Translations under genes and position numbers: made by a program | Virus record (IMG/VR): IMGVR_UViG_3300020598_000119 | Length of the DNA: 64,000 nt | Direction: 5' to 3' (one strand) | Source of the DNA: a virus | Taxonomy: Duplodnaviria > Caudoviricetes | Shown here: positions 1-64,000 of the stretch, in pieces | Layout: every line of letters begins with the position of its first letter | Position numbering within the stretch: the stretch's first letter is position 1 | The notes under the pieces: model-generated | The model's input: the letters and a program-made list of their open reading frames with translations, nothing else | Told to the model about the DNA's origin: nothing | The model's database searches: none

Positions 1-28
1 GTTAATAACTCTGAATTGGCGGGTAATA

Positions 29-706
29 ATGCCAACATCGCATGGAACAATCGCTATTACGGCTCGTGGCGACGGTAGCCGTTGGTATGGTCGAATATCT
101 ATTTCACTTGAAATGGCGCAGCAAATTTCGATCAAAGAAGGTGACCGTGTTTCTGCTCGATTTACTGAAGAAGGCATTATCATTTACGCGGACGAAAACG
201 GTCGCATAAAGATACCCGCTGCAAAAGGTAAGAACGACAAAAAGCATGCGTTTGAGGCCGCAACCACCACTCTAGGATTGAAGGAAGTGAAGCTTTCCCA
301 GCAAGCGGTTGGGACAGAAGTCGTCGACGATACAATCCTCATCAGAGTTCCATCCGAATACCTTGCTGGGGATAACCCTAAGAAGAGAAAGCCGCGCAAG
401 AAAGCCATAAAAAGCGTACAGCCTCAGCAGAAGCGAGAAATCTACCCAGCCTTTACTCAGCATCGAGTCTTTGGTTCCGCTGCAGCAATCGTCACCGAAG
501 CTAATCGCTCAGGCAAGAAGGTTCGTCCGATGAACCTTCAAGAAATCATTGATTTGCTTATCAAAGACGGGCAAGATGTAAAGGTACTCGGCCCGAGGTT
601 CTTCAAACTGAACGGTCAGAGTGTCACACCTTCTGACCTTGCCGACACCGCGAATAAAATTTCCGGTTGCACTGACCAAGATCGCATCATTCTCGTAATG
701 GACTGA
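29..706 (+). CDS. hypothetical protein, possible AbrB-like N-terminus
   Basis: 225-aa ORF; 'ISIKEGDRVSARFTEEGIII' resembles an AbrB/MazE fold. Confidence 0.45.
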   Translation: MPTSHGTIAITARGDGSRWYGRISISLEMAQQISIKEGDRVSARFTEEGIIIYADENGRIKIPAAKGKNDKKHAFEAATTTLGLKEVKLSQQAVGTEVVDDTILIRVPSEYLAGDNPKKRKPRKKAIKSVQPQQKREIYPAFTQHRVFGSAAAIVTEANRSGKKVRPMNLQEIIDLLIKDGQDVKVLGPRFFKLNGQSVTPSDLADTANKISGCTDQDRIILVMD

Positions 707-710
707 TTGA

Positions 711-1220
711 ATGGCTCTGAAATACATAGAAGGCGACCTGTTTAAATCGAACCCGAAGGTAATTCTTCATGGATGCAACATGAAGGGTGGTTTCGGCAGT
801 GGTTTCGCTGGGGTCCTGAAGAACCTGTACCCCGAAGCGGCAAACGCCTATTATTCAGCTTTCAAGAACAATAATCTCTATCTTGGCACAGTACTCTGGG
901 TTGAAGCACGTGGAGTGCTGATCGGAAATTGCCTAACGCAGCCGACATTTGGACGGGACGGGAAACAGCACGTTAGCTATGAAGCCTTCGAATCCTGTAT
1001 GAGGCATGTTAATCAAGCCGCAGAAGATGGCATCCCTGGAACCAGTTTCGAAGAAGGATTTTCCGAGGTATCAATGCCCATGATCGGAGCCGATCTCGGA
1101 GGAGGAGACTGGAATAAGCTGGGTCAAATCATCGCTGAACAACTGACTGTCGTCCATCCAACGGTCTTTGTTCTTCCTGGCCGTAAATATGATATTTCTC
1201 GCCTGCCTACCTTCGGTTGA
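711..1220 (+). CDS. macro-domain (ADP-ribose/Appr-1-p processing) protein
   Basis: 'YIEGDLF...HGCN..GGFGSGFA' and 'MPMIGADLGGGDW' macro-domain motifs. Confidence 0.85.
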   Translation: MALKYIEGDLFKSNPKVILHGCNMKGGFGSGFAGVLKNLYPEAANAYYSAFKNNNLYLGTVLWVEARGVLIGNCLTQPTFGRDGKQHVSYEAFESCMRHVNQAAEDGIPGTSFEEGFSEVSMPMIGADLGGGDWNKLGQIIAEQLTVVHPTVFVLPGRKYDISRLPTFG

Positions 1221-1246
1221 TTGACAAATATCAAGTGATGTGATTT

Positions 1247-1278
1247 AAAACTCCGCACATTCAAATGCGGAGTTTTTT
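1247..1278 (+). terminator. intrinsic terminator
   Basis: AAAACTCCGCA..TGCGGAGTTTTTT hairpin plus U-tract. Confidence 0.6.
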
Positions 1279-1283
1279 GCTTC

Positions 1284-1883
1284 ATGGCAAGATATGGATC
1301 AGGCGGCAAATATTGGAATGTCGGCCTCAGCAACTTTGGCATGTTGGCTGCGACAGAACGTCAGCAATTCCTCCTGCAGAAGCTAACTGGTATCAGTCAT
1401 CGCAACCGTGGTCTCACCCGCGATCAGGCAGATGAGCTAATCGGCGAAGCCATCAAGGAGCGAGAAAAAAAACGCGAGGGACTAACTGATCTCGCGGACA
1501 AGCTCCTGTCGTCAATATACAAGCAAGCGATTGACGCCGCCAATGAGGCTGGGGAGAAGTGGCTCGCATCTCACCAAGAGATTCAATTCGTCATCAACGA
1601 TCCCGAGACGGGAACCAAGATCGGGGTCTATGGCGAGATTGGGAAAGCATGGATCACCTGGCCTAAACCGACCAGTGCTCTCTACAAATGGCTAATGAAG
1701 GAAATGTACGACGGCCAGAAGAAGGAGATCCGTATCCCACATCGTTACGCTGACAGGCTCGAAGGTGAGCTACAGCTGGCCTGCGAGGCGGCTGCTTATG
1801 CAGCCCTCAAGAGATCAGGAAGCTCCGTTGGCGACATCAGGTTGATGTATCGCCACGAAGACAAGTCACATCAAGCAGCGTAG
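1284..1883 (+). CDS. hypothetical protein
   Basis: 199-aa ORF, no recognised motif. Confidence 0.55.
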   Translation: MARYGSGGKYWNVGLSNFGMLAATERQQFLLQKLTGISHRNRGLTRDQADELIGEAIKEREKKREGLTDLADKLLSSIYKQAIDAANEAGEKWLASHQEIQFVINDPETGTKIGVYGEIGKAWITWPKPTSALYKWLMKEMYDGQKKEIRIPHRYADRLEGELQLACEAAAYAALKRSGSSVGDIRLMYRHEDKSHQAA

Positions 1884-2473
1884 ACGCTACGGTTCTCAAG
1901 CACGCGTTCTAGGAAGCCTCGAACACGGGCTGCCACTTCAGACTCGAACTCACGACGCTTGCCGTCTTCATTCACGATGTCGATGATCGTGAGTTCGTCA
2001 GACTGCACCCAAGTCCGACAGTCATTCGAGAAATCATGGCCGTCCTTGTGAATGCGCAGAACCAGCACGTTCTCCCTACCAAGTGAATTGGCGACAGCCA
2101 GTGCCTCCATGTCATCACCGACGTCTGGATTGAGGATAACAGACGCCTTAGAGGCATGAATGGCTTCGACAAACAGCTTGGCCACGGCGTTGATGCCGCT
2201 CACCTTCTTAAGATTGGTCGATGTGTCGATGTAGGCCTGTCGAGGAGTCTTGCCACCAAATTCCGGCAGAGGCGTATCCTTGTTGATCTCGTATGCGTCC
2301 TGAGCACACTCCAAGCCGTGATTACGGTGCGTGAGGTCTTTGACAGGGCCTGTGAATTTAATGATTTCGAAGTCTTCAACAATCGTGTCGACGAGGGCAT
2401 TTACGGCAGTATCTTTACCAGCACGCGGAGGGCCATTAAATAGAATGGCTATTTTCCCATTTTCATGAGCCAT
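1871..2473 (-). CDS. P-loop kinase, phage dNMP-kinase-like
   Basis: 'FNGPPRAGKDT', 'KFTGPVK', 'KTPRQAYI'; start taken at MAHENGK. Confidence 0.7.
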   Translation of the reverse strand: MAHENGKIAILFNGPPRAGKDTAVNALVDTIVEDFEIIKFTGPVKDLTHRNHGLECAQDAYEINKDTPLPEFGGKTPRQAYIDTSTNLKKVSGINAVAKLFVEAIHASKASVILNPDVGDDMEALAVANSLGRENVLVLRIHKDGHDFSNDCRTWVQSDELTIIDIVNEDGKRREFESEVAARVRGFLERVLENRSVYAA

Positions 2474-2560
2474 TTCAAAACCTTGCAAAATGTGGATTTC
2501 CAGTGTCATTCTTATGCTGGTTTTTCTATCCAAATATGTCAACCAGAAACCCAATAAATA

Positions 2561-3166
2561 TTAGGCTTCAGAAGATTTTCTACGAGATTTAGGAGGCCTT
2601 TTGGCCAAGACATATTCTGTATGGCCATTATGACCACGATCCCATACGCACCAAATTACTTCCATAGTTGGACGTTTTAAATTCATGAAATCCGGACGCC
2701 ATGTAAGTGCAATTATTTTCGAAGGGGGATGCTGTTCAAATAATGCATGTCGCGATTTAGCGTGCCAGAACGACGCTTTAAGCAGCATCGCCATATAATC
2801 GGGCTTCAAAGAAAGGACATGCTTGATAATAGGCCCCGCAATATTGAAAGGCGGATTTGTAATTACGTTTGGAGCTGGGAGTTTTTCCATTTTCATGATG
2901 TCATATTCCGGCCCGTGCCCGACGCCATAGCCTCGATAGTGCAAGTCAGTGCCGATAACCTCGTGGCCGTGCCGTTCCAAAACTTTTGCTAAAGCGCCAT
3001 CTCCGCAACAAGGCTCGGATATTGGCCCCTGAATCCGGTTTAAATGAGGGATAAGCACTTCTGTCACTTCGTCAGGGGTCGGATACCAATCAGCGTGCTG
3101 CCTCGGTCGTTCCGCCCCTGTTCCCCGCTTGCCGCCAGCCATAGCGGCACCAATACCTGTGACCAT
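2561..3166 (-). CDS. SAM-dependent DNA amino-methyltransferase (phage/plasmid type)
   Basis: 'DWYPTP', 'EPCCGDG' SAM motif, 'TNPPF' catalytic motif. Confidence 0.8.
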   Translation of the reverse strand: MVTGIGAAMAGGKRGTGAERPRQHADWYPTPDEVTEVLIPHLNRIQGPISEPCCGDGALAKVLERHGHEVIGTDLHYRGYGVGHGPEYDIMKMEKLPAPNVITNPPFNIAGPIIKHVLSLKPDYMAMLLKASFWHAKSRHALFEQHPPSKIIALTWRPDFMNLKRPTMEVIWCVWDRGHNGHTEYVLAKRPPKSRRKSSEA

Positions 3167-3168
3167 TA

Positions 3169-5802
3169 TTAATCGTCCTCATCCTGCAGAAGGGAGGTCA
3201 GGAAGTCTTCTACAGGCGCACTGTTCGGGTCCCAAGAACCGTCACCACCGTCGTCGTCCTTACCGTCATCTCCGTCATCGTTAAATACATGTACGGCCGA
3301 AGCGGATGCAGTTGCTGAAGTCGCGATATCACTCTTCGTGAAATCAAAATCATCCTCAATCTCATCACCATCATCCGACGAAAGAGCTTCTTCGATATAA
3401 TTATCAACGCTCTCCCTAGTCTCTACTTTTTCATCAAAATTCAGAGCTGCCAAGGTTTTTAGGACATTTTGGTTTGATGACATTCTATCCGTCATCTTCT
3501 GAATATCTCCCCCGACCTCAGTGCCATGAGGAACATCCTTTTTCATACCGCTATTAATCGGCCTCGGGCGCGAAGCAAATGGCGGTCGACCCTGTTCTTC
3601 CGGCTCAGGGCTAAACTCTTCGGGCATAGATTCCGGTCGTGAACGACGAGCGGTTCCAGGTCGACTTTCGCTAGGAACTTTTGCGCCATCGTCGAACGGA
3701 ATATTCTCGATGTCCTGTGGGACACTGTGCTCACCAGGCACCCCTGCCCCAGTAGCCGCACCAATTTCACGCGCATAAGCCTGTGACGTCTTGCGGTTCT
3801 CGGCGTTGAGCTTCGCGTAAGCGATACAGGTGATATCTGCACGGTGAGCTGGGGCACGCTTGGAGGCTTCAATTTCCTTCAGCGAATGCGCGATAATACC
3901 AATGTCAGTATCCGTGGCGATATTCTGCATCGCATTGGCAGCCATGATTTTGACCTGCTTCGCAAATTCTGGGTCAGCCATTTTTGCGATAATTTCAGGT
4001 AATTTCTGTTGTTTTTCGATCTCTTCGCGATCAGGTTTTGCCACTGTGATGAAATAGTTGGCTCGCAGCTTCAAATTGTTCTTGTTAACTGCGCCTTCTG
4101 GATTCGCGTAGAACGATTTTGCTCGAACGACCCAGCCCTTATGAATGATGTGCATTTCACCTTCGTCCTGATCTTTCAGGTCGAGCGGATTAATGCGATC
4201 AACTTCTTCGGCACCAGCCTTCATGTCATCCCGATAAGAGCGGCCGCCAACTTCTCCAGGCTTGCCATCAAAGTTTTTCATGCGGGCTAGCCACATTTTG
4301 CCTGCAGCTTTGACACCAAGTTCTGCAGTGTCTTCGTCTTCAGTTCTCATGATGATCTTGGTGTTGGTGTTACCGCGCACCGAACCAAAAACCTTCTCGT
4401 TCAAGCTCTTCATAGCGTTGATGTCCTGACCCGCGAAGATCAGAGAGAAACCAAGCGAACGAGCCTGCGCAGCCATGAGATCCATACCGTCGACCATGTA
4501 ATAACCCACCTCGTCGAGAACGACGATGAACGGGCTAGGCGAGTTGGTTGGGCGATTGACAACGACGGAGTCCCAAGTGCCTTCAATTTCAGAACCGAGG
4601 GTACCACCCATCATGCCCTTCAACGTGGCCACGACGATCTTGCCGAGGTTGGCAATTTCGTCTCGTGATTTTTCGAGGGCAGGAAGCATAATAACAAGGA
4701 TACGGCGATTAAGAACAACGTCAGCCATATCGATCTCACCATACGGCGTATGGAAGATGTGTCCATAAACGTCAGCAAGAGAACCAAGTATCTTGGTAAA
4801 CTGCATTTCAAGGTAGCCGTGCTGGTCAAGTGTAGTCTGAGACTGTTTGTATCCCTTGTCTTCCTGGAAGCCCGGAAGTGAGGTCATATATGAACGAATG
4901 CTTTTGCGGATTGAAGGCGGCATCTCTTGGTACTTGTCTTTATCTGCCAAGTCGATAATGCGCTTCAACTGAAGATGGTCGCGAATTTCTGAAACGTTGA
5001 GGTCGATATAATTGTTGTCACGCAGCCAGGTCAGAGCGCGCATGACACCCGTAAACATAGCAGCAGCACGACCTTTCCACATCGCCCCGTCGCCGCCAGC
5101 GTCGTCCATAAGGCCGACAACCATCTGAGTGAGCGTATCCGAAGAACCAGTGGCGAACGGGTTCAGCGTGTTGGACATGAGCTTTCCGCCACCGCCGCCG
5201 ATGTCCTGGTTGCCTGTCATGTAGTTGAGAACGAGGAGGTCGTCTTCGCGGCCGAAACGACGGCACAAAGCATAGACCTTCGAAAAGAGAGCAACGTCAC
5301 CCTTACCGTCACAAAAGAGAAAACCGGAACCCCAAGCGACAGCATTAGCTGCGAAGCCGAGCAGGGCTTCGGTCTTACCAGCACCAGTCGTACCCAAAAC
5401 AAGAAAATGCTGACGGCAATCAGAGTTGGTAAGCCAAACTTCTTTTGCCGTTTTCAGCTCATTGCCTAAGAAAAAAATGCCCTGTGCTATCGAAGGCTTA
5501 GAAGTGGCAGGGTGTCGCTCATTAGCGTCCATCATTTTTGATTGAATAGGCAATTTGAGTGGAGAGGTCTCCTCTTGCTTCAAACCAAACCACGTAAATA
5601 AACACGCAAAGATCAGACATAAATCTGCGACGGCTGGTATGATAAATGCGAGCGCAGCAAAAAATAGCAGAAAAGTTGCCAGATTTTGCGGCACCTTCAG
5701 CCAATCGACAATTTTCTTGCTTAGTGGCCGTGCGTCTCTAGCGAGATCTATAGCCCTAATTTCTTGCCTGCCCTCAGGGCCTCGCATTTGTTTCTGGGAC
5801 AT
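3169..5802 (-). CDS. type IVB secretion/conjugation coupling protein (IcmO/DotL/TrbC family)
   Basis: N-terminal TM helices, Walker A 'GTTGAGKT', 'DGKGD', 'LDEVGYY', 'AQARSLGFS..FAGQD', acidic tail. Confidence 0.9.
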   Translation of the reverse strand: MSQKQMRGPEGRQEIRAIDLARDARPLSKKIVDWLKVPQNLATFLLFFAALAFIIPAVADLCLIFACLFTWFGLKQEETSPLKLPIQSKMMDANERHPATSKPSIAQGIFFLGNELKTAKEVWLTNSDCRQHFLVLGTTGAGKTEALLGFAANAVAWGSGFLFCDGKGDVALFSKVYALCRRFGREDDLLVLNYMTGNQDIGGGGGKLMSNTLNPFATGSSDTLTQMVVGLMDDAGGDGAMWKGRAAAMFTGVMRALTWLRDNNYIDLNVSEIRDHLQLKRIIDLADKDKYQEMPPSIRKSIRSYMTSLPGFQEDKGYKQSQTTLDQHGYLEMQFTKILGSLADVYGHIFHTPYGEIDMADVVLNRRILVIMLPALEKSRDEIANLGKIVVATLKGMMGGTLGSEIEGTWDSVVVNRPTNSPSPFIVVLDEVGYYMVDGMDLMAAQARSLGFSLIFAGQDINAMKSLNEKVFGSVRGNTNTKIIMRTEDEDTAELGVKAAGKMWLARMKNFDGKPGEVGGRSYRDDMKAGAEEVDRINPLDLKDQDEGEMHIIHKGWVVRAKSFYANPEGAVNKNNLKLRANYFITVAKPDREEIEKQQKLPEIIAKMADPEFAKQVKIMAANAMQNIATDTDIGIIAHSLKEIEASKRAPAHRADITCIAYAKLNAENRKTSQAYAREIGAATGAGVPGEHSVPQDIENIPFDDGAKVPSESRPGTARRSRPESMPEEFSPEPEEQGRPPFASRPRPINSGMKKDVPHGTEVGGDIQKMTDRMSSNQNVLKTLAALNFDEKVETRESVDNYIEEALSSDDGDEIEDDFDFTKSDIATSATASASAVHVFNDDGDDGKDDDGGDGSWDPNSAPVEDFLTSLLQDEDD

Positions 5803-6102
5803 TGAATCCCCTTCATAAAACAGCCTATGGAATGAATTTTAAAGCCACACATCCACCGGCAACAGCCTTTCCAACGATTCTGACTAATCAATTGTAATCC
5901 TTCAAGCATTTATTTAATTATCCGAAATCTTCGGTCCACACAGAAGATTAATGCGAATTTCAAAGGAAAAATGCTTGATTTACGGAATTAAAGGGGGTAT
6001 TAAAGCCTTCATGCGCATTGAGCGCCTCAACTATCATCAACATCTAACCGTACTGGAGTAAGCATGCAGGGCCTTAATTCTCGATCTCCCCACCCCAACG
6101 GA

Positions 6103-6264
6103 ATGGCTCAGCGTCGTCGACGCAAGAAATACAAACTGAAACCAGGGCATCCTACTGATCAAGAACTCATTGCAAGCTATCTGGCAAACGAAGGTAAAGT
6201 CACTCAATGCCCTCCTGGTCGCGCTATCGGCTCCATGCAGTCCCAATGTTTCGGACTCGAATAA
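6103..6264 (+). CDS. small basic hypothetical protein
   Basis: 'ELIASYLANEGKVTQCPPG' resembles small phage/plasmid proteins; start uncertain (6064 or 6103). Confidence 0.35.
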   Translation: MAQRRRRKKYKLKPGHPTDQELIASYLANEGKVTQCPPGRAIGSMQSQCFGLE

Positions 6265-6356
6265 TACCGATTTAATTCGCTTTGAATTGCGGACGCCTCC
6301 AAAAGAACTTGCTCGGCAAATTTCATTTATCAAAACGGCGTTCGCAATCATCATTT

Positions 6357-6932
6357 CTAAGTCGAAAAATCGGCGACAGTTTCAATATCGCCCCGATCAA
6401 TCGCACCAGGAATAATCCTGACTTGAGAGCCAATTGAATATACAAGCGTAGGCGTTTTTATCCCCATCCCAGTATCCCTGATAATTAATGAAGCCAGTGT
6501 CGTCGCTACAAGGTAATCCTGTCTGTCGGCTAAAGGCGTTTCCTCTTTCGTTGACCCCATCTTTATAGGCTGAAACATATCAGGGATAAGAGCAGCGCGC
6601 GGGTCAGCCATAATCTGCTGCACGGCATTACTACCTTCCGGCTGCCCTCCAGAAAATGGTATCCATGCGAAAGTCACCCTTCCGCTTGCAATCACACCTC
6701 TGCTCGCTTCGTATAGTTCTAGCGATTTTGGACACCACGGCGTTGTGAGAACATAAACCACATTCGCTACATGCCCATCCTGCACATGTGGCATGGCTTT
6801 GAATGCGTTTAACAATTCGGGCGATGCGGACCATCCGACGCGAGCAAATGCTTTCGTCACGAACATCGATGCGCCTAGTCCTCCAATGAATCCTCGCCTT
6901 GTAATACGAGAAAATTGTTTATCGATGTTCAT
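6357..6932 (-). CDS. Tat-exported thioredoxin-fold protein (DsbG/TrbB-like, single Cys)
   Basis: 'TRRGFIG' Tat signal, 'YVLTTPWCPKS', 'IKTPTLVY' cis-Pro loop. Confidence 0.6.
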   Translation of the reverse strand: MNIDKQFSRITRRGFIGGLGASMFVTKAFARVGWSASPELLNAFKAMPHVQDGHVANVVYVLTTPWCPKSLELYEASRGVIASGRVTFAWIPFSGGQPEGSNAVQQIMADPRAALIPDMFQPIKMGSTKEETPLADRQDYLVATTLASLIIRDTGMGIKTPTLVYSIGSQVRIIPGAIDRGDIETVADFST

Positions 6933-7020
6933 TTTTAAGCCCTTCCGGCACCAGTGTTATTGAGTAATTATCTAACAAAGAATACCTTCTGAGAAGTCTC
7001 AGATCGGAATTGGAGTAAAA

Positions 7021-7758
7021 ATGCGCTGTACCTTCGCGTTGCTAGGTCTATTGATGTCGATGTCGACTGCTCACACTGCCCCTCAAGGATCGTGGCCGGA
7101 TGAAGCATCCTACATTTCGCTATCAAAAAAGTCATGGGTTCTAGTTATTCCAGCTCGGAGATCCGAAACTGGAGACATCGTTCTCTGGGACAAGGACGAC
7201 GATTGGCTCCAGCAATGGATCGTTCCGCGCCAAACCCCTTCTGGGACGAAGACGGTAGCCATCACTGGTGATGCAGACGACAAACGTATGGTTCTCGGGT
7301 GGCACCTTGAGAACATGGATGTCAACGCGCTGAACAAGCTCGCTGGAAAGTACAAGGCACCCGCTATCGCAGTTGCCGTTAAAGACGCATCGCAGCAAGT
7401 GGCAGTCGCAGGATGGGTGTCAGGAGAAGGCGCTGCCTGGAGATTTGTCAGCTCATCTGGTGCTACACGGGAGTCCGCCCTCGGGGTGATCGATGAAATC
7501 TTCAGCGGGTACTCGGAGCCAAACGAGATCGCTGTCGCCCAAGACAAGGTTGAGATCACAGGCCAGCGTTTCAATGATGGCTGGACCGAATATCGATTGG
7601 AGTCCTTCGATCAGCCATCATTAGAAAGATTATACAGCATTCCAGGCGTAGAGGTGATGGGAACGCTAGATGCAAATAACCCGTCTGTAATCGTCAGAGT
7701 TACAGACGGGAGAGATATTGAGACGGTCTTGCGGTCCGCAGGTATTTCTTACCGGTAG
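7021..7758 (+). CDS. secreted protein, possibly DUF2066-like
   Basis: signal peptide; 245 aa. Confidence 0.5.
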   Translation: MRCTFALLGLLMSMSTAHTAPQGSWPDEASYISLSKKSWVLVIPARRSETGDIVLWDKDDDWLQQWIVPRQTPSGTKTVAITGDADDKRMVLGWHLENMDVNALNKLAGKYKAPAIAVAVKDASQQVAVAGWVSGEGAAWRFVSSSGATRESALGVIDEIFSGYSEPNEIAVAQDKVEITGQRFNDGWTEYRLESFDQPSLERLYSIPGVEVMGTLDANNPSVIVRVTDGRDIETVLRSAGISYR

Positions 7759-8336
7759 AACCCTGGAGAAGCAAGCTCTTCTTCATCAGACTGAGAAGAT
7801 GCGTCGAGTGCGACTGCAACGACATTGCGCTGAACCCAGTCAGTCGAAGCTTCGATATCCCAACCATCAAAACTCTCGCGAACGACACCTTCGTTGACGA
7901 TTTCGAGCATTGACGGCGTCAGTGTTGCACCATCACGCAATTCTGCGCGGAACGCCCAACGGTTGCTGTCATCCTTATGAACTGGATACAGAGTGGCAAC
8001 ACCTCCATCATAAGGCAGGAACAGCGTCCCTTCATTGCCCCGACGAAATTGATTGTCTTCGGAGGCGAATTGTAAGAGAGCCGCCTTCATGCGGTTGTAT
8101 CCGGTAGCGTAGTCAGTTCCCTTTTCGTCTACCGACTTGAAGCCAGACTGATAGCCAATTTCCTGCGCGAGATCAGCGGCACCAACGCCCTTGTCGAACG
8201 ATGTTTTGAGCAGCTGATTGTCGTCATGCAGGTCATTTTTGACCTCAGAATAGGTCACACCAAAACGCTGCTGCATCACTGTGTTGATTTCCCTCTGATA
8301 TGCAAAAAATGCTTTCGCATTGTCTCCGGCCATCAT
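7749..8336 (-). CDS. hypothetical protein
   Basis: ORF; start taken at MMAGDNAK. Confidence 0.5.
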   Translation of the reverse strand: MMAGDNAKAFFAYQREINTVMQQRFGVTYSEVKNDLHDDNQLLKTSFDKGVGAADLAQEIGYQSGFKSVDEKGTDYATGYNRMKAALLQFASEDNQFRRGNEGTLFLPYDGGVATLYPVHKDDSNRWAFRAELRDGATLTPSMLEIVNEGVVRESFDGWDIEASTDWVQRNVVAVALDASSQSDEEELASPGFYR

Positions 8337-8419
8337 CGTCTCCAATTTTCGCTTCCGCCACCTAGGCGGGGTTCTAAGAGTAAAATCATTCTTCGTCTTG
8401 CAAGGATCAAACGCATTCC

Positions 8420-9751
8420 TCAAAAATTCATCGTGCCGAGCAGGCTTTCGAGCGCGTCCTCGTCATCCGCCGACAATGTGGACACATCGTTTGCTGGCAT
8501 AAACGAAGCTGGACCTAGCTTTCGCTCTACTGCCACCCGCGTGATCACCGTTTCAGGAATACCTTCAAAATATCCCCGCTCACACAGACGATGTTTTTTC
8601 ACGGTGCCACGAAGGACATACGCTTCCCCTTGGTCCAGTTTTGAGGTGCCGCTCGCCTTCCAGCTCAGGAGGTTGTTATCGGCATCTATCATGGTGATGT
8701 AGCTGACCGTGCCATAATGCCCTTCAAACTCTTTGACACTGAACACCTTGCCGACGAATTCAAAACGTTCACCGACGTCACGTACGGGTAGCGAGCGTTC
8801 AACTAGTGAACGAACGTTGGCGGCTTTTTGGTCACGCTTCAGCTTTTCAATATAGGAGCTGGCTGCAGCGGTAAGCATGGCTACATCATGCATGCTGGCA
8901 TACTTCTTCATCGTTGCCGCTACGACATTACGATTGAAATCTCGGTCGGAATTGTTGACGAAATGCTGAACGAGATTGTCGGCCGCGAGAAAGTCCGCCT
9001 CCGTGACCAAAATCTCATCATCACCGAGGTCATCTCGACGATATTTTACGAGATCCGTCATGACATGCCGCCACGAAGCGTCAATGTGATCCAGCTTGGC
9101 CTGGCTGGAACTGACAAACCCATGATCGCTGACATGTCGGATCGCAACCGCGAGAACAAGGCGCACGTCCTCATCAAAAGCCATTGGATCGGCTTCAGGA
9201 TTTTCATCAGCGAACTGCTTGATCGAATGCAAAATCTTGCCGACTTCCTGCAGTCCTTCATGAAACGCATGGCCAAGTCGATAGCCCGTAAAGGCCTCTA
9301 CGCAGCTCGAACCGACTTCAAAATGCCTATCGTCTTTGTTGTTCTGCAAAACCCACGAGATAGAGCGATTACGGCTATAGCCGCAATGGTCACAGCACAG
9401 CTTGTCTCGACATCCAATTTCAACTGGAATACAACCGAAATTCGAAGTGACAACATCACCTTCTTTATTTCGCTTGTAATATCGAGAGCCAACGAAAGAA
9501 AAATCTCCCACGTCAGGCGAAAAGTTTGCCAATCTAACAACTGCCATTCGAGAGACTACACGTCGAGTCTGAGATGAATTCCCGTTGATCCGTGCTAGGG
9601 CGTCGTGAACGTAATGCTCACGCTCAATCACTTGTTCCACATTCATAGTAGGAACAGGCAAACCGCTCTTGCGAGCGCGCAAGGCCGCCTTATTGACACG
9701 CCCTTGCACGCCGATAACCTTATTTTCTGGCAATTCAAATATAAGTTCCAC
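8420..9751 (-). CDS. phage-like protein with Zn-binding motif and C-terminal OB-fold-like region
   Basis: 'CDHCG..R.R', 'VGSSC', C-terminal 'GTVKKH...T.ITR'; GTG start after AGGAG. Confidence 0.6.
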   Translation of the reverse strand: MELIFELPENKVIGVQGRVNKAALRARKSGLPVPTMNVEQVIEREHYVHDALARINGNSSQTRRVVSRMAVVRLANFSPDVGDFSFVGSRYYKRNKEGDVVTSNFGCIPVEIGCRDKLCCDHCGYSRNRSISWVLQNNKDDRHFEVGSSCVEAFTGYRLGHAFHEGLQEVGKILHSIKQFADENPEADPMAFDEDVRLVLAVAIRHVSDHGFVSSSQAKLDHIDASWRHVMTDLVKYRRDDLGDDEILVTEADFLAADNLVQHFVNNSDRDFNRNVVAATMKKYASMHDVAMLTAAASSYIEKLKRDQKAANVRSLVERSLPVRDVGERFEFVGKVFSVKEFEGHYGTVSYITMIDADNNLLSWKASGTSKLDQGEAYVLRGTVKKHRLCERGYFEGIPETVITRVAVERKLGPASFMPANDVSTLSADDEDALESLLGTMNF

Positions 9752-10034
9752 GACTAGGACTCCTATCCGTGAAATCACGATAGGGAGGCACTTTGTAAGC
9801 AACAAGCGGAAAGGAAGAGGCCCTGGCAACTGAATAATTGCCAGGGCCATGCCATCGGTGAAGCGCCAACAACGTCCATTGTCCAGCACTACAATTATGA
9901 TGTTGTAGATTTGTTCCCACATTGGCAAGGGTTTATTTGTAAAAATTATTGACTAAATTCACGGACTTAGAAAATCGTGGTAATTTGCAGAATTTCTATC
10001 CACTCTAATTTTAAACTAGGAAGGCGAGGGTAAT

Positions 10035-10889
10035 ATGCGGCGAGCACAGAGCGTAAAGCTGATCAAGGACGAAAATGGCAACGCATATGCGGTCCACCTT
10101 GAGGCCGACCATTGCGCCGAACACGAATGGGGCATCGAGCGCATCCATATGTTCCTGGAAGCTCCTGTCACTGAACAGGACGGCATTGGTCGCTACACCA
10201 TGGCAGCAGACGACTATACCAAGGAACGCGTGCGTCGCCTGACCGTGGCATCGTCAAAAATCGAGACCTACTACGAATGGAACACCGATACTCATCGCGT
10301 CAGCAAGGTCAAGGGCACCGTTGCGCGGCTTCGTTTCGGCTATCCTGATGAAAAGCCTAGCGGGAAAAGCGACATACGATCTGACACCAAGATGAACGGA
10401 GCCTTCGACAGCGGAGGATTCGAGGTCGCAGGTTTCTCTGATGAATCCCGCGCGTTCATTAAACAACTGCACGCTGCACTACTTGCAGGCGATTTCGCGG
10501 CCCATATGGGCGGTAGAGCAACTCCCTTCGGCGGGGGAGGCCTCAACCTGTCGATTCCTTCATTGATACCAGAAGCCGTGAAGGATGACGTCCTCAACGC
10601 TCATCTTGACCACAAGCGCTTGATGGAAGCTGCAAAGGCAACTGGCATCTATGAGATTCTTGATACTGTCAAAGACCGTGGCGAATTCGGCTATTTTGCT
10701 TTGTCTCCACGCTGGGCATTCGATGATGAGAAGACGGCAACGGATCACCCGGTAATGTTTTGGCTCAACCCCAGTTCGAATACCGCGAACTACGGCTGGT
10801 TCACCGTTGAAGATCTGGTCTCTTGGACCAAAGGCGCAGGTCCCGTGCTGAAAGAAAAGCTCGAAAACACCAACACGATGAAGATGTAA
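10035..10889 (+). CDS. hypothetical protein
   Basis: 284-aa ORF with RBS. Confidence 0.6.
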   Translation: MRRAQSVKLIKDENGNAYAVHLEADHCAEHEWGIERIHMFLEAPVTEQDGIGRYTMAADDYTKERVRRLTVASSKIETYYEWNTDTHRVSKVKGTVARLRFGYPDEKPSGKSDIRSDTKMNGAFDSGGFEVAGFSDESRAFIKQLHAALLAGDFAAHMGGRATPFGGGGLNLSIPSLIPEAVKDDVLNAHLDHKRLMEAAKATGIYEILDTVKDRGEFGYFALSPRWAFDDEKTATDHPVMFWLNPSSNTANYGWFTVEDLVSWTKGAGPVLKEKLENTNTMKM

Positions 10890-11908
10890 TGACAGGGACC
10901 ACTATGACGGAAAAGACCATTAGCCTTCGGGCTACACTCCCGCTTGCGAAGCCCGCTCGAAAGCAAGCCTTCGGTTTCCTTTCCGTCGACGTCACGATCC
11001 GCGAACTTGACTCAATCGAGGAAAACTCTGTTCTCGATTATGCGCGGGTGACGATCCTCCATAGAGGTCCCAATCGAAATATTCCGAAGATCGTCGACAT
11101 CAAGGACTTCGAGAACAGCTACTGGAGGAGGGTCGAGAACGACCGCTTCTACACAGAGGCGGCAGAAATTCTCCAGAATTGCAGCGATGCAGGTCTGACG
11201 AAAATACTCGATAAGTCGATCCCGCTCATCAGTGCTGATTATCCAAACCCTCAACCGATATCTGCATTCAAGGCGGATGACGTGCAGGAACTGATGTCGA
11301 ATTTGTCAAAGGCAACTGAAAACCTGATGCTCTTTAAGGGGGAAGTGTTTCGAACCACTCCAGAGCCTACATGGATCGTGACGGAAGCGAAGGGTCATGA
11401 TGCAGGTCTGATCGTCCAGCCATTTCTCGGAACCCCACGGCACAAACAGAACACGGCGTTCTTCGCAGCAGACCAACGAGAGCGAGCTGAAGAATTCGCG
11501 GACACGCTGGCTTGCGAACTGAACGTGACCCGCTTCCCTACCAAAGGCGAAATTGCTGAAGGTGACTTTTTCGGAACCAGCTTCGACCAGACTGCTTTCG
11601 CAAACGAGCGGCTCGTGGACCTTTACCAGCGAGTAGTCTTCAGCCTTCATGGTGACGTACCCGATCATATCCTTTCCGCCGCAATGAGGCTGAAGGAGCA
11701 AGAAGATTCGCCCGCAAAGATCATAAGTGCCCTCATGTTGCATCAAGACCTGAAAGCTACCAACTCAGGAGGCCCTGCCGTTAATGCATTTCTCGGGGTG
11801 GCTGAAAGTTCGGCACTCCTCGTAGCTTCCCTAAATGAAGGACGCGAACTGTCGATGGGTGAAATATCTCTCCTTGACGAAAAACTATCCGAACTAGCCC
11901 TTTCCTGA
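10889..11908 (+). CDS. hypothetical protein
   Basis: TAATG-coupled to the upstream ORF. Confidence 0.55.
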   Translation: MTGTTMTEKTISLRATLPLAKPARKQAFGFLSVDVTIRELDSIEENSVLDYARVTILHRGPNRNIPKIVDIKDFENSYWRRVENDRFYTEAAEILQNCSDAGLTKILDKSIPLISADYPNPQPISAFKADDVQELMSNLSKATENLMLFKGEVFRTTPEPTWIVTEAKGHDAGLIVQPFLGTPRHKQNTAFFAADQRERAEEFADTLACELNVTRFPTKGEIAEGDFFGTSFDQTAFANERLVDLYQRVVFSLHGDVPDHILSAAMRLKEQEDSPAKIISALMLHQDLKATNSGGPAVNAFLGVAESSALLVASLNEGRELSMGEISLLDEKLSELALS

Positions 11909-12879
11909 GCCTGAGACCTATCAACTGGAACAGACAGCCGTCTGAAGAACGGTTTCGGGCGCGAAGTCGTCAATGCAGAGTGGGTAGTTACCCCGTTACG
12001 GATGACCTTCGGGGTGTCATCTCTCCGATTCAGAATAGAATCTGGGTTAAAGGCGGAAATTTCTTTCCGCCCCCCTTCTGGGCACAGTTCTGCCTCATGC
12101 GCCTTCCATGACATTACAGTCAGCGCATCGGCCAGCTGACGAAGGACGGGGTTTGTAGTGCGGCGAGCTAACTTGAACGCCTTGACGTCCAATGGCTCTT
12201 TGTATGGCTCCGGCCTGCAGGCATCTGAAAAGCTGATCTCAACAGTGTTAGGAGACTTCCCTGGCCTTCGGCGGATAAGTCCGGCTTGCTCCAGCTCGAT
12301 GAAATAGTTTCGGATCGTGCGAGTGGTCCGTCCCAACTGCATCGCTATCGAGCACGTGTATGTAATTAAGGTCTTTGCCTTGCCTGCCTTTGACAGCAAC
12401 AACGCGAGGCATGTTTTAGCCCCATCGCGGACAAAGCCGTCCAAAAGCGCGTCGAGCGACATCTTCGGCACGAACATACCGTCAGTCTTTGGCAGGATGC
12501 GCTTCTTGCGACGGTTTCGAGTGAGATAGACTCCACGTGGAGCAGGCCGCTTCTTTGCCTCGCTCAGTGCGATTTGGTTCTCACAGAACGCCTCCGCGAC
12601 TTCGAGAGACCACAGTCCCTCTCTATAGCCGACATAGATCGCCTGCATCGGAGGCATCGAATCTTGGCGCTGACGAATGTATTCTAGGACATGCAGAGGG
12701 ATTGGCTTCGTCTTTGCAAAACGAGGTTCATCGCCTCGCGCAATGACAGCCGCCAATTTGGCCACAATGTCATAGCCGAATTCGCCCCGTGCCGCCGCAG
12801 CTGTTGCTGCGTGAAGGCTCTCTGCAGGGGAACCAGCAATGATATATGGCTCTAGCTCCGCTGGTAACGTTGCGGACAT
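11743..12879 (-). CDS. winged-helix protein, probable plasmid replication protein
   Basis: HTH 'SIAMQLGRTTRTIRNYFIELEQAGLIRR'; adjacent to the origin; antisense-RNA-like element upstream. Confidence 0.55.
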   Translation of the reverse strand: MSATLPAELEPYIIAGSPAESLHAATAAAARGEFGYDIVAKLAAVIARGDEPRFAKTKPIPLHVLEYIRQRQDSMPPMQAIYVGYREGLWSLEVAEAFCENQIALSEAKKRPAPRGVYLTRNRRKKRILPKTDGMFVPKMSLDALLDGFVRDGAKTCLALLLSKAGKAKTLITYTCSIAMQLGRTTRTIRNYFIELEQAGLIRRRPGKSPNTVEISFSDACRPEPYKEPLDVKAFKLARRTTNPVLRQLADALTVMSWKAHEAELCPEGGRKEISAFNPDSILNRRDDTPKVIRNGVTTHSALTTSRPKPFFRRLSVPVDRSQAQERASSDSFSSRRDISPIDSSRPSFREATRSAELSATPRNALTAGPPELVAFRS

Positions 12880-13011
12880 AGCTCCACCCTTCGGAGACGC
12901 AAAAGCACGCCTCTCCTGGCAAGCAATTGGTGTCTCAAGGCACAAAAATTCGTGCTTCCGGAGTCACCGAAAGTGCTTGCTCTCCAACGATGTGTGGGCT
13001 AGTTTCGAACC

Positions 13012-13082
13012 TGCTTGTGGTGGTCAAAACCCAACCCTATTAAGAGAAGCCTGATGTGCGCCAACACGTCGGGCTTCTTTGC
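13012..13082 (+). ncRNA. putative counter-transcribed (antisense) RNA
   Basis: TTGCTC-N17-TAGTTT promoter (12977-13005) and AGAAGCCTGATGTG/CACGTCGGGCTTCT hairpin, antisense to the leader of the HTH gene. Confidence 0.45.
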
Positions 13083-13175
13083 TTCCAGCCTCAGAAATCT
13101 CTCAAATCACTATCTCCTGCGTACAATGATGCGATTGTCACAAAGGGGTACCCGATTCTTGTCGCAGGAGTCATC

Positions 13176-14152
13176 GGGAGGTATTGCGGGCACTGGGGTA
13201 GGTTTATGAGGCAGATTGCACTTTTTTGAGCCTCGATAGGGAGGTTTTAGAGGCACCTGAAGTTTGCGGGTGCTGGCCTGTGGGTAGGTTTAAGGAGCAG
13301 TTGGGAGGCCGCCTGCCTAGCAGCGATGTCTCCGTAGCTCTCTCCAAAGATGCTCCCGCCATTCATTCCTCGCCGCTGCTGACCTGCCCGCATTTTGAGG
13401 AGGTTTAAGAGACGGTTGGGTTACAGGGTCCCGAAGTGCCCGATCAGCAGGTAGGTATAAGAGGCACTTGGCACCTCACGCCGCCCCTCAAAGGTTAGAG
13501 CCGGGAGGTCTAAGAGGCACTTGCACATTTTATGAGCAGCCATTGGGTAGCGGAGGGGAGGTTTAAGAGGCACTTGGCGGTAACCTCAGCTACTTGGGTC
13601 GGTGACAGGTAGGTTTAAGGAGCACTTGGCTTCCATGCCCTGACGGCCACCCACCGGCATTGATGGCCACGATCAAAGGCTCAATGGCAACCGCCCTTGG
13701 AATGCGCTCGATGGGGAGGAATAAGAGGCCACGCGTGCGCCCCCAATAACCAGGGAGGTCTAAGAGGCACTTGAGAACACTCCGAGCCGTGGTGCCAAGG
13801 TAGGTAGGTATAGGAGGCGCTCCGGTTTACAGCTAGAAATGGGGTCGACTAGGGAGGTTTAGCGGGCGCATGATTCGGAAATGCACTCGTCTCTGATTCC
13901 TCTTCTGGACTGTGCAATGCACGCAGAGGGTAGGTTTAAGAGGCACTTCGAATCGCAAACCCCTCAAAGTTCCTGATCGATAGGGAGGTTTAGGAGGCAC
14001 TTGGCGTTTCAGGCCTGATTTCCTGTGCAACAAGCCTACTTACCTCTTTCTCGATTTCGGATTCCGAAAGAATCGGATTACGTCTTTGAAATGGAAGGTA
14101 TCGCCAACCAGGTAGGTTTAAGAGGCGCATAGGTAGGTATTAGGAGCGCTTA
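13176..14152 (+). repeat. iteron array / replication origin, about 17 imperfect 21-bp direct repeats
   Basis: consensus GG(G/T)AGGT(T/A/C)TAAGAGGCACTTG at 13176, 13197, 13239, 13283, 13398, 13450, 13503, 13556, 13608, 13714, 13753, 13803, 13852, 13929, 13983, 14111, 14132; directly upstream of repA. Confidence 0.85.
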
Positions 14153-14215
14153 TAGATTCTACTTGAAAGCCCCTTCGGATCTATTTATGAGCACTCCTCA
14201 TACGGAGAACAATTT

Positions 14216-15364
14216 ATGGGAAATCAAATTGCGGGTGAATTGACGCTCAAGAACAACGTCAAAATTCTTTCTGATGCAAAGGCGAAGAAAGAGAAGCGCG
14301 AAGTGACTGAATACCTTCAGACATCGCTGTTCTCCTTGCTAGAACAGAACCAGACCAATTGCACTGCCCTATACGACCTTGCCCCGCGTTTCATTAGCCG
14401 CGTTGAGCGGCCGGACGACACGGCGTATTTGGTCGCCATCAAAAAGGATTTCACCTTCAACGGCGAGCCATATCGCGTGACTGTAAGCCCTGCACGCGTG
14501 ATCCAGCAGGATGGCAGTGAACGCGACGAGCTGCCCGGCGAGCGCGAACAGCTTGTTGAAGACGTCATTCGCAGGATGGCGGCTGATTGTATGAAGGTCC
14601 ATCAGGACCAAATTGAGATACCGTTCTCGATCTATGCCATTCATCGGGAACTCATGCGCCATGGCCACACCTTCAGCAAGCAGGAGGTCAAGGAGGCGCT
14701 CATCATCCTGAACAAGAGCAATATCGAGATCACGAAGATCGTCGAGGAAGGTAGCCGCAAGCCGAAGCCCGTTCTGTCGGCCGCTGCCTACCCTGTCTTG
14801 AAGTTTTCGGATGCGAGCGATCCCGAAAGCACGGCGTCTGTTCAGCTCAACCCGCTACTCGTTCAGGCGATCAAGTCGCTCGCTTTCGAGCAGATCAACT
14901 ACGACTGGATGATGCAGGTGAAGGGGTCCCTGCCTCGGTGGATTTTCAAGTACATTTCTTTGATGCTGGCTGACACAACGGATGACAGCCATACGATCCA
15001 ACTCTCAGCGGCCGAGATCGCTCGTTCTTTCGGCCACATCAGGGTGCGCTGGCGGGCCTCTTTGATGGAAGTCGAAAAAGCATTCGATTCCCTCCAGAAG
15101 TTCGGCATCATTGACAGCATCGAGAAGCAGGAAGTCTATTCAGGGAAAAAGAAGGAAGACATTACCTTCACCGCGAAACTCTCGTCAAAGTTCATGGCCG
15201 ACCGCATCAACGCCAAGGGGCGGCGGTCGTTTATCGAAAGTGAAGTGAAGCGGCGCGTGGAACCGAACCAAGTAGCCAAGTTTTACCCTCTCACAGCAAA
15301 CGAAGCTGGTGACCTTGCCAAGTCCTACAAGGACAACGTGGTCGTATTAGGCAAAGCTAGGTAG
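14216..15364 (+). CDS. repA: plasmid replication initiator (IncA/C-like RepA family)
   Basis: 'LYDLAPRF', 'LPGEREQLVEDVIRR', 'FSIY.I.REL...GH.FS..EVKEAL'; upstream iterons. Confidence 0.8.
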   Translation: MGNQIAGELTLKNNVKILSDAKAKKEKREVTEYLQTSLFSLLEQNQTNCTALYDLAPRFISRVERPDDTAYLVAIKKDFTFNGEPYRVTVSPARVIQQDGSERDELPGEREQLVEDVIRRMAADCMKVHQDQIEIPFSIYAIHRELMRHGHTFSKQEVKEALIILNKSNIEITKIVEEGSRKPKPVLSAAAYPVLKFSDASDPESTASVQLNPLLVQAIKSLAFEQINYDWMMQVKGSLPRWIFKYISLMLADTTDDSHTIQLSAAEIARSFGHIRVRWRASLMEVEKAFDSLQKFGIIDSIEKQEVYSGKKKEDITFTAKLSSKFMADRINAKGRRSFIESEVKRRVEPNQVAKFYPLTANEAGDLAKSYKDNVVVLGKAR

Positions 15365-16276
15365 ACGCTCGTCCTTCAGACCGTCCCAACCTTCTGACGG
15401 CATCCATCGTGCATCCGTAGCGGTGTCTTCGGACATTGCGGGGATTAAAAATTCGCGCATTTCTGCGATGACAGCGACGAGGTCTATGTCGTCCTTGAGG
15501 TTCGTCTTACGCAGGAATGCACGCCATGCGCGCTCGTTCTCACGACCGAACTCATCTGACAAACCCGGCATGTTTGGATCGATGACACGGCCTTGGTGCT
15601 CGAATGTATTTGCGATAGCCCGCGACAAGACACTTCCTTCTATCTCGTATGAGTTCTGAATACGCCAGATGTCATAGTAATCCTTGTGTCGGGTGTTATC
15701 GCTGCCGAACTGGGCTATCGCATGAAGCTTCTCAGAGACAATGGTCTCAAGTGGGTACCCAGCAATAACAGGGCAGGGGACGACGTCCGGCAATAACGTT
15801 GGGATCTCCATTGGCACGGCGTCAGGCGTTATGACGTTCTGAAAGCCAACGTCCACGCGGATTTGAATACGGGCAGTATGTACCTTGCCTGTCAAAACCA
15901 CCTTGCCACCAGGAATGATGCCCTCACGATCCTTGAGCGTCTTCATGGTATCGAGATCGAAGGTAACACCGTCATCTGGAACAGGCGTCGAAATGGCCAT
16001 ACGGATCGTCTTCTCGATCTCTTCGATGCCGCCTTCCCCGAAGCCATTAAAGTCTATGTCCTCAGTGGGACGCAGGACATCGCCGTTGTTATAGGCGGCC
16101 AGCATCAGACCTCCCTTGAGACAAAAATTCGAGGCGGCGTCACAGACGGAAATCCGATAGAGAAGTCGCTGCTGGGCGTACAGACGAACAAGCGACTGCA
16201 TATCAAGACCAGACGCCTTAGCCTGGGCCTTCAGCTTGTCATAAACGCTCGCTCCGATATTCTTAGTCTCAGCCAT
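15347..16276 (-). CDS. abiEii: AbiEii-family nucleotidyltransferase toxin (type IV TA)
   Basis: 'LKGG...RPTEDIDF', 'ETIVSEKLHA', 'R.KDYYD'. Confidence 0.9.
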   Translation of the reverse strand: MAETKNIGASVYDKLKAQAKASGLDMQSLVRLYAQQRLLYRISVCDAASNFCLKGGLMLAAYNNGDVLRPTEDIDFNGFGEGGIEEIEKTIRMAISTPVPDDGVTFDLDTMKTLKDREGIIPGGKVVLTGKVHTARIQIRVDVGFQNVITPDAVPMEIPTLLPDVVPCPVIAGYPLETIVSEKLHAIAQFGSDNTRHKDYYDIWRIQNSYEIEGSVLSRAIANTFEHQGRVIDPNMPGLSDEFGRENERAWRAFLRKTNLKDDIDLVAVIAEMREFLIPAMSEDTATDARWMPSEGWDGLKDERLPSFA

Positions 16277-16342
16277 ATCTTCTCTCCTGAATTCAAGGTG
16301 AGAGACGGCCATGAAATGAACAAGCCGGAAGTGTCTGGAGAT

Positions 16343-17023
16343 TTAGAAGGAAGGAACCTCTGAGCGCACATAACGAACTGTCTTCGTATATGGGCGGATC
16401 GCCTCGTAACATTTAAAAGTTCGAGCAATCGCAGCAACCGTATCAAATGAAAAGTGCTTCATGTTCTCTGAATTCGTTCGGTTCAACGACTCCAAGAACA
16501 TCTCATCCGTGATTCGGACCTGATCCATGCGCATGCTTGGATTAAACGTGCTGTATCTGAAAAGATCGACAAGGGTTCTCTCTGGAGATGTGACTTTGAC
16601 ATTGACGCCGTCGATCACGTGGTCGTCGACACCAATCTCAAACATATCTGGGTTTCGCCACATCAACGTGTCGATCTCAAGCATCCACTGGTTAGCACCC
16701 ATTGAAGGGCTACCCCCCATTTCTCTAGGCACTGCGACCGACAGCTTCCCTGGAAGCTCTTGCGTCATGTTGTGAAATGAAGCGGCCGACAGAAGACAGA
16801 TCACCGACCTCGGGTACTTCTTAGCAACGAGCGCCCAGTCTGAATGAACATTCGTTTCGAACGATGTCAGACGATAGACACCCCAAGCTGGGTTCTCGAC
16901 CTCATTCGCCCTGATCAGAGAACGCATGATGGTCTTCGTGACACCATGCTTTTTGAGATCGGCCATCGTCAGAGGGCCATCAGCAGCCTTCAACAATTCT
17001 AGGGCGGTTTCGCGAGTGGTCAT
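16343..17023 (-). CDS. abiEi: AbiEi-family antitoxin/autorepressor
   Basis: wHTH 'GVYRL', 'VICLLSAASFH', 'VTSPERTLVDLFRY'. Confidence 0.88.
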   Translation of the reverse strand: MTTRETALELLKAADGPLTMADLKKHGVTKTIMRSLIRANEVENPAWGVYRLTSFETNVHSDWALVAKKYPRSVICLLSAASFHNMTQELPGKLSVAVPREMGGSPSMGANQWMLEIDTLMWRNPDMFEIGVDDHVIDGVNVKVTSPERTLVDLFRYSTFNPSMRMDQVRITDEMFLESLNRTNSENMKHFSFDTVAAIARTFKCYEAIRPYTKTVRYVRSEVPSF

Positions 17024-17127
17024 ATTGCTCCCTTTCTATGACAAGCATATAGTCTGTCATGGAAAGAAGCAAGAACATAGCACCTTCTAAATGACAGATT
17101 GCTATCTTGTCATAAAAAGGGAGCAAT
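17024..17127. promoter_or_regulatory. AbiEi operator region: two ATGACA-N11-TGTCAT palindromes inside a 22-bp inverted repeat
   Basis: palindromes at 17038-17060 and 17091-17113; outer arms 17024-17045 and 17106-17127 (1 mismatch). Confidence 0.65.
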
Positions 17128-17562
17128 TCTCAGCCTGATGCATCCAGTTCACAGTTCAGTTTGCCGCCGTCGATCTAAGGACAAGGCTAATGCTTGTTGT
17201 TGCAAGGCACTCCACTGAAAAACTCCAATGAACAAAAAGAGCGAGACGCCCATACCCGTACCTAGAATTATTTTTGATTTATATTCGTGTCGTCGATTGA
17301 TTTTCGATTTAAAACCCGATACGAGGTTCCTCGTAATTATTTCACAATTGAAAGCCCCCTCCCTTTCCATGACAAGATGCGTTCTGTCATGGAAAGGCGG
17401 CATTTACGTTTGCGCAAGCCAAGCAACCAAAGACAGTACGCCGAAGCTGGCCGCAGATTACAATGACCCAGGCCCTACGCACAGAGCAGCCATGCGCAAA
17501 CATCCATTTAATTAATGTGATTCATTGATTATCTATGAATTTGTAAACAGAAGGATAATACC

Positions 17563-17709
17563 ATGAAAATTATGAGAGCATACAACAACTGGCGTCGATA
17601 TCGTGACACAGTGAACGAGCTGAACTCGCTTTCCAACCGCGAGTTGACCGATCTCGGCATTTCACGCGCTGACATCCCTTACATTGCCAAGCAGGCGGCC
17701 GTTCGCTGA
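17563..17709 (+). CDS. DUF1127 small protein (48 aa, not in ORF track)
   Basis: MKIMRAYNNWRRYRDTVNELNSLSNRELTDLGISRADIPYIAKQAAVR; AAGGA RBS. Confidence 0.9.
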   Translation: MKIMRAYNNWRRYRDTVNELNSLSNRELTDLGISRADIPYIAKQAAVR

Positions 17710-17722
17710 TGCTGCGCCAACG

Positions 17723-17754
17723 AAAAACGCCCTGACATCGAGTTCAGGGCGTTT
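17723..17754 (+). terminator. intrinsic terminator after DUF1127
   Basis: AAACGCCCTGA..TCAGGGCGTTT. Confidence 0.65.
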
Positions 17755-18080
17755 GAATTTGAAGAGAATGCCTTTAGCGACCGCCAGCAGCGTTATCGAT
17801 CTGCGAACGAGAGATACCGATATCGGCAAGAAGATGGTCGTCCAATTGACTGAGCTGATAAACAGCACGGCGATGATTAAGATACTGAGTTACTTTTTTA
17901 CGAATGTTCATTTCTTTTCCTCACATGAATAATCCTCTGAATTATAAATGGGCTTTGGCTTGAATATTTGCTATGGAATAAAACGCACACTAGCTATGCA
18001 TGGGAGGAATGGCTCGCATAATTATTATGCATGGGAAAAACTACAGTAGTGGCGAACTCAACAATCAATACGGAATGTAA

Positions 18081-18156
18081 TGGCGCGACCGGGGAGAGTC
18101 GAACTCCCGACCTCCTCGTTCGGAGCGAGGCGCTCTATCCACTGAGCTACGGCCGC
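18081..18156 (-). tRNA. tRNA-Arg(CCG)
   Basis: cloverleaf, CCTCG-CT CCG AA-CGAGG, CCA end. Confidence 0.92.
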
Positions 18157-18164
18157 ATTTAAGG

Positions 18165-18240
18165 TGGAGCGCACGGCAGGATTCGAACCTGCATAAATCG
18201 GCTTCGTAGACCGATGCCACATCCCTTGGACCACGTGCGC
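18165..18240 (-). tRNA. tRNA-Arg(ACG), divergent D-arm
   Basis: TCGGT-CT ACG AA-GCCGA, GTTCGAATC, CCA. Confidence 0.85.
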
Positions 18241-18281
18241 GAATTATTTATGACGTTTGTCCAGATCGTCATAAAAAGAAG

Positions 18282-18359
18282 TGGCACGTTTGACAGGATT
18301 CGAACCTGTGACCTTCGGTTTCGTAGACCGACGCTCTGATCCAGCTGAGCTACAAACGC
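18282..18359 (-). tRNA. tRNA-Arg(ACG)
   Basis: TCGGT-CT ACG AA-ACCGA, CCA. Confidence 0.92.
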
Positions 18360-18414
18360 AATCTCAATTAAAAGGCGGCTGCACCAGCGCCAAATAATCG
18401 AAACCATGAAACTG

Positions 18415-18490
18415 TGGTGCCATCAGCGAGGATCGAACTCGCGACTTTCGGCTCTTCAGACCGACGCTCTACCAACTGAGCTACAATGGC
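18415..18490 (-). tRNA. tRNA-Phe(GAA)
   Basis: TCGGT-CT GAA GA-GCCGA, CCA. Confidence 0.92.
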
Positions 18491-18522
18491 TTAGAAAGGG
18501 CTTTCGCTCTTTCGATGATTTG

Positions 18523-18551
18523 ACTATGCCAGACACAAAAACCTGAGTCAA
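18523..18551 (-). promoter_or_regulatory. sigma70-like promoter immediately upstream of tRNA-Phe
   Basis: TTGACT-N17-CATAGT. Confidence 0.5.
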
Positions 18552-18717
18552 CAACAAAAATAAAAAAAGATAATATTTTCAAACGCTTACATGGAAAATC
18601 AGCATGCAAAAAGGCTTCTCGGGAAGTTCGTTCCCAAGCTAAAAATCAAACATTTCGCTCCTAAATCGAGCCTTTTTTCGCCGTCGTCGTCGCATCGCTT
18701 TCTCCAGTTTCAAGACA

Positions 18718-18766
18718 ATAAAAAAGGCTGGGGCTTCGTACCTTCCGGTAGAAGCCCCAGCCTTTG
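18718..18766 (-). terminator. attenuator terminator of the Phe/Arg tRNA operon
   Basis: AAAGGCTGGGGCTTC..GAAGCCCCAGCCTTTTTT on the minus strand. Confidence 0.8.
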
Positions 18767-18789
18767 CTTTAACAGTGATCAGTCTTAGA

Positions 18790-18876
18790 TCATGTCATGC
18801 GCAAGCGCGTTGGAAGCCATCCGACCGGATGTCCAATAACGCTAAATCGCCGACGAATGATCAAACCAACTGACAT
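18790..18876 (-). CDS. leader peptide MSVGLIIRRRFSVIGHPVGWLPTRLRMT (Arg/Phe control codons)
   Basis: AAAGGGA RBS; CGT CGG CGA TTT; stop about 25 nt before the terminator. Confidence 0.7.
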   Translation of the reverse strand: MSVGLIIRRRFSVIGHPVGWLPTRLRMT

Positions 18877-19335
18877 GTTTTTCCCTTTTAGATAGACCAG
18901 CTTTGGCTTGTTTCATAATTCATTTTCGAATTATGTCCCCACCGCCATTGAGGGGATCCAAATTTGTCATTGATTTGCTATGAAGCACCTCAATGGCGCA
19001 TCTGCACCATGCTTTGACACATAGGGCAGATATTCTGTGCATTAAACGGACAATGCATGATCCACATTAGTATGACCTTGATAATCCACTCACTGTAGCC
19101 ACGTCTCTGCGACGAACGAACCATCTGCGGTTCTTGGTCGAGCAGCTATCAAGCATACTGTGCAAATCAGACATATCCGTTTAATACTATTCACAAATCT
19201 AGCCATATTTAAGAAAATGGCAACTTATTTCTTTTTGCCTTTATGAATTTTTAACAGGGCAATTAAGGCCATCCACGCCATGAGGCGAATTATGAAACAA
19301 GCCACTTATATACAGGTCCCGACAACAGTCAAGAA

Positions 19336-19950
19336 TTATGGTTGCAGCCCCCTACTGTCCTCCAGGGTTTCGTTTAAGCGAGTGATCGTGGAATTAAGAT
19401 ATTGGCTAATGCTCTCAGCAGCTTCCTTCAACTCCGGTTCCATTACCTTAGGTCTGTCAAGAGCAAGTGCGCGCTGGGTAACAACCACCGGCGGCGTCTG
19501 CCCGCTACAGATATATGCGGCTGCCAGATGATCCGACAGGTCTGCTCCACCAGAAGTCAATGCGAAACCGGATATCATTGTGATGTCGTCTACCTGACCT
19601 GAAATCAAAACGCAGCTCAATCCGGCCGCGTACATGGCATTCGCGGCCGCCTGAGGGTCGACTGTCGGCGTACATGGCCAGAATACAGTCATCTGCGGAT
19701 GAAACTGCTGCTTCCACTCATCATGACCAGCCGTCCCCTTGAAGGAGGCGACGGCGAAGCGATAGGCCTCCTCCTCATCCTCTGGAACCACCAAGCCATT
19801 GGCGACAAGGTGGTCGGGGGAATAGTTAGCATCATAGAGATCGTCGTCGGACGGTTCTGGATAGACAATGAGTTTGTCCAGATCGCCGATACAAGACCAA
19901 TTGAACCGCGAGGGCGTTGCCAAAATGAAATCAGTAGATAGCTTGCTCAT
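19336..19950 (-). CDS. hypothetical protein
   Basis: 204-aa ORF. Confidence 0.55.
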   Translation of the reverse strand: MSKLSTDFILATPSRFNWSCIGDLDKLIVYPEPSDDDLYDANYSPDHLVANGLVVPEDEEEAYRFAVASFKGTAGHDEWKQQFHPQMTVFWPCTPTVDPQAAANAMYAAGLSCVLISGQVDDITMISGFALTSGGADLSDHLAAAYICSGQTPPVVVTQRALALDRPKVMEPELKEAAESISQYLNSTITRLNETLEDSRGLQP

Positions 19951-20032
19951 TCAACTTATATCCAATGAGGTTATGCATCCACCTTGAAAGCAATTGACGC
20001 ATAAATCATCTGTCAAGATGGTGAAACGCCAA

Positions 20033-20281
20033 TTACTTCGAGGTGGAGTACGGCGCGTCGCGGTCGATGCTCTTCAACTCGGCTTGCTTTTGTAGGCCAG
20101 TCCTCTTCCACGACTGCCTGGTAGTCGAGGCAATTGGAGCAGGATTGGAAGCGCTCTTGCTATCGACGACCACTCCGTGAGGTGCCGCCACGAGACCAAG
20201 ATGATTTTGCTTTGGGGTCGAAAAACTGCAACCGCCGAGAACCAAAGTTGCCAACGAAACTGCGATAAAAGTCGCACGCAT
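20033..20281 (-). CDS. small lipoprotein
   Basis: lipobox LGGC after a hydrophobic signal. Confidence 0.55.
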   Translation of the reverse strand: MRATFIAVSLATLVLGGCSFSTPKQNHLGLVAAPHGVVVDSKSASNPAPIASTTRQSWKRTGLQKQAELKSIDRDAPYSTSK

Positions 20282-20565
20282 AGGTCACCTATAAAAACAC
20301 ACTTCCCAAATTCTGAAGGCAAGGAGCGTCGGCGTCAATTTCAGGGGATAACCCTAATCATCGGAATTCCCACAAAATAATTTACTAAAAAGCCTCGTTT
20401 AATGCGTTGATAAATATGGAATACCACCTTTTATCTGCGACAATTTGGGCTTGTTCTGCTTAATTATGGATTTTCTGTTTGACCTTCCTTTAATTACGAC
20501 CTAATTTCCAGCCCATCCAACAAATGGAACCCAAATGTTTTTGATAGGAATTCGGAGAATTAAGA

Positions 20566-20784
20566 ATGGATGATGCAGATCGCGCAAGTGACATCGAGTT
20601 GGCCCGCGTACAGAAGAGCCTTCTAAGCATTAAAAAGGAATTGAAATTCGAACCTGATGACATTTACTGCATCGAATGCGGTGATGAAATTCCTGAAGAA
20701 CGCCGCCATGCAATGCCGAATTGTATCCGTTGCGTAACTTGCCAGGAACTCGACGAGCGTCCGCGTCGCGTCAAGAGGTACTAA
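20566..20784 (+). CDS. TraR/DksA C4 zinc-finger protein
   Basis: 'DDADRAS', 'CIECGDEIPEERRHAMPNCIRCVTCQE'. Confidence 0.9.
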   Translation: MDDADRASDIELARVQKSLLSIKKELKFEPDDIYCIECGDEIPEERRHAMPNCIRCVTCQELDERPRRVKRY

Positions 20785-20785
20785 T

Positions 20786-21562
20786 TTGTCTGAAAATCTA
20801 CTCGCCGACATGCTCTATAAGAGCAGCATGAGAAATTTCGGGTCCGACGAGCACATGCAGATTGCTGGTCTTCTTAAGGACTCGAAGAAAAATGTCATAG
20901 ACACGCAGTCGGCGATTGAGATCAGACAACTTCTGAACAACGATCCACATGCCATCGAGCGTGGCCTCAATTTCATCCAGCGCCCCAAATCGCCTGTTTG
21001 GTACGAGTGGGGCCTTGAAACTCGATCCGGTCATGGAGGCAATGAGCATGTGAAAACTGGTTGCCTCGTAACTCCTCATGAGTTCGACGAGAACCTCATG
21101 CTGGCTGTCACTGGCTGGTCCACGGACGGTGTAGATGCTCGACATGCATTTGCTGTAGCATTGTTTGACACCGAGACGATGGCGCAGATCTCCAAAATTG
21201 CCAGATCGCGTAGGAATTCAACGGCAGATGCGAGTTTGAGCCGGATCATGAACTGCATCGAAGTTACGATGCCACCTGGCTTCAATGATGAAATCGACAT
21301 TCTGACAGGAAGCGATCCATTTGCAAAAGAGCGGAGCTATCGTGACGCTACGGCGGAAATCCCCTTCCTGCTGACGATTATGCTACTCGAACAAACCAAA
21401 GGTGGTCTGACGGGTACGCAAACGGAAAATGTCACTCGCCAGACATTATCACCCTCTCCTAAGAAGGGTTGCATGCGCGAGTTTTTTGATAATGCAAGGA
21501 AGCGCAAAAATTACTTCTCGATCCCGAATTGGAAGGGATCTTCTCCAGTTTGGTATAGATGA
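20786..21562 (+). CDS. hypothetical protein
   Basis: 258-aa ORF coupled to the traR-like gene. Confidence 0.55.
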   Translation: MSENLLADMLYKSSMRNFGSDEHMQIAGLLKDSKKNVIDTQSAIEIRQLLNNDPHAIERGLNFIQRPKSPVWYEWGLETRSGHGGNEHVKTGCLVTPHEFDENLMLAVTGWSTDGVDARHAFAVALFDTETMAQISKIARSRRNSTADASLSRIMNCIEVTMPPGFNDEIDILTGSDPFAKERSYRDATAEIPFLLTIMLLEQTKGGLTGTQTENVTRQTLSPSPKKGCMREFFDNARKRKNYFSIPNWKGSSPVWYR

Positions 21563-21564
21563 AC

Positions 21565-21586
21565 AAGCCCGCATTGAGCGGGCTTT
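21565..21586. terminator. terminator between convergent genes
   Basis: AAGCCCGC..GCGGGCTTT. Confidence 0.55.
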
Positions 21587-21589
21587 CGC

Positions 21590-23419
21590 TTATCGGAATC
21601 GATAGGCCACAGGATCAGGGGAAATCATCCCAGAAATTGGCGCGACCTCTTCGCAGTCCATCAAACCATCGAGGTTCATTTCTTGATACTTCTTGTTCAC
21701 GAACGGGAACCAGGGCATGACAGCTAGATTCAGGGTGTCGCGGTCCTTCCAGTCATAACCACAGAGCCTCTCAATACCATCATCAGGGATCGGAATATCG
21801 TCGAGGAAGGCGCTGATCAGCTTTCGGTTGAGCTTTACCTGTCCCGAGAGGATTGCCGACATGTACCAAGCGGTGGCGTCTTTTGCCTTAGGACTTGCGG
21901 CTGTATTTCCATGAGCCATGTTCTGCTTAACACGCAGCATGTCGTTTGAAGGATTTAAGGAGTCGAATTCGATTGTCGAATGGCGGCGTTCTATAGCCCC
22001 ATTTTCATCCAACGAACGAACCGACACGATGAACGATTGGCACGTTTCTGCGACACGGGTGTAACCACCGACGCAGTGGTTCATTGCTGCCCCTTCCTGT
22101 TGCAATTCAATCGTACTGCGAAGGGGAACAAGCCACAGGCCGTTGGGAGCCTGAACAGGCTCAGTCAAACCAGGCCAAGTGTTGGCCTCTATCGAGCGTC
22201 TCAGCTCTTGTCGGTTCTCGGCCTCAATCTGCGCCGTGCCACTCAAGATGTCATTGCGGCCAAGGTGGAAGCGACGCTGTTGATCTGCGATGTCGGTCAG
22301 TGATTTGCCAGCAATGATCATCTCGAATGCCGCTGCACGGGCGGCAATACCCATCTCTGGAGTTACCATGACCTCGTCACTGTCACCACCATGGGCGGAC
22401 AGGGGGAGGACTACAAAATTTTTGAAATCCTCAAGCATGTCAGCCGTGTTTCGCATCGCAAGACGGAAGTCTTCCTCAGGATCAGCCATATCTACATCAA
22501 GGCTCTCGGGGATGGTAAGGTGAATGCGGAAGTATTCTTCAAGTTTGGCCTGCTCAATACCCGCCTTCTTGATTACGCGCTGACAAAAGTCTGTCCATTT
22601 ACCTTGTGCTGATTTGACCATAGGCCCCACAGAATGATCACTAGCAGCCAGATCTTCGAATATACCTCCGGCGACCTGACAAAACGAGCGCCAGTCTTGG
22701 CCCGAGGTCGGTATCCAATCTGGCGGAACCAGCGACATCAAACGAACCACAGACGAAAGCTTCACACCGTTCGGAATGGTGTCGGCCGTCGAAAGGCGCT
22801 TGAGAACTGGCTTCGTAATTGAAGCGTCGACGATTTTTGAGAGCAAATTGACAACCGTATCAGCGATTGGCTTCTTACGGTCCACCGCCATTTTTGCAGT
22901 CAAATTCGATGATAAAAGGTCGGCTAGGATCGGATAGCTCGCCGCAGCCTGACGCCGAATAAGGGCGCGATCATTATCGCCAGCATAGAATTCGTAAGCT
23001 GCTTTAGTTTGCTGATAGCTTTTGGCAATAGCATCGAGACCTTTGTGGTCAAAGTTTTTCACGCGATTTTTTTCGCTCGAAATCAACTCAGCAAGCTCAC
23101 TTCTTGCCTCTTCACGAAATTCAAACGGCAGGTTCAATTGATCCATAAGATCATCGACACGATCACCACCAACCATTGCGAACGCCCACGGTGCATGTGC
23201 ACGACTATCTGTCGGGCTTTCCGTAAGGAGACCCATGGCGTCTTCGACGTGGAACTGTTTGAAACTTGTCGCCGAAGAATATGTCAAAGTGCCCTCATCA
23301 TTCCCAACGATTATGCAAACAGACAATTTGACATCGTCACGATAGGAAAGGGCATACCCGTCCCCCGTAGGTGAGGAAATAGAGGTTAATTTAACCCCGA
23401 GTTTTTCCAAAATACTCAT
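21590..23419 (-). CDS. PcfJ-domain protein
   Basis: 'ELQQEGAAMNHCVGGY...IVSVR...STIE'. Confidence 0.75.
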   Translation of the reverse strand: MSILEKLGVKLTSISSPTGDGYALSYRDDVKLSVCIIVGNDEGTLTYSSATSFKQFHVEDAMGLLTESPTDSRAHAPWAFAMVGGDRVDDLMDQLNLPFEFREEARSELAELISSEKNRVKNFDHKGLDAIAKSYQQTKAAYEFYAGDNDRALIRRQAAASYPILADLLSSNLTAKMAVDRKKPIADTVVNLLSKIVDASITKPVLKRLSTADTIPNGVKLSSVVRLMSLVPPDWIPTSGQDWRSFCQVAGGIFEDLAASDHSVGPMVKSAQGKWTDFCQRVIKKAGIEQAKLEEYFRIHLTIPESLDVDMADPEEDFRLAMRNTADMLEDFKNFVVLPLSAHGGDSDEVMVTPEMGIAARAAAFEMIIAGKSLTDIADQQRRFHLGRNDILSGTAQIEAENRQELRRSIEANTWPGLTEPVQAPNGLWLVPLRSTIELQQEGAAMNHCVGGYTRVAETCQSFIVSVRSLDENGAIERRHSTIEFDSLNPSNDMLRVKQNMAHGNTAASPKAKDATAWYMSAILSGQVKLNRKLISAFLDDIPIPDDGIERLCGYDWKDRDTLNLAVMPWFPFVNKKYQEMNLDGLMDCEEVAPISGMISPDPVAYRFR

Positions 23420-26400
23420 GCACACATCTCCAGGGCTTTAGCCTGATGTTCGTTTTCATCAACAAAGTCACGGCGGTATTTGCTGTCGACGTAGAACGTG
23501 TTAATCCCAGAATTATTCAAAATTTCCAACACATCACGCAAATCATCAACGCTGGTAATCGTTACAGATGAATGAGTGTTGCTGGTCAATTCTCCGCTTT
23601 CAAACAGCTCTTTAAATGCTTCAGATGGCCATTTACGCCCTGCACGGCTATTGCGCGGAGCTGGGATGGTAAGATTCCACGTATCACGTCCAAATGGAGA
23701 GATTTTCAACGCATTCTTTGAAGAAGTGGCCGAATTGGTGACCTCGGCACGTTTATCAACAAGCGCATTGAGAGCCTGTTCAACACCGTCAAGGCGAACC
23801 GCCAATTTTTCGAGATGGGATTCAAAGTTCTTTTTTACCAAAACACCGCGATGGCGATTACCTTCCGAGTCCACGTAGGAAATCATCTGACCGAGATTGT
23901 ACTTGGTCGCCAAACGGACGGCACGGAAAATGTTGGTCGAGAGAATACGAGCAGGCGTCAGTTTCTTTGCTGATGCGCCTTCGAACCTCTCCAGCACCTT
24001 GTCATAATCCGAACCCGTCAGGCCGTCAGATACATTGAATTTAACGCCGCCGTTCTTTTCGAAAGTAGCGACCTGCATATCCTGCAAAAGCGTGCTCAAA
24101 CGAACAGACGTGATGCGTGTCTGACCTGGAATGGCAAGCGAAACTGTGTACTGGCTGCGGAGGTGATGATAGCCAGACGGCGGCGCATATACAGCAGTTA
24201 CGATAGCCTTGACCTTTTCCGCATCGAGGCCATGAGCAAGCTCAACCTCACGACCTGGGATCAGCGCACGCAATGCAGCCGCCGTAATTTCCATATCGCT
24301 CTTGATCTGCATAAGCTTCGGGTTGTTTTTCTCCAGTGCCTCCTGAACAGTTCTAATGTTCTTTGGCATGTAGATTTCGAGATAGACTTCTGGGCTTTCT
24401 GTAATGTTGTCAGCAGCCTTCTCGACTTCACCGTAAACCTCGGTACCAGCCTCAACAGCTTCCATCAGCGCTTCTGAACGAATGGATTCTGCAACTCGTT
24501 CGATAACGACATCACGGATGTGCATCGGGCCATCGAAAGCCGTAACTGCAGCAGAGTTCTCATTGCCCTCAAAGAGACGTGCATCACGAATGTGAACCAT
24601 GCCTTCGAGTTCCTTCGGACGAAGCGGGTTTTCGCCGCGAGCCTCAAGTTCTGCGATATGCAGCTCGTATTCGGCTGTTAGCTCAGACAGAACCTTTTCC
24701 TGATAATCAGTTGGCAACAACGCGAGGCGAGACATGAACTCGTTCGCCGAACGGTCATTGTCCTGACGGCTTTCACTTTCGACATCTTCGTCAGTACCAG
24801 GAACATTCACAACGCCTTCCTCGTCGACATATGAGAGACATAGCTTCTTTACGAGATCTGGTCGCATTTCCGCATATTTGGAGACAACCTGATCGCCGAC
24901 CGAATTGATCAAGTCTGGAATGTTCTTCGTCAGGAAGATGCTGTCACGATTTGATGTCACGTTTGCCGAGAGACGGCGCAGTTTCTGGTTTCTCATAGCT
25001 GCAAGACGCACTTCAACAGGAAGTCCGCTGGAGAGGACTTCAACACGAGATGGGACAACCTCATCGTAACGGCTGACACGACCATAAGCCTGAATCTGCT
25101 TCAGGACATATGCAGGCCCTTGTAGCTCGATCATCACGCGACGGCGCTGATCCTTGAAACGGCGCGAGGCGTGCAGGTCGATGCCCGTGCTACCAGCTGA
25201 GTTGATGACGAGAGCGTCGACTTCGCCAGCGTTGAAGGAGTTTTTGGTTTTGGTGACGTTGCGCTCCTTGCGCGGGACAACCTTGCCGTCGACCACTTCA
25301 AGCACTCGTCCCGTGATCTCCCCACAGGAGAACCCAGCATCACGAATTTTACCCTTAACGACGTCAATTGCCGATGCTGGCAAATCAGGAAGCTGATCGA
25401 TCATAGCGTTGATGTGGGAAAGCGTAGCCTGCACGGCCTCATTGCCTTCTGCAGCATCAACACGGTTCAGACCCCCATCGTCATCAGTGTACGACATCTT
25501 GGTTAGCTGGCCGAGGATGCGTCTCATGACGTCCTTGAAGTCAGGAGCGTCACCGCCATCAAGCTCTGCATCCTTGAGAATGCCTTGAATAGTGTTTTCG
25601 ACGAGGACGATAGGCTTTTCGCCATTCTGCAGGGCGGTTACGGCCCGTTCAGCGGCAAATTCAGCAAGAAGCGCGGCCGAGAAGAGCCGTATCATCGTGT
25701 AAAGCGGAGAGCCGAAGCCCATGCGCTTAAGCTGAATACCCTTCAAAAGGCTGCCATCAGTATTGTTTCGAGCATTGACAACACGGTCCATCTCACCGGA
25801 CAGGACAGCCATCTCTCCTATGACAGCGGCCAAAGCGTCCATGTGATTGCGATTTCTCTCAACGCGTTCGCTATCGAGATGCTGGCTGATCTCCAGCTTG
25901 GACATGTCCTTCTCACGACGGATCATGACGCCATCGGTCACCAGCATAGAAGAGACAACTTCCATGAACTGCTCACCGCCTTTGCGCATCATCGCAGCAA
26001 TTTCAGAGCCGCTCATTCCGTACGGGAACAGCCGTTCAAAGAATGCCATCGCCCGAGCGTCTCCAGCGAATGTGGCTGACGAAAGAACTGGAGGGCCGGA
26101 TGCCTCAATTGCATGCGCAATGTTTTCGGAAGTGTTCGAGTTACCGCTTGCCGCAACGTGAATTTCATCGCCCACCACAAGCGTCTCGGCATCAATGACT
26201 TCGCGTAGCCACGCAGCACGTGCCGAATCTTCTGGCGACTGATTGAACTGGCTGTAGGTAGCAAAGACGACAGGGATGTCGTCCGGCCAGGTCTTATCAG
26301 CGATTGCCTTTTCAAGAATGGAGCGATCCCCGAGTTCAAACGCCTTACCAGTAGATTCATCGATCAGCGAAGCGTCCTGGTTCATGACCACTGGCTTGAC

Positions 26401-28062
26401 ATCGCCGAGTGCGTTGATGTGTTTGAGATCACGCATCAGGTCTGAGAGATTCATTGCCTTTTCAGTAAGCACGAGAACCTTGCGTCCCTGCAGAGCCGCA
26501 CGCTTGACCAGCGCCATAAGGGCACGTCCTTTACCGACGCCAGTGTTATCCGCGAACAGGAACGCACGACCGCGCTCTTCCGCGTGGATTGCCAGACCAA
26601 CACCATCGATCTGTTCTGGAGAAAGCCTCTCGCCCAATTCATCCAGCGGAATGCCGCACTCGATAGAGACACGCTTGTCGACGTCTTCAAAATTTTCGAC
26701 CAAGCGGTTCAGGGCAGAACGAGTCGCCTCGTCCAGTTCCTTCGGCACCATAGTAATTGGTTTATTCGTTTTAGAAGCGGACTTGTACGGTACCTGATGG
26801 GAATTCTGAGCCATTGTAGCGGCCGTAAGCTCCGCTCCCGTAGAAAGGCCAGAGCGAACGCTTTCCATCGCGCGGGCGCGTTCCGAGACCGTAACTGATG
26901 CCCACGACCAAAACGCAGCTTCGTCATTGATCTCAGCGATAGCTGGAATTTCAGCCGGATCACCAATGGAAGACGTCACGACCAGCGACTTGCTCGACTG
27001 ACCGAGATCGACCAATGCCGCTGCTTCGACTGGACCGTGCTTCGCCAACTCTGCCAAGACCACTGACGCAGCGTTCATATCGGCAACAGGAACGAAGCTG
27101 ACAGTCATTGACCTAGCCTTTCGCCCCCGCAGGTCGGCGAGCGCCGTTTCCTTACTGTCTGCAAAAGATAGAACGAAGTCGGCTTCTTCCGCTTTTTCAG
27201 CAGCGCGAACAGCTTTCGGTTTAAACTGATCGAACAGATCGGAGCGACCACCTGACAAATAGATGGAATGACCAAGAAGATCTCGATCCATGCCGAGGAG
27301 GCGGCGTCCAATTACGATCTGATCAAAATTGCTGTCTTTACCGAGATCGTACTTTTCAAAAGCACGAGCGATATCGAGAGAAACAGAGAAGCGTTCGCGA
27401 AGGGTTTTGATGCCTTTGCGGCCGACGAAACGAAGGGCTGCTTCTTTAACTGCAGTAACGAATTCATCCTTACGCGAAGGCTCGACACCAATTGTCTTCA
27501 TGTAGGTATCGATGCTGATCATCTGATCAGTGCCATGCGTCTTTACAGCGGTTTCAACAAAGCCTTCGGCACACATGGTGAAAGAGGTTTCGTCGACGGC
27601 ACGCAGGAACATGCCTGGGCTACTTGCGGCCATGCCCTTCTCTTTGATCTGACGACCTCTGGAGTCGACAAAAACGCGCTCGCCATTTTCTTCAACGATC
27701 TTCTGACCCTGTCTATTGTAGCCCAGGAGGACAGCCTTCTTGATATCTGATGTACTGATCAGATCTGACGAAGCATCAGTGTCCGCAGATGGCTTAGGCG
27801 GCTCGATACGGAGGACGTACTCTCCCTGTTCGTGCTCACGGATTTTCAGATTCGGAAACTCGCGCTGAAATTCACGCGGGTTGAGCTGCGTTGCATTAGG
27901 CTTGATCCAACTATTTCCTGTTGGTCGTTTTTGAAAGCCAAGGCGGCGAACGGCATCAATATGCTGATCAGGAACTTTATCCAACAGTAAAACTTGTGCA
28001 GTCGGCATAACTGCAAGGTGCAGTTTCATCCCATATTCAGATAAATCAAGCCACTTCGCCAT
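23416..28062 (-). CDS. strawberry-notch family SF2 helicase/ATPase
   Basis: 'EQIDGV', 'ADNTGVGKGR', 'TYSQ', 'DEIH', 'SATF', 'AGSTGIDLHAS', 'Q.YGRV.R'. Confidence 0.88.
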   Translation of the reverse strand: MAKWLDLSEYGMKLHLAVMPTAQVLLLDKVPDQHIDAVRRLGFQKRPTGNSWIKPNATQLNPREFQREFPNLKIREHEQGEYVLRIEPPKPSADTDASSDLISTSDIKKAVLLGYNRQGQKIVEENGERVFVDSRGRQIKEKGMAASSPGMFLRAVDETSFTMCAEGFVETAVKTHGTDQMISIDTYMKTIGVEPSRKDEFVTAVKEAALRFVGRKGIKTLRERFSVSLDIARAFEKYDLGKDSNFDQIVIGRRLLGMDRDLLGHSIYLSGGRSDLFDQFKPKAVRAAEKAEEADFVLSFADSKETALADLRGRKARSMTVSFVPVADMNAASVVLAELAKHGPVEAAALVDLGQSSKSLVVTSSIGDPAEIPAIAEINDEAAFWSWASVTVSERARAMESVRSGLSTGAELTAATMAQNSHQVPYKSASKTNKPITMVPKELDEATRSALNRLVENFEDVDKRVSIECGIPLDELGERLSPEQIDGVGLAIHAEERGRAFLFADNTGVGKGRALMALVKRAALQGRKVLVLTEKAMNLSDLMRDLKHINALGDVKPVVMNQDASLIDESTGKAFELGDRSILEKAIADKTWPDDIPVVFATYSQFNQSPEDSARAAWLREVIDAETLVVGDEIHVAASGNSNTSENIAHAIEASGPPVLSSATFAGDARAMAFFERLFPYGMSGSEIAAMMRKGGEQFMEVVSSMLVTDGVMIRREKDMSKLEISQHLDSERVERNRNHMDALAAVIGEMAVLSGEMDRVVNARNNTDGSLLKGIQLKRMGFGSPLYTMIRLFSAALLAEFAAERAVTALQNGEKPIVLVENTIQGILKDAELDGGDAPDFKDVMRRILGQLTKMSYTDDDGGLNRVDAAEGNEAVQATLSHINAMIDQLPDLPASAIDVVKGKIRDAGFSCGEITGRVLEVVDGKVVPRKERNVTKTKNSFNAGEVDALVINSAGSTGIDLHASRRFKDQRRRVMIELQGPAYVLKQIQAYGRVSRYDEVVPSRVEVLSSGLPVEVRLAAMRNQKLRRLSANVTSNRDSIFLTKNIPDLINSVGDQVVSKYAEMRPDLVKKLCLSYVDEEGVVNVPGTDEDVESESRQDNDRSANEFMSRLALLPTDYQEKVLSELTAEYELHIAELEARGENPLRPKELEGMVHIRDARLFEGNENSAAVTAFDGPMHIRDVVIERVAESIRSEALMEAVEAGTEVYGEVEKAADNITESPEVYLEIYMPKNIRTVQEALEKNNPKLMQIKSDMEITAAALRALIPGREVELAHGLDAEKVKAIVTAVYAPPSGYHHLRSQYTVSLAIPGQTRITSVRLSTLLQDMQVATFEKNGGVKFNVSDGLTGSDYDKVLERFEGASAKKLTPARILSTNIFRAVRLATKYNLGQMISYVDSEGNRHRGVLVKKNFESHLEKLAVRLDGVEQALNALVDKRAEVTNSATSSKNALKISPFGRDTWNLTIPAPRNSRAGRKWPSEAFKELFESGELTSNTHSSVTITSVDDLRDVLEILNNSGINTFYVDSKYRRDFVDENEHQAKALEMCA

Positions 28063-28140
28063 CGATCTTCACTCTAAGTTCAAGAAATACGTCTTTAATC
28101 AAGCTATTAAAAATAGTGGCAACTCACAAAATTTACGCCC

Positions 28141-28944
28141 TTAAAAAAGGGCGACACTCATAATAAGGGCGACAACACCTAAGGTTGCCAGGCCAATTAC
28201 AATTGGGAATTGCTTGCCGGATCTAGCTCCTTCAGATTTCCTGTCCCTGGAAAATTCGACGGAAGCCTCTTTTTTGCTTTTGTCGTGGACAGTGGCTGGC
28301 TTAAAATCGCTGGAAATCAAAATCCGATCATCAAGCAAATGATATGGGACCGTGTTCCAGTCCGTGTCACTCAATTCGACGAATAGGGGAACATTGGAGA
28401 AAACACGGTCTAGCACGTAATGTTCAGGCTCATTCATTGGCCGGGTCAACTCGGGGCCAGCGTCGGACCTCTCAATTGCAAAAAAATTCGAACAGGGTGA
28501 CACAGTCAAATTGACCTTATCGCCTTCTTGCAATCCAAGGCTCTCGGCCAATTTAACACCAATCATCATATCCAGCCCGAAGGTGGTCAGCCGAGCGAGA
28601 ACGCCTCGGTAATAGCGAGGCCCGAAGTCGACATAGCCGATAGCCTGTTCGCCAGCCTTTCTAACAGCCGCGAGCTGGGCAGATTGAGACATGGCAAAAT
28701 CGGCAATCTGAGCAACAGCCTCCAGCTCTGCATCCGCGTCTAGGAGTGCCACCTTACTGGTGTACCCACTTGGGCACACGTCATAGTCGGCGACGGCGGT
28801 CATCAACTCCTCTTTCGTCATGAAGATGAAACACTGCCCGACGCCTTCGTTAATGAGACAGGCTCCATGAAGGCCTTCCACACCTGTGAAGGCCCTCATC
28901 TGCTCAGGTCCAACGACCACAGCCACACAATTTTCAATTGTCAC
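28141..28944 (-). CDS. hypothetical protein with C-terminal TM anchor
   Basis: hydrophobic C-terminus; GTG start after AGGAG. Confidence 0.5.
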   Translation of the reverse strand: MTIENCVAVVVGPEQMRAFTGVEGLHGACLINEGVGQCFIFMTKEELMTAVADYDVCPSGYTSKVALLDADAELEAVAQIADFAMSQSAQLAAVRKAGEQAIGYVDFGPRYYRGVLARLTTFGLDMMIGVKLAESLGLQEGDKVNLTVSPCSNFFAIERSDAGPELTRPMNEPEHYVLDRVFSNVPLFVELSDTDWNTVPYHLLDDRILISSDFKPATVHDKSKKEASVEFSRDRKSEGARSGKQFPIVIGLATLGVVALIMSVALF

Positions 28945-29671
28945 TGTCTGAGATCCTTTCTCCTGCCTGAATGACCAGCAAGCTGACAAACTGCGTCAGG
29001 CGAGACTCCGCGATCCATGAAATTCCGTCGCCCAATGCATCGCTCGCAAGATTGGCAAGCCAGACACGGCCGTAAGGCCCGATGGGGAAAACGCCTGGAA
29101 CCTCGTCAAGCAGCTTCAGGATATCCGAAACGAAATGATCGGTTGCGGACCTATAGAGATGACCTGCCAAACTCGGACGCTCTTTGGCTGTCTGAAGCCG
29201 TTTTTCAACCTCACCAGAGATTTCGCACCCCCAAACGTGGCCTGTATCGAGTGCCGACCAGATTTCATCTTTGATGTCCTCCATCTGCTCTGCCAGATTG
29301 AACACTGCCAAGCAGGAGAGTGCGGTGTCTTTGCCTTGAGTCACAAGGACTGAGGAGAAGGCAGATAGGTCAACTCCTCTGCATTCCGTGGCTGGAACGG
29401 CCAACAATTTCATTCCTGAGACAGCTCTGGCGGCAATCAATTTTTCAGGTGATGTCGCACCATTATCAAACTCTCCAAGTGTTTCAAGCACTGCCTCAAT
29501 GTCGTCTTCGTCGACTGCACCGGCAATTAATTGCTTTGCAATATCTAAGTGTGAAGAAAAAATAGAAGGCGAAGAAACCCGTTGCATGCCTGATTTTCCA
29601 ATGACTATAGAATTATTCTGCAGATCAAATGCCTTGAGCGCAATCGCCGCTTGCCATATTTCCCGCTCCAA
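28934..29671 (-). CDS. hypothetical protein
   Basis: 245-aa ORF. Confidence 0.5.
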   Translation of the reverse strand: MEREIWQAAIALKAFDLQNNSIVIGKSGMQRVSSPSIFSSHLDIAKQLIAGAVDEDDIEAVLETLGEFDNGATSPEKLIAARAVSGMKLLAVPATECRGVDLSAFSSVLVTQGKDTALSCLAVFNLAEQMEDIKDEIWSALDTGHVWGCEISGEVEKRLQTAKERPSLAGHLYRSATDHFVSDILKLLDEVPGVFPIGPYGRVWLANLASDALGDGISWIAESRLTQFVSLLVIQAGERISDSDN

Positions 29672-29704
29672 GGCTTAACTGGTATTAAGGAGTGAATTTT
29701 CGCA

Positions 29705-30898
29705 ATGACGTCAGCCAAGGGCTATCGATTGAAACTCAACAACATAATCGAGTTGTCAGCTTGGCTTGACGACTATCGAACCACGTCGCTGCGCCATCTC
29801 GGCAAGTTATACGGGACCTTGGTCGCCCATAAAGCAGTTGAATACCTAGATCGCGACAGAATGGGCATCACTGATTTGCCTGACGACGTTTTTGCCGTTG
29901 CATGCTCGGATGTTCGAAAATCTCTTGGCCGAAGCGCGACGGGGATCATCGCACCAGACCTCAATTGCTCCATAAAGTTTCATCTGGTCCATGATGCAGT
30001 CCTTGCCACGTTTACTCATGGGAATGACGAATACCTGAAGGCATGGGAAGCTAACAAAGCGGTTGTGAAATGGGGGTGGGCTGCCGATGCTGAGCCTGGT
30101 GGAATCCCTGAACAAGCCTGGAAAGTGCGTGAGAAATATTGGTCAAAGGCTAACTCACGAAAACTTGGTGGGGACCTTCAATTTCTCTTGGTAGACAAAC
30201 CATTGCCGGACATTGGATGGGGTGCAATTTGGCGGTATTTGCCGTCAAATGAGCAACGAATTTCTGTTGCGGTCGAAGCGTTGAAGGAGTCTGACCCAAC
30301 AGGGCTTATGAATCGCTATTCGGGCCAGAAGCTCAAAGAAATGGTCCTTCGTTCGATTGAGCAAGAGGTCAATAAGAATAGCTTCCTGAAATCGACCCGA
30401 AACAGGATGTCAGGCGCTAAGAAAATTCGACAAGATGTCGCCGCCGCTCGAAAGCCATCAGTGGCCAAAGACATTCAAGAGAAGATTGAGGCAAAAGAGC
30501 GAAAGCCTGCACGAGCTTCTGAGATAGACCACGCTGACATCATTGTGGCCTCGGATAATAAAATCTTTGTCGCCGTTCCCTATGTTGGCCTCGATCCCGA
30601 TAGCCGAGTCTTCGTTCAGGTGAGCGATAAGCATGTTGCTTTTTCACAGAACGGCGTTCAGTACGGATTTGTTGATAACGTGAAACGCTCAAGCCTCGAC
30701 GTATTAAAGACCACCAACCAAGTGATTCTTATCGAGATTGAAAAAAACTTCGATGAGCGCTTGCTTCGTGCAAAGCACATGGCCATTGTCACAGATATCA
30801 GTCTTCAAGACGGGTTTGGCTCGGCTATCAATCGCTTTAAACAAATCGCCAATACCTCCATGCGCGAAAAGGAATTAAAAGAATGGGAAAAGCATTAA
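29705..30898 (+). CDS. hypothetical protein
   Basis: 397-aa ORF. Confidence 0.6.
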   Translation: MTSAKGYRLKLNNIIELSAWLDDYRTTSLRHLGKLYGTLVAHKAVEYLDRDRMGITDLPDDVFAVACSDVRKSLGRSATGIIAPDLNCSIKFHLVHDAVLATFTHGNDEYLKAWEANKAVVKWGWAADAEPGGIPEQAWKVREKYWSKANSRKLGGDLQFLLVDKPLPDIGWGAIWRYLPSNEQRISVAVEALKESDPTGLMNRYSGQKLKEMVLRSIEQEVNKNSFLKSTRNRMSGAKKIRQDVAAARKPSVAKDIQEKIEAKERKPARASEIDHADIIVASDNKIFVAVPYVGLDPDSRVFVQVSDKHVAFSQNGVQYGFVDNVKRSSLDVLKTTNQVILIEIEKNFDERLLRAKHMAIVTDISLQDGFGSAINRFKQIANTSMREKELKEWEKH

Positions 30899-31182
30899 AT
30901 AACCAGATAATCGATGAATCCTTTGCTGGTCTCATGGACCCCAAGGAGGTTCACGAGCTTGGTCGCGAGGACATAACCAGCGGTCGTCCTGGACAAAGCC
31001 TATTACAGATAGTCCAGGAATTTGGTCACGAAGGGTTCAAGCAAATCGTTGAAAACCGTGCCAAGGAACGCGCTGCTCTAGCAGCCTCGGATGCGCCAGA
31101 AGCAGGAAAGAAACTTGCGGATTTTGGCCTTAATTCCAAGTCGGATGGCCCTGCAAAGGACATGGCAATTAGCGACGAATAA
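30883..31182 (+). CDS. hypothetical protein
   Basis: 99-aa ORF overlapping the upstream stop. Confidence 0.5.
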   Translation: MGKALNNQIIDESFAGLMDPKEVHELGREDITSGRPGQSLLQIVQEFGHEGFKQIVENRAKERAALAASDAPEAGKKLADFGLNSKSDGPAKDMAISDE

Positions 31183-31251
31183 TCGTAGAAAAATGTTGAC
31201 GCATTAACAATGAATAAATACCCTTTATGCAGACAGTAAAAGGGTATTTTA

Positions 31252-33522
31252 ATGGAAAAAGCAGAGGTCTCTAAAGGTGCTTCCCAGTTCACTCCAGAGC
31301 TAAAGAGCGCGTTTGAGCGAGCTAAAGCCGAAGTTGAGCACCGTGGCGCGGCTCATATCGATCTTGTATTCGCATTAAATGCGCTGCTCGACGACAAGTC
31401 GGTTGTCAAGGCGATGGCCGATAAGGGCATCGATTGCAACATGCTTCGGTTCTATATTGAAAAACACCTGGATAGCCGTAATTACCCTGAAGAAGTCGGT
31501 CGAGACGGCGTTTCATTGTCGTCTATTCTATTTAAGGCGATTTCTCAGGTTTTTCTCAGAAAGCCACAGCAGGAGGTCACCAATCTCGATTTATTGAACG
31601 AGATTTGGAATGTCCCTCCGACACCTGCCCGTGAATATTTTGCTATTTCTGCAATTGAACTGTGCCTTGCACAGGACGTTGAAACGATCAGAAATTGCTC
31701 CCGCGCGAACTTCGTTTTTGAACCAACTGGTTTGCCCGATAATGCGCAATCCGAAACGCGGCACGAAGGCATGCTCATTCCTTCACAAAATGTCGGCGCG
31801 AACCCCTCTTCCAACCACGCTACAGTGAATAACCGCGTGTTCAAGGACGTCGAATTCTGCACCAATCTTACGAATCAAGCCTTCCTGAAAAAGATTGACC
31901 CGGTGTTCGGTAGAGATCAGGAAGTCGACCGTATGACTGAGGTCATCACGCGCCGTAAGAAAAACAACCCTATCCTGCTTGGCGAGCCAGGCGTAGGTAA
32001 GACCGCAGTCGTTGAAGCATTGGCCGTCCGTATTGTTGAAGACAAGGTGCCCGGTCAGCTCAAGAACACTGAGATCGTAGCGCTTGATATTGCCCGTTTC
32101 ATCGCTGGAACGCGTCAGCGTGGTGACTTCGAGCAGAGGATCGCCAACCTCGTGGAAACGCTGGAGGCCAATCCAAACCTTATTCTATTCGTCGACGAAA
32201 TTCATGCCCTCGTAGGAGGCACACTTGGTGCATCGGACGCAGCAGAGCTTCTGAAGCCTGCGCTGTCAAGCGGGCGTATCCGTGTGATCGGCGCTACGAC
32301 CCATGGCGAGTATTTGAAATATTTCGGCCGAAACCCCGCAATGGCTCGCCGTTTTCAACCCATTGGAATTACAGAGCCGGACGTGGATCAGGCCATCAAA
32401 ATCATTGAGAAGGTAATCCCTACCTACGCTAAATTCCATAATCTAGCATATTGCGATGCTTCGGCTCGTCTCGCCGTTGAACTCTCGAAGTCATTCATCG
32501 TCGACAAGCAGCTACCGGATAAGGCCATCGACGTCATCGACGAAGCTGGAGCGTCTGCGGCCGCAGCTGGACGCAACACTGTCGAAGAAGCTGATTTTTT
32601 CAAGGTCGTCCAGCGCATGTCGGGTATCAAGATCGCATCGAACGAAATTTTTGCCTCGACCGTCCTTGACGATTTAAAGAAGCGAATCCTCGGGCAGGAC
32701 GAAGCCTGCAATAAGATCGCAAAGGCTCTCGCCCGGGCGAATTCCGGTCTTGCTCGTGAAGATCGCGCCAAGGCCTCAATCCTTCTCTATGGTCCAGACG
32801 CTTCAGGCAAGCGCCACGCCGCCCGACAGATTGCGAACATCCTGAACACAAAGATGATCCGCATTGACATGTCGGAGTTCGTTGAATCGCACTCCACGTC
32901 GCGTCTGATCGGTGCTCCTCCTGGATACGTCGGATACGGTGAGGGCGGTCAGTTATCAGAGGCTGTACGCCGCAATCCGTCGAGCGTGATCTTTTTGGAT
33001 CGCATGGACCTTGCTCACCCGAATGTCGCCAGCATCATCCTGCAGGCCATCGAGAATGGAGTCATTACCGATTCCATGGGCAACGTGGTTTCATTCACAG
33101 GCACCACAGTCGTCATGTCGGCTTCTTATGACAACCAGCGAAAGACCATCGGATTTGGAAGCTCTCAGATCGAAGAGACCGATGAACGTCCAGAGGGCCT
33201 GCCGCCCATGCTCCTCGATGCCGTGGATGTAGCGGTCGAGTTCAAGCCGATGCCGGAAGTTGCGCTCGTAACAGTTGCCGAGAAACATGTCTCTGAACTG
33301 GTCGGACGTCTCAAGAAACGGGATGTGCAGGTAACCATAGCGGGCAACATCAATGAAACCCTAGCTTCCATCGCCAAGGATGATAACGGCACCGCAAAGG
33401 CCGTCGAGCGAGCATTCAAAAAGCTGGTTGAAGATCCCGTACTGGACGCATTGCCGCGACGTGGTCAGCATCTAAAGGTGACCGTGGAAAACGAAAAGCC
33501 CACGGTGGAACTTATAGCTTAA
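31252..33522 (+). CDS. ClpA/ClpB-family AAA+ ATPase (second NBD degenerate)
   Basis: 'RRKKNNPILLGEPGVGKT', 'LFVDEIH', 'LPDKAIDVIDEA', 'RLIGAPPGYVG'. Confidence 0.9.
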   Translation: MEKAEVSKGASQFTPELKSAFERAKAEVEHRGAAHIDLVFALNALLDDKSVVKAMADKGIDCNMLRFYIEKHLDSRNYPEEVGRDGVSLSSILFKAISQVFLRKPQQEVTNLDLLNEIWNVPPTPAREYFAISAIELCLAQDVETIRNCSRANFVFEPTGLPDNAQSETRHEGMLIPSQNVGANPSSNHATVNNRVFKDVEFCTNLTNQAFLKKIDPVFGRDQEVDRMTEVITRRKKNNPILLGEPGVGKTAVVEALAVRIVEDKVPGQLKNTEIVALDIARFIAGTRQRGDFEQRIANLVETLEANPNLILFVDEIHALVGGTLGASDAAELLKPALSSGRIRVIGATTHGEYLKYFGRNPAMARRFQPIGITEPDVDQAIKIIEKVIPTYAKFHNLAYCDASARLAVELSKSFIVDKQLPDKAIDVIDEAGASAAAAGRNTVEEADFFKVVQRMSGIKIASNEIFASTVLDDLKKRILGQDEACNKIAKALARANSGLAREDRAKASILLYGPDASGKRHAARQIANILNTKMIRIDMSEFVESHSTSRLIGAPPGYVGYGEGGQLSEAVRRNPSSVIFLDRMDLAHPNVASIILQAIENGVITDSMGNVVSFTGTTVVMSASYDNQRKTIGFGSSQIEETDERPEGLPPMLLDAVDVAVEFKPMPEVALVTVAEKHVSELVGRLKKRDVQVTIAGNINETLASIAKDDNGTAKAVERAFKKLVEDPVLDALPRRGQHLKVTVENEKPTVELIA

Positions 33523-33530
33523 CGGAGATC

Positions 33531-34214
33531 ATGGTGAGGAAGATTATTCTTGCCGTACTCGTCAGTCTAGCCTCTCTCAGCGAGACTGCACTTGCAGAAA
33601 GCTCTGGCGCAGAAAACAGCGTCAGGGCCTCCTGTACCGTTAACGGAAGAATCGTCTATCGAGAAGACCTGCCTGCTACCGCATCTTTTGAGCAGCGCAA
33701 AAAAATCATGGATGCGTTTCCGTATGCCATGTGTATTTTCTTGGCAAATAGCGGCCCTCAAAACACTCAATCAACCGTCAGCGACTATGGATTTGATAGG
33801 GATGCTGGCTCAGATGATGGCCTGGTAGCTGCTTTGGCTGCCATTTCTGGAGGACAGACTGGCGAACGTTATCCAGACGACATAGCTCGCATGTTCCCAG
33901 GCGAGAAGGATGCAATGGACATTCTCGGCAACGGAACAACAGAATCTGAATCAAATGGGCCGAACCCAGCGAAGCAGAGCGATGGCTTTGTAAATCTGAC
34001 GCTAGGCATCTATAAAAACATGAAAATGGGCGACATTCTTGCTCATTGGAAGGTCATGCAAAAATATGGCCCCACTCTTAGAAAAATGACGCCCACATTC
34101 GATACAGTCGACGACATAACCGTCATGTCGATCATGCAGGTACCCGACGCATTGGCAGATAAAGTTTGCACGGAGGCGTCGGAAAAAGGACAGGGGTGCA
34201 TCGCCTTCTTTTAG
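33531..34214 (+). CDS. secreted hypothetical protein
   Basis: signal peptide. Confidence 0.55.
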   Translation: MVRKIILAVLVSLASLSETALAESSGAENSVRASCTVNGRIVYREDLPATASFEQRKKIMDAFPYAMCIFLANSGPQNTQSTVSDYGFDRDAGSDDGLVAALAAISGGQTGERYPDDIARMFPGEKDAMDILGNGTTESESNGPNPAKQSDGFVNLTLGIYKNMKMGDILAHWKVMQKYGPTLRKMTPTFDTVDDITVMSIMQVPDALADKVCTEASEKGQGCIAFF

Positions 34215-34240
34215 CGGGTGCCAAACCGACCTAAAGAAAC

Positions 34241-35083
34241 TCATCTAAACATATGAGCAGGCGGCTTTGGAGCATTTTTACGCTCTTTCTCCAACTCCAG
34301 TTCTCGGGACATTTTTGGCTTTGGCTGGGGCAACGCGACCGTTAAATCTTGGTTCAATGCACTTTCTGCGATGGCTACCGAAAGAGCGCCCCACTTGTCG
34401 GCCGGAATCAAGACATAGCCACGATCCCCCTTCATTTCGACCGCAAAGTTCTCCTGCGCCTTTCTCAAGGCTTCCGCCATCCGCCGCAGACGAGGGTTCC
34501 AGCCAATTTTTTTAACGGCGTAAGTCAACTTGTCGTTTATGGCATTCACAGATAGCCGCAGCTCATTCACGTATTGATTGCCGTCAGAAAAAACGCCGTT
34601 CCCAACTTGGGCCAGTCTTTTCCTTCGCCCGTTGGACTTCACGCCAGGCCTTGCCGTCATCTGGGAAAGCACGGCGGCTGCAAGAACAGGTTTAGGAAGA
34701 ACGAGTTCCGGCTCAGGGGAATCTATATCTTTGGATTTTTTTATGTCTTTAACATGCTTTTCTTCAAGCTCTTGCTCGACTTCATGTTCTATCTCCGCCT
34801 GAACCTCAAGCTTCATTTCCAATGTAGGACTTTGCTCTCTGATTTCCTCGACATAACCGTCGTCGGCCATCTGCAGGGGAACGGCGAATTCCGGTCGATG
34901 CTTCATGTTGAATTCACCTGCCGTATAACCAGTGTTGGCGTCAAACTCTTCAATCGCCTTGCGAACGCCGTCGAGCGCGAGCGCCAACGATGTTATGTCG
35001 AGTTCTGATATGGTTTTGCCATGGCGATGAACTAGCTGCATCGCGCGGACAGCATCCACCACTTTAAGAGCTTGATCGCGCAT
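34241..35083 (-). CDS. hypothetical protein
   Basis: 280-aa ORF, GGAGG RBS. Confidence 0.6.
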   Translation of the reverse strand: MRDQALKVVDAVRAMQLVHRHGKTISELDITSLALALDGVRKAIEEFDANTGYTAGEFNMKHRPEFAVPLQMADDGYVEEIREQSPTLEMKLEVQAEIEHEVEQELEEKHVKDIKKSKDIDSPEPELVLPKPVLAAAVLSQMTARPGVKSNGRRKRLAQVGNGVFSDGNQYVNELRLSVNAINDKLTYAVKKIGWNPRLRRMAEALRKAQENFAVEMKGDRGYVLIPADKWGALSVAIAESALNQDLTVALPQPKPKMSRELELEKERKNAPKPPAHMFR

Positions 35084-35140
35084 TTAACCTCCAAATATTG
35101 CGCCGATAGCGCAATTCAATAACAATCTAACAAAACTAGG

Positions 35141-36040
35141 ATGATCCAGGTGAGAGCAAAAGCCAAATTAATACTCGCGGCAATGCTAATGTCATCGAGT
35201 CCATCGAACGCTGAGCCGCAAAGAGATATTTGCGCTCAACTGGCTTCGTCTGACCCTGATTATATCTTGAACCAACTCAGGACATTCTCCCCAAATGTAA
35301 TGGGGAAACCAGCCATCACATGGAGCCGCGATGATCTTGTAAATCTGAGCAAGAACATCTTTGCTTGCGACGGATTACCGAAAGGATCTTCTAATACGCC
35401 AAAGGTCTCCCCGAACAGGTGGGTCAACCAACTGAACGCTGCTGGCAAAGTCGTGTTGCCAATCAACGATCTTAATCGAGCCGTCCAACAGGCCTATAAA
35501 CCACTCTGGAAATGGTCTGATATCCCTACATGTCAAAGCATCCTCAGCTGGAAGAGGGATCAAGTCTGGAATGAAAACAATTCGGAAGAATTATTCGGTA
35601 AGAATTTTCGCGAACTATCCCCTGCAGAAGCTACGATTGCAAAGGGGTTCACCAATGAATGCGTTGCCGTCGCGAAAAAGATTCTTGAATTAAATCGGAT
35701 GGATATGGGCGCAGCTGTAAAAATCGCAGACGATATCGAGCGCACCATTGAAAAAGAACAGGAAGCATCACAGGAAAAGAAGAACGGACTTGCGCCTTCC
35801 TTGAGAATTTATCATGAAGGCAGACGTATCCCCTTGGCATATCTGGGGCCGCAGTCCCGAAAATGGGTCGAATTCGTCAATAAATTCGAATTACAAGATT
35901 TGCCTATGCGCGTTGAGGATATGGTGACGGTCTCAAAATGGACGGAAATGGTGCTTAGCTCTAAGAAAGAGACCCCCGAAAGCGCCTTTGCCGAGGCAGT
36001 CCGAGCGGTGATTTCGAAGAGAATGTTCAGCCAAAAATAA
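35141..36040 (+). CDS. secreted Cys-containing hypothetical protein
   Basis: signal peptide; 299 aa. Confidence 0.55.
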   Translation: MIQVRAKAKLILAAMLMSSSPSNAEPQRDICAQLASSDPDYILNQLRTFSPNVMGKPAITWSRDDLVNLSKNIFACDGLPKGSSNTPKVSPNRWVNQLNAAGKVVLPINDLNRAVQQAYKPLWKWSDIPTCQSILSWKRDQVWNENNSEELFGKNFRELSPAEATIAKGFTNECVAVAKKILELNRMDMGAAVKIADDIERTIEKEQEASQEKKNGLAPSLRIYHEGRRIPLAYLGPQSRKWVEFVNKFELQDLPMRVEDMVTVSKWTEMVLSSKKETPESAFAEAVRAVISKRMFSQK

Positions 36041-36113
36041 TCGCTGCATGGCGATAATTCATTGACATTTTTCTGGTGGAATTTTAGTAATTTCCCATTC
36101 GAAGGGAAAAACG

Positions 36114-37400
36114 ATGACAATTATTGAAATTGCTGCAATGCTCGTGGTGCTTTCGGCCGTGCTCGGCTGGATCAACCACGTTTTCTTGGGCCTGCCACAC
36201 GCCATTGGCCTGCTAATCATGGGCCTATTCGGCTCACTTTGCCTTCTTACGGCATCATTTTTCATCCCAGGCTTTACGCTGACAGATGACCTTAATCATC
36301 TGATTTCGAGTATCGATTTCTTCGACACTGTGATGAATGGCATGCTTGCGTTCCTGCTTTTTGCTGCCGCATTGCATGTCGACGTCAAGTCCTTGAAGAG
36401 TCAGCGGATGCCGATCCTTCTGATGGCATCTTTTGGCGTTCTGGTTTCGACGGTCGTCGTGGGCGTGGGTCTTTGGGCACTTTCCAATATCGCTGGATTC
36501 GCCATCCCGATCTGGTGGGCGCTTGTGTTCGGCGCGTTGATCTCGCCAACAGATCCAGTTGCCGTTCTTTCTGTTCTCAAGACCGTCAAGGTACCTGAAA
36601 GCCTGGAAGCCAAGATCGCGGGCGAGAGCTTGTTCAATGACGGCGTTGGCGTCGTGGCGTTCACCGTGCTCCTGACCGTCGCTTTGGCGACGTCTGGCAT
36701 CATGCCGACAGCCAATCATCAGCTCGTCGACACATCTGGTGCGATGAACTACCTCGAAGTCATCAAGGTGTTCAGCGTTGAAGTTTTCGGGGCAATCGCC
36801 CTTGGTCTCGCCATTGGCGTGGCGGCACTCTGGCTTATCAAGAAGGTCGATGACGCCGCTCTTGAGACCCTGATCACCCTCGCGGTCGTTCTTGGCACCT
36901 ACGGCCTCGCCGTAAAGCTCCACTTCTCCGGCCCGATTGCCGTGGTCATTCCTGGCCTGATCATGGGTAACTGGGGCGCGAACAATGCCATGTCCGAAGA
37001 GACGAAGAGCCACCTGTTTCCGTTCTGGACCATGGTCGATGAAGTTCTGAACTCGGTTCTCTTCCTTTTGATCGGTCTCGAAGTCCTCGTGCTACGCTTT
37101 GATCAAAGCCACATCGTCGTATCGCTGCTTTGCATTCCGCTCGTTCTCGCAGCTCGCTACATCTCCGTCGCAACCCCAGTGACCTTTCTGCGGGCCGCTG
37201 GCCAGAAGTTCTCCAACGGCGCTGTCCGGATCATGACTTGGGGCGGTGTTCGCGGGGGCATTTCGGTGGCGCTGGCGCTGTCTCTGCCCGAGAATGAGTA
37301 CAAGAGTACGATCCTGACGGTAACCTACGTCGTCGTTGTCTTCTCGATCATCGTGCAGGGCCTGACCATTGCTCCACTGGTGAAAAGACTGGCCAAATAG
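36114..37400 (+). CDS. nhaP: Na+/H+ antiporter, CPA1 (NhaP) family
   Basis: 'FGALISPTDPVAV', 'GESLFNDG', 'WGGVRGGISVALAL'; many TM helices. Confidence 0.92.
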   Translation: MTIIEIAAMLVVLSAVLGWINHVFLGLPHAIGLLIMGLFGSLCLLTASFFIPGFTLTDDLNHLISSIDFFDTVMNGMLAFLLFAAALHVDVKSLKSQRMPILLMASFGVLVSTVVVGVGLWALSNIAGFAIPIWWALVFGALISPTDPVAVLSVLKTVKVPESLEAKIAGESLFNDGVGVVAFTVLLTVALATSGIMPTANHQLVDTSGAMNYLEVIKVFSVEVFGAIALGLAIGVAALWLIKKVDDAALETLITLAVVLGTYGLAVKLHFSGPIAVVIPGLIMGNWGANNAMSEETKSHLFPFWTMVDEVLNSVLFLLIGLEVLVLRFDQSHIVVSLLCIPLVLAARYISVATPVTFLRAAGQKFSNGAVRIMTWGGVRGGISVALALSLPENEYKSTILTVTYVVVVFSIIVQGLTIAPLVKRLAK

Positions 37401-37417
37401 GCTGCGCAATCAAACTC

Positions 37418-37458
37418 AACAAAAAAGCCGCCGAGTTACCTCAGGCGGCTTTTTTGTT
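37418..37458. terminator. bidirectional terminator
   Basis: AACAAAAAAGCCGCC..GGCGGCTTTTTTGTT. Confidence 0.8.
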
Positions 37459-37470
37459 CCTGTTGTGACA

Positions 37471-37758
37471 TCACATTCGAGGGCCAAGTGTCACGTCCTC
37501 CTCAACCTCGGTAGCAGTGTCTACGCGACTTCTGGCATCCCAGAATGGCTTAAATGCAAAAGGAAGATCAATCCATCTTTGGCCATCGCGCTCACTTGTG
37601 AATGATTCCTTGTTAGTGATGCCGCCTTCGGATTCAAAATCCCGAATAATCTGTTTAGCTATTTCTGTCTCTCGAACGTACAGATCACTCTGATGGCTAT
37701 CGGTTTCGCAACCTGCCTCGACTAGACGTTCATAGAGAGATTTGCGGTCTTCTGTCAT
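37471..37758 (-). CDS. hypothetical protein
   Basis: AAGGA RBS, MTEDRKS...; 'HQSDLYV'. Confidence 0.6.
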   Translation of the reverse strand: MTEDRKSLYERLVEAGCETDSHQSDLYVRETEIAKQIIRDFESEGGITNKESFTSERDGQRWIDLPFAFKPFWDARSRVDTATEVEEDVTLGPRM

Positions 37759-37896
37759 GGATCGTTCCTTGCTCGTGCTTTGAGCCGATAATGAGATCAA
37801 AGCCAGCAAACAACAAAGAAGGCACAAAAATGAGGAAAAAGGGTGACATGATGACCAAAGTACTCATGAAATCGTGAGCAAGAACAGATATCTATA

Positions 37897-37990
37897 TGGT
37901 GCGGACGGCAGGACTTGAACCTGCACGGAGAGTAGCAAGCTCTCCACTGGGACCTGAACCCAGCGTGTCTACCAATTCCACCACGGCCGC
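37897..37990 (-). tRNA. tRNA-Leu(CAG)
   Basis: CTGGG-TT CAG GT-CCCAG, long variable arm, CCA. Confidence 0.9.
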
Positions 37991-38008
37991 ATATTCTTTG
38001 ATTTGACT

Positions 38009-38092
38009 TGGTGTGGACGGCGGGGATCGAACCCGCACGCACGAAGCGGTGAATTTTAAGTTCACTGCGTCTACCTATTCCGCCACGTCCAC
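38009..38092 (-). tRNA. tRNA-Leu(TAA)
   Basis: GTGAA-CT TAA AA-TTCAC, CCA. Confidence 0.92.
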
Positions 38093-38158
38093 ATTTTTTA
38101 TTCGGCGGTAAGTAAGAAGAAGATTGATTGGTTGGTGGTGTCTTCTGCAGGCAGTCAG

Positions 38159-38242
38159 TGGTGCGGCTGAGAAGAGTCGAACTTCCACGGGTTGCCCCAC
38201 AGCGACCTCAACGCTGCGTGTCTACCATTCCACCACAGCCGC
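38159..38242 (-). tRNA. tRNA-Leu(GAG)
   Basis: CAGCG-TT GAG GT-CGCTG, CCA. Confidence 0.92.
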
Positions 38243-38280
38243 ACAGTTCCGCTGATCAACGACGGCGAAGTCACAAGTAT

Positions 38281-38355
38281 TGGAACCGAAGGATGGAGTC
38301 GAACCATCGTCTCTGGAGCCACAATCCAGCGCTCTAACCATTGAGCTACAACGGC
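38281..38355 (-). tRNA. tRNA-His(GTG), mismatched acceptor stem
   Basis: CTGGA-TT GTG GC-TCCAG, CCA. Confidence 0.85.
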
Positions 38356-38365
38356 AAACAGGCAT

Positions 38366-38510
38366 CGCTAAGTAAAGGGACTCGAACCCTTAACGCAGAA
38401 TCGGTCTGGTTCGTATCTGCCATTGGTTTCTGCCATGAACCAGGGGTATGAATACCCATTCGTGATTGGCTTGACCTCAACGTCGTCTACCACTTCCGAC
38501 ATACTCAGCG
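38366..38510 (-). other. tRNA-Leu-like element with about 60-nt internal insertion, no CCA
   Basis: GCTGAGTA/TACTTAGC acceptor, Leu-type D-loop GGTAGAC, CGTTGAGGTC, T-arm AAGGGTTCGAGTCCCTT. Confidence 0.55.
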
Positions 38511-38542
38511 AATTTCGATAAGGACCCGAGGCCCTTGAAACT

Positions 38543-38645
38543 TGGTGGCAGAACAGGCACTTGATCTCAGCGGATGATCAATCCGTGATCTTTGACCAGT
38601 ACGCCGACTCCGACGAATGTACCTAGGATACGTCAGGGTCCTGCC
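38543..38645 (-). ncRNA. tRNA-like RNA (acceptor stem plus ACCA, non-canonical body)
   Basis: GGCAGGAC/GTTCTGCC-ACCA. Confidence 0.4.
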
Positions 38646-38652
38646 ATTTAAG

Positions 38653-38729
38653 TGGTCGGAGTGGCAGGCTTCGAACCTGCGACCTATGGTTCCCAAAACC
38701 ATCGCGCTACCAGGCTGCGCTACACTCCG
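38653..38729 (-). tRNA. tRNA-Pro(TGG)
   Basis: ATGGT-TT TGG GA-ACCAT, CCA. Confidence 0.92.
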
Positions 38730-38794
38730 AATTCTTCATGCACGGGCCGAGCAGCGCCACTGAAGGCAGTAGGTCTCGGCCCGTTAGTTTAACT

Positions 38795-38886
38795 TGGTGG
38801 GGGACGGCTAGAGTTGAACTGCTTGCCGCATAGGGACCCGGTTTACAGCCCGGTGACAGGACCGCCCATCCTTATTGGCGTCCCCC
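38795..38886 (-). tRNA. atypical tRNA with GTA (Tyr) anticodon, 8-bp acceptor stem
   Basis: GGGGGACG/CGTCCCCC-ACCA, D-stem AGGAT/GTCCT, loop CT GTA AA. Confidence 0.6.
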
Positions 38887-38891
38887 ATAAA

Positions 38892-39105
38892 TGGTGGAGA
38901 TGACAGGATTTGAACCTGCGCAGACCGTGATGACCTTCGCATTACCAAAGGCTCCCAATTGGTTTGAAACGCGCTTCCCTACTCGGCCCTCTCTGGCTGT
39001 TTCGGTGCATCCGCAAAGACCCCAATCGAGATTTGTCACGTCCCTGTTTTACCAGAGCCGGATTCCGTTTCCCGGTGCCCATGCCGACCTCAGGCGGACA
39101 TCCCC
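38892..39105 (-). ncRNA. 214-nt tmRNA-like RNA (tRNA-like domain with G3-U70)
   Basis: GGGGATG/CATCTCC-ACCA, T-arm GCAGGTTCAAATCCTGT. Confidence 0.55.
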
Positions 39106-39107
39106 AT

Positions 39108-39185
39108 TGGCTTGAACGGCAAGGATTTGAACCTGCGACCTCCTGGACCCATTCCAGGCGCGCTCCCAGACTGCGCTACATTCAA
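39108..39185 (-). tRNA. degenerate tRNA-Pro-like (TGG, A at position 33)
   Basis: Pro-type D-arm TAGCGCAGTCTGG, CCTGG-AA TGG GT-CCAGG, CCA. Confidence 0.55.
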
Positions 39186-39406
39186 GACAAACTAGATTTG
39201 ACCAAAACATGGTCAGAAACTTTTGGCACTCACAGCGACGCCAAGGATCATCAGTCGCTGTCTCTCCACGGGAGAGGGATCTTCAGGCTCGTCCACGATC
39301 CGCCGCCTGTTCCTAAAAGTGCCACCGAAACAGCAGCTGGCCAGCCGCCATTCCGCAGGCTTCCTGGGATTGTTCTAGAATTTGCCCAGTATAGCCTTTG
39401 AAGCTG

Positions 39407-39489
39407 TGGTGCGGATGAGAGGAATCGAACCTCCACGGTTGCCCGTCAGAACCTAAATCTGATGCGTCTACCAATTTCGCCACATCCGC
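39407..39489 (-). tRNA. tRNA-Leu(TAG)
   Basis: TCAGA-TT TAG GT-TCTGA, CCA. Confidence 0.92.
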
Positions 39490-39519
39490 ATATTTCCCAA
39501 AGGGGAAAAGGAAAAATGA

Positions 39520-39596
39520 TGGTCGGAGCAGCAGGACTCGAACCTGCGACCCCCTGATCCCAAATCAGGTGCGCTACCAGACTGCGCTATGCTCCG
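39520..39596 (-). tRNA. tRNA-Pro(TGG)
   Basis: CCTGA-TT TGG GA-TCAGG, CCA. Confidence 0.93.
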
Positions 39597-39683
39597 TTTT
39601 ATTCAAAAATCATATTTCCATTTCCTCTTCAAGGGGGTCAAATCGAATTTAAAAACTCCATCATCTGACCCCCTTACATAATT

Positions 39684-39766
39684 TGGTACGGCAGAGAGGA
39701 CTCGAACCTCCACGTCAGAGACAATGGATTTTGAATCCACCGCGTCTACCATTCCGCCACTGCCGC
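39684..39766 (-). tRNA. tRNA-Leu(CAA)
   Basis: GTGGA-TT CAA AA-TCCAT, CCA. Confidence 0.92.
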
Positions 39767-39771
39767 AAACA

Positions 39772-39855
39772 TGGTGTAGGGAGTTGGATTCGAACCAACG
39801 TGGATTGCTCAACGGATTTACAGTCCGCCCCTTTCGGCCTCTCGGGCACCCCTAC
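39772..39855 (-). tRNA. tRNA-Tyr(GTA)
   Basis: GCGGA-CT GTA AA-TCCGT, CCA. Confidence 0.93.
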
Positions 39856-39990
39856 AATTCCTCGCAAACCAGCTACCAAGAGAATAACGCGGTGACGGCC
39901 ACGGTATTCAAAGCCAGATTGCTCTGTTCTTGCTCACAATTTCAAAGATCATTCTGCGGGAGCAGAACCCCCTTTCGGGGAAAAACACGC

Positions 39991-40040
39991 AAAAAAAAAG
40001 AAGAACCCTCGTTAGCGGTCGGCCAGCGAGGGTTCTTCTT
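39991..40040 (-). terminator. attenuator terminator of the Leu/Pro/His/Tyr tRNA operon
   Basis: AAGAAGAACCCTCG..CGAGGGTTCTTC followed by T9. Confidence 0.85.
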
Positions 40041-40067
40041 GGTCTGATCGAAGGATTTACTTAAGCG

Positions 40068-40229
40068 TTAAAATCCTTCTTTCGCCAATACAGCCCGCTG
40101 ACCGCAACCCAGATACGGGAGCGGTAACAAATGGGGGGGATGAGGCAGAGCGGAAACGGCACGCGTCAGGGCGACGCGAGCAGAAACTGCCGCAACCTTT
40201 CCCTGTACTGTCTGTGCCGAAGCGTTCAT
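40068..40229 (-). CDS. leader peptide MNASAQTVQGKVAAVSARVALTRAVSALPHPPHLLPLPYLGCGQRAVLAKEGF
   Basis: GAGGA RBS; 13 consecutive Leu/Pro/His/Tyr codons at 40148-40110. Confidence 0.8.
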   Translation of the reverse strand: MNASAQTVQGKVAAVSARVALTRAVSALPHPPHLLPLPYLGCGQRAVLAKEGF

Positions 40230-40274
40230 CGTTCTATCCTCAAAGTTGGCGACTGGAATTCGTCGTGTTGCCTA

Positions 40275-40303
40275 TAGATGAATGACGTCGGCGAAACTGT
40301 CAA
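40275..40303 (-). promoter_or_regulatory. sigma70-like promoter of the leader/tRNA operon
   Basis: TTGACA-N17-CATCTA. Confidence 0.55.
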
Positions 40304-40465
40304 TATGATTTTTGCAATTTCTGATTTTTTATTCCGAGGACGTCCGATGCCGATGAATCATCTCTGAGGCGGATGGCCATTGGATGGCAAAAAGGGGCTG
40401 CAAGAAAATTGTTGGTTTCCAGCAACCGCAGGCACTATCATGAAACAAAATATTGGAGTTTTTCG

Positions 40466-41404
40466 ATGGCAATAGATTTACCTACCGCAGCCATGGCGCT
40501 TATCACCGCACTGGAGAGCGTCACTGGTGTTCAGATTGCTATTCTCGAACGTCGTGATGACCCGGCTGAATTCTGGGCCAGAACCGCAGCAATTCTATGT
40601 GATAAAACAAAACAGAATTGGTGCAGTGAGGACGTTCGCTTCATGACGTCCAATACGGAACTGATGGGGATGTCTCATATAATCGAGTACAACTTCGATG
40701 GGAAGGGGACACGTAGGGTATGCGCACTCCTGCCGCCCATTGCGAACATCGATCCCAATTTCATCGCCAATGCATATGGTTCACCGTATCCGACTATCTA
40801 CGATTTGCCATCGAGTGCGGAAACGGCAAGTTGGCTGATGCTGTATCATGCGGCGCACTGCCTCGACACAGCTCTGTCCGACCAGGAAGAAAACCGAGCT
40901 GTCGCCTTTGCGACTCTAGGGCTTTCGTTGATGGGAGGAGACTACAAGTTTCTGCCAGGAAGGGTACGCTCATCTGCTCGCCAGATTGCGGCCATGACAG
41001 GTAAGGCATCTGGATATTGGGCCGCAGGCACTGGCGAACGCATTCTGATGGATCTCTGGAAGACTGAAACTGGGGACAGGCTCCGGCGCGAGTACGGATG
41101 CTATCCAATAGTGAAACAGAGCAGCTCGATTGATATCGAACGGATTGCACGCGATTCACGCATTCCAGAAGGACAAAACTGCGCTGCAGAAGCAGGTGGG
41201 AACGGTGGTGGCATGCGTACGAACCCGCAGGGCACAATCACGGACGCCAACCTGTGGCTTTGGCTATATGGGCCTCAAAGTGGAGGAACGTCATCACCAA
41301 GGCTTGGCGTGCCCCCGAAGGACTACTATCCGTTTAAGACCTTCAAGGACTTCAGCACCGCCGCCTCTTACGTATTAGAGACAGCCAACAAGCTAGCGCA
41401 GTGA
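40466..41404 (+). CDS. hypothetical protein
   Basis: start taken at MAIDLP; 'YHAAHC' is an HExxH-like motif lacking Glu. Confidence 0.55.
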   Translation: MAIDLPTAAMALITALESVTGVQIAILERRDDPAEFWARTAAILCDKTKQNWCSEDVRFMTSNTELMGMSHIIEYNFDGKGTRRVCALLPPIANIDPNFIANAYGSPYPTIYDLPSSAETASWLMLYHAAHCLDTALSDQEENRAVAFATLGLSLMGGDYKFLPGRVRSSARQIAAMTGKASGYWAAGTGERILMDLWKTETGDRLRREYGCYPIVKQSSSIDIERIARDSRIPEGQNCAAEAGGNGGGMRTNPQGTITDANLWLWLYGPQSGGTSSPRLGVPPKDYYPFKTFKDFSTAASYVLETANKLAQ

Positions 41405-41710
41405 CGGTGTCGCTGACGGACGGAGTTCGTTGGCACGTCTGACGAGATCGTCGTGCCATGCCTTGGCTTCTGCGTCTGTGTAGGGCCTATAACAGCCAGA
41501 CCCCCAATCGGAATGAACGTAGTTATAGTCTGCGTCGACCTCCAGCGCATCTGCAGCCGCCGACAGGAGTGCAGTGTCAGGGCCAGTGAAGCGATCCTCA
41601 GGGGCGTCGAATTCGGGGTCGTAGTTCGGCGATAAGTTTGCATGCTTCTCAACGAACGCCCTGATTTCGGCGGCCAATGATCGACGTTCATCTGTCATTT
41701 CAAGCTCCAT
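41393..41710 (-). CDS. hypothetical protein
   Basis: 105-aa ORF. Confidence 0.5.
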   Translation of the reverse strand: MELEMTDERRSLAAEIRAFVEKHANLSPNYDPEFDAPEDRFTGPDTALLSAAADALEVDADYNYVHSDWGSGCYRPYTDAEAKAWHDDLVRRANELRPSATPSLR

Positions 41711-41794
41711 AGTTCCGACTAATGATCAAAACTTACCCTTGAACGCTACAAACGAGCGAAAAAGAGAAAAAATTAAAAAATGCAAAAATGGCCA

Positions 41795-41823
41795 TTGACA
41801 CATTCCGCCGTCTAATTCATATC
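41795..41823 (+). promoter_or_regulatory. sigma70-like promoter of the Ser/Gln leader
   Basis: TTGACA-N17-CATATC. Confidence 0.55.
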
Positions 41824-41847
41824 TAGGGAAGATCAAGGAGTTTAGAA

Positions 41848-41940
41848 ATGTTCGTTCAGTCGTCCCAACAGCAATCCAGCCAGTCGAGTTCATCAAGCTC
41901 GAACGCGGTGCTGTGCGCGGTGACTGATCCGAAAATCTGA
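41848..41940 (+). CDS. leader peptide MFVQSSQQQSSQSSSSSSNAVLCAVTDPKI
   Basis: AAGGAG RBS; 15 consecutive Ser/Gln codons. Confidence 0.85.
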   Translation: MFVQSSQQQSSQSSSSSSNAVLCAVTDPKI

Positions 41941-41965
41941 CCTCAATATCAGATCAAAAGGTTTC

Positions 41966-41992
41966 AGAACCCGCCCAAAAGGCGGGTTTTTT
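41966..41992 (+). terminator. attenuator terminator of the Ser/Gln tRNA operon
   Basis: AACCCGCC-caaaa-GGCGGGTTTTTT, 6 nt before the first tRNA. Confidence 0.85.
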
Positions 41993-41998
41993 GTATGC

Positions 41999-42090
41999 GG
42001 AAACATGGCTGAGAGGCTTAAAGCAGCGGTTTGCTAAACCGTCAGGGAGGTAAAATACCCTCGGGAGTTCGAATCTCCCTGTTTCCGCCA
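41999..42090 (+). tRNA. tRNA-Ser(GCT)
   Basis: GCGGT-TT GCT AA-ACCGT, long variable arm, GCCA. Confidence 0.92.
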
Positions 42091-42131
42091 CGAATTCGAA
42101 TTTTCTGTCCGCAGGGAATTCAAACAAATAC

Positions 42132-42219
42132 GGAGCTGTGACCGAGTGGCTTAAGGTGGCAGTCTTGAAAACTGATGCGGCTAACCCCGCCGTAGGTTCG
42201 AATCCTACCAGCTCCGCCA
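42132..42219 (+). tRNA. tRNA-Ser(TGA)
   Basis: CAGT-CT TGA AA-ACTG, GCCA. Confidence 0.9.
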
Positions 42220-42253
42220 CAATTTTGGCTTATTTATTTATGGGAGAAGGGCC

Positions 42254-42457
42254 ATGACAGTACACGAAATAAATGCTCCGGTTGATGCCGTAGACGCAGC
42301 TGTCATGGCCCTTGTGGAAGCCCATGTTGATAAGGCTCAACAGGCCAGAGAACGATCCAATCTGAGGGGATGGTTCGTTGGCCAGACGATGAAGCAGCTT
42401 AATGGAACTGCAGAGCGTCAAACAGTCGAAATCGCAGTGAATAAGGCACTGCAATAA
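42254..42457 (+). CDS. stand-alone GatB/YqeY C-terminal (tRNA-binding) domain-like protein
   Basis: 'LRGWFVGQTMKQLNGTA' resembles the GatB tail 'GFFVGQVMK..KGKA'. Confidence 0.6.
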   Translation: MTVHEINAPVDAVDAAVMALVEAHVDKAQQARERSNLRGWFVGQTMKQLNGTAERQTVEIAVNKALQ

Positions 42458-42492
42458 TAGGAGTTTCGGCCTAATAAATGGGCCAAAGAATT

Positions 42493-42582
42493 GGAAAGAT
42501 GGCAGAGTCCGGTTGATTGCACTCGCCTCGAAAGCGAGCAAGCCGCAAGGCTTCGGGAGTTCAAATCTCCCTCTTTCCGCCA
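42493..42582 (+). tRNA. tRNA-Ser(CGA)
   Basis: CTCGC-CT CGA AA-GCGAG, GCCA. Confidence 0.92.
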
Positions 42583-42588
42583 GCACGT

Positions 42589-42662
42589 TGGGGATTAGTT
42601 TAATGGTAGAACGGCGGACTCTGAATCCGTTGGTCCTGGTTCGAGTCCAGGATGCCCAGCCA
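42589..42662 (+). tRNA. tRNA-Gln(CTG)
   Basis: U1-A72, GCGGA-CT CTG AA-TCCGT. Confidence 0.9.
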
Positions 42663-42679
42663 AGAATTACGAAATAAAT

Positions 42680-42754
42680 TGGGGCGTCGCCAAGCGGTAA
42701 GGCATCGGTTTTTGGTACCGACATGCGGAGGTTCGAATCCTCCCGCCCCAGCCA
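42680..42754 (+). tRNA. tRNA-Gln(TTG)
   Basis: U1-A72, TCGGT-TT TTG GT-ACCGA. Confidence 0.92.
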
Positions 42755-42778
42755 TTTTCGTAGTTAATTCGTTAAATT

Positions 42779-42866
42779 GGAGCCGTGGCAGAGTGGTTGA
42801 ATGCACTCGCTTGGAAAGCGGGCAGACCGCAAGGTCTCGGGAGTTCGAACCTCCCCGGCTCCGCCA
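42779..42866 (+). tRNA. tRNA-Ser(GGA)
   Basis: CTCGC-TT GGA AA-GCGGG, GCCA. Confidence 0.92.
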
Positions 42867-42888
42867 ATTATTAAATAAGGAAAAATCC

Positions 42889-43125
42889 ATGAGCAATGAG
42901 TCGATTAACATCAAAGAACACGTCACTGCAGGACCGTGCACACTCGTTTGCGCGCGAGCAGGCAATCTCTGGTATCGAACTGCTCTTGGATTTGAATTCC
43001 CAGTGCCTTTCTCGGATATGGGTGACGCGACTTTCTCGTCCGAGGAGAAAGGCATGATGCTCATGCGCTACATCCGAAAGCACAATGAAACGATCACTGC
43101 TGCGCGACAACAACAAGTCGCGTAG
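42889..43125 (+). CDS. small phage-like hypothetical protein inside the tRNA operon
   Basis: AAGGA RBS; 'LWYRT..GFEFPVP.SD.GDATF...EK....MRYIRK'. Confidence 0.65.
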   Translation: MSNESINIKEHVTAGPCTLVCARAGNLWYRTALGFEFPVPFSDMGDATFSSEEKGMMLMRYIRKHNETITAARQQQVA

Positions 43126-43161
43126 GCAGTCGTCTTTCTCTCATTAGACGACTTTTGATGA

Positions 43162-43236
43162 TGCCGAGTCGTCTAATGGTAGGATCTGAGCCTTTGAAGC
43201 TACAGGACGTGGGTTCGACCCCCACCTCGGCATCCA
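43162..43236 (+). tRNA. tRNA-Gln(TTG), atypical bulged anticodon stem
   Basis: TGCCGAG/CTCGGCA-TCCA, AGC-CT TTG AA-GCT. Confidence 0.7.
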
Positions 43237-43263
43237 ATTTTAGCCTTGATTACAAAACTTATA

Positions 43264-43539
43264 TCACTTGGAATTGACGGGTGAGTAAGCGTTTGGAATT
43301 GCCCAGTCTCTGGGAAATCTTAAGCCAAATCCCCCACTCTCATCCAGCTCGATGAATTGGACGCCACGTTTCTCCAGCGCCTTCTTAATGCGCAGCTTTG
43401 TTTCAAGTCGTATACCGACGTTCGTTTCCAATTTCGATATTGTCTTGGGGCTGACGCGTGCCGCGATAGCAAGTTCTGCCTGACTGAGGTTCAGACCAAT
43501 CCTCGCGAGGCGCAGTAAGGGCGGCGGCGGCGTATTCAT
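43264..43539 (-). CDS. XRE-family HTH regulator
   Basis: 'RLARIGLNLSQAELA..A.VS.KTISKLE...ALEKRGVQFI'. Confidence 0.85.
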   Translation of the reverse strand: MNTPPPPLLRLARIGLNLSQAELAIAARVSPKTISKLETNVGIRLETKLRIKKALEKRGVQFIELDESGGFGLRFPRDWAIPNAYSPVNSK

Positions 43540-43714
43540 CGCCGCTTTGTAGTCTCAAACGGAACAGACGTCATATAAAATTGCGAAAATGCTAATCGCA
43601 GGTATTTTCATGCTAATCACTCGCACAAAAGTGCTAATTGATCGCACGTTTTTCATATGCGCCCGCATCGCCAAAACAGCTCTGCCCCGAATCAGCAGCA
43701 TCAGCCGGAGAATG

Positions 43715-44323
43715 TCAGGCTGCAAGCGTCATGGGCACTGTTGGTAGAGGCTTCTCACCGTTTGAAGCGTAGTGCGACCAGATCGCAAGATCGAAGTCCG
43801 CAGGAGACATTCCTGCCGCCTTTGTCTCGGCAATCATGATCTGCTCCAGTCTAGCATATACCTTACCCGTTGGAACGCCGTTAGGCACGTCGTAGCCGCG
43901 TTCTTTGAGGTACTTTGTAACATGAGTGTCGATGACCGCGATGTTGGCGTTCTCGCGAGAATGCATGATAAAAAAGCGCGATGTCTTCGGTCCTACGCCT
44001 GGTAGCTCTTCCAAGTCCTGTGGAGAAACCCCTCTTAGATCGAGACGGCCGACTTCAGCTGAGTTAGCGAAAGCCGCTTCCAAGAGGGCATACTTCCCCA
44101 TTCGCACTTCTTTCAATCGACCCAGCAGCTCACCGGAATTGGCCAAACGATCAACATATTCGAATGGTGATTCCCCATTAATACGGCCGCTCAGAAATTC
44201 ATCAATTTTCGCTGCAATCATCGTTGCCTTTTTGCCAGCGACGGCCAGACAAAATAGCCAGAATTCCTCAAGCTCTTCAGTCGTACGCTGATAATTGGTG
44301 ATTTTAAACGGATCGATCATCAC
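43715..44323 (-). CDS. HhH-GPD superfamily DNA glycosylase-like protein
   Basis: 'LPGVGPKTSRFF...AVIDTH'. Confidence 0.75.
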   Translation of the reverse strand: MMIDPFKITNYQRTTEELEEFWLFCLAVAGKKATMIAAKIDEFLSGRINGESPFEYVDRLANSGELLGRLKEVRMGKYALLEAAFANSAEVGRLDLRGVSPQDLEELPGVGPKTSRFFIMHSRENANIAVIDTHVTKYLKERGYDVPNGVPTGKVYARLEQIMIAETKAAGMSPADFDLAIWSHYASNGEKPLPTVPMTLAA

Positions 44324-44385
44324 TTAATCCTTTCAATTTTGATGATGATCGAATGATTTATTTATGTCAAATAAGTTGACGCAAA

Positions 44386-45441
44386 TTACCTGCGGCCTTC
44401 GTCAATTGCTCCAAGTGACATCCGCTCGAAGAAATCGGTTGTCATGTCCTGAAACGCCTGCTTTTCATAATCACCATAGGCGAGGAGAAAGGCTGTCGAA
44501 ATTGCCTTCAGCACTTGGAAGAGCTTTTTCTCCGTTGCGTTGGATCGGGCAACCTGACCAGAAAACGTGTTGGCACTGCCATTCTTCAGCAAACCAACGT
44601 GCTTATATCCTGGCTTTGCCAGTCGGTAGGATTTTGCCTTCTCTTGATAGGGCTGCCCAGTGAAATCGATCTCGTTTTCGGCGAGCAGATAGAGGCTCGG
44701 CGCGCTAATGTTGGCCCAGGAAGACTCGTCCAATCCCATGACACCAGGCCCCTGAGGGGACATCATGATGCCCGCGAAGAAGCGTGGATCGGCAAAAGTT
44801 CTACGCTTGCTTTCACCGTCCTTCACAGAGGCCCCAAGGAGCATCTGCGCAACGTAAGCACCGTATCCATGTCCAACGATGATCGGTCGCTCCACATTGA
44901 TTTCCTGCCCGACAGCCTCTTTGATCAGCTGCAGGTCGTCCAACACACTAACACAGGCTTCAGCGCGCTCCTGCCAAGCGACGGGATCTTCAAGCAAGGC
45001 AGAGATCGCCCAATCCGAAACGCTGTCGACAGACGTCTTTCGGAGGGAAGGACCGTTTTCGATGATTGAATCTCGATGAAGTGGCGCAACCACGACAAAG
45101 CCATGGCTTGCCCAATGCCAAAGGAGATCGCGGTAGGCAAGCGGCTCGGCCACGGCTCCATGGCTGAAAACAATAAGGCGAGGGCTTTTGTGGTTTCTGG
45201 GAAAGAAGACCATATAGTCAAAGCCGCGACCTTTCACAGTGGTCGGCGATGCAGAAAATACGTATGGCCCTTGGGTAGCGTAACTCGCGTAGCGCGGATC
45301 GACACCTGGAATGTCTTCCCGAATGATGAGAGGCGAATTATCCGTATCCTGAGCAAACGCCACAGCTGGTAATATGAATGCGGCTGAACCAAGCAGGAAA
45401 AGACGTCTGGTCAAATTACGCATCCACGTGCTCCTGGACAC
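44386..45441 (-). CDS. Tat-exported alpha/beta-hydrolase-fold protein lacking the nucleophile Ser
   Basis: 'TRRLFL', 'IVFSHG', 'WASHGFVVVAP.H.DS', 'GHGYGA'. Confidence 0.75.
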   Translation of the reverse strand: MSRSTWMRNLTRRLFLLGSAAFILPAVAFAQDTDNSPLIIREDIPGVDPRYASYATQGPYVFSASPTTVKGRGFDYMVFFPRNHKSPRLIVFSHGAVAEPLAYRDLLWHWASHGFVVVAPLHRDSIIENGPSLRKTSVDSVSDWAISALLEDPVAWQERAEACVSVLDDLQLIKEAVGQEINVERPIIVGHGYGAYVAQMLLGASVKDGESKRRTFADPRFFAGIMMSPQGPGVMGLDESSWANISAPSLYLLAENEIDFTGQPYQEKAKSYRLAKPGYKHVGLLKNGSANTFSGQVARSNATEKKLFQVLKAISTAFLLAYGDYEKQAFQDMTTDFFERMSLGAIDEGRR

Positions 45442-46030
45442 TATCGATCTTCGTCACATGGTAGGTTCCACCGTCCTGGATCACTGACATCGCATGAAGG
45501 AAAGCTTCCTCGCCTCCCAACATTATTGCGAGCTGGCTCACGGTTTCCAAACAGCCGAGCGTATATTCCGTTGTCATAAAGGCGGGAGGTATCAGCTCTT
45601 CACGGCATGCGATCAGAATGCGGGCAACAATCAAACAATGAGCAGCGGCTTCGGTGGATGGAGAAGAAGGCAGGCGAAATGCAGGAGCGTAGGGACGTAT
45701 GGTGAGGCTGTCGATCTCAAGACAATTAAGTAAAATGTCAACGTCCGGCAAAGCTTGGTCAATTGCCGATATAAGTGAAACGACCCAATCACCGGGTGAG
45801 AAAGATTGATTGGTTGAAGGGAAGTCAAACAGCAACGGAGCTTGGCTATCGCTTGGCAAAGGACGCACTATTTCGCCATCCTTCCATCCAGCCAATTCAT
45901 CAGAGGCGAACGTATTCCAGACAATCTCTCCCAAGCGGGAACGGAAATTTGCTGGAGGGATGTAAGGATGTTCAACCTCAAAAATGCTATTTTGCATCGT
46001 CGGTGTCCTTGAAACCGTTTCTTTTCTCAT
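45416..46030 (-). CDS. hypothetical protein
   Basis: 204-aa ORF. Confidence 0.45.
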   Translation of the reverse strand: MRKETVSRTPTMQNSIFEVEHPYIPPANFRSRLGEIVWNTFASDELAGWKDGEIVRPLPSDSQAPLLFDFPSTNQSFSPGDWVVSLISAIDQALPDVDILLNCLEIDSLTIRPYAPAFRLPSSPSTEAAAHCLIVARILIACREELIPPAFMTTEYTLGCLETVSQLAIMLGGEEAFLHAMSVIQDGGTYHVTKIDSVQEHVDA

Positions 46031-46084
46031 CCATCATGCTACCTTGATTAAAACACTGCAACCACTTCTAGGGAATTCGACGTC

Positions 46085-46687
46085 TTGAAACACGAAGAAA
46101 TAGACCTGAGTAAGCGTTCTTTTATGAAAATTGCCGCCACGCTTGGTGCGACGGCTGCTCTATGTCCGCTTTCATCTCTAATGCTGCCGGATTCAGCCCT
46201 TGCTGAACCGATGGTGCCACTGCGTCTCTTTAATCCGCATACGGGAGAAACCTATTCTGTTGAACTGTTTTCCGGTTCTCAGTGGAATAAATCAGGTCTC
46301 CTCGTTTGCGATTGGATGATGCGTGACTGGCGTCAGAAACAAGTCGTGAATTGTGATCGCAAACTCTACGCAGCTCTGTACGTTATTCAACGCAAATTCA
46401 ACGTATCGTCTCCGATTGCCATCAATTCTGGCTTTAGAAGTAACGCAACAAACAGAATGCTTCGAGGAAATTCCATAGCCAGAAACGGCGGGCGAGTAAC
46501 AGCAGAATCTCCTGCGGTGAACAGCCAGCATCTCTATGCAAAAGCGGTCGATTTTTCAATCCCAGGCGTCCCAGTTCCCGTTGTTTCTCGTTATGTCAAA
46601 TCGCTAAATATTGGCGGCCTTGGTGTATATAGCACTTTCACACATATGGACACGGGCAGAATTCGCCAATGGGGAAGGCCGATCTAA
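46085..46687 (+). CDS. ycbK: YcbK/DUF882 (M15 peptidase, MepK-like) protein
   Basis: Tat-like signal, 'RDWR', 'SGFRS..TN', 'SQHL..KAVD', 'GGLGVY..F.H.DTG..R.W'. Confidence 0.85.
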   Translation: MKHEEIDLSKRSFMKIAATLGATAALCPLSSLMLPDSALAEPMVPLRLFNPHTGETYSVELFSGSQWNKSGLLVCDWMMRDWRQKQVVNCDRKLYAALYVIQRKFNVSSPIAINSGFRSNATNRMLRGNSIARNGGRVTAESPAVNSQHLYAKAVDFSIPGVPVPVVSRYVKSLNIGGLGVYSTFTHMDTGRIRQWGRPI

Positions 46688-47298
46688 TGACATTCAGTCG
46701 CCGAAGTTTTCTCGCCTTGTTGACTGCGGCCGCAGTCACAGGAATGACCGCATCTGTGTCCTTTGCTGACGGGGTTAACGTTGGCGACGTAATAGATAAA
46801 TTCACAAAAATACGCTCAATGTCAGGCGAGTTCGTGCAATTCGACTACAAAGGAAACCAATCAGAAGGGACCTTTGCAATCCTTCGTCCAGGCATGGCTC
46901 GCTTCGATTATCGCAATAAAGGTGGTCTCAACATTCTTGCGGACGGGAAGACCGTGGCTGTCGAAAACAGGCGGCTCAAGACATGGGACCTTTATCCGCT
47001 TTCGCGAACGCCGCTCAACTTACTACTCGGGGATCGGATTGATCTGACGACAGGGATCATCAAATACGTGGTTGAAAAAGACGGCCTCATCGCGGTAATG
47101 CTTGCCGATCAAAAAACATTCGGCAATTCGACCATTGAAATATTTTTTGATAAGAATACAAGCGAGCTACGCCAGTGGACCCTTTTGGATGAAGCTCGAC
47201 GGGAAACGACTGTTGTCGTTCATAACCTGAAGGTCAACACGCCTTTACCGAAGCACGTATTTAGAATCCCATACAAAGACATCCGCGAGCGAAATTAA
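46687..47298 (+). CDS. lolA: outer-membrane lipoprotein carrier LolA-like
   Basis: 'GEFVQ....G...G.F.I.RPG..RFDY', 'DLYPLSRTPL.LLL'. Confidence 0.85.
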   Translation: MTFSRRSFLALLTAAAVTGMTASVSFADGVNVGDVIDKFTKIRSMSGEFVQFDYKGNQSEGTFAILRPGMARFDYRNKGGLNILADGKTVAVENRRLKTWDLYPLSRTPLNLLLGDRIDLTTGIIKYVVEKDGLIAVMLADQKTFGNSTIEIFFDKNTSELRQWTLLDEARRETTVVVHNLKVNTPLPKHVFRIPYKDIRERN

Positions 47299-47364
47299 TC
47301 ACCGGCGCTTGATTCGATCTGGAATTGACGGGGAACATGTGTTTTCAAGCTGTTTGGGAATTAC

Positions 47365-47898
47365 ATGCGCCAGTCAATTATTACCAGTTTCGGATTAGCG
47401 GAAGACGGTCATCCCTGTGAAGCCGCGCTTGAATTTAGACGTCTCGCAATAACAAAACAAATTGCGGACGATTTAAGCGTAAATGGACTCGATCTCGCCA
47501 TCTCATTTGCTTGGGCCGGAAAAGCCATCTCTAGAAGCAAGAAGCTTGATGCGTGGCAACAAACTGGCGTCGATCCCAATACGTGGGAGATAGTTCGGGC
47601 AATGTCCCTTGACGTTGAAATCAGACGCTATGCGCTTAATGATGCTCTCTACGCAGCGCCAGAAGATGCATTTGCAAGCGCGCTCGACCATCTTCGCAAG
47701 GCGTCTGCATTCCAGCGCGCCATGTCATCCATACAAGCAACAATTAGCGTCAGCAGCTCTCAGAGCGATGTCCTATTCTGGATGGGAGAACTTGCTCGGA
47801 TAGCCAAGCAGATACCGGGGCCAGATGTGAAGCCCAGCATCGCCAAGGCCGACAATCTGGTGAACCTAGCTTCCTTCAGAAAAAAGAGGGGCACCTAG
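47365..47898 (+). CDS. hypothetical protein
   Basis: 177-aa ORF. Confidence 0.5.
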   Translation: MRQSIITSFGLAEDGHPCEAALEFRRLAITKQIADDLSVNGLDLAISFAWAGKAISRSKKLDAWQQTGVDPNTWEIVRAMSLDVEIRRYALNDALYAAPEDAFASALDHLRKASAFQRAMSSIQATISVSSSQSDVLFWMGELARIAKQIPGPDVKPSIAKADNLVNLASFRKKRGT

Positions 47899-47899
47899 C

Positions 47900-49021
47900 T
47901 CATTCAGCTGCCATCAGCATCGAGCCGATACCCGCTTCCTTTTCTGCAACCAGGTGCATTTCCAGACTTTTGGCGAGACCAAGCGCGGCAAGATATGGAA
48001 CGCCGTTCCCGATGGTTTTGAAGCATGCGCTGAGCGGCATGTCCTCTGGCAGCTGATACTCAGCCGGAAGTGACTGGATAGCCAAGGCTTCAGAAACGGA
48101 GATGCGACGTGGTTCGTAGGGATGAAGGTGAACTTCGTTATTCCCGTACGCGGCCGTGGGGCTATAGCGCCAACGGTGAAGGCGTTTGAAGGACTTCTTC
48201 TTCACATCCCCTTCGGGAACCGTGTGAAACTTATCCGACTGCGGATTGAACCACATTCCGCCATTCGGGTGGTTTTCGACGTCATTCTGGTCAAACCAAT
48301 GCTGCACAGTCAGTTCGCGCGGAAGACCAAGCCCCTCAGGGAAGTCAAGTTCATCACCTTGAGCGAAGCTCTTTACGGTTGGCCATTCCAAAGCGAGAAC
48401 GTCTTCAGAATGCGTCATCGTGGATTCGAACGGGAACTTCAAGTCTTGACAGCCATGAAGAACCCCGACCAGAAAGATACGCTTGCGGTCCTGGCCGACG
48501 CCATATGCTACAGCACTGGTCAGTCGGTCATGCAGGGTAAATCCTGCATTCGCGACAATGGCCTTCTGTTCATCGTAGAACTGACGATGGACCTTGGTTC
48601 GCCACAACCCTTCGACATTCTCGAATACGAAGAAATCCGGCTTAATTTGGCTGATCAAACCAAAGTAGATGGACGTCAATCGACCATGGTCGCCTTCAGA
48701 ACCAGCGTTTTTGCCACCAATCGAAAAATCGGGGCAGGGCGGTCCACCAACGAAACCAACTTTTCGTCCAGAGCGGCGGATATCGTCGACAACAGCCTTC
48801 AAGATGGCCAAGTGAGCGCCGGAATTGAATTCTTCGATACTACCGAGATGATGGCCATAGCGCGGGCGAGGAGAGCCAAGAAGCTCTCTAGAATGCATAT
48901 AGCCGTCCAGAAACTCTGGAGCGTACTCGTTGACCATATCAATGCGGAAACCCGCATGCTCAAAGCCGAGGTCGAGAAATCCAGCGCCAGTGAAGAAACT
49001 AATAATCGAATGCATTGCCAC
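47900..49021 (-). CDS. dcm: C5-cytosine DNA methyltransferase
   Basis: 'SFFTGAG..DLG', 'GGPPCPDFS', 'FENV', 'Q.RKR', 'IGNGVP'. Confidence 0.92.
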   Translation of the reverse strand: MAMHSIISFFTGAGFLDLGFEHAGFRIDMVNEYAPEFLDGYMHSRELLGSPRPRYGHHLGSIEEFNSGAHLAILKAVVDDIRRSGRKVGFVGGPPCPDFSIGGKNAGSEGDHGRLTSIYFGLISQIKPDFFVFENVEGLWRTKVHRQFYDEQKAIVANAGFTLHDRLTSAVAYGVGQDRKRIFLVGVLHGCQDLKFPFESTMTHSEDVLALEWPTVKSFAQGDELDFPEGLGLPRELTVQHWFDQNDVENHPNGGMWFNPQSDKFHTVPEGDVKKKSFKRLHRWRYSPTAAYGNNEVHLHPYEPRRISVSEALAIQSLPAEYQLPEDMPLSACFKTIGNGVPYLAALGLAKSLEMHLVAEKEAGIGSMLMAAE

Positions 49022-49023
49022 AC

Positions 49024-50190
49024 CTATTTCAGAGCACGAAGAACGCCACGAATTGCGCGCTCTGCAACGGGCACGACAACAGACTCCCCAAGAAGATGGT
49101 AAGTGGTCTCTTCATGGGTGGGAACCTTGAATTCGGGGTCTATCCCCAACAGATTCTTGACCTCACCAACCGTTAGCATTCGATGGCCGATGTCGGTTTT
49201 GACAACCGCTGCAGACGGATCGTGCCAATAGTCATAATCGATGCGACCAGCGTGCTGCCGAGGGAACTTGCGTGCGCTCTCCCGTACGCTTGAGAGCACA
49301 GGTCCGTCATTGGCTGCTCGGTCTATAAAGGAGGAAGCCAGACGAGTAACAATTTCCGTACCAACCGGACGAACCACTGCGGTAAATGACGGTGCGACCG
49401 CAATAAAAAGCTCGTGTCCTTCCATAGGAACAAACCACTCGACATCAATAACCATCGGCTGGACTTCGTGATTACGGAAATGTCGAGCGATGACCTTACA
49501 ATATGCGTCTGGATCTATTCCCAATCTCTGACCAATTGTCCAATCGACACGGAACAAAGTACAAGCTGTTCGCTTTCGACGGCCTGCTGCGGTTTCAATG
49601 ATCTTCGTGACTGCGGGATCGACCTGCCCAATGCCTACGAAAGCCGAAAAGGGCAGATTGACCAGCGTTAAATCAACAGTGACATCCGTTTCCAAAAGAC
49701 TATCGCTGCCGCGATTTTCACTGAAAGTGGGTCGCGCCATGGGAGCAACCAAACAGGAGCCATGCGGAACGCCCCCGATATTCATCGCCGCTAAGCCAAG
49801 TGCACCAAGTCCTGGATTAATTTCTGTGAAGGAAAAGACCTGGTCGGCCACCCCTAGCTCCAACGAATCTTCTACCATCATCCGTAACACAGAGAGAAGA
49901 CGTTGTGCATAGGTGACGCGATCAGTGTCCGCCTTAATCAAGGCGACAAGCTCAGGATTTTCGATCAAGGCGGAAGGTGAAAGATCGCCAGCCAGATCCA
50001 ACTTATTCAATGCGTCGGAAAAAACCGACTTAATCTTCGGAATGGACGTTTTGGGATGACCCGACACGCAAAGCCAAGTCACCAGCGAGCGCACAACGTC
50101 GCGGCGACGAATTTCAACGTTTATGCTGTCAGCCTGCTGACCATCTAAAGAAGTCATAAATCCCTGCCAATTCGATATCTGCCATACCAA
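49024..50190 (-). CDS. degenerate C5-methyltransferase-like protein
   Basis: 'FTEINPGLGALG' (motif I-like), 'RMLTVGEV..LLG...FKVP...TYHLLGESVVVPV' (motifs IX/X-like), no catalytic PC. Confidence 0.55.
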   Translation of the reverse strand: MVWQISNWQGFMTSLDGQQADSINVEIRRRDVVRSLVTWLCVSGHPKTSIPKIKSVFSDALNKLDLAGDLSPSALIENPELVALIKADTDRVTYAQRLLSVLRMMVEDSLELGVADQVFSFTEINPGLGALGLAAMNIGGVPHGSCLVAPMARPTFSENRGSDSLLETDVTVDLTLVNLPFSAFVGIGQVDPAVTKIIETAAGRRKRTACTLFRVDWTIGQRLGIDPDAYCKVIARHFRNHEVQPMVIDVEWFVPMEGHELFIAVAPSFTAVVRPVGTEIVTRLASSFIDRAANDGPVLSSVRESARKFPRQHAGRIDYDYWHDPSAAVVKTDIGHRMLTVGEVKNLLGIDPEFKVPTHEETTYHLLGESVVVPVAERAIRGVLRALK

Positions 50191-50409
50191 ATCGTTGTCA
50201 AAATTAGGTAATGAAGCTGAATTTATCCTGTTTTAATCACCTGAAATTGTCAACCAATTTGCACTGCGCCTGTGATTTAAAATAAACACGATTTATCGAA
50301 ACTGCCTTAAATCAAGAGATTTAAGGAATTATCGAGGACCGTATCTATTGCGCCGATGGCCGAATTAAACATATTATGCAAAATCCATTTAACAAAGAAG
50401 GTACAGCAA

Positions 50410-50616
50410 GTGGAAGTTAAGGTTCGCGATAATCAGGTTGATAAGGCACTTCGAGTTCTCAAGCGAAAGCTGCAGGCAGAAGGCATTTTCCGTGAGATGC
50501 GACAGCGCGAGTTTTATGAATCTCCATCGGAAAAGCGTCGCCGCGAAAAAAACGAAGCTACACGCCGTTATCAGCGCGAGCGTCGCAGGCAAGCTGAAGC
50601 TGACCGTCGTCGCTAA
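50410..50616 (+). CDS. rpsU: 30S ribosomal protein bS21
   Basis: '[37 protein letters not shown]'. Confidence 0.93.
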
Positions 50617-50630
50617 GCAGGAGAATTATC

Positions 50631-50882
50631 GTGGCTTGTGATGTCGTTGTAACAGAAGGTGGACGCCTTACAATTGTTTGCGACGCAGGACCACGAATAC
50701 CTCAGGCCGCCTTAATACAGGGCGGTCATATTTTTTTGGTGTATGATGGTGGGCACTTCCATCTAGGTGAGTTGATGCCAGCTGTTTACACTCAAGCCCT
50801 CAAATGCACATTCGCCATGTTCGTCATGATGGATGGAGTGTCGGTGAAATCTTCGACCGAGATCAGGCTGCAAATTGACTGA
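50631..50882 (+). CDS. hypothetical protein
   Basis: AGGAG RBS, GTG start. Confidence 0.5.
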   Translation: MACDVVVTEGGRLTIVCDAGPRIPQAALIQGGHIFLVYDGGHFHLGELMPAVYTQALKCTFAMFVMMDGVSVKSSTEIRLQID

Positions 50883-51504
50883 AGCAGCGAATAATAGCCG
50901 TTTAATCCTACCAGAAACCATATCGTTCCTGATTGGCGAACTCGGTCAGATCGCATCAGACGACATTGCGTGGTCGGAAACGATAACTCCTCCATCCAAT
51001 CCCGAAGACTTTGCTGTCGAAGCCATATGGATCATCTGTAATTCCGGAATGAAGGCCACGATTGCGAGGCAAATCGAAGGGCGAGTTCTCGCGGCTATCA
51101 AATCAGGTCGTTCCATCCACGAAGTGTTCGGTCATAAAGGCAAAGCGGCGGCGATGGAGACCATCTGGAGCGAACGGCAGCGGTTTTTCGACGAATTTAA
51201 TAATGCTACTGACAAGCTCTCATATCTCGAAACCATGCCGTGGATCGGCAAAATCACGAAGTACCACCTGGCCAAGAACTACGGTGTCGACTGCGCCAAG
51301 CCTGACATCCATCTCCAGCGGCTAGCTGATAGAGAGAATACTTCAGTTCATGAGATGTGCGCGAGACTCGCTACCGAAACTGGATATCGCATCGCCACAA
51401 TCGACGTTATTCTGTGGCGAGCGTGCGCCACAGGACTGATCAATTCGCGAACAGGGGAGATTTGTCCAAAGCGTGAAATGCCCACTATCCTCAATAACCA
51501 ATGA
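50875..51504 (+). CDS. HhH-GPD-like DNA glycosylase-related protein
   Basis: 'MPWIGKITKYHLAKN.G.D.AKPDIHL.R', 'IDVILWR'. Confidence 0.65.
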   Translation: MTEAANNSRLILPETISFLIGELGQIASDDIAWSETITPPSNPEDFAVEAIWIICNSGMKATIARQIEGRVLAAIKSGRSIHEVFGHKGKAAAMETIWSERQRFFDEFNNATDKLSYLETMPWIGKITKYHLAKNYGVDCAKPDIHLQRLADRENTSVHEMCARLATETGYRIATIDVILWRACATGLINSRTGEICPKREMPTILNNQ

Positions 51505-51517
51505 TAGGAGCAAGAGC

Positions 51518-51805
51518 ATGGGTACACTTCCTGGCATTTCATCGATTTCGGACCCAGACGAAATCGCATTCACCCCTATAGGCGAAGGCTTTCTCAAAAA
51601 GCATGGCCGAATAAAGTGTCCTTGTTGCCGCCAAGACGGCGTTGAACGCATCGTTGAGATCGCTCCTGCCGTGAACGGTGCTACTCGTAAGCAAGCTGCA
51701 GTTTGCCGCAATCATGAAGAAGAGGGACGGCAGGCATTCAGGCGGTCCTGGGAGTCGTCCAGACCAGATTACTCTGACGCAGCGTTCTCGCTTGGAATGC
51801 GGTAG
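51518..51805 (+). CDS. small Cys/His-rich hypothetical protein
   Basis: AGGAG RBS; 'CPCC..CRNH'. Confidence 0.45.
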   Translation: MGTLPGISSISDPDEIAFTPIGEGFLKKHGRIKCPCCRQDGVERIVEIAPAVNGATRKQAAVCRNHEEEGRQAFRRSWESSRPDYSDAAFSLGMR

Positions 51806-51914
51806 AAATTCACATGGGGAGTCTAAGAATCTAATAGATTCAATAGCTTAAGTCGTAGTCCCTGTTGACATCAGGATCGGCGATAGCCTAGCCTGCTCAG
51901 AAAGGAGTACGGCT

Positions 51915-52376
51915 ATGGCATCTATATATTTCAAAGGACGCATCGACTTCGAGACGCTCTCAATGAGCGAGATAAGCGCGATCACCGCTGCTGTCGCAAC
52001 ACTGGAAACGATGGCTAAGAAGCATGGGTTCGAGTTTGTCTCTGGCCCTTCGCGCAAAGGATCTCCTCGGCCAGATATGGCAGGACCAAGATCGACCACT
52101 CGGCCAAAGGCACAACGCCGATTGCTGTTAGCGCTCATCTCTCGCGATCACCCAATGACAGTACGTGAAATAGCTGAAACCACCGGATTAAAAGAGGGAA
52201 CGATTAATCCGCATCTTTCAGCACTCTACAGCAGTGGAATAATTCACCGTATAAGGCAACGGATTCCTGCACCTGAAGGATTCGGGAGGAAATCAACTAC
52301 GGCATATTCCCTCACGGAAGATGGAATAGCCGTCGCCGAAGAAATAAGAAAATCAGGCGAAACTCTGATCGACTGA
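51915..52376 (+). CDS. winged-helix transcriptional regulator
   Basis: 'MTVREIAETTGLKEGTINPHLSALYSSGII.R...YSLT..G'. Confidence 0.75.
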   Translation: MASIYFKGRIDFETLSMSEISAITAAVATLETMAKKHGFEFVSGPSRKGSPRPDMAGPRSTTRPKAQRRLLLALISRDHPMTVREIAETTGLKEGTINPHLSALYSSGIIHRIRQRIPAPEGFGRKSTTAYSLTEDGIAVAEEIRKSGETLID

Positions 52377-52421
52377 TTTTCATTCTTGCAATTGTCCGCT
52401 TCAGACGGCATAAGTGGTTTT

Positions 52422-52490
52422 ATGTGCAAGTTATTGAAAATCACAGCAGGCAATCCTGCATCGATGAATTGGTGGCGCTCAGTCAACTGA
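52422..52490 (+). CDS. trpL-like leader peptide MCKLLKITAGNPASMNWWRSVN
   Basis: tandem TGG TGG upstream of trpS; promoter-like TTGCAA-N17-CATAAG at 52386-52414. Confidence 0.7.
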   Translation: MCKLLKITAGNPASMNWWRSVN

Positions 52491-52617
52491 GCGGCCCATA
52501 ACGTATGCACGTTTAAATTTCAAACACGTAGACGAATGGGACCGTTCCGCAGGGAAGGGCTTCTATTCGAATTCCGACATTGCGGGCGGTCCTCAATCAT
52601 CAGGAAAGGACCATCCA

Positions 52618-53625
52618 ATGTCTACCATCAATAGCGCCCCAATCGCACTAACGGGCGACCGTCCGACTGGACCTCTTCATCTCGGTCACTACGCAGGCTC
52701 TCTGCAGCAGCGACTTCGTCTTCAGGATGAAGGATATCGTTGCTTCGTTATGATTGCCGACATGCAGGCGTACACCGACAATGCAGACAACACCGCGAAG
52801 ATCAGAGACGCCATTCCGCAGGTGGTCTCGGACTATCTCGCAATCGGTCTCGATCCTAGTAGGACAACAATCTTCCTGCAGTCGGCCGTGCCTGAACTCG
52901 CAGAGCTGACGATGCTCTATATGAATTTCATCACGGTGTCCCGTCTGGAGCGAAATCCGACGATCCGCGATGAACTCAAGTTGCGAGAATTCGAGCGTGA
53001 TATCCCTTCAGGCTTCCTGTGCTACCCAGTATCGCAAGCGGCCGACATAACGGCGTTCAAGGCCACTTGTGTCCCAGTTGGAGGTGACCAGCTCCCAATG
53101 ATTGAATTGGCTCAGGAAGTCGCCAGAAAGATCAACCGCGCAGGCGGCAGGGAAATTCTGCCAACGCCAAAGAGCCTCCTGTCCAAGGTCACACGCCTTC
53201 CAGGAATCGACGGCAAAGCGAAGGCGAGCAAGTCTCTTGGCAACGCCATATTCCTTTCGGACAGCCAGAAAGAGGTAAAGGACAAGGTCATGGCGATGTA
53301 CACCGACCCCAACCACATCCGCGTCAGTGACCCCGGACAGGTCGAAGGAAATGTCGTGTTTTCGTACCTGGACGCCTTCGAAAACGACCAGGAGAAGGTT
53401 GAAGACCTGAAGAGACGGTATCGTGCGGGCGGCTTGGGCGATGTCACAATCAAGAAGGAGCTGATCTCATCCCTTGAACGGGTCATGATGCCTATTCGTG
53501 ACCAGCGGGCGGCAAATGATGCCGATTACAAAGACATCATCCGTCAGGGATCGCAGGAAGCAAGAGAAGTTGCGGCGCAAACGCTTGCTGATGTCAAAGA
53601 CGCACTCGGTGTGTTCTCAATCTAA
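52618..53625 (+). CDS. trpS: tryptophan--tRNA ligase
   Basis: 'TGDRPTGPLHLGHY', 'YPVSQAADI', 'VPVGGDQ', 'KASKS' (KMSKS variant). Confidence 0.95.
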   Translation: MSTINSAPIALTGDRPTGPLHLGHYAGSLQQRLRLQDEGYRCFVMIADMQAYTDNADNTAKIRDAIPQVVSDYLAIGLDPSRTTIFLQSAVPELAELTMLYMNFITVSRLERNPTIRDELKLREFERDIPSGFLCYPVSQAADITAFKATCVPVGGDQLPMIELAQEVARKINRAGGREILPTPKSLLSKVTRLPGIDGKAKASKSLGNAIFLSDSQKEVKDKVMAMYTDPNHIRVSDPGQVEGNVVFSYLDAFENDQEKVEDLKRRYRAGGLGDVTIKKELISSLERVMMPIRDQRAANDADYKDIIRQGSQEAREVAAQTLADVKDALGVFSI

Positions 53626-53632
53626 ACCACAG

Positions 53633-53661
53633 AAAAAGGCTCCTACATATGGAGCTTTTTT
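53633..53661. terminator. terminator after trpS
   Basis: AAAAAGGCTCC..GGAGCTTTTTT. Confidence 0.7.
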
Positions 53662-53665
53662 AGAT

Positions 53666-54272
53666 TTATGGAGCAGGGGCGCTAAATCCTGCTTCATTAT
53701 CATAGTCGCCGTAGTCAATGCAATTTTTGAAAACAATTCGGAAGGTATCATCAGCAGAACGCCGCTCGGACATCTTCTCGATCATTTTCTCACAATCCGA
53801 AACGAGAGCACGAACGAACGTAGCGCCGTCTGCGGTGATGCACTCTGCTTCAAAAAAAAATCTCAACCTTGTCAGCAAAGCCTCGATCTTGAATAGTCTG
53901 GACATTCGCCTCGATGATATCCGAAATCGTCCTGCGAAGCGCTCTTCCGTGCCCTTTACCTCTAAGAGTTGGGTTCACAAAAACTCCATGCAGATTATAG
54001 GAACATTTGGCCACCCACTCTTCACCCTGCAGCTCCCTGTGTGACATCATATCGAAAGCCGCAAATCCTGTAGAAAAACTCCCCCAACCTGATTTTACCG
54101 AGATCAATTTTTGGTCGTACGCAACTGCGTTGTCGATCCAAGCGATTGGATCGCAATCATCATCTGATATGCCGATCCCGCGCTTCAGGTCGTCTATCTG
54201 ACTGCCCGTAACTAGAGACGTCTGGAAAAGAGGAAAGCCAAGAGAAGGCAAGTTGTTTACTGTCTTATCCAT
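53666..54272 (-). pseudogene. GNAT-like protein split by a frameshift in a T9 run
   Basis: 'VFVNPTLRGKGHGRAL'; the frames join if T9 (53852-53860) were T8. Confidence 0.6.
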
Positions 54273-54437
54273 TGAGGTCGTTATCCCGTGTCTCTTTAAA
54301 TCCTAATTATGATTTGTGTGGCGCATCTCACAAGCCGACACATTTGTGGGTTTCATCCTTCGCGCACAAAATTGGAGAACGATCACAACTTGACAGGCCG
54401 AGCCACATCATGTGCCTATCTCGGCATGGAGACCAAC

Positions 54438-56726
54438 ATGGAAATCAGCCGCGTCACAACGCCCAAGGAATTTTTCGTCAAGGAGCGCGATTCCTTCTAC
54501 AGCCTCTGGACGCTATCATTCTGGCGTGAGTTTTTTCAGAATAGTGTTGATGCCGGATCAAAGAATATCGACATCAACATAAGCACAGAAGAAGGTCGCG
54601 GTGACTTTGATAACATCGGTAATTCCGAAAAGAAAGTGACTCGCATCGTTTTTACTGATGACGGTTGCGGCATGACTGAAGAGGTCCTCAACAAGGTCTA
54701 CTTCGCCATCGGACAGACCACCAAAGATGACGGCTCAAGCGTTGGCGGTTACGGCCGCGCTCGCCTGATGACCTGCTTTTCACAGGACCGATATTCCATC
54801 CTTACGCGTGATCGTTATGTGATGGGCAATGGCCCTGACTACGTGAACTTCAGCCTTGATGAAGCCGAGCGCGAGCTTGTTAAGGCGCTGGAGGAGATGC
54901 CAGAGCCACCAGCTGACGATTATATCAGGCATCGCAATTACTTGATCAGTCGCCGTGGTTTGAACAGCGATCTAGAGATGGTGCGAGAGTCCAAGGCACA
55001 GGGCGGATTCAATGGCTGCCGTGTTGAGGTCGACCTGGACCAGTCCACTGGCAACTACAGAAACAGACCGACGACGGAAACGATGAATGAGCGGCTCAGG
55101 ACATATCTGTCTGAAAGCCAGATCAAGCCTAACGTCACCATCAATGGTAAGACGCCGGAAGAGTATTTCGAGGCCGAGAACAAGATACAGGCTCGTCGCG
55201 GGCGTACCAAGCGCACACTTTCGACCGAAATCGACGGTCAAATGACAGAGTTCGCCACTGTCCACATCAGCGACAGCGATAAAGCCATCCACAAGGGAAA
55301 GGCTATTATCCGCGTCGATGGCGCGTCAATGTACACCGTCTCGCTAGACCCAGAGGTCCAGGTGATCATCGAGATCAACCAAAAACTCTCGCGTCTAGCC
55401 CTCACCTCCAATCGAGATGGTATGAAGGAAGGCTTCAGCGATGCCCTCCATAAGTTTATCACCGAGCTGAACATCGACAACACGTCCGCTCTGGCCGATA
55501 AAGTCAGCAAAGACAACTACAAAATTAAGGGCGATAAGGGGATGCTGGTAGCTACCCTACCAAGCCTGTCCAAAATCACCTCAGAAGATCTATCGTTCGA
55601 GGAACAGCACGCAGCTGTCGAAATCTCGACACGTGTAAAATCATCCTCGGTAAACACGCTTGAAGATCTCAAGGAACGAGGCATATCGCAGGATGCAATT
55701 GAGGAACTTGTCAAGAAAACTCATTGGGGGGAGAGCATCGTTTCAAAGATGCGGTGGTCCTATGATTTCCCGCTAAAGAACGATGTCGAACAGTTCATCA
55801 ACTCCGTTCAGGACAGAATATATGAAGGCGATGCCAAGGCCGACATCTTCCTGAAGTACGCTTCCGCTCCGCTCAAGGAATGGATCATCCAGACGCTTGG
55901 CACCCGCAATGAGAAAGCGCTTGAGCAGACAAGGGCTGAGAACGAGCAACGCCTGAAGGATATGAATGACGTCTATGTCAGCATTGTATCCACGAACGAA
56001 AAGACGCGTGCTGCCATCCGACGAAACGATCCGAGGAAGTGGAACACTGCGACAGGTAAGGGCCGAGTGCCTCGCGCACTATTGTCAGCTTGGACAGCTG
56101 CCTGCTCGGTCGCCGTAGAGACCCTGATTAAGTCTAGGCCGTCAGCCGAGAACTTCCGGTGGACAACAGGGTGGGTATATTCGGTGCCAGAAGAGACCTT
56201 CCAAGGCGACAGATCCAGATCCGTATCGATTGAAGCCATGTGCTCTCTGAAAGACAGCGAGTACAAGTTCCTTCTCAATCCGATCAAGGAAGACGGTGTC
56301 CTTCGTTACTCAGTGACGGATGCCAAGGATCGTCAGCACTTGCAGGCACTTGCCATGCATGAAGTCGCCCACGTTCTGGAACACTACCACAATGAGTCTT
56401 ATGCAGGCGTTCTGACCGACCTGATGATCAACTACGACTTCAACGAAGCCAACAAGCGCATGAAGGAGTCAGTGAAGGCGGTTCTCTCTGCCTACGAAAG
56501 CGGCAGAGCAGTCGTCCAGCCAATGGACAAGGAGCCAGGTCCGCGACCAGCGGAACGCCTGATGGCTCTCGCTACGGCGAACGATCCAGAAGCAGCAGGG
56601 GAAGCGATTACCTGCAACGAGGACGGCACGTATCAAGTCGACACCGAGCGTCTGCAGGATCACGTCCAAGGCTACGACCATGTCCCCGACGACGCGAACA
56701 AAGTACAGTTCGGATACGGAAGATAA
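54438..56726 (+). CDS. GHKL (Hsp90/HATPase_c) ATPase with C-terminal HExxH motif
   Basis: 'REFFQNSVDAG', 'DDGCGM', 'GGYGRA', 'HEVAH'. Confidence 0.8.
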   Translation: MEISRVTTPKEFFVKERDSFYSLWTLSFWREFFQNSVDAGSKNIDINISTEEGRGDFDNIGNSEKKVTRIVFTDDGCGMTEEVLNKVYFAIGQTTKDDGSSVGGYGRARLMTCFSQDRYSILTRDRYVMGNGPDYVNFSLDEAERELVKALEEMPEPPADDYIRHRNYLISRRGLNSDLEMVRESKAQGGFNGCRVEVDLDQSTGNYRNRPTTETMNERLRTYLSESQIKPNVTINGKTPEEYFEAENKIQARRGRTKRTLSTEIDGQMTEFATVHISDSDKAIHKGKAIIRVDGASMYTVSLDPEVQVIIEINQKLSRLALTSNRDGMKEGFSDALHKFITELNIDNTSALADKVSKDNYKIKGDKGMLVATLPSLSKITSEDLSFEEQHAAVEISTRVKSSSVNTLEDLKERGISQDAIEELVKKTHWGESIVSKMRWSYDFPLKNDVEQFINSVQDRIYEGDAKADIFLKYASAPLKEWIIQTLGTRNEKALEQTRAENEQRLKDMNDVYVSIVSTNEKTRAAIRRNDPRKWNTATGKGRVPRALLSAWTAACSVAVETLIKSRPSAENFRWTTGWVYSVPEETFQGDRSRSVSIEAMCSLKDSEYKFLLNPIKEDGVLRYSVTDAKDRQHLQALAMHEVAHVLEHYHNESYAGVLTDLMINYDFNEANKRMKESVKAVLSAYESGRAVVQPMDKEPGPRPAERLMALATANDPEAAGEAITCNEDGTYQVDTERLQDHVQGYDHVPDDANKVQFGYGR

Positions 56727-56728
56727 AC

Positions 56729-57373
56729 ATGTCCAGTATCCCGACATTTGACGAACTCATTACCGAAGAATGGTTCAACAAAGGAATGGAAAACGGAAAC
56801 TTCGTTCCTGGTCATGGATCGGATATTGGCGAGCTGATTGCCGATATCCAAGACGGGGCAGCATGGCTTCCAGCCTGCCCAGATCACCTGAAGAATGTTG
56901 ATGTGATTGAAGCTGGCGAAGACCCAGAAATGCGTGCGGTCATTTGGCAATGGCTTGAGAAACGATATGCCGAAGTCATCGAAAATCTGCCGAAAGGCGA
57001 GCAGCTAAAACTTTATCGTGTCATGCGTGTCAATGATGATTGGATCGACGACCTGAAAACAGGAAAAGTCACCACGGGCATTTACTTTAGTGATGATCCA
57101 TACGTGGACGGCGGCTTCTGGCTTGATGAGAAAAAGTCTAACGAAATTCGATTGGAAGTCACAGTTAATCGAGCTGACATAGATTGGCACGGGACCATTC
57201 TTGCACGAATGGACTACATGACAGGCGACCCAGAAGCGGAAATTCGCATGAAAACGGACGCTCCTGTGATGGTTAATTCATTTTCTGACGATGACGATAC
57301 CTATGAAATACGGAAGTTACTTTCAACGGGACAACATTGGGTACAAGATGAAGCACCTTCGTTCGCTATGTAA
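56729..57373 (+). CDS. hypothetical protein
   Basis: 214-aa acidic ORF. Confidence 0.55.
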   Translation: MSSIPTFDELITEEWFNKGMENGNFVPGHGSDIGELIADIQDGAAWLPACPDHLKNVDVIEAGEDPEMRAVIWQWLEKRYAEVIENLPKGEQLKLYRVMRVNDDWIDDLKTGKVTTGIYFSDDPYVDGGFWLDEKKSNEIRLEVTVNRADIDWHGTILARMDYMTGDPEAEIRMKTDAPVMVNSFSDDDDTYEIRKLLSTGQHWVQDEAPSFAM

Positions 57374-57391
57374 CAAACAAAAAAAGGAATA

Positions 57392-58126
57392 ATGATGGCT
57401 AAGCTTTACTTGTCAGACGACAGCCCGGAACTTCACGAAGGCGAAGATATATCACGCACGCATATGTATGTCTGCGCAAACTACGTTGAGTCCGACAACA
57501 ATCTCAACGGACGATCATTTGCTTATGCAGATGCTGTGATGAACGACGGCAACAGATTGTCTAGGGTTGAGTTCTCATCAGAACCCAAAGGCACTGGTTT
57601 CTGGGTCATGCAGCACATGCGGACCGAAGACGCCGCGAATTTCCCAGTGGGCAAGGAAGTAACGCTGCATATGCGTAAAGGCGAGAGAGGATTCCCCGAA
57701 TATTTCGCAATTACAGATGGATTTTTTAACAAGAAGGAGAAAGAAATGGCGACAACTAATGAAATCATAGATGAATTTCTCAACGAATTCGCCACCAAAT
57801 TTGCCATGGTGAAGGCTGAAAATACGGAACTAATCGGCACCCTGACAAACGAAGTCACATCTGCTGGTGAAGATCTTTCTTCTGACGTTTTTTACGATAT
57901 CACTGATGAACTCAAGGGCAAGCTGGGTTCGATGGTAGCTAACTTACTTCAAGACACCGATGATCAAGATGCAGCCATTAACCGGGTGGAAAATTGGGTG
58001 TCAGAAAATGTCGCTAACGCTGGAATCGAAGATGGCATTACTGCCGCGATATGGCTCAATGGCCCAGAGTCGGCTACAACTGCCATACGTGAAGGCTTGG
58101 ATAATAGCCCAAAATCTTCGATGTAA
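57392..58126 (+). CDS. hypothetical protein
   Basis: 244-aa ORF. Confidence 0.55.
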   Translation: MMAKLYLSDDSPELHEGEDISRTHMYVCANYVESDNNLNGRSFAYADAVMNDGNRLSRVEFSSEPKGTGFWVMQHMRTEDAANFPVGKEVTLHMRKGERGFPEYFAITDGFFNKKEKEMATTNEIIDEFLNEFATKFAMVKAENTELIGTLTNEVTSAGEDLSSDVFYDITDELKGKLGSMVANLLQDTDDQDAAINRVENWVSENVANAGIEDGITAAIWLNGPESATTAIREGLDNSPKSSM

Positions 58127-58138
58127 AAAATCAGTGGG

Positions 58139-58408
58139 TTAGGATGACAATGGTGCCTTCTTAACCCATTCCAGACCAATTCTTTTTGCACAATCCACCC
58201 CAACCGGAAGCGTGCCGTAGTCTTCTCTATAGTCCGAGGGGACCAAATGCTCATCGTCAGGATGCACAAAGCTGCACCCGTCTACAAATCGCGCATAGAA
58301 TTTTGGCTCACCCTTAATATCCTTTTGGCAAACGCAGCAATAAACTTTGGTTTTTGGATCACGCCTAAAATCAGGGTCGACGAAGGTGGTGCGAAAAGGA
58401 TTTTCCAT
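58139..58408 (-). CDS. small Zn-binding hypothetical protein
   Basis: 'CCVCQK...PVGVDCAKRIG'. Confidence 0.5.
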   Translation of the reverse strand: MENPFRTTFVDPDFRRDPKTKVYCCVCQKDIKGEPKFYARFVDGCSFVHPDDEHLVPSDYREDYGTLPVGVDCAKRIGLEWVKKAPLSS

Positions 58409-58964
58409 ACCGCTCGTTTAAATAATATCAAATTGGGAGTCAAGCATTACCTTGATACAGATTGCCCAGCGATCTTTTGTCGATGACATTTATATCAACA
58501 GGAGAAGTTTTCTATGAGTCAAAAAAACACAAGATATAACTGACAGCAGCTTAAACTCAAGAAGTTTTCTAATGCCATCACTAAGCCATCAGATAACGAT
58601 GCTGTGATTTGAGAGAACAATCCCAAAGAAGACAGTTATGAAGAGCCAGCGACCTTTCTGTCGGAAAACACTGGCGGCTTGCGTTCAACGCATTCATGCT
58701 GATTGGAACAACTTTGGAACATTGAAATGAAAACTCAGCTTGTTTATCGCGATACAGGAAATATTCAAAACGGATTCAAAACGGTCATCACCGCTGGGTT
58801 TGCAGAGTTTCCTTTGGATGCCGAGTTGCCAGATGAAAAGAAAATCATCTCTTTGACAGATTGCTACTGCTTCGCTGCCCTTAGAAGTCGTCGACAGTTG
58901 GGGGCATAGCGATAACTATCAAGCGTACGGCATTGGAGATCTGCTAAGGCAATCGATCTGGAAT

Positions 58965-59570
58965 GTGCCAGCCACTCGCGGCTCACTTCAGAGATTTTTC
59001 CGTCGTACGAATGTAGAACCGTCGCGACCTGGTCTGGTCGTTATGGCTTTTGTTGGACTGACGGCATTCGCCCCTGACGATGAGATCGATGAAGACAATG
59101 TCTTCCAATTCCAATCCAATGGATTGGTTCAGGTCATAGAAGGGCGAATTGGCATCGAAGTGAAACCTGACTGGGGAACAGCTGGCTTTAAAGAACACAT
59201 GCGCGGGAACGCAATAAGCGCATTACTTCGCCGATGCACATGGGGCTTTGGTGATGAACCTGTCGGCCTGATGTCGGAGATGGCTCTCGGCATCAATGAA
59301 AATATGGATCGCTTTCGTGATCTAAAACTCGCAGACTCGATATCAGCTGACGAATGGGACGAATATCATAAGCTCGAAAAAGAACTGCAGCGACACGGCC
59401 TGGTCTCTCAATACGAGCAAGAAGAGTTTGTCGAGTTCTTGAAGAAGCGCCATGAACGAGGATTGGTGTTTCCGAGCACGCACCCAGTTACCCGAAACCA
59501 GCTCATGCAATCGGAAGAAGCCTCAACAGAGATCATGCGCGAAATTATGACTTCTAGCTTCAGGCCTTGA
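58965..59570 (+). CDS. hypothetical protein
   Basis: 201-aa ORF; start uncertain. Confidence 0.4.
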   Translation: MPATRGSLQRFFRRTNVEPSRPGLVVMAFVGLTAFAPDDEIDEDNVFQFQSNGLVQVIEGRIGIEVKPDWGTAGFKEHMRGNAISALLRRCTWGFGDEPVGLMSEMALGINENMDRFRDLKLADSISADEWDEYHKLEKELQRHGLVSQYEQEEFVEFLKKRHERGLVFPSTHPVTRNQLMQSEEASTEIMREIMTSSFRP

Positions 59571-59940
59571 TAGGCGAGTGCAGATGCTCGATTTGCAGTA
59601 GCGGCATTCGAATTCCTGCCGCCTCAAAGAGGTAGTCCTCTTCATCGAGACCGACATAGCCGAGGTTCACTCTTGCCTCGTCTGCGTTTGAGCCGATGGC
59701 ACTCAACTCAGGCTTTCCTGTCTCCTTTGAGCAAGGAAGTGATACGGGGAACAGGCCCTCATGGATGTCGCATCCAGTGATGAGTTCCGCTTCGACGCAA
59801 CCGATGAAATCCAAATCATCAAGCCGAATGCTTTCGAAGCAACCGTCCACAAACGGCTTCATAGCCTCATCCTCGTTGGAGCCGATGGCATTGAGGTAGA
59901 CCTCACCAGTGCGACGATCAAAAGGCACGCAAATTTTCAT
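59560..59940 (-). CDS. hypothetical protein with internal duplication
   Basis: 'P.DR.TGE.YL.AIGSN.DEA' recurs as 'PCSKETGKPELSAIGSNADEA'. Confidence 0.55.
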   Translation of the reverse strand: MKICVPFDRRTGEVYLNAIGSNEDEAMKPFVDGCFESIRLDDLDFIGCVEAELITGCDIHEGLFPVSLPCSKETGKPELSAIGSNADEARVNLGYVGLDEEDYLFEAAGIRMPLLQIEHLHSPIKA

Positions 59941-59958
59941 TGTTCCCCCTGTTGCTGC

Positions 59959-61020
59959 CTATCCAGCAAGCGAAGCCGTTTCGTTATGAAGCGCTGCGCC
60001 CGATTGATGGTAACCAGCTGCGACCTGAACCGTTTTATGTCGTGACAATGCCATAGCTTCGAGCAAGCTCTTTCCCTGAAGACCTACTTCAGTCAAGAAC
60101 CCTGAGCGCAGACTATGGCCAGCGTAAATTTCCGGATTGAGATCCGCCGCCTTAATGCGGGCTTTCACGATCAGAGCGACTGCGCGATCCGACAAAGGCT
60201 TCTTTGAAACGTAGCCATAGCGGCTCACAGACCGGAAGATCGGCCCTTTAGTGATATTGGCCGCCTTCAGCCAAGCACGAAGAGCCTCTGCTGCTCGGCC
60301 CGTAATCGGCACGGTACCGCCATCGCCTTCCTGCTCTGTCTTAGTGATCCCGAGATGATAGATGTAGGAGTCGCCGACTTCTTCGAGGTTGATCATCTCT
60401 GCTCCAACGATCTCGGAACGACGGCGTCCACCGCTTGACCACCCAAAGAGCAGCAATGCGGCGTCACGCAAATCCAGCATGCTTCCTGCTTCACAGGTCT
60501 CCAGCATCAGATCGAGCGTCTTTTTGATGACAGCCTTCTTTTTGTTCGGCCGCTCACCGCGACGAGCAGCTGCCTTTCGGGCCTTAGACAGAACTTGAGA
60601 GACAATCGGGTCCATAATCGGGCTAGGCAAGCCTTTCGTCTTGTGCAGCGCAGACAGAGCGGACACGCGGCGATCAATCGTATTCATCGCATGCTTGCCA
60701 GGCTTCGTCTTGACGCCGCGATCAATCAAATCCTGATCGATATCCTCGTCCAGCCCTTCCAGGTGGTCGACGACGAAACGTGCAACGACCTCAGGCGGCA
60801 CCGGATAGATGGGTTCATCGGTCCAGCCGATGGCCGAGCACCACGACCAAAAATATCGGAGATCCGATTCATAAGCTCGGCGCGTGTTTGGCGGAGTGCC
60901 ATCATCTATAACGCGACGCAGACGCTCGCGCGTACCCTGATCCAACACGAAACCCAACGAGCGCGACTGTTCAGACTGCGTCGTCGTAATTCCTTTCCCT
61001 GTTGAACCATAATTGGCCAT
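59959..61020 (-). CDS. tyrosine recombinase (Cre/resolvase-like)
   Basis: 'RDAALL..G..SGGRRRSE', 'TKT', 'GHSLRSGF', 'SRHK......Y'. Confidence 0.9.
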   Translation of the reverse strand: MANYGSTGKGITTTQSEQSRSLGFVLDQGTRERLRRVIDDGTPPNTRRAYESDLRYFWSWCSAIGWTDEPIYPVPPEVVARFVVDHLEGLDEDIDQDLIDRGVKTKPGKHAMNTIDRRVSALSALHKTKGLPSPIMDPIVSQVLSKARKAAARRGERPNKKKAVIKKTLDLMLETCEAGSMLDLRDAALLLFGWSSGGRRRSEIVGAEMINLEEVGDSYIYHLGITKTEQEGDGGTVPITGRAAEALRAWLKAANITKGPIFRSVSRYGYVSKKPLSDRAVALIVKARIKAADLNPEIYAGHSLRSGFLTEVGLQGKSLLEAMALSRHKTVQVAAGYHQSGAALHNETASLAG

Positions 61021-61171
61021 GCGAAGATGTCCGAATAAATAATTGTGAGGGCAATTATAAATTCAGTTTTAGCAAGGGCCAAAACGCCGAAGGAATTTAG
61101 ATTAAAACAGGATTTGTTGCCATGTCGCTTATCAAGCTCAATAATGAGAAATCTGAACTGGAGAAATTGCC

Positions 61172-62347
61172 TTGAAATTATTGAAAAGCACATTCCTAGC
61201 CGCTGCTATTGCGCTCACTGTTACTACCCAAGCTGGAGCCGATGATCGCATCGATTACGATGCCCTTTCCAATCAATACAACGGGAAAAGAGATTGGACA
61301 GTGCCAGAAGCTGGCAAATTTGGCCTTTCTACCTTTGCCTACCAAGACATGAATGGCAACGGCGTCTACGAGTTGGGAGACAAACCACTGGCTAACATCC
61401 CAGTAGCGTTGTTCGATGAGAGCGGGAACCTAATTGAGGTGAAGAAGACGAACGTTGACGGCTATGCGAATTTTTATGGGTCAACCTTTGAGGGCATGGA
61501 AAATGTCACCAGTATCAGAAAACCTGGCCGATACTCATTGAGACTTCTCGTTCCTGATCAATTTGACCTGACGACGGACACATTGATGCAAACTGTGGAA
61601 GTGATGCCTCTACAAGGCTCAATTGGTGGTCTGATTGCCAACAATGTGCCGAAAATATCGGGGTTCAAGCGCAAGCTCACCCTTGTTGGTCAAACCACCG
61701 CTATCGACGATCTATCGGTAAACGCGACGTCGCGAGACGGCAGCAAGCAGTCGGCGAAAATCGATGATAGAGGCCGATTTGAACTCCCTGTTACCAAGGG
61801 CACTTGGACGATCAAGTCCAAAGAGCGAACGATCACCGTCGACATCTCAGACACGCCTGTCCAGTTGGCGAAGACATTCGGAACCGAGTCGAAGCCCTCT
61901 CGGAATCCGACGACAACAGTCACCTTTGACGACATGATCCGCGATGAAGGCGTTCTCAAGATTCCTAACGGCTACGCGGGCCTCGACTGGGATAACTGGG
62001 TCATCACGCACAAGCACTTCTACAAGGGCGCAGGCTATAAGAACGGTGCCGTTTCAGGGGACTATGTCGTCTACAATAGCTCCGGGCACCCAGCATCGAT
62101 CTCGCGAACAGAGCCATTCGATTTCGTCGGCGGCTATTTCTCGGTTTCCTTCGATAGCGCAGAAGGTGAAGGCTTCGACGTCAAGGCCTATCGCGGCGAT
62201 CAGCTGGTCTACCATGATGTCATCGAGCTATCCCGTTTCGGCCCCGTACACTTCATGGCCGACTACCGAGGTATTACAAAGCTTGAGTTTTCCACGCAGC
62301 ACTACTGGCAGGGGATTGCGGACGACCTGCAATTCAGGCTTCCATAA
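61172..62347 (+). CDS. secreted protein with SdrD-B/prealbumin-like domains
   Basis: signal peptide, 'YQDMNGNGVYELGDKPL..I.V.L'. Confidence 0.65.
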   Translation: MKLLKSTFLAAAIALTVTTQAGADDRIDYDALSNQYNGKRDWTVPEAGKFGLSTFAYQDMNGNGVYELGDKPLANIPVALFDESGNLIEVKKTNVDGYANFYGSTFEGMENVTSIRKPGRYSLRLLVPDQFDLTTDTLMQTVEVMPLQGSIGGLIANNVPKISGFKRKLTLVGQTTAIDDLSVNATSRDGSKQSAKIDDRGRFELPVTKGTWTIKSKERTITVDISDTPVQLAKTFGTESKPSRNPTTTVTFDDMIRDEGVLKIPNGYAGLDWDNWVITHKHFYKGAGYKNGAVSGDYVVYNSSGHPASISRTEPFDFVGGYFSVSFDSAEGEGFDVKAYRGDQLVYHDVIELSRFGPVHFMADYRGITKLEFSTQHYWQGIADDLQFRLP

Positions 62348-62414
62348 AACAAGCCCGCCCGCTTGTCCCATTCATCCTCGGCCTCAATAGTGAAACAAAG
62401 CCGAGGATTTCGAC

Positions 62415-62849
62415 ATGTCTCCAGATGAATTCAGTGTCTTGAAAATCGCATCACAGGATCCAACCAAGCCGTCTGAAGGTGGCCCAGCGTTCGTTGAAGC
62501 TGTCGGCGATGACTCGAAGACGCTGCTCTACGGCTACACCTCAGATCGCAACACGCACCACGTCTATCAGGACGGCGGCCAGATTCATCTCGTCGTCTAC
62601 AATTTCCACAATGAGGTCATCAACCAGGTGAGCGACAACTCGCTTCCTCTGGCGGCCATCATGCCTGATAAGCGCCTTTTCGGAGAAGCCTGCGACTTCG
62701 CATTCTGCAAAGAGCTACAGGACTCTGGCGTGCGCCTACCGTTCACGAACTACAACTTCAGTTCCTACCAGAAGCACGAGGGCAAGGCCTTCATTGGTAA
62801 AACTCTTGAAGACCTTGGTGTTGAGATTAGCAGACCGTTCAATCCCTGA
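62415..62849 (+). CDS. hypothetical protein
   Basis: GAGGA RBS; 'KTLLYGYT.DR.T.HVY'. Confidence 0.6.
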   Translation: MSPDEFSVLKIASQDPTKPSEGGPAFVEAVGDDSKTLLYGYTSDRNTHHVYQDGGQIHLVVYNFHNEVINQVSDNSLPLAAIMPDKRLFGEACDFAFCKELQDSGVRLPFTNYNFSSYQKHEGKAFIGKTLEDLGVEISRPFNP

Positions 62850-62940
62850 ATATTAGTCGCGAAGCCCATGGGCATTCGAGATTGAGTGAGGGTATTTGTA
62901 ATTTGCGTTGAGAAAATGAAGGGGCCTTACGACCCCTTAT

Positions 62941-63246
62941 TTACTCTGCAGTAACCTGCTCTTCTGCCACTTTCAGCATATTCTCCATCTGAGCACGCAC
63001 ATCGGCTTCCGAGACGCCAAGATCGGCGACTACCTTGCGAAGTACGCCTACTCCGCCTGGAGCTTCGATGTCAGCAGCAACCACTTCGCCAGCATACGCG
63101 GTAGCGGCTTCACCTGACTTACCCAGCTTCTCAGCCGCCCACAGCCCCAGCAACTTGTTACGGCGTGCCGTGATACGGAAACGCAGGCCCTCGTCGTGGG
63201 CAAATTTGTTCTCAAAAGAATTACGTCGTTCGTCCAAACCGCTCAT
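62941..63246 (-). CDS. DUF1476 / F1Fo-ATPase inhibitor zeta subunit
   Basis: 'LDERRNSFENKFAHDE.LRF...ARRNKLLGLWAAEKLG'. Confidence 0.9.
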   Translation of the reverse strand: MSGLDERRNSFENKFAHDEGLRFRITARRNKLLGLWAAEKLGKSGEAATAYAGEVVAADIEAPGGVGVLRKVVADLGVSEADVRAQMENMLKVAEEQVTAE

Positions 63247-63816
63247 TAGTCCCTCATCGTTAATTTGACGTCGTGCAAACAAAGGAAGTTGCAGGCACGT
63301 TTAAATGATAATTCGCGCACCCATCGGTGACAACTGAATCATTTACCCAAAATAATGGACAAACCACCTTAAATCATAGTCAAACACCACTGCAATGAAC
63401 TTAACTACGATTAAGTTCAGAACCTTACGATGCCAATCATTAAATGCGACATCGAATTGGGCGCTGCTTCACTGCGATTTCGACCTATTTTCCGGCCGAA
63501 AACCATATTTACCATAATAACTTACCAACTACCGATAAGGAAGGTTATCGGAAGTCAGAAAAGGGGTGCTGCGTATCACGCCTATGGGGCTATACGGCAG
63601 CGACGTCAATATACAGGTTGCCTGATTATTCAATTCATATGATACTTGTGTAGTTAAAGGCGTTTAGCTTCATTACCATCCCTTTTATAGCGCTTGTTTT
63701 GTTTACAAATCGAGCGCTGGTCAACAGGGAGGCTGTTTTATTGGATGAGTGGTCAAACCGAATGCCTTTCAGACAACTGACTGGACGGGGATACGTATTT
63801 GAATCACAATTTTCAG

Positions 63817-64000
63817 ATGGAAGAATTAAAAGACCCGATTCCTGCGGATGATCGACGTGGCTTCATTGAAGCTGCGATGGCGATCACACGTCTTGATGAA
63901 GCTCAACGCCACTTACAGTTTAGCGATTTGATTTACGCCCCTGGAGCCAGACGCCGAGAAGCGATGGCGATTGCGGCTGTTGATGGCGCAATCGCGCGAA
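63817..64000 (+). CDS. partial ORF running off the window end
   Basis: MEELKDPIPADDRRGFIEAAMAITRLDE... open to the end. Confidence 0.4.
   Translation, partial: MEELKDPIPADDRRGFIEAAMAITRLDEAQRHLQFSDLIYAPGARRREAMAIAAVDGAIAR

Follow-up and report, generated by a model that had tools for sequence, protein, structure and literature searches.

The window, by which is meant the whole 64,000-nt stretch of DNA analyzed here, contains on its plus strand a Ser/Gln operon in which seven tRNA genes (Ser with anticodons GCT, TGA, CGA and GGA; Gln with CTG, TTG and TTG; ARAGORN and Rfam agree) lie within 1.24 kb, together with two small ORFs and behind a short leader. The window as a whole holds 21 tRNAs, in three separate clusters over 25 kb. 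The features of the leader and of the operon are as follows.

41795-41826, + strand: promoter P1, with -35 TTGACA at 41795-41800, a 16-nt variable spacer and a conserved -10 block at 41817-41826
41835-41840, + strand: Shine-Dalgarno AAGGAG, 7 nt 5' of the ATG, read from the sequence
41848-41940, + strand: leader ORF of 30 codons, with TGA stop at 41938-41940
41851-41933, + strand: anti-antiterminator (1:2), region 1 at 41851-41880 (core 41856-41866) with region 2 at 41905-41933 (core 41917-41927)
41857-41901, + strand: control run of 15 consecutive Ser/Gln codons (QSSQQQSSQSSSSSS), leader codons 4-18
41915-41974, + strand: antiterminator (2:3), outer helix 41915-41921 with 41969-41974, inner hairpin 41935-41940 / 41949-41954
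41966-41992, + strand: intrinsic terminator (3:4), G+C-rich stem 41966-41975 / 41981-41990, 5-nt loop, six T at 41987-41992
41999-42090, + strand: tRNA-Ser(GCT), from ARAGORN and Rfam
42132-42219, + strand: tRNA-Ser(TGA), from ARAGORN and Rfam
42254-42457, + strand: 67-aa ORF, a stand-alone GatB/YqeY tail domain (Pfam PF02637, E 3.5e-7, 30.6 bits against a cut-off of 27)
42493-42582, + strand: tRNA-Ser(CGA), from ARAGORN and Rfam
42589-42662, + strand: tRNA-Gln(CTG), from ARAGORN and Rfam
42680-42754, + strand: tRNA-Gln(TTG), from ARAGORN and Rfam
42779-42866, + strand: tRNA-Ser(GGA), from ARAGORN and Rfam
42889-43125, + strand: 78-aa conserved ORF, which occurs within tRNA arrays of many elements (49 homologues)
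43162-43236, + strand: second tRNA-Gln(TTG), from ARAGORN and Rfam, more divergent than the other tRNAs

The operon and its carrier

The nearest relatives of the 67-aa ORF outside such elements are the C-termini of alphaproteobacterial GatB, and when genome contigs were scanned with a GatB-tail alignment one true relative was recovered, in Mesorhizobium sp. SP-1A, the other hits being housekeeping GatB genes. The 78-aa protein is modeled (pLDDT 88) as a beta-sheet with a long C-terminal helix, for which no fold match was found in the PDB and no family in Pfam; distant homologues (L161, L163, L164) are found on phage-like contigs of low GC, within tRNA arrays that are mixed. The first tRNA-Gln(TTG) (42680-42754) shares 93% identity, and the whole of its anticodon arm, with a tRNA-Gln on the chromosome of Mesorhizobium sp. 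SP-1A; nothing in this tRNA thus points to evasion through mutation of the anticodon loop.

The carrier of the operon is a putative giant accessory replicon of 50% GC. The copy nearest to it resides in Mesorhizobium sp. SP-1A (62-66% GC), and the gap in GC and codon usage between element and host is strong, the element being rich in TCT, TCA, AGT and CAA codons. PHROGs and Pfam searches of the neighbouring ORFs returned a TraG/TrwB-like coupling protein, PcfJ, a Sno-type helicase and an integrase, and no phage structural genes; a related 1.19-Mb contig gave no match to HK97 capsid, Terminase_6N, VirB4 or SSU rRNA. Only tRNA-level matches, and no related element, were found in the INPHARED phage and PLSDB plasmid collections, and a search with the leader DNA through 401 genomes of the family found G001 as its sole match, the remaining hits being generic terminator hairpins. 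Near relatives of the carrier occur in cultured strains of the Rhizobiales (Mesorhizobium sp. SP-1A, Agrobacterium rubi), which makes the idea developed below testable by ordinary genetics.

The leader and its alternative structures

The sequence-only reading had seen in this leader a Ser/Gln attenuator, and the leader features to which it pointed are all present, which confirms it as an observation. Its count of 15 consecutive Ser/Gln codons is exact: codons 4-18 comprise 10 Ser and 5 Gln (three TCG, two TCC, two TCA, two AGC, one AGT, three CAG and two CAA; TCT does not occur among the 15). Among ~83,000 stop-free 12-codon windows taken in six frames across the whole window, the run provides the sole one in which 12/12 codons are Ser or Gln, the runner-up reaching 8/12; Ser and Gln together make up 10% of codons across the element's ORFs. 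The mixed synonymous codons had been taken to speak against a microsatellite, and that reading is rejected, as Tandem Repeats Finder detects no tandem repeat in the run. The claim of a one-for-one match between codons and downstream anticodons stands in that the run has a Watson-Crick codon for each of the six anticodon species, but such coverage is statistically unremarkable by itself because the run holds as many as 10 Ser and 5 Gln codons.

The P1 motif occurs twice in the window, once ahead of each of two divergent leaders (0.21 occurrences expected by chance), and in 8 relatives its hexamers are invariant while the letters of the spacer vary at constant length; P1 is not called by a generic sigma-70 scan. 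Between the terminator and the tRNAs there was neither a promoter-like site nor a copy of either promoter motif of the element. Thus the assertion that the tRNAs can be made only by read-through from upstream holds insofar as no bypass promoter is detectable in that interval; its exclusivity is a deduction from this absence.

The predicted terminator is confirmed at 41966-41992 (-15.6 kcal/mol), with its T tract ending 6 nt before tRNA-Ser(GCT), and the antiterminator that had been proposed to compete with it proves to be the minimum-energy fold of 41915-41975 (-19.4 kcal/mol; z -3.7; 0/200 shuffles as good). The outer helix of the antiterminator captures part of the terminator 5' arm, and the stop codon lies within its inner hairpin. 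Region 1 overlaps the control codons, and the 1:2 helix alone has -32.8 kcal/mol; the series -32.8, -19.4 and -15.6 kcal/mol for 1:2, 2:3 and 3:4 follows the classical order. The full leader has a minimum free energy of -58.9 kcal/mol (z -4.4; 0/200 shuffles as good). As far as it can be recognized in silico, the anatomy of an attenuator is present: Shine-Dalgarno and ATG, control codons, stop codon, terminator and first tRNA succeed each other in the classical sequence, the antiterminator is incompatible with the terminator, and an anti-antiterminator lies over the control codons.

When region 1 is masked in silico, as by a stalled ribosome, in an RNA made as far as 41976, the antiterminator folds, and when the masking is that of a ribosome at the stop codon the terminator folds. 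In equilibrium folding the full antiterminator loses, even once region 1 is taken away, to the combination of terminator and inner hairpin (-33.4 kcal/mol), so that read-through would rest on the kinetics of co-transcriptional folding. In a simple masking model region 2 is exposed solely by stalls in about the first nine codons of the run; stalls at later codons, both TCA included, would require queued ribosomes. True covariation support is absent because the competing helices are near-invariant among the alignable relatives, and folds of individual sequences with shuffles were used in place of a covariation test. Taken leader by leader across divergent relatives, 0-6% of shuffles do as well as the antiterminator, which constitutes a moderate control.

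Conservation, matched leaders and interpretation

The leader is conserved at a level like that of the tRNAs, while spacers and adjacent genes drift. Compared with L057/L058, identity is 100% for the 5' UTR and Shine-Dalgarno, 93% for the run, 96% for the terminator and 84-99% for the tRNAs (91-99% for six of the seven, the exception being the second tRNA-Gln(TTG), 84% identical to the L057 copy), as against 58-94% for spacers (most of them 58-86%) and 74% for the embedded ORF. Identity of the 5' UTR and Shine-Dalgarno is likewise 100% in relatives with a neighbouring protein of only 67-69% identity, and the terminator is 96-100% identical among relatives. All substitutions in the run are synonymous (4/4), whereas the C-terminal part of the peptide does change. 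Leader, terminator and Ser/Gln array are kept together in distant relatives (Agrobacterium rubi GCA_013320875, GCA_900471375 and a 1.43-Mb metagenome contig) and, in quite different nucleotide sequence, on a 70% GC contig of GCA_036704275. In each distant relative a G-rich segment after the run pairs with the terminator 5' arm around a differing inner hairpin that holds the stop codon; antiterminator-equivalent folds were obtained for 5 divergent relatives.

The relation between leader and array is also seen for other amino acids. In the 389 kb that were scanned of a related replicon (45 tRNAs in seven clusters over 130 kb, with tRNAs for all 20 amino acids), the Ser/Gln run is the top Ser/Gln window and lies on the same strand 133 nt upstream of the Ser/Gln array; the single top-scoring window matched to the Thr/Trp/Cys/Arg array lies just upstream of that array; and the Leu/Pro/His/Tyr array has a tied-top matched window (10/12, the tie being with one unrelated site). 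Several further arrays of the replicon have weaker matched leaders. The Leu/Pro/His/Tyr leader of the window has a like 1:2 / 2:3 / 3:4 logic and the same promoter motif as the Ser/Gln leader.

Since the anatomy fits in every respect that is testable in silico and the module is conserved from near to distant relatives, the attenuator interpretation is supported. Judging from sequence, we put a probability of about 0.8 on the Ser/Gln operon being governed by a ribosome-mediated leader-peptide transcription attenuator with the tRNAs as its regulated genes. From the elements, the alternative folds, the match of codons to tRNAs and the conservation of all these, we infer leader translation, stalling, read-through and a physiological trigger of the following kind. 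Transcription would start from P1 and the leader would be translated while being made. With ample Ser- and Gln-tRNAs the ribosome would clear the 15 codons and reach the stop codon, where, because that codon lies within the antiterminator, it would cover region 2; the terminator hairpin would then form and transcription would end at ~41992, 6 nt short of the first tRNA. A shortage of any Ser or Gln isoacceptor, or a failure to charge it, would stall the ribosome in the run, where it would mask region 1 and leave region 2 free to pair with the terminator 5' arm ahead of synthesis of the 3' arm, and with the antiterminator formed polymerase would continue into the seven tRNA genes and the two small ORFs. 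If the leader were not translated at all, 1:2 pairing would let the terminator form. The tRNAs would thus probably be made only upon slow decoding of Ser/Gln codons, and since the products of the operon are the molecules that relieve the stall, the loop would be closed and the device would serve as a supply-and-demand homeostat for Ser/Gln decoding. The likeliest triggers are the decoding demand of a 50% GC element rich in TCT, TCA, AGT and CAA in a host of 62-66% GC, and the depletion of the host's tRNAs by toxins or defences directed against tRNA; the two are not separable here.

The same device could have Ser/Gln starvation or translation stress as its natural signal, with the tRNAs as passengers and the GatB-tail and 78-aa proteins as the real cargo. 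Leader-peptide attenuators read the availability of charged tRNA and are blind to its cause, as is established for trp and his, so the attenuator cannot tell a shortage of tRNA from one of amino acid; and of the two conserved ORFs in the operon one is a GatB tail domain, related to tRNA-Gln. However, amino-acid starvation is not relieved by extra tRNA, the tRNAs are the best-conserved cargo, and other arrays have leaders matched to their own tRNAs (clearly so for Leu/Pro/His/Tyr and Thr/Trp/Cys/Arg, more weakly for several others) and were not seen to carry the GatB-tail or 78-aa ORF; we consider this explanation unlikely. Slightly less credible is a fixed leaky terminator that sets a low constitutive level of tRNA, with the small ORF serving transcript stability or processing or giving rise to a trans-acting sRNA or peptide. 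The terminator is indeed favoured at equilibrium, and trans roles of attenuator-derived RNAs and peptides are known in S. meliloti (PMC6614838, PMC7298713), but such a terminator leaves unexplained why the run, here as at other arrays, comprises nothing but the amino acids that the tRNAs behind it carry, why it tolerates synonymous changes only while the remainder of the peptide varies, and why the stop codon always lies within the structure competing with the terminator. A chance low-complexity Ser/Gln ORF ahead of a terminator and tRNA genes is highly improbable and effectively refuted by window scans, conservation and distant recurrence: elsewhere the replicon does have low-complexity stretches rich in Ser (up to 10/12), but this one is the sole 12/12 window, on the correct strand and within 133 nt of the array, other arrays show a like relation, and the leader is conserved as tRNAs are and recurs in distant relatives despite different nucleotides.

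If the tRNA-supplying attenuator works as we propose, nature would have in it a simple sensor of how well chosen codons can be decoded. The device would also account for the ability of large mobile replicons and phages to bear the cost of a tRNA set without overexpressing it, and depletion of tRNAs by toxins and defence systems could be read out from it directly. We lean slightly toward the broader view that giant accessory replicons of Rhizobiales carry a complete tRNA set in amino-acid-specific operons, at least several of which may be switched separately by codon-testing leader peptides. If true, this would amount to a principle both general and unpublished, in which the speed of translation governs the supply of tRNA in a closed loop for each isoacceptor class, and would make a low-GC foreign element translationally self-sufficient in a high-GC host and able to recover from tRNA-targeting attack.

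Comparison with known systems

As in other mobile replicons with tRNAs of their own, there is a gap in GC and codon usage between element and host, and phage and plasmid tRNA sets have been read as codon compensation or counter-defence (PMC10264068, PMC11555353, PMC12409363). Unlike what is proposed for the Ser/Gln operon, no leader-peptide control of tRNAs came up, in abstracts or in term searches of full text, for such sets in these papers or for tRNA array units in PMC4758250 and PMC12803027. An array unit, defined as at least 20 tRNA genes at a density of at least 2 per kb (PMC4758250), combines a gene number and density that are reached together by neither the operon, nor the window, nor the related replicon.

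Ribosome-mediated attenuation is established in the host lineage for trpL of Sinorhizobium meliloti (PMC6614838). The Ser/Gln device resembles this and other attenuators of amino-acid operons (E. coli/Salmonella ilvGMEDA, thr, his, leu and pheA) in its Shine-Dalgarno-led short ORF with control codons, its intrinsic terminator, its four RNA regions whose 1:2, 2:3 and 3:4 pairings exclude one another, and a stop codon at which a ribosome that has completed the leader obstructs the antiterminator; like the multivalent ones, it would sense several amino acids in one leader. It differs in that it would regulate tRNAs and not biosynthetic enzymes, so that its loop closes via tRNA supply. The Rfam leader families gave as their best match Leu_leader, at 21.3 bits against a gathering threshold of 50 (E 0.61) and to the terminator part only. 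The run of 15 codons exceeds the length of those in classical leaders. To our knowledge all described attenuators regulate genes for amino-acid biosynthesis or transport or for synthetases; here the regulated genes would be seven tRNAs and two small ORFs. Initiation is generally regarded as the step at which bacteria control their tRNA genes, through growth rate and the stringent response, and full-text searches of the freely accessible literature found neither leader-peptide control of tRNA genes nor any described tRNA class regulated by the decoding of its own codons.

T-box riboswitches likewise couple the state of a specific tRNA to terminator read-through upstream of translation-related genes; unlike the Ser/Gln leader they bind uncharged tRNA directly, with neither ribosome nor ORF, and the Rfam T-box model, run over positions 37500-43500, gave no match at E up to 1. 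In E. coli pheST a Phe-rich leader attenuator precedes the genes of phenylalanyl-tRNA synthetase: there, as is proposed here, leader-peptide attenuation acts on a translation gene needed for decoding the codons that are sensed. Whereas in pheST the target is a synthetase, which affects charging, the Ser/Gln device would control the tRNA genes themselves, and tRNA genes as regulated targets are its point of novelty.

The Ser/Gln operon and its codon match

Promoter, leader and tRNA genes form one unit (41795-43236) on the plus strand of the window, with a second tRNA array divergent from it; their parts are as follows.

41795-41800, plus strand: TTGACA box of the Ser/Gln promoter
41817-41826, plus strand: conserved -10 block of the same promoter
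41835-41840, plus strand: AAGGAG, ahead of the leader ORF
41848-41940, plus strand: leader ORF of 30 codons
41966-41992, plus strand: terminator, a G+C-rich hairpin with a tail of six T
42254-42457, plus strand: 67-aa ORF, a stand-alone GatB/YqeY tail domain, between Ser and Gln tRNAs
42889-43125, plus strand: 78-aa ORF, from a family of 49 small proteins
39855-37897, minus strand: Leu/Pro/His/Tyr array
40229-40068, minus strand: Leu/Pro/His/Tyr leader ORF, with a 13-codon Leu/Pro/His/Tyr run

The terminator ends 6 nt before tRNA-Ser(GCT), which is followed by tRNA-Ser(TGA), the 67-aa ORF, tRNA-Ser(CGA), tRNA-Gln(CTG), tRNA-Gln(TTG), tRNA-Ser(GGA), the 78-aa ORF and a second tRNA-Gln(TTG). Leader codons 4-18 comprise ten Ser and five Gln codons, covering both Gln codons and every Ser codon except TCT; the coordinates and codon list that the sequence-only reading assigned to the leader proved correct when the sequence was re-read, and its view that the run is no simple microsatellite is borne out by Tandem Repeats Finder, which reports no repeat there.

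Of the codons in the element's long ORFs, 10% are for Ser or Gln. In a six-frame scan of the window (~83,000 windows) a single stop-free stretch of 12 codons is fully cognate to the array anticodons, and it lies in the leader; the runner-up scores 8/12. The scan was repeated on 389 kb of the nearest relative examined, the Mesorhizobium sp. SP-1A replicon, where the leader once more gives the single top Ser/Gln window and lies, on the array's own strand, 133 nt ahead of the tRNAs; there the Thr/Trp/Cys/Arg set has its unique top window, and the Leu/Pro/His/Tyr set a tied-top window, directly upstream of its own array. The codon/tRNA match is thus a property of the system rather than a coincidence.

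Within the window, the promoter motif has two matches (0.21 expected), which are the promoters of the Ser/Gln and Leu/Pro/His/Tyr arrays. The latter also has a strong terminator, with whose 5' arm the segment following the run pairs at -37.4 kcal/mol. Because the Phe/Arg array has weaker codon matches and an additional promoter-like motif between leader and tRNAs, the Ser/Gln case is, as originally proposed, the clearest.

The Phe/Arg array (18490-18880, minus strand) opens with a small ORF containing an RRRF motif, followed by a terminator and a second ORF that begins with five Arg codons and finishes in Phe codons. After it comes a strong UP-element/-35 motif, its sole occurrence in the window, which in the related replicon precedes four arrays (Phe/Arg, Lys, Glu/Asp and a large Asn-Val-Gly-Ala-Met-Ile-Thr array); such a promoter could bypass the terminator. 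Between the Pro, His and Leu tRNAs (38360-38520 and 38790-39105, minus strand) lie tRNA-like acceptor ends and T arms where ARAGORN calls no gene, one stretch giving a weak tmRNA-model match (19 bits), and the score of the tRNA at 39108-39185 is a low 31.8 bits, its anticodon being called differently in the relative; these could be tRNA genes that are interrupted, permuted or decaying. At 43126-43236 (plus strand) a further 8-bp hairpin, trailed by T residues, separates the 78-aa ORF from the last tRNA-Gln(TTG). This tRNA shows the weakest conservation among the seven (84% against the metagenome relative L057), ends in TCCA rather than GCCA, and could be gated separately or be specialised.

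Folding of the leader RNA

The complete leader folds at -58.9 kcal/mol (z -4.4). Within the run, region 1 (41851-41880) forms a helix of -32.8 kcal/mol with region 2 (41905-41933); the alternative partner of region 2 is 41964-41974 (-19.4 kcal/mol, z -3.7), and this pairing occupies all but one of the six core bases in the 5' arm of the terminator (-15.6 kcal/mol), in silico agreement with the claim that an antiterminator sequesters that arm. The shuffle control for the antiterminator is moderate, 0-6% of mononucleotide shuffles being equally good. The inner hairpin of the antiterminator carries the leader stop codon in its 5' arm.

When the RNA was masked to mimic a ribosome footprint and refolded, a footprint early in the run, with transcript to 41976, gave the antiterminator, and a ribosome at the stop codon, or none, gave the terminator; this is the textbook four-region logic of attenuation. 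Stalls at late codons uncover region 2 only with queued ribosomes. Terminator and inner hairpin are favoured at equilibrium even without region 1, and the switch must therefore be kinetic.

Conservation and the carrier replicon

In the nearest genome examined, Mesorhizobium sp. SP-1A (contig NZ_JAVXZD010000002.1), the operon is 97-98% identical. The leader is kept by all metagenome relatives recruited through the embedded 67-aa ORF, two of which (L057 and L058) have a 67-aa protein only 67-69% identical to that of the window.

DNA identity between the window and metagenome relatives L057/L058
UTR and SD: 100%
Terminator: 96%
Ser/Gln run: 93%
tRNAs: 84-99% (six of seven 91-99%)
67-aa ORF: 74%
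Spacers: 58-94% (most 58-86%)

All four substitutions in the run are synonymous, some changing isoacceptor class, and the C-terminal third of the peptide varies freely. Far more distant relatives, reached through the 78-aa ORF (Agrobacterium rubi GCA_013320875, GCA_900471375, a 1.43-Mb metagenome contig and a 70% GC contig of GCA_036704275), each have a promoter-like site, a Ser/Gln-rich leader and a terminator ahead of a Ser/Gln tRNA array. Their runs span 13-15 Ser/Gln codons, interrupted in two by a single Asn codon, and in each a G-rich segment after the run pairs with the 5' arm of the terminator, enclosing a different inner hairpin in which the leader stop codon lies. The Leu/Pro/His array of A. 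rubi has a matched leader and terminator too. A DNA search with the leader found it in none of 400 genomes of the family other than Mesorhizobium sp. SP-1A. Upstream of the promoter (41760-41830, compared with that genome and L057) the window is unrelated to Mesorhizobium sp. SP-1A, which has a different gene there; since similarity begins at the promoter, the unit of promoter, leader and array behaves like a cassette that recombines.

GC content is 50% in the window and ~51% over the entire related 1.19-Mb contig, against 62-66% in other contigs sampled from that assembly; GC3 is 56% in the element versus 79% in the host, and the element uses TCT, TCA, AGT and CAA several-fold more often. The seven tRNA clusters of the Mesorhizobium contig total 45 tRNAs and serve all 20 amino acids, and homologous arrays lie on 1.1-1.4-Mb contigs of other assemblies. 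The 1.19-Mb contig gave no SSU rRNA, HK97 capsid, Terminase_6N or VirB4 match, and the window encodes a TraG/TrwB-like coupling protein, PcfJ, a Sno-type helicase, C5 methylases and an integrase, which points to a giant accessory replicon and not an evident phage as the carrier. An ORF at 50356-50616 (plus strand) has hallmarks of ribosomal protein bS21, and the syntenic gene in metagenome relatives L057-L059 carries Pfam Ribosomal_S21, so the element brings a ribosomal protein too.

The closest non-element relatives of the 67-aa ORF are C-termini of alphaproteobacterial GatB. In GatCAB the tail domain binds tRNA-Gln, and the 67-aa protein may accordingly help to amidate or handle the tRNA-Gln of the element. 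The 78-aa family gene lies inside or beside tRNA genes in every context examined (including loci L156-L165), among them low-GC, phage-like contigs, in one of which it translates only with TAG read as Gln. Its predicted model, a confident one (pLDDT 88), has a beta-sheet and a long C-terminal helix and no PDB match, and the protein has no Pfam family.

Purpose and known systems

Every structural feature of an attenuator that was looked for is present, which supports the sequence-only reading; we put the probability of ribosome-mediated attenuation at about 0.8, and the device can be tested in cultured strains. The data fit two purposes: serving the codon demand of the element itself where the host is mismatched, and tRNA resupply after a tRNA-targeting attack; ideas on the purposes of element-borne tRNAs appear in PMC10264068, PMC11555353, PMC12409363 and PMC12803027. 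The anticodon arm of the element's tRNA-Gln(TTG) is identical to that of the host, an identity that does not favour evasion by loop mutation and would be compatible with resupply.

The leader matches neither an Rfam leader family nor a T-box model, and full-text literature searches, with subscription-only literature outside their scope, returned no account of tRNA genes under leader-peptide control. In its mode of action the device resembles multivalent attenuators of amino-acid operons, as well as the S. meliloti trpL attenuator (PMC6614838); it differs from them in what is controlled, here tRNA genes.
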